Assembly: GCA_036448135.1 (NCBI GenBank)
Contig: JAZFWG010000187.1
Coordinates: 1 to 37,966, forward strand
DNA length: 37,966 nt
Source of the DNA: Alphaproteobacteria bacterium
GTDB taxonomy: Bacteria; Pseudomonadota; Alphaproteobacteria; SMXQ01
Direction: 5' to 3'
Shown here: positions 1-37,966 of the stretch, piece by piece
How positions within the stretch are numbered: position 1 is the stretch's first letter
How the letters are laid out: every line of letters begins with the position of its first letter
Notes under the pieces: generated by a model
Database searches by the model: none
Told to the model about the DNA's origin: nothing
What the model saw: only the letters and a program-made list of their open reading frames with translations
Program-made: the position numbers and the translations under genes

Positions 1-257
1 GCCGCAAGGCGTTGTTCGTGGACCGGCTGATGACGTCGGCCATCGAGGGCCTGGACCCGGACGAGAGCGAAATTCTCCTCAATCAGCTGTTCGACCACGC
101 CGAGCAGCCCGACCTCATTTACGAGCATGTCTGGCGACTGAAGGACTTCGTGATGTGGGACAACCGCTGCGTGACCCACGGGCGGAGCTATTTCGACAAG
201 GACGAAAACCGCCTTCTCAGACGCTGCACCATCGAAGGCGAGCCTCTCTTCGAATAA
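1..257 (+). CDS. TauD/TfdA-family Fe(II)/2-oxoglutarate dioxygenase, C-terminal fragment (5' part outside the window)
   Basis: The frame of ORF 12..257 stays open to the window edge. The C-terminal block VMWDNRCVTHGR matches the conserved WDNR..H.R region of TauD/TfdA dioxygenases. Stop TAA at 255-257. Confidence 0.6.
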   Translation, partial: RKALFVDRLMTSAIEGLDPDESEILLNQLFDHAEQPDLIYEHVWRLKDFVMWDNRCVTHGRSYFDKDENRLLRRCTIEGEPLFE

Positions 258-271
258 GCGACCTCAATCCC

Positions 272-1039
272 ATGATCGAGCATCCCTCGCCCAATCACGG
301 CCCCCGCTCCCTGGGCGCGAGAGTGGATATGGTGGTGATCCATTACACCGGCATGGAGACGGCCGAGGCCGCGCTCGCGCGCATGTGCGACGCCCAAGCC
401 AAGGTCAGCGCCCACTATATGATTGGCGAGGACGGCACGGTGTGGCGCCTGGTCGCCGAGGCGGACCGGGCCTGGCACGCCGGGGAGAGCCGCTGGGCCG
501 GGCACCGCAACATCAACGATATCTCCATCGGCATCGAGCTGGTCAATCCGGGCCATGAATTCGGCTACCGCCCCTTCACGCCTGCCCAAATGGCGGCGCT
601 GATCGGCCTCGGCCGCGAGATCGTCGCGCGCCACCCGATCCCGCCCGCCCGCGTGCTCGGCCATTCGGACGTGGCGCCCCAGCGCAAACAGGATCCGGGG
701 GAATTGTTCGATTGGGCCGCCCTGGCCGAAGCCGGCCTCGGCCTCTGGCCGGTCGAAACCCATGGGCGCCTTTGGCCAGCCGACCCCCCCGGGGACAATG
801 CGAAAAGCGGCGGCAAGGCGGCGCCTGAGCCGGGCACCTCCGATCTCGCCATCGCGGCGGCCCAGCGTCATCTGGCCGAATTCGGCTATGATGTCGCGGT
901 CACCGGGACGCTTGACGCCGCCGGCCAGAAGGTGGTCTCGGCCTTCCAGCGCCATTTTCGCCCCGGCCGGATCGACGGTGCCATCGATACTGAGACCGCT
1001 TGGCGTATCGAGGCGCTATGCCGCCTGGCCCGGGGATAA
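272..1039 (+). CDS. N-acetylmuramoyl-L-alanine amidase (AmpD/Amidase_2 type) with C-terminal peptidoglycan-binding-like domain, 255 aa
   Basis: Internal ATG at 272 of ORF 155..1039, 15 nt after the upstream stop. Motifs VVIHYTG, AHYMIGEDG, AWHAGES, NDISIGIEL and GHSDVAPQRKQDPGELF are typical of AmpD-like zinc amidases. The C-terminal GYDVAVTGTLD...FQRHF resembles PG_binding_1. Confidence 0.85.
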   Translation: MIEHPSPNHGPRSLGARVDMVVIHYTGMETAEAALARMCDAQAKVSAHYMIGEDGTVWRLVAEADRAWHAGESRWAGHRNINDISIGIELVNPGHEFGYRPFTPAQMAALIGLGREIVARHPIPPARVLGHSDVAPQRKQDPGELFDWAALAEAGLGLWPVETHGRLWPADPPGDNAKSGGKAAPEPGTSDLAIAAAQRHLAEFGYDVAVTGTLDAAGQKVVSAFQRHFRPGRIDGAIDTETAWRIEALCRLARG

Positions 1040-1087
1040 AGCGATAAAGCGGGCGCTTGACGCCCCCCACCTGGCCCCTTACCTATC

Positions 1088-1503
<416 letters not shown>

Positions 1504-1723
1504 TTATCCATAGCTGATGACGCGGCCCTTCGCCGATCGCCGAGAGTCTTTTACTTGGGACCGCCAAACCCCGGCCCAGTGGGCGATTCCGAGGGCCGCC
1601 CAACTAAGAACATAAATAGAACATAATTTGGCCGCAATTTTTGCCGATGTTTTCCTGGATCGTCAAATCGACGATTGATTTGATGCGATTTCTACATGCC
1701 CCCGCCAAATGGGAGGGGTGGAT

Positions 1724-1738
1724 TTAATCTGTGATTAA
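1724..1738. promoter_or_regulatory. Candidate CtrA box (TTAA-N7-TTAA)
   Basis: Perfect TTAATCTGTGATTAA: TTAA at 1724-1727, a 7-nt spacer, and TTAA at 1735-1738. It lies in the AT-rich region about 150 bp upstream of the mraZ start and just upstream of the -35-like hexamers. Confidence 0.3.
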
Positions 1739-1757
1739 CTTGTTTTGACTATGAAAC

Positions 1758-1802
1758 CCCATTGACGCCCATAAATACCCATGCTATCCCATGTTGTCCC
1801 AA
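1758..1802 (-). promoter_or_regulatory. Candidate MraZ operator: five direct CCCAW repeats (WTGGG on the minus strand) with exact 10-bp phasing
   Basis: CCCAT at 1758, 1768, 1778 and 1788, and CCCAA at 1798, each followed by a 5-nt spacer. The array overlaps -35-like hexamers TTGACT (1745-1750) and TTGACG (1762-1767) and ends 87 bp upstream of the mraZ GTG. It resembles the TGGGN direct repeats with 5-nt spacers described for E. coli MraZ. Confidence 0.5.
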
Positions 1803-1888
1803 ATAAGGGGCGGTCGCGTTGCCTGTTTTCAGGGAGAAATCCCACCGGGTAACAGGGAGGCCATAGCGGGCGTGATTGGAGGTTCGAG

Positions 1889-2347
1889 GTGGCATTGTTT
1901 CTGTCCACCTTCGTCAACAAGGTCGATCGTAAAGGCCGGGTTTCCGTGCCGGCGCCGTTTCGCGCCCAGTTGGTGGGCCAGACCTTCAACGGAATCGTCG
2001 CCTTTCGATCCTATCGCCAACCGGCCATCGAGGCCTGCGGGATCGACCGCATGACCAATCTCAGCGAAAGCCTCGACGAACTGGACCAGTTTTCCGAAGC
2101 CCAGGACGACTTGGCGTCAACCATCTTCGCCGATGCCCATCAGCTACAATTCGACAGCGAGGGCCGGGTGATGCTGCCCCAGCTGTTGGTGGAGCACGCC
2201 AACGTCACCGATGCCGCCGCCTTCATCGGCCGCGGCGCCACCTTCCAGATCTGGGAGCCCGAAGCGTTCCGGGCCCACCAGGAAACCGCGCGCAACCGCA
2301 CCCGTGACCAGGGCGCGACGCTGCGCCTCAAGCCCCGTGAGCGCTGA
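1889..2347 (+). CDS. mraZ: Transcriptional regulator MraZ, 152 aa
   Basis: GTG start preceded by GGAGG (1878-1882). Two MraZ/AbrB-type repeats carry DRKGRVSVPAPFR and DSEGRVMLPQLL. It is the first gene of the dcw cluster. Confidence 0.95.
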   Translation: MALFLSTFVNKVDRKGRVSVPAPFRAQLVGQTFNGIVAFRSYRQPAIEACGIDRMTNLSESLDELDQFSEAQDDLASTIFADAHQLQFDSEGRVMLPQLLVEHANVTDAAAFIGRGATFQIWEPEAFRAHQETARNRTRDQGATLRLKPRER

Positions 2348-2349
2348 CC

Positions 2350-3417
2350 ATGTCCCCCGCGACACAACACCTCGCCACACACCCCATCCGCCACACGCCG
2401 GTGATGCTCGGCGAGGTGATGGCGGCGCTGGCGCCACGGGACGGCGAGGTCTTTATCGACGGCACCTTCGGCGCCGGCGGCTACAGCCGCGCTCTGCTGG
2501 AAGCCGCCGACTGCACGGTGTGGGCCATCGACCGGGACCCCGAGGCGGTGTCCCGGGGCCGGGAACTGGCCGCCCGCTCCGGCGGCCGTCTCACCGTGGT
2601 TGCCGGGCGCTACGGAGACATGCTCGAGCTGTTGCGCCAACATGGTGTGATTTCCGTCGACGGCATCGCGCTCGATATCGGCGTGTCATCGACCCAGCTC
2701 GATGATGCCGGGCGCGGATTTTCCTTCAGCGCCGACGGGCCCTTGGACATGCGCATGGGTGCAGGCGATGCGATCAGTGGGCCCAGCGCCTATGACGCCG
2801 TCAACACCCTCAGTGAGGCCGACCTCGCCGACACCATTTACAGATATGGCGACGAGCGCAAGTCGCGCCGCATCGCCAAAGCCATCATCAGGGCCCGGAC
2901 CCGGGCGCCGATCGAACGCACCCTTGAGCTTGCCGACATCGTGCGGGGCGCCGCGCGCGGGACCGGTGCAACCGGCCGCCGTGGCATCGATCCGGCGACC
3001 CGGACCTTTCAAGCCCTTCGCATTTACGTCAACGATGAATTGGGAGAGCTCGACCGCGCGCTGCGTGCCGCCGAACACATACTCAGGCCCGGCGGCCGGC
3101 TTGCGGTGGTGGCCTTCCATTCCCTTGAGGACCGCAGGGTCAAGTCATTTCTTAAGACTCGATGCGGGCCCTCGGCGCGGCCCTCGCGCCATCTACCGTC
3201 CCTTTCCTCCCGGGGGACATCGCGAGGTGCCGCGCCACCCTTTCGTCTGCTCAACCGCCGGGTGATCAAACCCAGCGCAACGGAAGTGAAGCACAACCCG
3301 CGGTCGCGTTCGGCGCGGATGCGGGCCGCGGTCAGGACCGAAGCGCCGCCCATGGCGGTGGACCAAGCAACGGATAGCCGGCCATCGCCAACCGCACATG
3401 ACGGGGACAATCCATGA
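2350..3417 (+). CDS. rsmH: 16S rRNA (cytosine1402-N4)-methyltransferase RsmH (MraW), 355 aa
   Basis: HTPVMLGEV, DGTFGAGGYS (SAM site), DIGVSSTQLD, FHSLEDRRVK and NPRSRSARMRAA. The ATG lies 3 nt after the mraZ stop. Confidence 0.95.
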   Translation: MSPATQHLATHPIRHTPVMLGEVMAALAPRDGEVFIDGTFGAGGYSRALLEAADCTVWAIDRDPEAVSRGRELAARSGGRLTVVAGRYGDMLELLRQHGVISVDGIALDIGVSSTQLDDAGRGFSFSADGPLDMRMGAGDAISGPSAYDAVNTLSEADLADTIYRYGDERKSRRIAKAIIRARTRAPIERTLELADIVRGAARGTGATGRRGIDPATRTFQALRIYVNDELGELDRALRAAEHILRPGGRLAVVAFHSLEDRRVKSFLKTRCGPSARPSRHLPSLSSRGTSRGAAPPFRLLNRRVIKPSATEVKHNPRSRSARMRAAVRTEAPPMAVDQATDSRPSPTAHDGDNP

Positions 3418-3875
3418 GGTGGCGGTCCACCTGTCTATGGCTCGCCTTGGCCGCCATGGTCGGCTTCGGCTTGTTCCACGTCAAATACGAAGTCCAGCGC
3501 CTGGAATCGGAACTCCATCAACTCAACAGTGAAATCCTCAAGGAACAGCGTCAGGTCCATGTGCTCAAGGCCGAATGGGCGTACCTAAACCGGCCGTCGC
3601 GGTTATCCGCATTGGCGCACAGCCATCTTGATCTGGTGCCGATGGACGCCGGCCATACCGGTTCCATCAAAGACTTGCCGATGCGCAAACCCACCACATC
3701 ACCGCCGCCCGCGCCTCACCGGCGCCACATCGCCCGGGCCACCGCCTTGCCCTTGATCCGGACCGTCGGCGAACTCCCCTTGGCCACCAAGCCTCTGTCG
3801 CCGGCCTGGACCTCGCGGCTACCACTTTCCGGCGCCAACCCCAACACCATCACACCGCCCGGAGCGCCGCAATGA
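3414..3875 (+). CDS. ftsL: Cell division protein FtsL (alphaproteobacterial type), 153 aa
   Basis: ATGA overlap with rsmH. It has one N-terminal transmembrane helix (CLWLALAAMVGFGLF), then a coiled-coil segment (VQRLESELHQLNSEILKEQRQVHVLKAEWAYLNRPSRL) and a Pro-rich tail. It occupies the canonical position between rsmH and ftsI. Confidence 0.8.
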   Translation: MRWRSTCLWLALAAMVGFGLFHVKYEVQRLESELHQLNSEILKEQRQVHVLKAEWAYLNRPSRLSALAHSHLDLVPMDAGHTGSIKDLPMRKPTTSPPPAPHRRHIARATALPLIRTVGELPLATKPLSPAWTSRLPLSGANPNTITPPGAPQ

Positions 3876-5614
3876 ATCGAGGCCAGGGAGGTGCGGCCGC
3901 CAAGGCCGCAAACGGCCGGCGCCGGCAAGGCAAAACCAACGGGCTCGACACGATCCGCACACAAGCCATCGACGCGGGGCGGACGCGTCTCTTGGTAACC
4001 GGCGCCATGTTCGGCCTGGTGTTCCTGGTGATCGGCGCCCGGCTCGCCGATGTGACGGTGATCAAGCAAGGCAACGAGCCCCGTCTGGTCCAGGCCAAGC
4101 CCAGTGCCTCCTGGCAGACCGGGCGCGCCGATATCGTCGACCGCAATGGTGTCCTGCTCGCCACGTCGCTGGAAACCTCGTCACTTTACGCCAACCCGCG
4201 CCACGTGCTTGACCGCCGCGAAGCGGCCACCAAACTCGCCAAAGCCTTGCCGGAACTGAGCGCCGCCGAAATCTTCCGCAACCTCGCATCGGACCGCAGT
4301 TTCGTGTGGCTGCGCCGCCATCTCACGCCGCGACAGAAATATGCCGTCAATCGCCTCGGCATCCCCGGCTTGTACTTCCAGCGCGAGGAACGCCGGGTCT
4401 ACCCCTTGGGTCATCTGGTCCCCCACCTCTTAGGGTTTACCGATACCGACAACAAGGGCATCGCCGGCATCGAGGAATCCTTCGATGAGGTGTTGCGGGC
4501 GACGCCCGAGCCCCTGGCGCTCGCCATCGACATCCGCGCCCAGCACATTCTGCGCCGCGAATTGCGGGCGGCGGTGTCGCGGTTCCGGGCCATCGGCGGC
4601 GGCGCCGTGGTGATGAATGCACGTACCGGCGAAATCCTCGCCATGGTGTCCCTGCCCGATTTCGATCCCAACAAGCCGGCCAGCCAGCCGCCGACCGCCA
4701 CCTTCAACCGCGCCACTCTCGGGGTTTACGAAATGGGGTCGACGGTAAAGATCCTGACCGTCGCCATGGCGCTCGATTCGGGAGCCGTGACCCTCAAGGG
4801 CGGCTTCGATGCCTCGAAGCCGATCCGCACCAACCGCTTCCTCATCACCGATTACAAACCCAAGGGGCGGTGGCTGTCGGTGCCAGAAATCTTCATGTAT
4901 TCGTCCAACATCGGCGCCGCCAAGATGGCGCTCGCCATCGGCACCAACGGCCAGAAGCGTTATCTCGGGAATTTCGGGCTGTTGCGCCAGCCCAGCATCG
5001 AGCTTCCCGAAGTCGGCTCCCCCATCGTTCCGTCCCCATGGCGCGAGATCAACACCATGACCATCGGCTTCGGCCACGGCTTGGCCGTCAGCCCGGTGCA
5101 GCTCACGGCTGCCGTCGCCGCCGTCGTCAATGGCGGCATTCTGTGGCCGGCGACCGTGATCCGGCGCCTGGCGGGCCACAAGGTGAGTGGCAGGCGCGTG
5201 ATCTCGGCCCGCACCTCGGAACAGATGCGCCGGCTGATGCGCCTGGTGGTGGCGCGCGGCACCGGCAGGAAGGCGGCGGCAGTGGGATATCTGGTCGGCG
5301 GCAAGACCGGGACCGCGGAGAAATCGGGCGGCCGCGGCTATCGCCGCAAGGCGTTGCTGTCGTCCTTCATCGCCGCCTTCCCCATGACCGCGCCACGTTA
5401 TGTGGTGTTGGCCCTGTTGGACGAACCCCGCGGCAGGCGCGACACCCTGGGCTACGCCACCGGCGGTTGGGTCGCCGCCCCCGTGGTTGGCCGCGTCATC
5501 GCGCGGCTGGGCCCGCTGTTCGGCGTCCCGCCCGTGGATGAAAGCTCGCCACGTATAAAGCGGCGCATGTCCATCAAATTCAATTCGCGGAGGCGCAAAC
5601 TTGCGTCTTTCTGA
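3872..5614 (+). CDS. ftsI: Peptidoglycan D,D-transpeptidase FtsI (PBP3), 580 aa
   Basis: ATGA overlap with ftsL. N-terminal transmembrane anchor. Penicillin-binding motifs STVK (GSTVKIL), SSN (YSSNIG) and KTG (GGKTGTAEK). Confidence 0.93.
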   Translation: MNRGQGGAAAKAANGRRRQGKTNGLDTIRTQAIDAGRTRLLVTGAMFGLVFLVIGARLADVTVIKQGNEPRLVQAKPSASWQTGRADIVDRNGVLLATSLETSSLYANPRHVLDRREAATKLAKALPELSAAEIFRNLASDRSFVWLRRHLTPRQKYAVNRLGIPGLYFQREERRVYPLGHLVPHLLGFTDTDNKGIAGIEESFDEVLRATPEPLALAIDIRAQHILRRELRAAVSRFRAIGGGAVVMNARTGEILAMVSLPDFDPNKPASQPPTATFNRATLGVYEMGSTVKILTVAMALDSGAVTLKGGFDASKPIRTNRFLITDYKPKGRWLSVPEIFMYSSNIGAAKMALAIGTNGQKRYLGNFGLLRQPSIELPEVGSPIVPSPWREINTMTIGFGHGLAVSPVQLTAAVAAVVNGGILWPATVIRRLAGHKVSGRRVISARTSEQMRRLMRLVVARGTGRKAAAVGYLVGGKTGTAEKSGGRGYRRKALLSSFIAAFPMTAPRYVVLALLDEPRGRRDTLGYATGGWVAAPVVGRVIARLGPLFGVPPVDESSPRIKRRMSIKFNSRRRKLASF

Positions 5615-7091
5615 ACTGCTCAATGACGAGGCTGCACAGTTGAACATCGAGGGCGCAACAAGGGACGTAGACATTCTCGGTCTGGCCTCGGACTCCCGCG
5701 CGGTGCGGCCCGGTGATCTTTTCGCGGCACTCCCCGGCGGCCGTGCGGACGGCCGCGACTTCATCGCCGACGCCTTACAAAGCGGCGCCCATGCCATCCT
5801 GGCGCCGCCCGGCACCCCCCTGCCCGCCGATGCCGGTCCAGTTCCGGTCATCAACGATGACAACCCGCGCCGCCGTCTCGCCTTGATGGCGGCGCGGTTC
5901 TACGGCCTCCAGCCCGAAACCATCGCCGCCGTGACCGGAACCAACGGCAAGACATCGGTGGTGAGCTTCGCCGAGCAGATCTGGACCCGTCTCGGCCATC
6001 GCGCCGCCGCCCTCGGCACCCTGGGATTGACCACCTCTGGCGCCGGCCTCGACGGCATCACCCGAGCCGGATCGCTGACCACGCCGGATCCGGTGGCGCT
6101 GCACCGGCACCTGGCCGATCTCAAACACCTAGGTGTCGACCATCTGGCGCTGGAGGCATCCAGTCACGGCCTCGATCAGTTCCGGCTCGACGGCGTTGTC
6201 TTCCAGGCCGCCGCCTTCACCAATCTCAGCCGCGACCATCTCGATTACCACGGCACCTATGAGGCTTATTTCGCCGCCAAAACCCGGCTGTTCGATACCC
6301 TGCTTGCCGCCGGCGGCAGCGCCGTTCTCAACGCCGACGCGCCCGAGTTCGCGGCGCTCAGCGAAATCGCCAAGCGCCGCGACCTCCGCATCCTGAGCTT
6401 TGGGACAACCGGTGCCGATATCGCCGTGACCGAGATCGAGCCCTTGGCCGAAGGGCAAAGCGTGACCATCCGGATGGGCGGCGCCAGCCATGACATCACC
6501 CTCGGCCTGGTCGGCGGCTTCCAGGCCATGAATGCCGCCTGCGCCCTGGCCCTCGTGATGGCGTGCGGAGGCGATTTTGAACCCGCCGTCGGTGCCCTCG
6601 AACATTTGCGGGGCGTGCCCGGGCGTGTTGAGTTCACCGGCCGTCACCGCTCCGGCGCCACCGTCTATGTGGATTATGCCCACACCCCCGACGCCCTGGC
6701 CCATGTCCTGGGCGCGCTCCGCCCCCATGTCCGGGGGCGTCTGGTGGTCGTGTTCGGCTGTGGCGGCGACCGCGATGCCGGCAAGCGCCCGGAAATGGGT
6801 GCGATCGCGGCGCGGCTGGCGGATTGGGCCATCGTCACCGACGACAACCCGAGGACCGAGGACGCGGCCACGATCCGCCGTCAAATCCTCAAAGCGGCGC
6901 CCGAGGCGCTGGAGATCGGCGACCGCGCCCAGGCCATTGTTGAGGCCATCGCCGGGCTCAAGGCGGGCGACATCTTAGTGGTGGCCGGCAAAGGCCACGA
7001 ACAAGGCCAGATCGTCGGCACCGAGACCCTGGCCTTCGACGACCGTGACCAGGTTCGCGCCGCGCTCGAAGACACAGGAGATACGGGCTGA
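5601..7091 (+). CDS. murE: UDP-N-acetylmuramoyl-L-alanyl-D-glutamate--2,6-diaminopimelate ligase MurE, 496 aa
   Basis: TTG start with GGAGG at 5589-5593, overlapping the ftsI end by 14 nt. P-loop GTNGKTS. The DNPR motif (TDDNPRTED) is typical of meso-DAP-adding MurE. Confidence 0.95.
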   Translation: MRLSELLNDEAAQLNIEGATRDVDILGLASDSRAVRPGDLFAALPGGRADGRDFIADALQSGAHAILAPPGTPLPADAGPVPVINDDNPRRRLALMAARFYGLQPETIAAVTGTNGKTSVVSFAEQIWTRLGHRAAALGTLGLTTSGAGLDGITRAGSLTTPDPVALHRHLADLKHLGVDHLALEASSHGLDQFRLDGVVFQAAAFTNLSRDHLDYHGTYEAYFAAKTRLFDTLLAAGGSAVLNADAPEFAALSEIAKRRDLRILSFGTTGADIAVTEIEPLAEGQSVTIRMGGASHDITLGLVGGFQAMNAACALALVMACGGDFEPAVGALEHLRGVPGRVEFTGRHRSGATVYVDYAHTPDALAHVLGALRPHVRGRLVVVFGCGGDRDAGKRPEMGAIAARLADWAIVTDDNPRTEDAATIRRQILKAAPEALEIGDRAQAIVEAIAGLKAGDILVVAGKGHEQGQIVGTETLAFDDRDQVRAALEDTGDTG

Positions 7092-8533
7092 TGGCGGCGG
7101 TGGCAAAAATCGTCGAGCACCAATTGTGGACCGCGGCCGAAGCCGACGCCGCCACCGAGGGTTACAGCACCCAGCCGTGGCGGGCCAGTGGCGTGTCCAT
7201 CGACAGCCGCACCATCGCCCCCGGTGATCTGTTCATCGCCATCGAAGGCCCGAAATTCGACGGCCATGAGTTCGTCACCGAGGCCCTGGACCGCGGCGCC
7301 GCCGTCGCCATGGTCAGCCGTATTCCCCCCAATCTGGTCGCCGACGCTGCGTTGCTCATCGTCGGCAACACCTTTACCGGCCTCAACAATCTCGCCCGCA
7401 CCGCCCGGCGCCGCGCCCAAGCCCATGTCTTCGCCATCACCGGAAGCGTCGGCAAGACCGGCACCAAGGATATGCTGAAACTGGCCCTCGGCCACCAGGG
7501 ATTGACCACCGCTTCCGCCGCCAGCCTCAACAACCAATGGGGCGTGCCGCTGTCGCTCTGCCGCATGCCCGCCGATGCCGCATTCGGAATTTTCGAGATC
7601 GGCATGAACCATGCCGGCGAGATCACGCCCCTCAGCAAACTGGTGCGGCCCATCAGCGCCATCGTCACCACGGTGACCGGAACCCACATGGCGCATTTCG
7701 CATCGGTCGACGGCATCGCCGCCGCCAAGGCGGAAATCTTCACCGGCATGGATGGCGGCAATGCCATCCTCAACCGCGACAACCGTTTCTTCCCAATGTT
7801 GTCGGCGGCGGCGCGGGACGCCGGCGTCGCCAGGATCATCAGCTTCGGTGCCGATGATGATGCCGACGTCCGCCTCATCGACTGCACCGCCGCGGATGGC
7901 GCGAGCCTCGTTACCGCCGAAATCGACGGCCATGGCCTGGATTACCGGCTGGGTGCATTGGGCCGCCATTGGGCCCTCAACAGCCTCGCGGTTCTCGCCG
8001 CCGTTGCCGCCGCCGGCGCCGATATCGACGCCGCGGCGGCGGCATTGGCATCGATGACAACGCCAAAGGGGCGCGGCGCCGAACATCAAGTCCCCCTCAA
8101 TGGTGGCAGCTTCACCTTGTTCGACGATAGCTACAACGCCAGCCCCGCCTCGATGGAGGCGGCGTTCGCGCTGTTGGCGACGGCGACCCCCGGCGAAGGC
8201 GGCCGGCGCATCGCCATCCTCGGTGACATGCTCGAGCTCGGCGCCGATTCAAAACAATTGCATGCGGCGCTGGCCGAAGGTCTGGTCGCCGCCGGCATCG
8301 ATCTGGTGTGCACCGCCGGCGACCACATGATCAACCTCGACGACGCTCTGCCGCGGCGCATGCGGGGCGGACATGGCTGTTCGGTGGACCGTCTATTGGC
8401 CCTGGTGCGCAACCTGATCGGGCCGGGCGACGTGGTCCTGGTCAAGGGCTCCCAGGGCAGCCGCATGGGCCTTATCGTCGATGACTTGCTCAGCGCTGCC
8501 GATGCGCCCAAGCCCGCCGTCAACGATATTTGA
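7091..8533 (+). CDS. murF: UDP-N-acetylmuramoyl-tripeptide--D-alanyl-D-alanine ligase MurF, 480 aa
   Basis: TGATG overlap with murE. P-loop GSVGKTGTKDM, Mur-ligase middle and C-terminal blocks (DSYNASP, GDMLELG). Confidence 0.95.
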   Translation: MAAVAKIVEHQLWTAAEADAATEGYSTQPWRASGVSIDSRTIAPGDLFIAIEGPKFDGHEFVTEALDRGAAVAMVSRIPPNLVADAALLIVGNTFTGLNNLARTARRRAQAHVFAITGSVGKTGTKDMLKLALGHQGLTTASAASLNNQWGVPLSLCRMPADAAFGIFEIGMNHAGEITPLSKLVRPISAIVTTVTGTHMAHFASVDGIAAAKAEIFTGMDGGNAILNRDNRFFPMLSAAARDAGVARIISFGADDDADVRLIDCTAADGASLVTAEIDGHGLDYRLGALGRHWALNSLAVLAAVAAAGADIDAAAAALASMTTPKGRGAEHQVPLNGGSFTLFDDSYNASPASMEAAFALLATATPGEGGRRIAILGDMLELGADSKQLHAALAEGLVAAGIDLVCTAGDHMINLDDALPRRMRGGHGCSVDRLLALVRNLIGPGDVVLVKGSQGSRMGLIVDDLLSAADAPKPAVNDI

Positions 8534-8548
8534 GGAGGCTAGACCCAA

Positions 8549-9637
8549 GTGCTGTACCATTTACTCTATCCCCTGGCCGACCAGTTCCCGGTGTTCAATC
8601 TGTTCCGCTACATCTCGTTCCGCACCGGCGGCGCGGTGGTGACGGCGTTGGTGGTGAGTTTCATCATCGCGCCGCCGTTGATCGCCTGGCTCAAGCACAA
8701 ACAGGGTGACGGCCAGCCGATCCGCGATGACGGACCCGAGAGCCACCTGGAAACCAAGCAGGGCACGCCGACCATGGGTGGATTCATCATCCTCTTCGGC
8801 CTCGCCATCGGCACCCTGTTGTGGGCGGATTTGCGCAACGACTATGTCTGGGCGGTACTCACAGTGACCGTGGGATTCGGCGTCGTCGGCGTCATCGACG
8901 ACTATCTCAAGCTGGTCCGCCGCTCTCACCATGGCCTACCCACCAAGGTCAAGCTGTTGGCCGAAATCGTCATTGCCTCGTTCGCCGCCTTCTGGATCAT
9001 GCAGATCACCCGCGATCCCTTGTCGACCAGCCTGGCGGTGCCGTTCCTCAAGAACATCCTGATCGATTTCGGCTGGTGGTTCCTGCCATTCGCGGTGTTG
9101 GTCATGGTCGGCTCGTCCAACGCCGTCAACCTGACCGATGGTCTCGATGGTCTCGCCATCGTTCCGGTGATGATCGCCACTGGCTGTTTCGCGCTGATTT
9201 CCTATCTCGTCGGCCACGCGGTGTTCTCCAATTACCTGCAGATCCACACCGTCCCCGGGGCCGGGGAACTGGCGGTGTTCTGCGGCGCGCTGGTCGGCGC
9301 CGGCCTTGGGTTTTTGTGGTACAACGCGCCCCCGGCCATGGTGTTCATGGGCGACACCGGCTCGCTGTCGGTCGGCGCCGCGCTGGGCGCCATCAGCGTG
9401 ATCACCAAACACGAACTGGTGCTGGTGATCATCGGCGGCCTGTTCGTCTTAGAGACCGTCTCCGTCATCGTCCAGGTCATTTCCTTCAAGCTCACCGGCC
9501 GGCGCGTGTTCCGCATGGCGCCGCTGCATCACCATTTCGAGAAAAAAGGGTGGGCCGAGGCCACCATCGTCATCCGCTTCTGGATCATCGCTTCGATCCT
9601 GGCGCTGGCCGGGCTCGCGACCCTCAAGCTGAGGTGA
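8549..9637 (+). CDS. mraY: Phospho-N-acetylmuramoyl-pentapeptide transferase MraY, 362 aa
   Basis: GTG start. Polytopic membrane protein with [27 protein letters not shown] and APLHHHFE motifs. Confidence 0.96.
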
Positions 9638-9645
9638 CGGGTGGC

Positions 9646-11097
9646 ATGATCTCGATTCCCTCGGTCCAAGGAACCCCCATCGCGGTGCTCGGCCTCGGCA
9701 TCTCAGGCCTGGCGGCGGCCAAGGCGCTCATGGCCTCGGGCGCCCGGGTGATGGCCTGGGACGATGACGACACCCGGCGCCGCCAAGCCCAGGATCAGGG
9801 CATCGGGCTGGTCGATCTCACCGATGCCGAGCTAGATGGCGTCGCCAGTTTGGTGCTGAGCCCGGGCATCCCCCATACCTACCCGGCGCCGCATCCGGTG
9901 GCGGCGCGCGCCCGGGCGGCCGGCATCGAAATCATCGGTGATATCGAATTGCTCGCACGTTCCCAGCCCGAGGCGCGGTTCATCGGCATCACCGGCACCA
10001 ACGGCAAGTCGACGGTGACGGCACTGATCGGCCACATTTTCCAGACCGCGGGACGCAACTGCGCGATCGGCGGCAATCTCGGGCCGCCCGTGCTCGCCCT
10101 CGAACCCTTGGAGGCCGGCGGCAATTACATCGTGGAGCTGTCTTCCTATCAGCTCGAGTTGATGGATACGCCCGCGCTCGACATCGCCGTCCTCATCAAC
10201 ATCAGCCCCGACCATCTTGACCGCCATGGCGGCATGGTGGGCTACATCACAGCCAAGGGCTCGATCTTCGACCGCACCAGCGCCGGCGCCGTCAGCATCA
10301 TCAGCGTCGACGACGACCCCTGCCGTGACATCTTCGCGCAACTTAACGGCAATGGCGGGCGCCGCATCATCCCGATATCCGTCAGCCGCAAGGTGGCGAC
10401 GGGCATCTATGTCAAAGGCGTCACCCTATATGACGATACCGACGGCAAGGATCGGCCAATTGTCGATCTTCGTTCCGCGCAGGCGCTGCCCGGCATCCAC
10501 AATTGGCAGAACGCGGCCGCGGCGTTTGCCGTCGCCCGCGCCGCCCATATCGAGCCCAGACTCATCGCCGAAGCCATCAAGACCTATCCTGGCCTGGCCC
10601 ACCGCCAAGAGTTGGTGGCGATCATCGATGACATCCAATATGTCAATGACAGCAAGGCGACCAACGCCGAGGCCGCGGCCAAGGCCCTGATCTGCTATCC
10701 GGCGGTCTACTGGATCGCCGGCGGCCAGGCCAAGGAAGGCGGCATCGGCTCTCTCGCGCCCAATTTCTCCCGCATCCGCCATGCCTTCCTGATCGGCGAT
10801 GCCGCAGGCTCATTCGCCGAAAGCCTGAAAAGGAAGGTGCCCTTTACCCTCAGCGGGGATCTCGCCGCCGCCGTCGCCGACGCCCACCACATGGCCACCA
10901 CCGAGAAACTTCCCTCCGCCGTGGTGCTGTTGTCGCCGGCCTGCGCATCGTTCGATCAGTTCGCCAACTTCGAGGCCCGCGGCGAGGCGTTCCGCCATGC
11001 CGTCGAGGCCCTTGGCGGCGACCGCAAGGCGATTCCCGAAAAGACCGAACCCGGGGCCGGGCTCAACAACCACTCACCGTGGTTGGGGATGGCCTGA
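9646..11097 (+). CDS. murD: UDP-N-acetylmuramoylalanine--D-glutamate ligase MurD, 483 aa
   Basis: Internal ATG of ORF 8821..11097; the upstream part of that ORF is an out-of-frame read-through of mraY. An alternative in-frame GTG at 9634 overlaps the mraY stop. N-terminal Rossmann-like GLGISGLAAAKAL and P-loop GTNGKST. Confidence 0.92.
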   Translation: MISIPSVQGTPIAVLGLGISGLAAAKALMASGARVMAWDDDDTRRRQAQDQGIGLVDLTDAELDGVASLVLSPGIPHTYPAPHPVAARARAAGIEIIGDIELLARSQPEARFIGITGTNGKSTVTALIGHIFQTAGRNCAIGGNLGPPVLALEPLEAGGNYIVELSSYQLELMDTPALDIAVLINISPDHLDRHGGMVGYITAKGSIFDRTSAGAVSIISVDDDPCRDIFAQLNGNGGRRIIPISVSRKVATGIYVKGVTLYDDTDGKDRPIVDLRSAQALPGIHNWQNAAAAFAVARAAHIEPRLIAEAIKTYPGLAHRQELVAIIDDIQYVNDSKATNAEAAAKALICYPAVYWIAGGQAKEGGIGSLAPNFSRIRHAFLIGDAAGSFAESLKRKVPFTLSGDLAAAVADAHHMATTEKLPSAVVLLSPACASFDQFANFEARGEAFRHAVEALGGDRKAIPEKTEPGAGLNNHSPWLGMA

Positions 11098-12218
11098 TGA
11101 CCAGCTTCACCCGCACCGATGTTTCCGTCCTTGGCCGTTGGTGGTGGACAATCGACCGGTGGTCGGTGGCCGCGGTCCTGGCCCTGGTCGGCTTCGGCAT
11201 CGTCTTGACCCTGGCGGCATCGCCGGCGGTGGCGGAACGCATTGGCCTCGATTCGTTTTATTTCGTGCGCCGTCAAATGGGCTATCTGATCCTGGCGCTT
11301 GCCGTCATCTTCGCCACTTCGCTTCTCGGCCCCCGCCAGGTGCGCCGTCTCGGCAGTCTGGTGTTCCTGTGCACCCTCGTCCTTCTGGCGCTGACCATGG
11401 CCATTGGCACCGAGATCAACGGCGCCAAGCGCTGGATCACCCTTGGCAGTCTGTCGATCCAACCGTCGGAACTGGTCAAGCCGAGTTTCGCCATCTTCGC
11501 CGCCTGGATGATTTCGTCCCAGCGTCTTGCCGCGGATTTCCCCGGCTACGTGGTCGCGGTGCTGTTTTACGGCCTTGTCCTGATCCTTCTTGTGGTGCAA
11601 CCCGACATGGGCATGGTCGGCGTGGTCTCGATCGTGTTCTTCACCCAGTTCTTCATCGCCGGGCTACCCCTGATCTGGGTCGGGCTGTTCATGGTGCTGG
11701 GCGCCGGCTGCGGCGTCGCCGCCTATTTCACCTTCCCCCACGTCGCCAGCCGCGTCGATCGCTTTTTCGACCCCGACGCCGGCGACAGCTACCAGGTCGA
11801 TACCGGCCTCGAAGCCTTCATGAATGGAGGCTTGTTCGGCCGCGGCCCCGGCGAGGGCACCTTCAAGGAGGTCCTGCCCGACGCCCACAGCGATTTCATC
11901 TTCGCCGTCGCTGGCGAGGAACTCGGCCTGATCGCGTGCCTGCTGATCGTGTTCCTGTTCGCCTTCGTGGTGCTCAGGGGTTTCACCCGCGTGATCGAGG
12001 AAAACAACCTGTTCATCCTCCTCGCCGTCACCGGTTTGCTGGTCCAGTTCGGCCTGCAGGCGCTCATCCACATGGCTTCCACCCTCAACCTGATGCCGAC
12101 CAAGGGCATGACCCTGCCGCTGATCTCCTATGGCGGTTCGTCGCTGCTGGGGATTTCCCTTGGCATCGGCATGGTGTTGGCGTTGACCCGGCACCGCGCC
12201 GGCGCGGGAGAAGTGTGA
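11097..12218 (+). CDS. ftsW: Peptidoglycan glycosyltransferase / lipid II-associated division protein FtsW (SEDS family), 373 aa
   Basis: The ATG at 11097 overlaps the murD stop (TGATG). An alternative GTG at 11079 gives 379 aa. SEDS motifs PSELVKP, LPDAHSDFIF and GMTLPLISYGGSS. Confidence 0.93.
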   Translation: MTSFTRTDVSVLGRWWWTIDRWSVAAVLALVGFGIVLTLAASPAVAERIGLDSFYFVRRQMGYLILALAVIFATSLLGPRQVRRLGSLVFLCTLVLLALTMAIGTEINGAKRWITLGSLSIQPSELVKPSFAIFAAWMISSQRLAADFPGYVVAVLFYGLVLILLVVQPDMGMVGVVSIVFFTQFFIAGLPLIWVGLFMVLGAGCGVAAYFTFPHVASRVDRFFDPDAGDSYQVDTGLEAFMNGGLFGRGPGEGTFKEVLPDAHSDFIFAVAGEELGLIACLLIVFLFAFVVLRGFTRVIEENNLFILLAVTGLLVQFGLQALIHMASTLNLMPTKGMTLPLISYGGSSLLGISLGIGMVLALTRHRAGAGEV

Positions 12219-13354
12219 TGGCGATGGCGGACCACCGCGCCCTGCCGGGCGATCTCGTGCTGCTGGCCGCCGGCGGCACCGGGGGCCATGTGTTCCCGTC
12301 CCAGGCCCTGGCCGAAGCGTTGCAGGAGCGCGGATACCGCCTGGCCCATGTCACCGACCGGCGCGGCGGCGAATATGGCGATGGCAGCTTTGGCGCCGCC
12401 CATTACCGTATCCGCGCCGGGCGCGTCACCACCGGCGGTGTGGCGGCGCGGCTTTTCGGCGCCGCCGAGCTCATCCTTGGCTTCGCGCAGTCCTACCGGT
12501 TGCTGCGCCGGCTCCGCCCCAGGGTCGTGGTCGGTTTCGGCGGTTATGCCTCGGTGCCGGTGGTCATGGCGGCGGCGCTGCTTAGCGTGCCGGTCGTGGT
12601 TCACGAACAAAACGCGGTGATGGGCCGCGCCAACCGGTTGCTGGCGCCCAGGGCCGACATCATCGCGACCTCCTTTGCCGAAGTCTCAGGCGTCAAGCAA
12701 CGGGACCGCGCCCGCATCCGGGTCACCGGAAATCCGGTGCGCCCCGCGGTGGCAGAGTTGGCGGACCGACCCTTCACGGCGCCCGCCCCCGACGGCCCGG
12801 TTCGCGTCCTGGTGCTGGGGGGCAGTCAAGGCGCCTCGGTGTTCGCCAAGGTGGTGCCCGACGCCGCCGCCCGGACATCGGCGGACCTGAAAGGCCGCCT
12901 CCAACTCAGCCTGCAATGCCGCGCCGAGGATCTGGATGGAGCGCGGCAGGCCTGCGCGCGGCTCGGCGTGACCGGGGAGCTTACGGAATTCTTCGACGAT
13001 GTGCCCGAGCGTCTGGCCCAAGCCCACCTGGTGATCTGCCGCGCCGGCGCCTCCACCACCGCCGAGCTTACCGCCGCCGGCAGGCCTGCGATCCTGGTGC
13101 CCTATCCCAGCGCCATGGACGACCATCAGTCGGCCAATGCCCGCGCCGTTGCCGAGGCCGGGGGCGCCGAGGTCATCGCCGAGCCAGATTTTACCCCCGA
13201 AAAGCTGGCCCAGCGCCTCGACGGGCTGCTCGGCGATGCCGAACGGCTTGGCGTCATGGCGCAAAAAAGCCACCAAGCCGGCCAGGCCAAGGCGGCGACA
13301 CTGCTGGCCGATGTGGTGGTCGAGCTATGCCGCGCCAAGACCGGAGAGGCGTGA
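12218..13354 (+). CDS. murG: UDP-N-acetylglucosamine--N-acetylmuramyl-(pentapeptide) pyrophosphoryl-undecaprenol GlcNAc transferase MurG (canonical copy), 378 aa
   Basis: The ATG overlaps the ftsW stop (TGATG). All GT28 signature motifs are intact: GGTGGHVFP, HEQN, GGSQGA, RAGASTTAEL and DDHQSANA. Confidence 0.95.
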   Translation: MAMADHRALPGDLVLLAAGGTGGHVFPSQALAEALQERGYRLAHVTDRRGGEYGDGSFGAAHYRIRAGRVTTGGVAARLFGAAELILGFAQSYRLLRRLRPRVVVGFGGYASVPVVMAAALLSVPVVVHEQNAVMGRANRLLAPRADIIATSFAEVSGVKQRDRARIRVTGNPVRPAVAELADRPFTAPAPDGPVRVLVLGGSQGASVFAKVVPDAAARTSADLKGRLQLSLQCRAEDLDGARQACARLGVTGELTEFFDDVPERLAQAHLVICRAGASTTAELTAAGRPAILVPYPSAMDDHQSANARAVAEAGGAEVIAEPDFTPEKLAQRLDGLLGDAERLGVMAQKSHQAGQAKAATLLADVVVELCRAKTGEA

Positions 13355-14553
13355 TGGTGGCGCCACACATTTACTCCCAATCCCATCCTGTGATCCTCAT
13401 TGCCGGGGGCATCGGCGCGAAAACCACCCAGCTGTTTACCGCCGAGGCCCTGGCCGGAGAGCTCAGGGCGCGCCACTACACCTTGGCGCTGTTCATCGAC
13501 CGCCTCGGCGGCAACGGCAGGGACCTGGCCGGCGAGCTGCGCGGACTCGACACCCATCCGATCCGCGTCGGCCGGGTCGTCAGCGGCGGCATCATCGGCC
13601 GCGTCCGTGGCTTCGCCGATGTCGCATTTGCGGCTTTTCAAGCCCGCCGGCTGTTGCGCGAACTCCATCCCAGCGTCGTCGTCAGCTTCGGCGGTTACGC
13701 TTCGGTGCCGGCGATGATGGCCGCGTCCAAGCTGCACATCCCGACCATCATCCATGAACATGAAGCCGTGTTCGGACGCGCCAACCGGCTCCTGGCCCCG
13801 GTGGCGAGCGCCATCGCGACATCATTCCCGGTCATCACCGATCTCCAACCCGTCGACCGCGGCAAGGTCACCTTCACCGGCAATCCCGTGGGCAAGACAT
13901 TCCGCGAGGTGCGCCAAATTCCCTATTCGCCGATCACCGCCAACGACCCGATTCATCTCCTGGTGCTGGGCGGGAGCGAAACCACCACCATCTTCGACAA
14001 AGTCGTCCCCCAAGCCCTGAGCAATCTGCCCCAAGGCCTCAGATCCCGGCTCCGGGTCAGCCAGCAAAGCCAGCCCAAAGCCATCCAAAAAATACGCGAC
14101 CTCTACGCCCAGTCCGGCATCCGGGTCGACGCCGCCCCCGCCTTCGACGACCTGTCATCCCGCTTCGGACTGGCGCATTTGGTGATCTGCCGCGCCGACG
14201 CCGTAACATTGGCGGACCTCGCCACCGTTGGCCGTCCCGCGATTTTGGTCCCCGACCCCCACGCCCGAGACGATATCGAGACCATCAATGCCAAGGCGGT
14301 GGATTCCTGCGGCGGTTCCGTGATCATGCCGGAGCCCGGCTTCACCCACGAGTCGCTGACGGCACGGATCAAATTGCTGCTCGACTACGGGCCTGGCCTC
14401 GCCAACATGGCAGGACGCATTCGCGCCGTCGGCCATGACGATGCCGCCGCCAATCTTGCCGATCTGGTGGCGCAGCTGATTCCGGCCAACGGCGACGAGG
14501 CGCCCAATCCCGGCGGTGACGGCAAATCCGAAATACGGGAGAGGGCGGCATGA
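13354..14553 (+). CDS. Divergent MurG-like (GT28-fold) paralog with degenerate substrate-binding motifs, 399 aa
   Basis: The ATG overlaps the murG stop (TGATG) and its own stop overlaps the murC ATG (ATGA). By eye it is collinear with the upstream MurG, sharing [40 protein letters not shown] and GRPAILVP. The signature motifs read [26 protein letters not shown] and DDIETINA. It also has an extra Pro/Gly/acidic C-terminal tail. Confidence 0.8.
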
Positions 14554-15989
14554 GAACCCTTCCCCTCGCCATCGGCACCATCCACTTCGTCGGCATCGGC
14601 GGCATCGGCATGAGCGGCATCGCCGAGATCCTTCACAATCTCGGTTACCAAGTGCAGGGCAGCGACCTCAGCGAAAGCGCCAACGTCCGGCGCCTGGTCG
14701 AGCTCGGCATTCCCGTCGCCATCGGCCATGGCGCCGCCAACCTTGGCGATGCCGAGGTCGTGGTGGTTTCCTCCGCGGTGGACACCGACAACCCCGAGGT
14801 CACCGCGGCGCGGACGGGCTTGATCCCCGTGGTCCGCCGCGCCGAGATGCTGGCCGAATTGATGCGGCTCAAATCATCCATCGCCGTCGGAGGAACCCAC
14901 GGCAAGACCACCACCACGTCCATGATCGCGGCACTGCTCGAGGGCGCCGGCTTCGATCCCACGGTGATCATCGGCGGCATCCTCAACGCCTATGGCTCCA
15001 ATGCGCGGCTCGGCGCCGGTGACTGGATGGTGGTCGAAGCCGATGAATCCGATGGCACCTTCGTCAAGCTGCCGGCGACCATGGTCGCGATCACCAACAT
15101 CGACGCCGAACATCTGGATTTCTACGGTGACTTCGAGGCGCTGCGCCGGGCCTTCGTCGCCTTCGTCGAAAACATCCCGTTCTATGGCATCGCCGCGCTG
15201 TGCATCGATCACCCCGAGGTCCAGGCGCTGATCCCCCAGCTGTCCGACCGTAAGATCGTGACCTACGGCCTCAGTCACCAGGCCGACATCCGCGGCACCA
15301 ACATCGACATCAAACCCGATGCCACCCGGTTCGACATCGTCGTCGATGACCGCACCGGCCGCGGCCGCATGATCGAAGGCATGACACTGCCCATGCTCGG
15401 CGCCCACAACGTCCAGAACGCCCTCGCCGCCTTGACCATTGCCAGTGAACTCGGCATCGACGACGAAACGCTGCGCACCTCGCTCGCCGGCTTCAAAGGC
15501 GTCAAGCGCCGCTTCACCAAAACCGGTGAGTACCGGGGCATCACCATCGTCGACGATTATGGTCATCACCCGGTGGAGATCGCCGCGGTGCTCGGCAGCG
15601 CGCGCCAGGCCTATGACGGCAAAATCATCGCCGTCATCCAGCCCCACCGCTACAGCCGACTCCAGGCGCTGTTCGAGGACTTCTGCACCTGTTGCAACAA
15701 TGCCGACACCGTCATCGTCGCCGATGTCTATGCCGCCGGCGAGGCCCCGATCGAAGGGATCGACCGCGATAGCCTGGTCGACGGCTTGCGCGGCCACGGC
15801 CACCGCAATGTCATCGCCCTCGACGAGCCTAAGGACCTGGCGCCCCTGGTGAAGGAGCTGGCGGCGCCGGGAGACCTGGTGCTGTGCCTCGGCGCCGGTA
15901 ACATCACCACCTGGGCCCAGCAGCTTCCCGGCGAACTGGAACGGCTCGGCGGCAATGGCGACCAACCCAACGCGGGAGTGGCGTCATGA
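14550..15989 (+). CDS. murC: UDP-N-acetylmuramate--L-alanine ligase MurC, 479 aa
   Basis: [15 protein letters not shown] and P-loop [10 protein letters not shown]. Mur-ligase C-terminal blocks are present. Confidence 0.95.
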
Positions 15990-16942
15990 TGGCTGGGGCG
16001 AGGAAAAACCGTTCCCTGATCGACCGGTTGGCCAAGGTGCGCGGCAGTTACACCGCCGCCGCCGAGCTCGCCCGCCTCACCCGGTTCCGGGTCGGCGGTC
16101 CCGCCGAAGTCATGTTCCAACCGGCCGACCGCGATGACCTGGCCGCGTTCATGGCGGCAAAGCCGGCCGATGTCCCCGTCACCGTGATCGGCGCCGGGTC
16201 CAACATGATCGTGCGCGACGGCGGCATCGATGGCGTGGTGTTGCGGCTCGGCCGTGGTTTTGCGGCCATCGAAATCACCGGCACCGAGATCAAGGCCGGC
16301 TGTGCCGCGCTCAATCTCCGCCTCGCCAATGCCTGCCGCGACGCCGCCGTCACTGGCCTCGAGTTCCTGTGCGGCATTCCCGGCTCCATCGGCGGCAGTC
16401 TGCGCATGAACGGCGGCGCCCATGGCCGGGAGATGAAGGACATCACCATCACCGCCGAGGCCTTGGACGGTGCCGGAAACTATCACTTGCTTGGCCCCGC
16501 CGAGCTCGGGTTTTCCTACCGCCATTCGGCCGTGGCCGAGGATTGGATCTTCCTTGGCGCCGGGCTCAAAGGCGAGATCGGCAGACGCCCGGACATTGTC
16601 GAGCGCATGGAACAGATCCAGGCCGAGCGTGCAGACAGCCAGCCCCTCGGCACCCGCACCGGCGGCAGCACCTTCGTCAATCCCGACGACGCCGAGGGCC
16701 GCAAGGCCTGGCAGCTCATCGACGAAGCCGGCTGCCGCGGCCTCAAAGTGGGTGGCGCCCAAGTCTCGGAACAGCATTGCAACTTCCTGATCAACACCGG
16801 CGCCGCCACCGCGGCCGATATCGAGGCCCTGGGCGAGGAGGTGCGCCGCCGGGTCTTCGAGGCCACCGGGGTGCGCCTGGAATGGGAAATCCGCCGCCTT
16901 GGCCGGCCGGGCAACACCAAGCTCGAGAAGGTGAAGCCATGA
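15986..16942 (+). CDS. murB: UDP-N-acetylenolpyruvoylglucosamine reductase MurB, 318 aa
   Basis: ATGA overlap with murC. FAD-binding domain ([15 protein letters not shown]), GGSTFVNP and [15 protein letters not shown]. Confidence 0.94.
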
Positions 16943-17856
16943 GCAAACATGTGGCAGTGCTGATGGGAGGCTGGTCCGTCGAGCGCGAGGTTTCGCTGGT
17001 CAGCGGCGCCGCGGTCGCCGATTCCCTTGAGGCCGCCGGCCACAAGGTCACACGGATCGAAGTCAGCCCTGACCTCGGGTCCTTGTATGCGGCGCTCACG
17101 CCGCGGCCCGAGCTTGTGTTCAACGCCCTTCACGGCCGTTTCGGCGAGGATGGCTGCATCCAGGGCGTGCTGGAGATCCTTTCCATCCCCTACACCCATT
17201 CCGGGGTTCTGGCCTCGGCGCTGGCCATGGACAAGCCCACCGCCAAGCGCCTGTTCGCCGCCTCCGGCATCCCCTGCGCCAAGGGCCAGGTCATGCACCG
17301 CGAAAACGTCCTGAAGGGTGGCTTCATGGACCCGCCCTATGTGGTCAAGCCGCTGAATGAAGGCTCTTCGGTCGGCGTCCACATCGTCCACGACCAGAAA
17401 TCGAACGACTACCTGGGCGAAGACTGGCCCTATGGCACCCACGTCCTGGTGGAAATCTATATTCCCGGGCGCGAGATCCATGTGGCGGTGATGGGCGACG
17501 AGGCCCTGGGCGCCATCGAAATCCAGCCCCATGAAGGCTTCTACGACTACGAGGCCAAATACACCGAGGGCAAGGCCGATCACGTGATGCCGGCACCCCT
17601 CGAGAAGGATGACTACGCCGAAGCGCTCAGGCTTGGGTTGTTGGCGCACCAAACCCTGGGCTGCCGCGGGGTCAGCCGCACCGACTTGCGTTTCGACGAC
17701 ACCGGCAAGGCGCCGGGTCAATTCTACGTACTCGAAACCAACACCCAACCGGGCATGACGCCCCTGTCCCTGGTGCCCGAAATCGCCGCCTATCGCGGCA
17801 TCGGGTTCGATGAATTGGTTTCCTGGATCATGGAGGACGCCTCATGCCCGCGTTGA
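16939..17856 (+). CDS. ddl: D-alanine--D-alanine ligase, 305 aa
   Basis: Internal ATG of ORF 16369..17856, with an ATGA overlap with murB. Motifs VLMGGWSVEREVSL, HGRFGEDGCIQG, EGSSVG and LETNTQPGMT (ATP-grasp). Confidence 0.95.
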   Translation: MSKHVAVLMGGWSVEREVSLVSGAAVADSLEAAGHKVTRIEVSPDLGSLYAALTPRPELVFNALHGRFGEDGCIQGVLEILSIPYTHSGVLASALAMDKPTAKRLFAASGIPCAKGQVMHRENVLKGGFMDPPYVVKPLNEGSSVGVHIVHDQKSNDYLGEDWPYGTHVLVEIYIPGREIHVAVMGDEALGAIEIQPHEGFYDYEAKYTEGKADHVMPAPLEKDDYAEALRLGLLAHQTLGCRGVSRTDLRFDDTGKAPGQFYVLETNTQPGMTPLSLVPEIAAYRGIGFDELVSWIMEDASCPR

Positions 17857-18719
17857 AACTCGCCAATCTGTGGCCGTGGCGCCGTCCGCAACGGCGTCGC
17901 AAAACCAGACGGAAGCCGCCCAGGCGCCGGGTTTGGCCGAAATGGCTGGCGCCGACGTTGCGCGCATCCGCGGCCGGCCTTGCGGTTGCCCTGGTGATCG
18001 GGGGACCGGTGTGGTTGTGGCAGACCGGCATCGCCGCCAAGTCGATGGATGATGCCCATGGCCAATTTATCACCCTCACCGTCCGCATGGGCTTCACCGT
18101 CGACAATGTCTATCTGCAAGGCCGCCATGAAACCTCGAAGCGTCAAGTGATGTCGGCACTCGGAGTCAAGCGCGGCCAGCCCATCCTGGCCTTTGACCCA
18201 CACCGCGCCAAGGCGCGCCTCGAGGCCCTGGCCTGGGTGCAATCGGCCTCGGTGATCCGTCACCTGCCCGATACCATCCGGGTGCGGCTGACCGAACGCC
18301 GCCCCATGGCGCTGTGGCAGCAGAAATCGAAACTGATGCTGGTCGACCGTTTCGGTGTCGTCATCCAGCGCCGCGGTCTCAAGCGTTTCTCTCATCTTCC
18401 CATTATCGTCGGCAAGGACGCCCCGGACCACGCCGAGGCCATGATCGATATTCTCAAGACCCAGCCGGGGATTTATCACCGCGTCGCGGCCATCGTCCGC
18501 GTCGGCCAACGGCGCTGGAATCTCCGGCTCGACAACGGCATCGATATTCAACTTCCCGAAACCGGCGTGCGCGGTGCGCTCACCCGCCTGGTCAAGGCCA
18601 ACCGCCGCCAACGGCTGCTGTCCCGGGATGTCACCATGATCGATCTCAGGCTTCCCGACCGGCTTGTGATCCGCACCGCGCCGGGACGTAAGAAGGAGTT
18701 GGTGGAGAAGGATACCTGA
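17844..18719 (+). CDS. ftsQ: Cell division protein FtsQ, 291 aa
   Basis: Overlaps the ddl end by 13 nt. It has an Arg-rich cytoplasmic N-terminus, one transmembrane helix (AAGLAVALVIGGPVWLW) and a POTRA-like region (V..V.L.GR..TS...V). It occupies the canonical position between ddl and ftsA. Confidence 0.85.
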   Translation: MPALKLANLWPWRRPQRRRKTRRKPPRRRVWPKWLAPTLRASAAGLAVALVIGGPVWLWQTGIAAKSMDDAHGQFITLTVRMGFTVDNVYLQGRHETSKRQVMSALGVKRGQPILAFDPHRAKARLEALAWVQSASVIRHLPDTIRVRLTERRPMALWQQKSKLMLVDRFGVVIQRRGLKRFSHLPIIVGKDAPDHAEAMIDILKTQPGIYHRVAAIVRVGQRRWNLRLDNGIDIQLPETGVRGALTRLVKANRRQRLLSRDVTMIDLRLPDRLVIRTAPGRKKELVEKDT

Positions 18720-18796
18720 GGAATTATTCGCGTCTACAACAAGCGCCAGAAGAGAGGCGCTCGCATCGGAGGTGTTGCAACAATGGGGAAAGGGTT

Positions 18797-20056
18797 TTGG
18801 CAAAGACAAGAAATGGACTGATCACGGGGCTTGATATCGGCACCACCAAGGTGTGCTGCTTCATCGCCCGTGGCGGAGACGACGGCGGCCCGCGCATCAT
18901 CGGCATCGGCCATCAGGTCGCCGAAGGGGTGCGCGCCGGCACCATCGTCGACATGGCCGCCGCCGAACTCGCGATCCGCAACGCGGTCCACGCCGCCGAG
19001 GAGATGGCGGGGGAAACCATCCGCCAGGTCGTGGTCAATCTCTCGGGTGGATCGCCGATTTCCAAGACCCTCAGATACGAGATTTCCATCGCCGGCCACG
19101 AGGTCGGCGACGCCGACGTTCAGCGCCTGGTTGGCCCGGGCCGCGCCAACAACGAAAACGAAAGCCAGGAGCTGGTCCACCGCCTGCCCATCGGCTTCAC
19201 CATAGATGGCAGCCGAGGCATCCGCGATCCCAGGGGGATGTATGGCGAACGGCTGGGGGTCAACATGCATGTCATCGCCGCCGAGCAGGGCGCGGTCAGG
19301 ACGCTGCACACCTGCGTCGCCCGTTGTCACCTCGACGTCGAAGCCGTTGCCATCTCACCCTACGTCGCGGGGCTCGCGTCCCTGGTCCCCGACGAGATGA
19401 ATCTGGGCGCCACCCTGATCGACATGGGCGGCGGCACCACCTCCATCGCCGTGTTCTACGACGGCCACCTCGTCCATGCCGACAGCCTGCCCCTGGGCGG
19501 CGTCCATGTTACCAGCGACATCGCCCGTGGCCTGTCGACGCCGATGATCCATGCCGAGCGCATGAAGAACCTCTATGGCAGCGCCATTTCCTCGCCATCG
19601 GACGACCAGGAGATCATCGATGTGCCGCTTGTCGGCGAAGAGGACCGGGCCGAAGCCAACCACGTGCCGCGGTCGATCCTGGTCGGGATCATCCAGCCGC
19701 GGCTCGAGGAAACCTTCGAACTGATCCGCTCGCGCCTGCAAATCAGCGGCTTCGACAAAATCGCCGGCCGCCGGGTGGTTATCACCGGCGGTGCCAGCCA
19801 ATTGCAGGGTGTCGCCGAACTGGCATCGCGGATTCTGGACAAGCAGGTGCGCCTGGGCCGCCCGCTCAAGGTCAGTGGCCTTGCCGAGGCCACCAACGGC
19901 CCCGCCTTCGCCACCTGTGCCGGGCTTTTGATTTTTAGCGACAAACAACTGAGCACGGCGCCAGCCGGAAGATCGCTGTTCCGGCGGCGCGGTGCCAATG
20001 AGGGAGCTGGCGGCCTGATCGGCCGCTTCGGACCATGGCTGCGTGAAAATTTCTGA
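18797..20056 (+). CDS. ftsA: Cell division protein FtsA, 419 aa
   Basis: TTG start, the first in-frame start codon. Actin-fold motifs GLDIGTTKVCC and LIDMGGGTTSIAV, and ITGGASQLQGV. The start codon assignment is uncertain. Confidence 0.9.
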   Translation: MAKTRNGLITGLDIGTTKVCCFIARGGDDGGPRIIGIGHQVAEGVRAGTIVDMAAAELAIRNAVHAAEEMAGETIRQVVVNLSGGSPISKTLRYEISIAGHEVGDADVQRLVGPGRANNENESQELVHRLPIGFTIDGSRGIRDPRGMYGERLGVNMHVIAAEQGAVRTLHTCVARCHLDVEAVAISPYVAGLASLVPDEMNLGATLIDMGGGTTSIAVFYDGHLVHADSLPLGGVHVTSDIARGLSTPMIHAERMKNLYGSAISSPSDDQEIIDVPLVGEEDRAEANHVPRSILVGIIQPRLEETFELIRSRLQISGFDKIAGRRVVITGGASQLQGVAELASRILDKQVRLGRPLKVSGLAEATNGPAFATCAGLLIFSDKQLSTAPAGRSLFRRRGANEGAGGLIGRFGPWLRENF

Positions 20057-20155
20057 CCCCAACCCCAACGCTCTCGGGGACCGATCCCGGGAGAATTGGA
20101 TTGATTCCTTTGCCGGCCCCAAACCGGCGCCTGGTTTGTAAATGAGGAGGTTACC

Positions 20156-21886
20156 ATGACGATTAAGCTGAACATGCCGAAGACACAACCTGATCTCAAA
20201 CCCCGTATCACGGTGATCGGTGTCGGTGGCGCCGGTGGCAATGCCGTCAACAACATGATCAAATCCAAGTTGGAGGGCGTCGAATTCGTCGCCGCCAACT
20301 CCGATGCCCAGGCCCTGTCCCACTCCGTGGCCGAGCGCAAAATCCAGCTCGGACGCAACATCACCCAGGGTCTCGGCGCCGGTTCGCGCCCCGATATCGG
20401 ACGCGCCGCCGCCGAAGAGTCGCTCGACGAGATCGTCGAACATGTCCAAGGCGCCAACATGGTCTTCATCACCGCCGGCATGGGCGGCGGCACCGGCACC
20501 GGCGCCGCGCCGGTGGTCGCCCGGGCCGCCCGCGAACAAGGCGTCCTGACCGTCGGCGTCGTCACCAAACCATTCCAATTCGAGGGCATCAACCGCATGC
20601 GCCTGGCCGAAAGCGGCATCGAGGAATTGCAGCAATATGTCGATACCCTGATCATCATCCCCAACCAGAACCTGTTCCGGGTCGCCAACGACAAGACCAC
20701 CTTTGCCGAGGCCTTCAAGATGGCCGACGACGTGCTGCATTCCGGCGTCCGTGGCGTCACCGATCTCATGGTCATGCCCGGCCTCATCAATCTCGACTTC
20801 GCCGATGTCCGCCAGGTCATGAGCGAAATGGGCAAGGCGATGATGGGCACCGGTGAAGCCGAAGGCGAAAAACGGGCGATGGAAGCCGCCGAGGCGGCCA
20901 TTTCCAACCCCTTGCTCGAAGATTCGTCCATGGCCGGCGCCCGCGGCATCCTCATCAACATCACCGGCGGGTCCGATCTGACCCTGTTCGAGGTCGACGA
21001 GGCCGCCAACCGCATCCGTGACGAAGTCGACCCCGAGGCCCACATCATCTTCGGCTCGACATTTGAAGATGATCTCGAGGGACGAATCCGGATTTCGGTC
21101 ATCGCCACCGGGATCGATGTCGAGGCCGACGCCCGGCCGCATCCCACGTTGTTGAGCCTGGTCTCCACGTCCGCCGAAGCCGGCGCCCGGACCCAGGATT
21201 CCGATGACGGCGGGATCGCGGCCCAAGGTGGAGAAGGGGCCGTGGCCGAACCGACCCTGTTCGTTCCCCATGCGCCCCCGGCGGCGCCTTTCGGGCCCGC
21301 ATCGGGGCCCATGGCCCATGCCGTGGGTCAGACCGCCCATGCCATCGCCGCGCCGGCCGTCATGCCGGAACCGGGGATCGTCGAAGCGGAACCGTTCCTG
21401 CCGCCGCCGCCCACCCAAGCCGTGGCCACACCGCAACCGCTGGCAAGGCCGGAGCCCTTCGCCGAAGCCGCCATGGCCAACGGCGGCGCCGCGGTCGCCA
21501 AGGACCGCTCATCCCGCCCGACCCTGTTCGAACGCATGACGGGAACCGGCCGGGCACGTGCGGCCAAGGCCCCCACGGTGGCGCAACCTGCGGCGCCGGC
21601 CGCCATGCCGGAACCGGTGCCGGAAGTCCCTCGCGTCATGGAAGCCGTGGAAGCCCCCGATGTCATGGACGTGCCGGAGACTCCGAACCGCCAGGAAAGC
21701 CAGGCCCCCACCGGATCCGAGCCGGCGGAGCAGCCCGAAACCGGCACCGATGCCGCAGCCGCGACGCCAAGCGAGGCGGCCGAGCAACGGCGCCTCAGCG
21801 AAATCGACAACGGTGCCGAAGGGAAAGCGGGGATCGAGGAGGATCTTCTCGATATCCCGGCATTTCTGCGCCGCCAGGCCAACTAA
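20156..21886 (+). CDS. ftsZ: Cell division GTPase FtsZ with long disordered linker, 576 aa
   Basis: GAGGAGG at 20144-20150 precedes the ATG. Motifs: [13 protein letters not shown], tubulin signature [19 protein letters not shown] Pro/Ala/Glu-rich linker of about 240 aa is followed by the conserved C-terminal peptide [14 protein letters not shown]. Confidence 0.97.
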
Positions 21887-22130
21887 GGGGGCTGCCGGCG
21901 CCAGACCTCGGCAATCAAGGCAAGATCAACGGCGTAACATTTTGTAACAAATAGTGATTTGAGAGGTCCGGGAGATGTTGTTAAACATCTTCAGCGTCGT
22001 GATCGGGTTCTAAATCAGCGACTTATGGCTTGTCCGCGGTGGGTGGTTGAACCATCGGGGTAGAATTCGGGGCGCCCAGGCGCTCACGATGTGTTGAGAC
22101 GTTTGAATTCAAAAGGTGTTTTTCTAGGGC

Positions 22131-23087
22131 ATGGTGAATTTCCTAAAACAAATCACATTGCGCAATGCCATTGACTGCCGTGGCACCGGACTCCATACCG
22201 GTTCCAAGGTGACAATGACCATCGGCCCGGGCGAGGTGGATAGCGGCATCGTGTTCATCCGTTCGGACCTTTCGGGTTCCCAGGCGAAGATCCCCGCCTC
22301 CTGGCGCAATGTTGCCGATTCCCAACTGTGCACCACCTTGACCAATGACGAAGGCGTCAGCGTCAGCACCGTCGAGCATTTGATGGCGGCCTTGGTGGGT
22401 TCGGGCATCGACAATGCCGTGATTGAAATCAACGGTCCCGAAATCCCCATTATGGACGGCAGTGCCGCGCCCTTCGTGTTCCTGATCGAATGCGCCGGGA
22501 TTCAAGAACAATCCGCGCTGCGCCGCGCCATCAAGATTCGTAAGCATGTCATGGTGCGCGAAAACGGCAGTTCGGCTTCGCTGACACCGGGCAACGGTTT
22601 TTCCATCGGTTTCCAAATCGATTTCCCCAGCCCGGCGGTGGCGCAACAGGAACTGCGCATCGACAACATCGAGCGGGCCTTCAAGACCGAGTTGTCCCGC
22701 GCCCGCACCTTCGGGTTTGAGCGCGAAGTCACCGAAATGCGCGCCGCCGGAATGCTGCGCGGCGGTTCGCTGGACAATGCGATCATCGTCGGTGGCGACG
22801 GCGTTCTCAATGTCGACGGATTGCGTTACCGGGACGAATTCGTGCGCCACAAAATCCTTGATTCCATCGGTGATCTCTATCTCGCCGGCAACCCCATAAT
22901 CGGCCACTTCCAAGGTGAGCGTTCCGGCCATCGTCTCAACAACCGGCTGCTGCATAAGCTGCTCTCCGACCCCGATGCCTGGTCCTATGTGACCCTGGGG
23001 TCTGCAGCCCATTCCGGCTTGAGGGCGGGCGCGGCGTCCGAGGATTTCATCGAGGTCGAGCCGGTCTCGATCGCGGCCACCGGCTGA
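22131..23087 (+). CDS. lpxC: UDP-3-O-acyl-N-acetylglucosamine deacetylase LpxC, 318 aa
   Basis: GTGLHTGSKV, STVEHLMAAL, FGFEREV and HKILDSIGDL motifs. Confidence 0.95.
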   Translation: MVNFLKQITLRNAIDCRGTGLHTGSKVTMTIGPGEVDSGIVFIRSDLSGSQAKIPASWRNVADSQLCTTLTNDEGVSVSTVEHLMAALVGSGIDNAVIEINGPEIPIMDGSAAPFVFLIECAGIQEQSALRRAIKIRKHVMVRENGSSASLTPGNGFSIGFQIDFPSPAVAQQELRIDNIERAFKTELSRARTFGFEREVTEMRAAGMLRGGSLDNAIIVGGDGVLNVDGLRYRDEFVRHKILDSIGDLYLAGNPIIGHFQGERSGHRLNNRLLHKLLSDPDAWSYVTLGSAAHSGLRAGAASEDFIEVEPVSIAATG

Positions 23088-23108
23088 TCCGTCTTTCTTC
23101 GATCCACA

Positions 23109-23123
23109 CCCCCCCCCCCCCCC
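23109..23123. repeat. Homopolymeric C15 tract (G15 on the minus strand)
   Basis: Counted directly in the sequence. The count is cross-checked by the five consecutive Gly codons in the antisense ORF 22143..23132. The tract is intergenic, between lpxC and bamD. Confidence 0.95.
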
Positions 23124-23293
23124 AGATTCCACTTCCGAACAGCGTTTTGAGGGCCATATCGGCGCTTTGGGACCAGGATGATGTTGCAGGCGGTTGCCCC
23201 CTGCGTGCTATAGTCAGGGGGAATTCTAGACATTGTCGGGAGCACGGCCTTGAATTGGGTGTCGCGACCTGTTCGGCCTGAAACCGTACCGCC

Positions 23294-24124
23294 ATGATGC
23301 AGTCTCAGTTTGTCACCCTGCGTAGCTGGTTTACGCCCCTGGTCCTTGCCGCGGCGCTGGCCATCACCGCATGTAGCAGCGCCAAGCCCCTGGACCCCGC
23401 CGAACGGCCGGTGGAAGATCTCTATAACGATGCCATGAACGAATTGTTGGTCGGCAGTCCCCTGTTGGCCGCAACCAAATTCGATGAGGTCGAACGCCAG
23501 CATCCCTATTCGGTCTGGGCCAACAAGGCCCAACTCATGTCCGCCTATTCTTATTATACTTTAAACAGGTATATCGAATCCGTCACCGCCCTCGACCGCT
23601 TCATCCGGCTCCATCCCGGCAGCCGCGAAGTGCCCTATGCCCGCTACTTGAGGGCGCTCGGTTTTTACGAGCAGATCACCGATGTCGGCCGTGACCAAGC
23701 CAACACCGTACAGGCCCTCAAGTACCTCAAAGACGTGGTCAAACGTTATCCCAACAGCAAATATGCCCGCGACGCCCGCGTCAAGATCGACCTGACCTAC
23801 GATCAGTTGGCCGGCAAGGAAATGCAAGTGGGACGCTTCTATATCAAGCGCGGACACTATGCGGCCGCGATCAACCGCTTCCGTACGGTCATCGAAAAAT
23901 ACCAGACCACGTCCCATGTGCCCGAGGCCCTGCACCGTCTGACCGAATCGTTCCTTGCCCTCGGCATCAAGGACGAAGCCCAGACCGCCGCCGCCGTGCT
24001 TGGCCACAACTTCCCGGGAAGCGAATGGTATAGCGACAGCTATTCCTTGATCACCGGAGTGAATTTGCAGCCCAAGGTGAAGAAGGGGTCGTGGATCAGC
24101 CGGACCTGGAACTCGGTGTTCTGA
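23294..24124 (+). CDS. bamD: Outer membrane protein assembly factor BamD (TPR lipoprotein), 276 aa
   Basis: Signal peptide with lipobox AITAC followed by SS. TPR-like repeats follow. It occupies the conserved lpxC-bamD-recN position seen in alphaproteobacteria. Confidence 0.87.
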   Translation: MMQSQFVTLRSWFTPLVLAAALAITACSSAKPLDPAERPVEDLYNDAMNELLVGSPLLAATKFDEVERQHPYSVWANKAQLMSAYSYYTLNRYIESVTALDRFIRLHPGSREVPYARYLRALGFYEQITDVGRDQANTVQALKYLKDVVKRYPNSKYARDARVKIDLTYDQLAGKEMQVGRFYIKRGHYAAAINRFRTVIEKYQTTSHVPEALHRLTESFLALGIKDEAQTAAAVLGHNFPGSEWYSDSYSLITGVNLQPKVKKGSWISRTWNSVF

Positions 24125-24130
24125 CAGCCG

Positions 24131-27914
<3,784 letters not shown>

Positions 27915-27923
27915 CCGGCGCCC

Positions 27924-30020
27924 TCAAGGCTTTTCCAGCGGACGCGTCGCGGCGATGAGCCACGCGGCAGTCATATCATCGACCAGCGGTGTCAGCCGTT
28001 CGCGCACCTGGGCATGATAGGCGTTGAGCCAGTCGATCTCGGCCCCGGTCATCAGACCCGGTTCCACCAGGGCGAGGTCGATGGGGGCCTGGGTCAGGGT
28101 CTCGAATTCGTACATTTTGCGGCCATCGGCGCTGGTGGTGTCGCTTTGGCGCACCGTGACCAGGTTTTCGATGCGGATGCCATAGGCCCCGGCCTTGTAG
28201 TAGCCAGGCTCGTTGGAGACCACCATGCCCACCTCGAGGGCAACCGAATTGGCGATCTTGGAAATGCGCTGGGGCCCTTCATGGACGTTGAGATAGGCGC
28301 CGACGCCATGGCCGGTGCCGTGGTCGTAATCGAGCCCGACCCGCCACAGCGCCAGGCGCGCCAGCGCATCCAGCTGCGATCCCGAGGTGCCCTTGGGAAA
28401 GCATGTGCTGGCCAGCGTAATATGACCCTTGAGCACCCGGGTGAAATTCTCGCGCTGCTCATCGCTGGGCTTTAAGGCGGCGCCATCGCCGATGAACCCA
28501 TCGCCTATAAACACGGTGCGGGTGACGTCGGTGGTGCCGTCAAGATACTGGACCCCGGAATCCACCAGATAGATATCGCCCGGTTCGATCTCGCGGTTGG
28601 TGTCCTCATTGACCTGGTAGTGGACGATGGCGCCGTTGGCGCCGGAGCCGGAAATGGTGGGAAAGCTGAGGCCGCGGTAATGCTCGCCCTGGCGGCGAAA
28701 TTCCTCGAGCCGGACCGCCGCCGCCATCTCGGTGAGCCCCCCCTTGGGCGCCGTGGCGGCGATCCAGGCGAGATACCGCGTCAGCGCCGCGCCGTCGCGG
28801 AGATGGGCGCGGCGGATGCCGTCGAGCTCCACCGGGTTCTTACATGCCTTGGGCATGACACAGGGATCGGCGCCCTTGCGGATCTTGGCGCCGGCGGCAT
28901 CGAGCCGCTGGAACACCCAGGCCGGGGCCGTCGCCGGATCGGCCAGGACCGTGCGCCCCTTGGCGCCGAGCCGGTCCAGCGCCGCCGCGAAATCATCCAA
29001 CGCCACCACCGAGACATCGTTGCCGATGGCGGCGCGAACCCGGGGCGTCAGTTTGCGCTCATCGGTGAACAGCTGGACCTTACCGTCGCGGTTGAACACG
29101 GCGAAGGCCAGCACCAGCGGCGTATAGGCCGTGTCGCCACCGCGAATATTGAGAAGCCAGGCGATGGAATCGGCGAGCGTCAGCGCCGCCGCATCGATGC
29201 CGTCGGCCGCCATCTGCCCCGCCAGCCGGGTCCGCTTTTCCGCCGATGTCTCGCCGCTAAAGCGGTCATCCAGCATCCGCACCGGAGAGATCGGCGCCGG
29301 CGCGCGCGCCTTCCAGATGCCGTCGACCGGATTGGCGGAACATGGCACCAGTTCCGCCCCCGCCTTGTCACAGGCCTCGGAGAACATTTCCACCTCGCGC
29401 AAGGTGTGCAACCAGGGGTCATAGCCCAGCCTTTGGCCCCGGCCCAGATTGGCGCCGATCCACTGCGCCGCCGGGCTGGTGGTGACGTGATGGATGGCAA
29501 AATTGGCCGCATCGATCTGGCCCTTGGCCTGCAACTGGTAGCGCCCGTCGACGAACAAGGCGGCAGTCTCGTTGAGGATCACCGCGAAGCCCGCGGTGCC
29601 GGTGAAGCCGGTAATCCAGGTCAGCCGCTGGGCGTATAGGGGGACGTATTCGCCATTGTGCTCGTCGCGGCGGGGGACCAAAAAGCCGTCGAGCTTCTGC
29701 CGCTCGAGCGCCTTGCGCAAAGCACCCAATCGCTCCGACAAGACCTCCGGCGAGGGCCGGTCAGGGGCCGGCCACGCCGTCGCCATCTCCGCCTTCAAGG
29801 CCAGAAGCTGTCCTTTGAGGTCCGCTCCCGGGTCCTGGGCCACCAGGTCCAACCACGCTTCGGGATCGCCCCCTGGCGGGGCCGCCAGCACACCGGCGAT
29901 AAGCTCGCGCAGGGCGGCGATCTTAAGCCCCGGAAGCGCCAGGCGCGCGCCCGCGCCCTTGAGCAAACCGCCAAGTGCCTTGTCGCCCCGATAGGACGAA
30001 TTGTCGCTGCCGACGGACAT
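27924..30020 (-). CDS. Xaa-Pro aminopeptidase (M24B, aminopeptidase P family) with N-terminal extension, 698 aa
   Basis: M24 metal-ligand blocks DSGVQY, DVTRT, HGTGHGVG, SNEPGYY and IRIENL. Creatinase/prolidase N-terminal domains are present. The start is taken at the ATG at 30020 (AAGGA 7 nt upstream). The ORF opens at a TTG at 30083, and an internal ATG at 29786 would give a canonical-size protein of about 620 aa. Confidence 0.85.
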   Translation of the reverse strand: MSVGSDNSSYRGDKALGGLLKGAGARLALPGLKIAALRELIAGVLAAPPGGDPEAWLDLVAQDPGADLKGQLLALKAEMATAWPAPDRPSPEVLSERLGALRKALERQKLDGFLVPRRDEHNGEYVPLYAQRLTWITGFTGTAGFAVILNETAALFVDGRYQLQAKGQIDAANFAIHHVTTSPAAQWIGANLGRGQRLGYDPWLHTLREVEMFSEACDKAGAELVPCSANPVDGIWKARAPAPISPVRMLDDRFSGETSAEKRTRLAGQMAADGIDAAALTLADSIAWLLNIRGGDTAYTPLVLAFAVFNRDGKVQLFTDERKLTPRVRAAIGNDVSVVALDDFAAALDRLGAKGRTVLADPATAPAWVFQRLDAAGAKIRKGADPCVMPKACKNPVELDGIRRAHLRDGAALTRYLAWIAATAPKGGLTEMAAAVRLEEFRRQGEHYRGLSFPTISGSGANGAIVHYQVNEDTNREIEPGDIYLVDSGVQYLDGTTDVTRTVFIGDGFIGDGAALKPSDEQRENFTRVLKGHITLASTCFPKGTSGSQLDALARLALWRVGLDYDHGTGHGVGAYLNVHEGPQRISKIANSVALEVGMVVSNEPGYYKAGAYGIRIENLVTVRQSDTTSADGRKMYEFETLTQAPIDLALVEPGLMTGAEIDWLNAYHAQVRERLTPLVDDMTAAWLIAATRPLEKP

Positions 30021-30396
30021 CGCGGATTCCTTTTTTCTCGCTTGGCTCTGGCCATCAATAGGCGCGCGGCCCACATGAGGCAAGGGCCAAAATCAGGGCC
30101 AAAATAGCGCCTCCCCCGCCAAGGCCGGGGCGCGGATCGGTCAGCCATGCACCGGCTGCAAGGCTGACCAGTGGGAATCGAAATTGTCCCGGTTGCCGGG
30201 GATCCTATCTATATAACAGGCCATAGAATCGGCGTGAATGGCGGCATAAGTAGGGGAAGATTTTTCCATTTCCCTGCCATTTTGGCACCGAGCCCCCACC
30301 GCAAGCCTCGGCTAAAACGCCCTCTTTGGCCCCACCGCGCCGATCGGCGCAGGAAGCCAAATAGGCAAACACACGCGTACCGAAAAGGAGACCCAC

Positions 30397-30711
30397 ATGG
30401 TTCGTAATGATCTCAGCACTTCCCCCCTTGGCCAGCTGCCCTATGCGGGCGGCGCCAAGCTCGTCACCGATGTCTTGACCTTCTTCAGCAACACCCTGCC
30501 CCAGTTGGTGGAACAGGGCCTGGCCAGCCGGGCGCTTTATGAAAGCCTGGAGAAAATGGATGATCAGGCCCTCGAGCAAGTGGGCATCTCCCGCACAGGA
30601 ATTCCGGCCTATGTCGCCGCCAAGATGGGCTATGTCCCCCGCAAGGACGCTCCGTTGCAAGGTGAGTTCGACCTGGAAGCCGCCTACGACGACCGCGAGC
30701 TCGCCGCCTAA
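30397..30711 (+). CDS. Small hypothetical protein with a DUF1127-like segment, 104 aa
   Basis: Strong SD AAGGAG (30385-30390) lies 6 nt before the ATG. The segment LEKMDDQALEQVGISRTGI resembles the DUF1127 core (L.DD..L.DIG..R.DI). A hairpin terminator follows. Confidence 0.6.
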   Translation: MVRNDLSTSPLGQLPYAGGAKLVTDVLTFFSNTLPQLVEQGLASRALYESLEKMDDQALEQVGISRTGIPAYVAAKMGYVPRKDAPLQGEFDLEAAYDDRELAA

Positions 30712-30748
30712 ATAGCTTTCCGGCGCATCGCGCCGCACCGCGGCAAAA

Positions 30749-30783
30749 ACAACACGGCGCTCGCCCCGGAGCGCCGTTGTTGT
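30749..30783. terminator. GC-rich hairpin terminator between convergent genes
   Basis: ACAACACGGCGCTC (30749-30762) pairs with GAGCGCCGTTGTTGT (30769-30783), with one bulge and a 6-nt loop. On the minus strand the hairpin is followed by TTTTT (complement of 30745-30749), so it is a canonical intrinsic terminator for prmA. On the plus strand it lies 38 nt after the DUF1127-like stop but has a weaker U-tract. Confidence 0.6.
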
Positions 30784-30798
30784 ATCCGCCCTCCGGCT

Positions 30799-31701
30799 TC
30801 AACGCCCGCCGCGTGCGAAAATCAGGGTCGACCAGCCGTCAATGCGGATGCGTTCGGCGAGCCTCAATCCCTGCAACCGGTAGGCGGCGACAAGGGCGGC
30901 TTCCTGGGTCCTCAGCAACCCCGATAGGATGACAGTGCCTGGCCGCGCCAGATGACGGGCGATGGCGGGCGCCATGGCGATCAAGGGCCGGGCCAGGATA
31001 TTCGCCGCAATCAGGTCATAGGGCGCCGGGCGGCGAAGTCCCAAGGCGGCGAAGCCGTTGCTTTTGTGAACCCGGACCCAAGGCGCGAGACCGTTGGCGC
31101 GGACATTGGCGGCCGTGGTGCGCACCGCCCAATCATCGATATCGGCGGCCACCACCGGGATCCTTAAGGCCGCCGCCATGGCCAAGGACAGAATTCCCGA
31201 ACCGCAACCGAGGTCGAGCCCGTTGTGAAAGCGCCGCCGCCGCGCCAAGCGGTCGATAGCCAAAAGGCACCCCCGGGTGGATTCGTGGGTGCCGGAGCCG
31301 AACGCCGGGCCGGCATCGAGGGTGAAACGGACGCCACCGCTGCGCCCCCCACCACCACGCCCACTGCCGCCATCATGGCTGCGCGCGATGAAGAAACGCC
31401 CGGCTTGGACCGGTGGGAATTGCGCGCGGTTGAGCGCCAGCCAATCCCGCTCCGCCAATGTCTCTTCGACCACGGCGGGGGCTTCGATGCCACTGGCCGA
31501 TGCCGCCGCCGCCAGGGCCCGGTCCACCAAGGCCATATCCGGCCGTTGCCGGAAAAGGGCCTGAAGGCGCCAGGCGCCTTTGCCAACTTCAAAGCGGCTC
31601 ACCGCCTCGGCAAATCCGGCGAGGCTGTCCTCGAACAGTGGCGCCGCCGGCGCCGGCACCACCAGCGAGATTTGCCATAGCTTTGGCGTATCAGGTTTCA
31701 C
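30799..31701 (-). CDS. prmA: Ribosomal protein L11 methyltransferase PrmA, 300 aa
   Basis: GTG start. Motifs GTHESTRGCL and SAM-binding LDLGCGSGILSLA, plus NILA. Confidence 0.87.
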   Translation of the reverse strand: MKPDTPKLWQISLVVPAPAAPLFEDSLAGFAEAVSRFEVGKGAWRLQALFRQRPDMALVDRALAAAASASGIEAPAVVEETLAERDWLALNRAQFPPVQAGRFFIARSHDGGSGRGGGGRSGGVRFTLDAGPAFGSGTHESTRGCLLAIDRLARRRRFHNGLDLGCGSGILSLAMAAALRIPVVAADIDDWAVRTTAANVRANGLAPWVRVHKSNGFAALGLRRPAPYDLIAANILARPLIAMAPAIARHLARPGTVILSGLLRTQEAALVAAYRLQGLRLAERIRIDGWSTLIFARGGR

Positions 31702-31740
31702 TTGAAGTGCGATTTCACTTGAAGCCAGGGGGCGTCCAAA

Positions 31741-33993
31741 TCAGGCGGGCTCGACAAAGCTGTCCATCACCTTCTTGGAGCCGGCCTTGTCGAACGCGAT
31801 CTCCAATTTGTCGACGTCGATGTCGGTGACCTTGCCGTAGCCGAATTTCTGGTGGAACACCCGGTCGCCGACCTGGATGGTGCTTGCTTGCTCGACGCCC
31901 TCGGCCGGCTTGGCGGCATCACCGGGACGCTTGGCGCGCCTTACCTTCGCCCTCGCGGTCCTCTGGAAGCCGGCAGCCCCAGCGCCGCCATAGAGGCCGA
32001 GACTGGTGTGGCGCTCGACATGTTCATCGGGCAGTTCGTCTACGAAGCGGGACGGGATGGCGCTCTGCCACTGATTGAACAGCCGCCGGTTGGCGGCATA
32101 GCTGATATGGACCTGTTTGCGCCCCCGGGTCATGCCGACATAGGCGAGCCGGCGCTCTTCCTCCAGGCCCTTGTGGCCATTTTCGTCCAAGGCGCGCTGA
32201 TGGGGGAACAATCCCTCTTCCCAGCCGGGCAGGAACACGATGTCGAATTCCAGCCCCTTGGCGGCATGCAGTGTCATCAGGCTGACGGCTTCGCTTTCTG
32301 TGGACTGGTCGTGCTCCATCACCAGGCTGACATGGTCGAGAAATTCGCCCAGGCTGTCGAACTCGGCCAGCGCCGTGACGAACTCGTTGAGATTCTCGAC
32401 CCGGCCCGGGGCGTCGGCGGATTTGCCGTTGCGCCACATCCGGAGGTAGCCGGACTGATCGAGGACGGCCTCGACGATTTCCGCCGGCGGCGCCGCTTCG
32501 GCCAGGGCGCGCCATGCCGCAAACAGGCCGAGGAGGCCTTTCAGGCCGTTTCGCGCCGGCGACGACAATTCGTCGCTGTCCACCAGCTGCTCCGCCGCCG
32601 TGGCAAGCGGGATGCCCCTGGCCCGGGCGAGTTGATGCATCACCCGAAGGCTGGTGGCGCCGATGCCGCGGCGCGGCAGATTGATGATGCGCTCGAAGGC
32701 AAGGTCATCGCCGGGCTGGTTGATGACGCGAAGATAGGCCACCGCATCGCGGATCTCCTGGCGTTCGTAGAAACGCAGGCCGCCCACCACCCGGTAGGGG
32801 ATAGCCACGCTGACGAAGCGTTCCTCGAACTCGCGGGTTTGGGCGCCGGCCCGCACCAGAATGGCGATCTCATTCAGGTTGTGTTTGTGGGCATGCAGGG
32901 CCTCGATCTCCTCGGCGATCAGCCTGGCCTCTTCCTCGCCATCCCAGATGCCGCGCAGCTTGACCCGGGCGCCGGCCTCGGCCTCGGTCCACAGGGTTTT
33001 GCCGAAGCGCCCTTCATTGTTGGCGATCAGGCCCGAGGCGGCACCGAGGATATGGCCGGTGGAGCGGTAGTTGCGCTCGAGCCGCACCACCTGGGCGCCG
33101 GGAAAGTCTTTTTCGAAACGCAGGATGTTGCCGACTTCGGCGCCGCGCCAGCCATAGATCGATTGATCGTCGTCGCCGACGCAGCACAGATTGCCGCCGC
33201 CCTGGGCCAACAGGCGCAGCCACAGATACTGGGCCACATTGGCGTCCTGGTATTCGTCCACCAGGATATAGCGCCAGCGCCGCTGAAAATCGGCGAGCAC
33301 GTCCTCATGGGCTAAGAACAGGGTCAGGCAATGGAGCAGGAGATCGCCGAAATCGACTGCGCTGACGGCTTTGAGGCGGGCCTGATAGGCCCGGTAGAGC
33401 TCGACGGCACGGCCCTGGAGATATTCGGCGTCACGCCCGGCCGGCACCTTGTCGGGCCCGAGCCCCTGATCCTTCCAACGCTGGATCACCGCCAACAGGC
33501 CCCGGGCCGGCCAGCGTTTCTCATCGATATTGGCTTCGGCCATGACCTGCTTCAGGGTGCGGAGCTGATCATCGCTATCGAGGATGGTGAAGCCGGGATC
33601 GAGGCCGATGCGCTCGCCATGGCGGCGCAGGATGCGCGAACAGATGGCATGGAAGGTGCCGAGCCACAAGCCATCGGCGCTGCCGCCAATCAGATCGCCG
33701 ACCCGGTCGAACATCTCCCGCGCCGCCTTGTTGGTGAAGGTGACGGCCAGGATCTGGCCGGGAAAGGCGCGCCCCAGCGCCAGGATATGGGCAAGGCGGG
33801 TGATCAGGACCCGGGTCTTGCCGGTTCCAGCCCCGGCCAGCACCAGCACCGGGCCCTCGAGGGCAACCACCGCAAGGCGCTGCTCATCATTGAGGGCGTC
33901 AAGATAGGGCGCGTCAGCCGCAAACGCCGCGCGGCCGTCACTGGCACGATCCTGCCCCGCGCCGGATTGGCCGAGATCGAAGGGGTCTGACAT
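31741..33993 (-). CDS. uvrD: ATP-dependent DNA helicase UvrD/PcrA family (SF1), 750 aa
   Basis: Internal ATG at 33993 of ORF 31741..34071. Helicase motifs AGAGTGKT, TFTNKAA, LVDEYQDAN, GDDDQSIYGWRGA, YRS, TLHAAKGLEF and YVGMTRG. The C-terminal tail VFHQKFGYGKV is typical of UvrD. Confidence 0.93.
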   Translation of the reverse strand: MSDPFDLGQSGAGQDRASDGRAAFAADAPYLDALNDEQRLAVVALEGPVLVLAGAGTGKTRVLITRLAHILALGRAFPGQILAVTFTNKAAREMFDRVGDLIGGSADGLWLGTFHAICSRILRRHGERIGLDPGFTILDSDDQLRTLKQVMAEANIDEKRWPARGLLAVIQRWKDQGLGPDKVPAGRDAEYLQGRAVELYRAYQARLKAVSAVDFGDLLLHCLTLFLAHEDVLADFQRRWRYILVDEYQDANVAQYLWLRLLAQGGGNLCCVGDDDQSIYGWRGAEVGNILRFEKDFPGAQVVRLERNYRSTGHILGAASGLIANNEGRFGKTLWTEAEAGARVKLRGIWDGEEEARLIAEEIEALHAHKHNLNEIAILVRAGAQTREFEERFVSVAIPYRVVGGLRFYERQEIRDAVAYLRVINQPGDDLAFERIINLPRRGIGATSLRVMHQLARARGIPLATAAEQLVDSDELSSPARNGLKGLLGLFAAWRALAEAAPPAEIVEAVLDQSGYLRMWRNGKSADAPGRVENLNEFVTALAEFDSLGEFLDHVSLVMEHDQSTESEAVSLMTLHAAKGLEFDIVFLPGWEEGLFPHQRALDENGHKGLEEERRLAYVGMTRGRKQVHISYAANRRLFNQWQSAIPSRFVDELPDEHVERHTSLGLYGGAGAAGFQRTARAKVRRAKRPGDAAKPAEGVEQASTIQVGDRVFHQKFGYGKVTDIDVDKLEIAFDKAGSKKVMDSFVEPA

Positions 33994-34159
33994 CTTCACC
34001 GAATACCGAGAACGAACGGGAACTACGGATACGACAAGTGGCGCGGTTTCACAACCACCGGCGTCCCGCAAACATGACGCGGAGATTTACCCGCGGGGGG
34101 AAGTTGGTGTAGTTTCAATGTGAGGTCAATCCCCCGCTGTGAATTGTGTGGGAGGTTCC

Positions 34160-35245
34160 ATGAGCTTTACATCCAACGGCCCAAGCCGGCCCAGGCACCA
34201 GGCGCATCACCGCATGCGGTCCGGTGCATCATGGGCATTGCTTGCCATCGGTCTGATGATGGCGGGCGGGGCTGGTATGGTGCCCGCCCTGGCCTTGGCG
34301 GCGGAGCCGGGCAGCGAAAGCCAGGCGGGCAAAGTCACCGTCGAGCGCATCTTGCGGACCATCGTCAAGGTGAGATCACGGGTGCCGGACACGGCGCGGA
34401 CATCACGAAACCTTGGCACCGAGCGCGAAGGCAGCGGCGTGGTGATCGGGGCCAACGGCCTGATCCTCACCATCGGCTATATCATCCTAGAGGCCGCGAC
34501 CATCGATGTGACCGACCATGGCGGCCGCCACTTTGGCGCCGAATTCGTCGCCTACGATCATCGATCCGGGTTCGGCCTGATCCGCGTTCTTCGCGGCCTT
34601 GATCTCGATCCCTTGAAACTCGGCGATTCGGCGCGGCTGAAGGAAAAGCAGGTGGTCATGGTCGCGAGCCATGGCGGCGCCAAATCGGCGCTCCCGGCGG
34701 TGGTGGTGTCGCGGCGGCCCTTCGCCGGGTCCTGGGAATATCTCCTGGAACGGGCCATCTTCACCGCCCCGCCCCATTTCAACTGGGGTGGCGCGGCGCT
34801 GATCGACACCGATGGCAAGCTGGTGGGGGTGGGATCGCTTGCCGTCGGCGACGCGGTCAAGGACCAGGCGGTGCCAGGCAACATGTTCGTGCCGATCAAT
34901 CTGTTGAAGCCGATCCTCAAGGATCTGGTGGCCACGGGCCGTTCATCGGCCAAGTCGAAGCCCTGGCTCGGCATGCGCACCGAGGAAGTCCGTGGCCGCC
35001 TGTTCGTCACCCGCACCCCCGCCCATGGGCCGGCCAGCGCGGCGGGGATCAAGCCCGGCGATATCGTCCTCGCCATCGCCGGCAAACCGGTGACAAGCAT
35101 GGTCGATCTTTTCCGTAAGGTCTGGGCCCTGGGAGATGCGGGTGTCGATGTCCCGGTCAAGGTCCTGCAAGGCGCAGAGATCCGCGATTTCATCGTCCAT
35201 TCCAGCGACCGCTATAAATTCCTCAACTTGCGCCCGACCTATTGA
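34160..35245 (+). CDS. Secreted HtrA/DegP-like (S1C fold + PDZ) protein, apparently lacking the catalytic triad, 361 aa
   Basis: GGGAGG precedes the ATG at 34160. Signal peptide ends ...PALALAAEP. The trypsin-fold blocks GSGVVIGANGLILT, GFGLIRV and GGAALIDTDGKLVGVGS are recognisable, as is a PDZ-like C-terminus (GIKPGDIVLAIAGKPV). The triad positions read Y, G and W in a by-eye alignment. Confidence 0.78.
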   Translation: MSFTSNGPSRPRHQAHHRMRSGASWALLAIGLMMAGGAGMVPALALAAEPGSESQAGKVTVERILRTIVKVRSRVPDTARTSRNLGTEREGSGVVIGANGLILTIGYIILEAATIDVTDHGGRHFGAEFVAYDHRSGFGLIRVLRGLDLDPLKLGDSARLKEKQVVMVASHGGAKSALPAVVVSRRPFAGSWEYLLERAIFTAPPHFNWGGAALIDTDGKLVGVGSLAVGDAVKDQAVPGNMFVPINLLKPILKDLVATGRSSAKSKPWLGMRTEEVRGRLFVTRTPAHGPASAAGIKPGDIVLAIAGKPVTSMVDLFRKVWALGDAGVDVPVKVLQGAEIRDFIVHSSDRYKFLNLRPTY

Positions 35246-35261
35246 GGACAGCTGGTTTTAA

Positions 35262-37072
35262 TCAGCCCTCACCATGTTCTTCGGCGCGCTCGGCGGCGAG
35301 GGCGCGGTTGTAGGCGCGCATGACATCGCGTTCGCGCACGATGCCGACCAGCTTCATGTTTTCGGTGTTTTCGACCACCGCCACCTGGTCTTCCTGAACC
35401 GTGTCCATCAGCTTCATGGCCTTGTCGAGATTGTCGCCCGCCTCCAGGACCGGCGGATGCAAGCGCGCAATGTCGCCGGCATTCAAGACATTGTCCCTGG
35501 AGGTGTCGAACGCTTCACCGGAAAGATCGGCGAGGGTGATGGTGCCGACCAACTGGTTGGCCTCGCCCTTGACGCCGGAGATGACGAACAGCTCGCCATA
35601 TGGGACGGTGGGAAGCAGTTTGCGGATCCGCGCAATCCCCGTGGCTGAGGGCACGCTGAGAAATACCCGGGTCATGACCTTGCGGACTTCAAGCGATTGC
35701 AGCAACGAGATCTCGCGTCCGCCCTTGAGACTGAGCCCCCGGCGGGCAAGCTGCATGGTGAAGAAGGATTTACCCGCGGTCTGCTGGGTGATCATCGAGG
35801 CGAACACCACCCCGACCATGACGGCGATGGTGAGGGGAAAATCGGACGTGAGTTCGAAGATGACGAGGATGGTCGAGATCGGCGCGCCGAGCACCGCCGC
35901 CGCCACCGCCCCCATGCCGACGATGGTGTAGGCGCCTTGGCCTGAAGACAGATCGGGGAAGACGCCGGTGGCGATGATGCCGAAGGCGCCGCCCAACATG
36001 GCGCCGATGACCAGCGACGGGCTGAATACCCCACCGCCGAAGCCGCTGCCCAGGCAGATCGCCGTCGCAACGATCTTGACCATCAGAATCGCCAACAGCA
36101 TCTCCAACAGCATCTCCAGGCTGAGAAGCTCCTTGAGGGCGTCATCGGTGACGCCGTAGCCGACGCCCAGCACCTGGGAAAATAGAGCGCGATCAGCCCC
36201 ATCAACAGCCCGCCGATCATGGGCCTGCACCATCCCGGAATAGGCAGCTTCTCCATGCGGTCGTTGATCATCAGGACGGCGTAGATAAAGGCGATGGCCA
36301 CGGCGGCGCTGACGATGCCGAGAAGGGCGAAGGCGGGGAGCTCGAGGAACGAAACAATGGCGCGCTCGGGAACGATGAAAGCGGGGAAATCGCCGTAATG
36401 GATGCGCGAGATCATGGTGCCGATGACCGAGGCGATGACGATGGGGGCGAAAGAACTGAGCGCGTAATGGCCGACCACGACCTCGAGGGCGAAGATCACC
36501 CCGGCGATGGGGGCGTTGAACGAGGCGGCGATGGCCGAGGCCACGCCACAGCCCAACAGCGTCAGGGTCAAGGAACGGCTGAGATGCAGCCTGCGCGCCA
36601 TCGAGGACGACAGGGCGGCGCCAAGATGCACCACCGGGCCCTCCCGGCCCACCGAGGCCCCGACACCGATGGAGGCGGCGCTGGCCAGCGCGGCGCCGAT
36701 GCCGGCGCGGAACGACATGCGGCCGCCGCGCAGCGCTGAGGCTTCGATGACGTCGGCGACACCGTGGCAGCGCCGGCCCGGCATCAAAAAGTGGACGAAC
36801 AGGCCGATCAAAAGCCCGCCCAGGGTCAATACCAACACCAGGTGCCACGCCGGCAACCCGGCGGCAGCTTCTGAGATATGCCCCGGCGTGGCGCCCAGGG
36901 AAAGCGACTGGATCAGATCGATAAGCAGGCGGAAAGCGATGGCGCCATAGCCGCTGATGGCGCCAACGATGATGGCGAGAACAAACAGGACAAGTTGGTC
37001 ATTGAGGAAAACCCGGCGCAGCCTGTTGACAACGCGCCGCAGATGAACTCCGGGCTTGGAACCCTCCTGCAT
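35262..37072 (-). pseudogene. ClC-family chloride channel/transporter with C-terminal CBS pair, interrupted by a 1-nt frameshift near 36174-36184
   Basis: The N-terminal half (ORF 36083..37072) carries GVADVIEA, GASVGREGP and NAPIAGVIFALE. The C-terminal half lies in another frame (tail of ORF 35262..36848) and carries QVLGVGYG, GSGFGGGVFSPSL, then two CBS-like repeats. The frames meet at minus-strand TATTTTCCCAGGTG. One extra C would give ...ALYFPQVLGVGYG.... Confidence 0.8.
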
Positions 37073-37115
37073 TAGCAGCGCCCCCCGGATCCCCCGCCCG
37101 GATCACTTGCCGCGG

Positions 37116-37631
37116 TCAATTGCACTGGCCGATCGAGCCTTCGGCACAAACCGTCTTGCCGTTGGTCCAGCTGGCGCCAGAAAGATCAGCATTGAAGAAA
37201 TCTGCACCGCGCATCTTGGCGCCGGTGAAGTCGGCGCCCCTGAGATTAGCGCCATAGAACCTGGTTCGCCGCAAATCCGTGCCCTTGAAGGACGCGCCGG
37301 AGAGATCCGCCTTGGAGAAATCCGCCTCGGCGAGGCGGGCGCCATCGAACTTCGCCTTGGCCATCTTGGCGGTATAGAACTTGGCCCGGTAGCCATCGAC
37401 CTTGGAAAAATTGGTGGCTTCGAGCTTGGCGCGGGCAAAGGAGGTGTCGCGCAGCTTGGCGCCGGACAGGTCGCGATTGCTGAAATTGCGGCCATCCTTG
37501 TAACAACGCCGCCAATCAACCCCGGGGGACGCGGCATCGGTGCAATCGGCATAGGCCGGGGTGGCGGTCAACATCCCCCATGAGACCGCCCCCCAACAAA
37601 CCGCGATGACTGTGAAAATCCGGCTACGCAT
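37116..37631 (-). CDS. Secreted pentapeptide-repeat protein, 171 aa
   Basis: The ATG at 37631 (AAGGTAG 6 nt upstream) gives a signal peptide MRSRIFTVIAVCWGAVSWGMLTATPAYA. The ORF opens at a TTG at 37667. About 22 consecutive A(D/N)LXX-type pentapeptides are present (e.g. RDLSGAKLRDTSFARAKLEATNFSK, ADFSKADLSGASFKGTDLRRTRFYGANLRGADFTGAKMRGADFFNADLSGA). Cys pairs flank the repeat region. Confidence 0.8.
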   Translation of the reverse strand: MRSRIFTVIAVCWGAVSWGMLTATPAYADCTDAASPGVDWRRCYKDGRNFSNRDLSGAKLRDTSFARAKLEATNFSKVDGYRAKFYTAKMAKAKFDGARLAEADFSKADLSGASFKGTDLRRTRFYGANLRGADFTGAKMRGADFFNADLSGASWTNGKTVCAEGSIGQCN

Positions 37632-37739
37632 ATCTGCTACCTTAAATCCGCGCGCATGGAGACTCAAAGACCAAATTCCTTAGCGCGTTGATTCTAGGTT
37701 GTCCTTGACCTTTGTCTCCACTTCGCCCACCATCGATCC

Positions 37740-37860
37740 GTTCCTAGGGGAGCTCTGAGACGAGCTGAGACCCATGTCCGGCGCTGCCAATCTAAACAGA
37801 GCCGGGCGAAGGTGGAAACCCTTGAACCTGATCCGGGTCGTGCCGGCGTAGGGAAGGAGC
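37740..37860 (+). promoter_or_regulatory. TPP (THI-box) riboswitch aptamer; the regulated gene lies beyond the window end
   Basis: GGGGAGCTC..GAGCTGAGA (37747-37770) matches the GGGGUGC...GCUGAGA half. ACCCTTGAACCTGATCCGGGTCGTGCCGGCGTAGGGAA (37818-37855) matches the ACCCUUUGAACCUGAUCUGGAUAAUGCCAGCGUAGGGAA half. P1 can form between GTTCCT (37740-37745) and AGGAGC (37855-37860). Confidence 0.85.
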
Positions 37861-37966
37861 AGCGCGGTTGTCTCCTGATTCCCTACAACGCTATCGGTCC
37901 GGATGCCGCAACCCAGGGTGTGAACCCATAAAGGGTTATGGCGCTGGTTTGCCAGGATTGACCCGG

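Follow-up and report, generated by a model that had tools for sequence, protein, structure and literature searches.

MurG, an essential enzyme, is usually encoded by a single gene copy. It has also been argued, from oligomerisation and pull-down data, to play a required structural part in the peptidoglycan-precursor 'synthesome', which is difficult to test as long as one protein serves both catalysis and scaffolding. In other glycosyltransferase systems a protein or domain of the same general fold that lacks catalysis recruits, stabilises or activates a catalytic partner, a concept shared with the protein described here. The non-catalytic GT-B partners GtfB, which acts with GtfA in streptococcal serine-rich-repeat glycosylation, and Alg14, which recruits Alg13, are examples from other families and pathways, the former pair being GT4-like and the latter a split GT28-related enzyme.

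The canonical enzyme (EC 2.4.1.227, family GT28) is represented by structures from Escherichia coli (1F0K, 1NLM), Pseudomonas aeruginosa (3S2U) and Acinetobacter baumannii (7D1I). Its donor is bound by the GGS loop and an alpha/beta/alpha motif, and its HEQN loop accommodates lipid I (PMC8256705). Replacement of the GGxGGH histidine by alanine abolishes MurG activity, and replacement of the equivalent histidine abolishes that of Agl24 (PMC8993221). MurG also oligomerises and binds MurE-MurF in Bordetella pertussis (PMC6420597), forms dimers and hexamers in A. baumannii (PMC8256705) and occurs in complexes with MraY and MreB in E. coli (PMC2170320). Oligomerisation and the binding of Mur ligases or membrane partners are thus documented non-catalytic activities that a dead copy could retain; in these systems one protein does both jobs, which at the present locus would be split over two.

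A second GT28 protein beside the dcw-encoded MurG has been described in the actinobacterium Kitasatospora viridifaciens (mBio 2021, PMC8092295). [quoted passage not shown] MurG-like GT28 proteins of archaeal pseudomurein producers lack the GGxGGH histidine and a conserved glutamate (PMC8993221; PMC10117817), which has been proposed to reflect a different acceptor (PMC8993221); they are presumed active, are the only copy in their cluster and have a coherent alternative motif. The original prediction knew of no characterised dcw-embedded pseudo-MurG, and our literature search likewise found no dcw-embedded inactive MurG, MurG pseudoenzyme or murG duplication beyond the active actinobacterial MurG2.

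The window surveyed here, a stretch of 37,966 nucleotides, carries two murG homologues in tandem, referred to below as murG1 and murG2. All data come from metagenomic contigs, so that these genomes may contain further murG copies elsewhere, and the clade is uncultured. The features considered are as follows.

12218-13354, + strand: murG1, a catalytically intact MurG of 378 aa without the C-terminal tail
13324-13353, + strand: 3' end of murG1 (...CRAKTGEA and stop), resembling the 3' end of ftsW at 12188-12217 (...HRAGAGEV and stop)
13343-13349, + strand: GGAGAGG, Shine-Dalgarno-like in sequence and putatively so in function, 5' of the murG2 ATG
13352-13356, + strand: TGATG, in which the murG1 stop overlaps the murG2 start, kept in contigs L001, L004 and L005
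13354-14553, + strand: murG2, a degenerate MurG homologue of 399 codons
13405-13431, + strand: first G-loop, residues 18-26, GGIGAKTTQ against GGTGGH, identical in 15 of 15 MurG2 sequences
13753-13764, + strand: residues 134-137, HEHE against the HEQN loop, from the alignment
13879-13893, + strand: residues 176-180, GNPVG against GNPVR, Arg164 to Gly
13969-13986, + strand: residues 206-211, GGSETT against the GGSQGA donor-diphosphate loop, from the alignment
14191-14217, + strand: residues 280-288, RADAVTLAD against RAGASTxAE, Gly263 to Asp and Glu269 to Asp or Gly
14269-14292, + strand: residues 306-313, DDIETINA against DDHQTANA, from the alignment
14482-14550, + strand: C-terminal tail of murG2, residues 377-399, common to canonical MurGs of related lineages
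14550-14553, + strand: ATGA, in which the murG2 stop overlaps the murC start, read from the sequence

The open reading frame calls and the sequence confirm that murG2 lies between murG1 and murC in the dcw cluster and overlaps both. The ATGA junction of murG with murC is also found in four relatives with a single murG (L002, L006, L007 and L009) and is not found in L008, and a Shine-Dalgarno-like GGGAG for murC sits in the last codons of the murG2 tail. A search for tandem murG pairs found murG2 directly 3' of murG1 on four other contigs (L001, L003, L004 and L005). The whole of murG1 is visible in three of them, with a 378-aa gene call in the near-identical L003, and L005 has only its 3' end; the ftsW and murC flanks of the pair are visible in L001 and L003. 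The MurG2 protein has been deposited as an ordinary MurG (MEE8516224.1), which is an annotation issue.

MurG2 is collinear with MurG1 (43% identity over 371 aa, E = 7e-91, BLASTP), and a 51-aa block compared earlier by eye does contain exactly 35 identical residues. Both GT28 domains were recognized by their Pfam profiles (PF03033, 64.1 bits; PF04101, 68.8 bits), above the gathering scores and at about half the scores of MurG1. Against TIGR01133, the NCBI equivalog for MurG as lipid II synthase (EC 2.4.1.227, cut-off 250.25 bits), MurG2 scored 198.4 bits and so fell below the cut-off, compared with 284.5 for MurG1. No glycosyltransferase family in Pfam or NCBIfam outscored MurG. An AlphaFold2 model of MurG2 (pLDDT 88.2, pTM 0.86) had MurG structures as its best matches in a Foldseek search of the PDB (3s2u, 1f0k, 7d1i and 1nlm; TM 0.83-0.88, target-normalised), and the top six were all MurG (E 1e-24 to 5e-23), so that the predicted protein can confidently be said to retain the two-domain GT-B fold of MurG. 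Its pI of 7.2-8.9 and N-domain charge of about +5 make it less basic than the median MurG (pI 9.8) yet within the MurG range, and charge was dropped as an informative signal.

The original prediction took murG2 for the extra copy. Its position in the tree, the distance gradients and the two gene junctions instead favour it as the original one. In maximum-likelihood analyses MurG2 was placed beside (L006,(L007,P0010)), any position outside the home clade costing 40 lnL units or more, and its identity to relatives tracks the organismal gradient (54, 52, 50, 47 and 44%), compared with a flat or inverse trend for MurG1. It keeps the murC junction and the C-terminal tail; this tail, of about 25 aa and first taken as an addition to MurG2, is present in the canonical MurGs of the nearest relatives and is hence ancestral, MurG1 being without it. 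Judging from the sequences, the degenerate MurG2 is probably the original, vertically inherited MurG of the lineage. The catalytically intact murG1 would then be the added copy, most likely from outside the home clade, with an older duplication as the alternative. MurG1 branches outside the group of MurG2 and its nearest relatives' MurGs, and the best-scoring positions for it, all of them deep, differ by no more than 1.5 lnL. Seven diagnostic columns in a 17-taxon set gave weak evidence in the same direction, MurG1 having the outside state at five and MurG2 the home state at four; in a 182-sequence set only 1-4 such columns were usable. No gene conversion between the two copies was seen, third-position identity staying near 0.5 along the whole length and the longest word in common measuring 18 nt. 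The GC content of murG1 (0.710) is the highest of the cluster, and it was dropped as a sign of foreign origin because murG is likewise the GC-richest dcw gene in four relatives (L002, L007, L008 and L009); high GC is normal for MurG, and it is rather in MurG2 that composition has shifted.

The pair may instead have arisen by tandem duplication within the lineage, followed by a split in which MurG1 kept catalysis and lost the tail and MurG2 kept the non-catalytic surfaces. We consider this rather unlikely, even with the features of the junction that it accounts for. The murG1/murG2 junction repeats the ftsW/murG junction, the 3' ends of murG1 and ftsW being identical at 18 of 30 nt (binomial P about 2e-4, which shared ribosome-binding-site constraints may inflate), and MurG1 is canonical only to '...ELC' and then takes on an ftsW-like end, exactly the pattern expected of such a duplication. 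The resemblance is a probable fossil of an insertion or duplication junction and fits the one as well as the other. Both copies are also over-diverged from close relatives (55-56% identity to L007 against an expected 62%), a search of 5.8 billion proteins found no donor lineage above about 60% identity to MurG1, and the 3' part of ftsW holds no foreign tract that would mark a left breakpoint, FtsW being closest to L007 over its whole length. Against these points, making MurG1 and MurG2 sisters cost 28.6 lnL units (SE 12.1, RELL 0.001), and the two were sisters in none of 200 neighbour-joining bootstraps. Duplication would require the non-sister topology to be an artefact of accelerated evolution. 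MurG1 is, however, nearer than expected to distant lineages (58.5% to L008 against an expected 54%) and further than expected from close ones, a pattern that uniform acceleration cannot yield, and the diagnostic columns, weak as they are, also count against duplication. The question concerns origin only, and a duplicated murG2 would be compatible with loss of catalysis.

Among 172 MurGs, 85 alignment columns reach 95% conservation or more; MurG2 differs at 21 of them, compared with two in MurG1, which keeps 83. Among alphaproteobacterial MurGs the median number of mismatches at these columns is 0 and the maximum four, apart from P0044 with 13, an uninspected 363-aa protein from a 1.4-kb contig. 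Ten of 13 key residues are changed in MurG2 and at most three in any of 149 other cluster representatives. The five motif changes listed in the original prediction are all present in the alignment, supporting its view of a real MurG homologue with degenerate donor and acceptor sites; only the insertion in the first G-loop, given as 2 aa, is in fact of 3 aa (GGIGA-KTT-Q against GGTGG-H), accompanied by Thr16 to Ile, Gly18 to Ala and His19 to Gln. Within the clade the HEQN loop reads HEHE, HEQE or HEPE (Gln127 is H, Q or P and Asn128 always Glu), and the GGSQGA loop has S, G or K at Ser192, E or K at Gln193 and T, S or D at Gly194. In the DDHQTANA motif the equivalent of Gln288 is I, L or M and Gln289 is replaced by Glu. 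Further near-invariant residues are changed, namely Phe244 to Ala (A, I or Q in the clade), Pro22 to Thr and Gly102 to Ser. Four acidic residues gained (E137, E209, D282 and E309), with Arg164 and His19 lost, make the diphosphate pocket electronegative. Retained are His125, Glu126, Tyr106, Asn292, Arg261 and Thr266.

The gene is nevertheless maintained by selection and is not decaying. Fifteen distinct full-length MurG2 sequences were collected, all of 398-402 aa and including an exact match to the present protein (P0179), and none has a frameshift or stop at divergences of up to 18% in amino acids. The dN/dS of murG2 (0.22-0.37) is comparable with that of murG1 (0.25-0.34), neutral evolution was rejected (P 6e-5 to 8e-19), and the rate of evolution is the same for MurG2 and the active MurG1. 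The N-domain of MurG2 is its most constrained part (omega 0.17-0.30). The clade is narrow, forming one cluster at 50% identity, and a search of 1.84 billion representatives with a profile of the clade, aimed at distant degenerate members, recovered that one cluster only. Ten of 23 changed sites (43%) are still variable inside the clade, compared with 28% of ordinary sites. Nine substitutions are fixed in all 15 sequences (T16I, G18A, H19Q, P22T, N128E, R164G, A195T, G263D and Q289E), and an N-terminal peptide region is likewise identical in all; these could mark a new, selected site and not mere loss.

Since nearly all catalytic residues are lost and the gene is kept by selection, MurG2 is probably a non-catalytic helper. 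We consider it reasonably likely that murG2 encodes a MurG pseudoenzyme, the original copy, selected for a non-catalytic role as a scaffold or hetero-oligomer partner: MurG homology and fold are combined with loss of the required residues and with purifying selection on intact reading frames. MurG2 resembles the canonical lipid II synthase in its GT28 domains, its GT-B fold, its dcw position immediately 5' of murC, which it overlaps by ATGA, its net positive N-domain and a tail shared with alphaproteobacterial MurGs. It departs from it in the near-invariant residues, the catalytic histidine included, in the inserted first G-loop, in the HEQN loop, in the GGSQGA loop with its alpha/beta/alpha donor motif, in its equivalog score and in having an intact murG immediately upstream. 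Compared by description, it is also unlike the actinobacterial MurG2, since it is encoded inside the dcw cluster, is without catalytic residues and is apparently the original copy.

Of the two readings offered by the original prediction, the non-catalytic one is thus favoured. The other, in which MurG2 is a functional GT28 enzyme that uses a different donor and/or acceptor and modifies a lipid-linked intermediate (lipid I, lipid II or some other), is improbable in our estimation. The archaeal proteins without the histidine and glutamate (PMC8993221) offer a precedent, and the intact predicted fold, the purifying selection, the nine cleft substitutions fixed across the clade and the retained residues would all suit such an enzyme; the sequence may indeed be compatible with some residual or altered activity. 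What decides against it is that former active-site positions vary, that both glycine-rich phosphate loops are disrupted and that four acidic residues line the diphosphate pocket. The variable positions include those for nucleotide-sugar binding (192, 193, 194, 269, 288, 127 and 244), which differ among orthologues 82-99% identical, unlike the coherent motif of the archaeal proteins, and no other glycosyltransferase family scores better. It is very unlikely that MurG2 still makes lipid II as a divergent isozyme comparable with the active Kitasatospora paralog; it has both GT28 domains, but it has lost the essential GGxGGH histidine, the HEQN asparagine, Arg164, the GGS loop, Glu269 and Gln288/289, its score does not reach the equivalog cut-off, and none of the 149 other representatives departs so far from the key residues. 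Finally, gradual decay of a redundant duplicate into a pseudogene might explain the degenerate motifs and the former active-site positions that change as fast as unconstrained sites, but this reading is scarcely credible and was rejected, being contradicted by the 15 intact reading frames, the dN/dS values, the rate shared with MurG1, the overlaps kept with both neighbours and the confidently predicted fold.

Under the pseudoenzyme reading, a second and catalytically intact murG1 would have been added directly upstream of the resident murG, and the resident copy would then have lost its donor and acceptor sites. MurG2 would have lost the ability to turn lipid I into lipid II and would persist as a full-length, well-folded GT28/GT-B protein, presumably as a membrane-associated scaffold or hetero-oligomer partner. 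In this role it may connect MurG1, the catalytic copy, with co-evolved proteins native to the lineage, for example MraY, FtsW and the Mur ligases, and translational coupling may yield it in fixed proportion with MurG1 and MurC. A stronger form of this proposal can be put forward only tentatively, as possible and on balance doubtful: the resident MurG, its catalysis lost, would have become an indispensable subunit that plugs the synthase into the MraY/FtsW/Mur-ligase machinery, with a foreign murG1 supplying catalysis in an obligate MurG1-MurG2 hetero-oligomer.

These conclusions concern a small, uncultured clade and a function of MurG2 that is inferred. Within these limits, the clade pairs an original MurG that appears to have shed catalysis, and is under selection, with a separate catalytic copy, and so offers ready-made separation-of-function alleles. 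MurG2 should show which surfaces are important apart from catalysis, and MurG1 what a bare catalytic MurG needs. If the obligate hetero-oligomer were borne out, the pair would amount to a natural separation-of-function experiment on MurG and would provide direct evolutionary evidence for an essential, non-enzymatic scaffolding role of this protein.

The second murG of this locus (murG2) encodes a protein that has the MurG-type fold but lacks the MurG active site, and that is under purifying selection, strongest on its N-domain. It lies within a complete dcw (cell-wall and division) cluster of the alphaproteobacterial type, ordered mraZ, rsmH, ftsL, ftsI, murE, murF, mraY, murD, ftsW, murG, X, murC, murB, ddl, ftsQ, ftsA, ftsZ and lpxC, where X is murG2 and the preceding murG is the catalytically intact copy, murG1. 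The deposited murG2 product (MEE8516224.1) is named as an ordinary MurG.

Features of the murG1-murG2 region
12218-13354, + strand, murG1, 378 aa, upstream of murG2
13352-13356, + strand, TGATG, overlap of the murG1 stop with the murG2 ATG
4 nt before the murG2 ATG, + strand, GGAGAGG element
13354-14553, + strand, murG2 (X), ORF of 399 aa
14550-14553, + strand, ATGA, overlap of the murG2 stop with the murC start

The overlaps at both ends noted in the original prediction can be read in the sequence, as TGATG with murG1 and ATGA with murC. Elsewhere in the window, an RNase P RNA gene of bacterial class A (1093-1502, + strand; 289 bits, full-length model match) sits 5' of mraZ and the dcw cluster, and a TPP riboswitch (37736-37871, + strand; 60.5 bits against a gathering score of 54.3) lies near the right end, its downstream gene being cut off. 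In the relative L007 murB leads directly to ftsQ without ddl (8594-10437), and in L009 murC leads directly to ddl without murB (7143-9542).

A search of related genomes for the tandem arrangement found murG2 directly after murG1 on four further contigs from different samples (L001, L003, L004 and L005), with recurring start/stop overlaps of murG2. The entire ftsW-murG1-murG2-murC order is visible on L001 and L003; L004 stops just past murG2, before any murC, and L005 covers the murG1 3' end only. Close MurG2 orthologues (82-99% identity) formed four clusters at 90% identity, one with 11 members, and the 15 distinct sequences are all 398-402 aa long.

Each of the five relatives sampled (L002, L006, L007, L008 and L009) has a single murG between ftsW and murC, and MurG1 and MurG2 match the same alphaproteobacterial MurG set at 50-60% identity. 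Judged from MraY, MurD, FtsW, MurC and MurB, L007 and L006 are the organisms nearest to the window, L002 is farther and L008 and L009 are farthest.

Identity to the single-murG relatives (BLASTP, local)
L007: MurG2 54%, MurG1 57%
L006: MurG2 52%, MurG1 53%
L002: MurG2 50%, MurG1 55%
L008: MurG2 47%, MurG1 60%
L009: MurG2 44%, MurG1 59%

MurG2 identity falls along this organismal gradient, and that of MurG1 either shows no trend or runs the other way. When MurG identity was regressed on neighbour-gene identity, fitted on single-copy genomes, MurG2 was uniformly 7-12 points below expectation, and MurG1 fell under it against close relatives (56% observed, 62% expected for L007) and over it against distant ones (58.5% observed, 54% expected for L008), these identities being up to two points off the BLASTP values because global pairwise alignments were used. 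The MurG1 and MurG2 clades were each monophyletic in 200/200 neighbour-joining bootstraps (182 sequences) and were sisters in 0/200. A maximum-likelihood evaluator (fixed topologies, rates derived from the Gonnet matrix, four gamma categories) placed MurG2 as sister of (L006,(L007,P0010)), P0010 being a database MurG-family protein, with all positions outside the home clade at least 40 lnL units worse. MurG1 came out at the base of the home clade or below it, with five positions within 1.5 lnL of one another; at MurG2's position it was 17.6 lnL worse, and a MurG1-MurG2 sister topology in joint trees cost 28.6 lnL (SE 12.1, RELL 0.001). GC content (murG2 0.652, murG1 0.710) was uninformative on the origin of murG1, since in most relatives, too, no dcw gene has a higher GC content than murG.

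The C-terminal tail of about 25 aa, described in the original prediction as an addition to MurG2, is ancestral, since canonical relatives have it; it is absent from MurG1. The ancestral GGGAG...GCATGA junction with murC is likewise kept by murG2. Rather than being the 'extra' paralogue, MurG2 is thus well supported as the resident orthologue by the identity gradients, its maximum-likelihood placement, the tail and the murC junction, and we moderately favour an arrival of MurG1 from outside the home clade. The likeness of MurG1 to other MurGs ends at '...ELC'. Its last 30 nt (13324-13353) are identical to the last 30 nt of ftsW (12188-12217) at 18 of 30 positions (P about 2e-4), the proteins ending in ...CRAKTGEA and ...HRAGAGEV, respectively, so that the stretch just 5' of the murG2 ATG resembles the old ftsW/murG junction. 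From this likeness, murG1 looks like a piece inserted ahead of the old junction, which would have been duplicated in the two-copy event; ribosome-binding-site constraints common to both ends may add to the resemblance. Tandem duplication followed by asymmetric divergence is a live rival for the origin of the pair, because it would leave the same junction repeat, no close donor for MurG1 is known and the test of the sister topology uses a homogeneous model.

The 'RE-AA' C-terminus conserved in alphaproteobacterial MurGs including MurG2 (window 14530-14553; L002, L006, L007 and L009 junctions) is encoded by the Shine-Dalgarno-like GGGAG and the GC(ATGA) overlap with the murC start, which suggests that what is conserved is probably the nucleotide sequence, for translational coupling, and not a protein motif. 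An extra GDG unit (PGGDGGDG) in the tail of the 402-aa MurG2 orthologue P0184 suggests slippage in this Pro/Gly/Asp-rich region.

MurG1 and MurG2 share 43% identity across 371 residues (BLASTP, E = 7e-91), and an exact recount agreed with the 35 of 51 identities counted in one block in the original prediction. Profile HMMs found both GT28 Pfam domains in MurG2 (64 and 69 bits) at about half the MurG1 scores (104 and 129 bits). With TIGR01133, the NCBI MurG equivalog model (cut-off 250.25), MurG1 passed at 284.5 and MurG2 failed at 198.4. The AlphaFold2 model of MurG2 (93-sequence alignment) has a mean pLDDT of 88.2 and a pTM of 0.86, with lower confidence at the termini, the G-loop 1 insertion and two N-domain loops, and in a Foldseek search of the PDB MurG structures fill the first six places (3s2u, 1f0k, 7d1i, 1nlm; E 1e-24 to 5e-23, TM 0.83-0.88 normalised to target). 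The predicted fold is therefore intact, as had been supposed. MurGs are usually rich in Ala, Gly and Arg, a composition from which MurG2 has moved away (A+G+R 30%, against 38% in MurG1); the pI is about 8.9 for both proteins, and the median MurG is more basic (9.8).

When the MurG1 and MurG2 clades were aligned with 172 canonical MurGs, 85 columns showed conservation of 95% or more. Of these, MurG1 retains 83, and each MurG2 sequence is mismatched at 21, with 23 affected clade-wide. Alphaproteobacterial MurGs have a median of 0 and a maximum of 4 mismatches, except for P0044, a 363-aa protein on a 1.4-kb contig, with 13. Every element known to line the MurG cleft is altered in MurG2.

Changes in MurG2 (E. 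coli numbering from the HMMER alignment to 1F0K)
Thr16 to Ile
Gly18 to Ala
3-residue insertion, then His19 to Gln
Pro22 to Thr
Gln127 to His, Gln or Pro within the clade
Asn128 to Glu
Arg164 to Gly
Ser192-Gln-Gly-Ala to S/G/K, E/K, T/S/D, T
Phe244 to Ala, Ile or Gln
Gly263 to Asp
Glu269 to Asp or Gly
Gln288 position to Ile, Leu or Met
Gln289 to Glu

Tyr106, His125, Glu126, Arg261, Thr266 and Asn292 are unchanged. We take Glu269 to contact the ribose, Gln288/289 and Asn292 the GlcNAc, and Ser192 and Arg164 the phosphate in the 1NLM complex (Hu et al., 2003). The original prediction of degenerate donor and acceptor motifs, against which conserved ligand-site residues in a proper alignment would have spoken, is borne out across the 172 MurGs by changes at G-loop 1, HEQN, Arg164, GGSQGA, Gly263-Glu269 and Gln288/289, although the insertion after G-loop 1 is of three residues and not two. 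Replacing the GGxGGH His by Ala left MurG activity undetectable and complementation lost, and replacing the equivalent His inactivated the archaeal homologue Agl24 (PMC8993221). [quoted passage not shown] In sum, the substitutions add four acidic side chains, and remove Arg164 and His19, in a pocket where MurG has to accommodate two diphosphates. Among 1.84 billion cluster representatives, the MurG2-clade profile retrieved one cluster only (887 bits; next match 309), and 10 of 13 key residues are changed in MurG2 against at most three in each of the other 149 top representatives. MurG2 falls outside the MurG enzymes by sequence-defined membership tests and within the pseudoenzymes by the three computable criteria.

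By the Nei-Gojobori method, dN/dS was 0.22-0.37 for murG2, 0.25-0.34 for murG1, 0.12-0.19 for murC, about 0.18 for ftsW and about 0.18-0.21 for mraY, in comparisons that are unsaturated because dS is 0.12-0.51. Neutrality of murG2 was rejected (P from 6e-5 to 8e-19). Omega is lowest in the MurG2 N-domain (0.17-0.30, against 0.27-0.42 in the C-domain), an asymmetry that MurG1 lacks. Ten of the 23 changed ex-invariant positions (43%) still vary within the clade, compared with 28% of ordinary positions; constraint has been released at the former active site and maintained elsewhere. MurG2 residues 1-12 (window 13354-13389) are almost invariant in 15/15 sequences (only A3P and I6V), unlike the highly variable N-termini of canonical MurGs, and may be a clade-specific interaction motif or reflect a constraint on the nucleotide sequence of the coupled start.

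Two points leave room for an altered donor or acceptor: nine substitutions in the cleft, like the N-terminal peptide, do not vary within the clade, and archaeal MurG-like proteins provide a precedent. This reading is made less likely by would-be nucleotide-sugar contacts that vary among near-identical orthologues, by the broken G-loops and by the acidic pocket. Decay to a pseudogene, which the original prediction had proposed to check by dN/dS, is contradicted by purifying selection (murG2 dN/dS 0.22-0.37) and 15 full-length sequences, and retained MurG activity by the 21/85 altered near-invariant columns, as far as sequence can tell.

MurG2 is very probably not a lipid II synthase but a protein kept by selection; that it acts specifically as a scaffold or heteromer partner is a tentative proposal, with at best an even chance of being right. 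MurG assembles into dimers and larger oligomers and also binds MurE-MurF (PMC6420597; PMC8256705), and complexes with MraY, MreB and cell-division proteins have been reported (PMC2170320). The arrival of a second catalytic copy would have made catalysis by the resident MurG redundant but not its surfaces, which may have co-evolved with MraY, FtsW and the Mur ligases, so that the resident copy could have kept a structural role and shed catalysis. MurG2 and MurG1 might then form mixed oligomers, bringing the enzyme to its partners.

In the literature on inactive MurG, MurG pseudoenzymes and murG duplication, the only second MurG found was the actinobacterial MurG2, an active protein whose gene lies outside the dcw cluster, whereas the murG2 described here is inside it and limited to one narrow uncultured clade. 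MurG2 would be a pseudoenzyme that arose from a cell-wall enzyme which is essential and normally present in one copy, and the unusual point is that the dead copy is apparently the original one.
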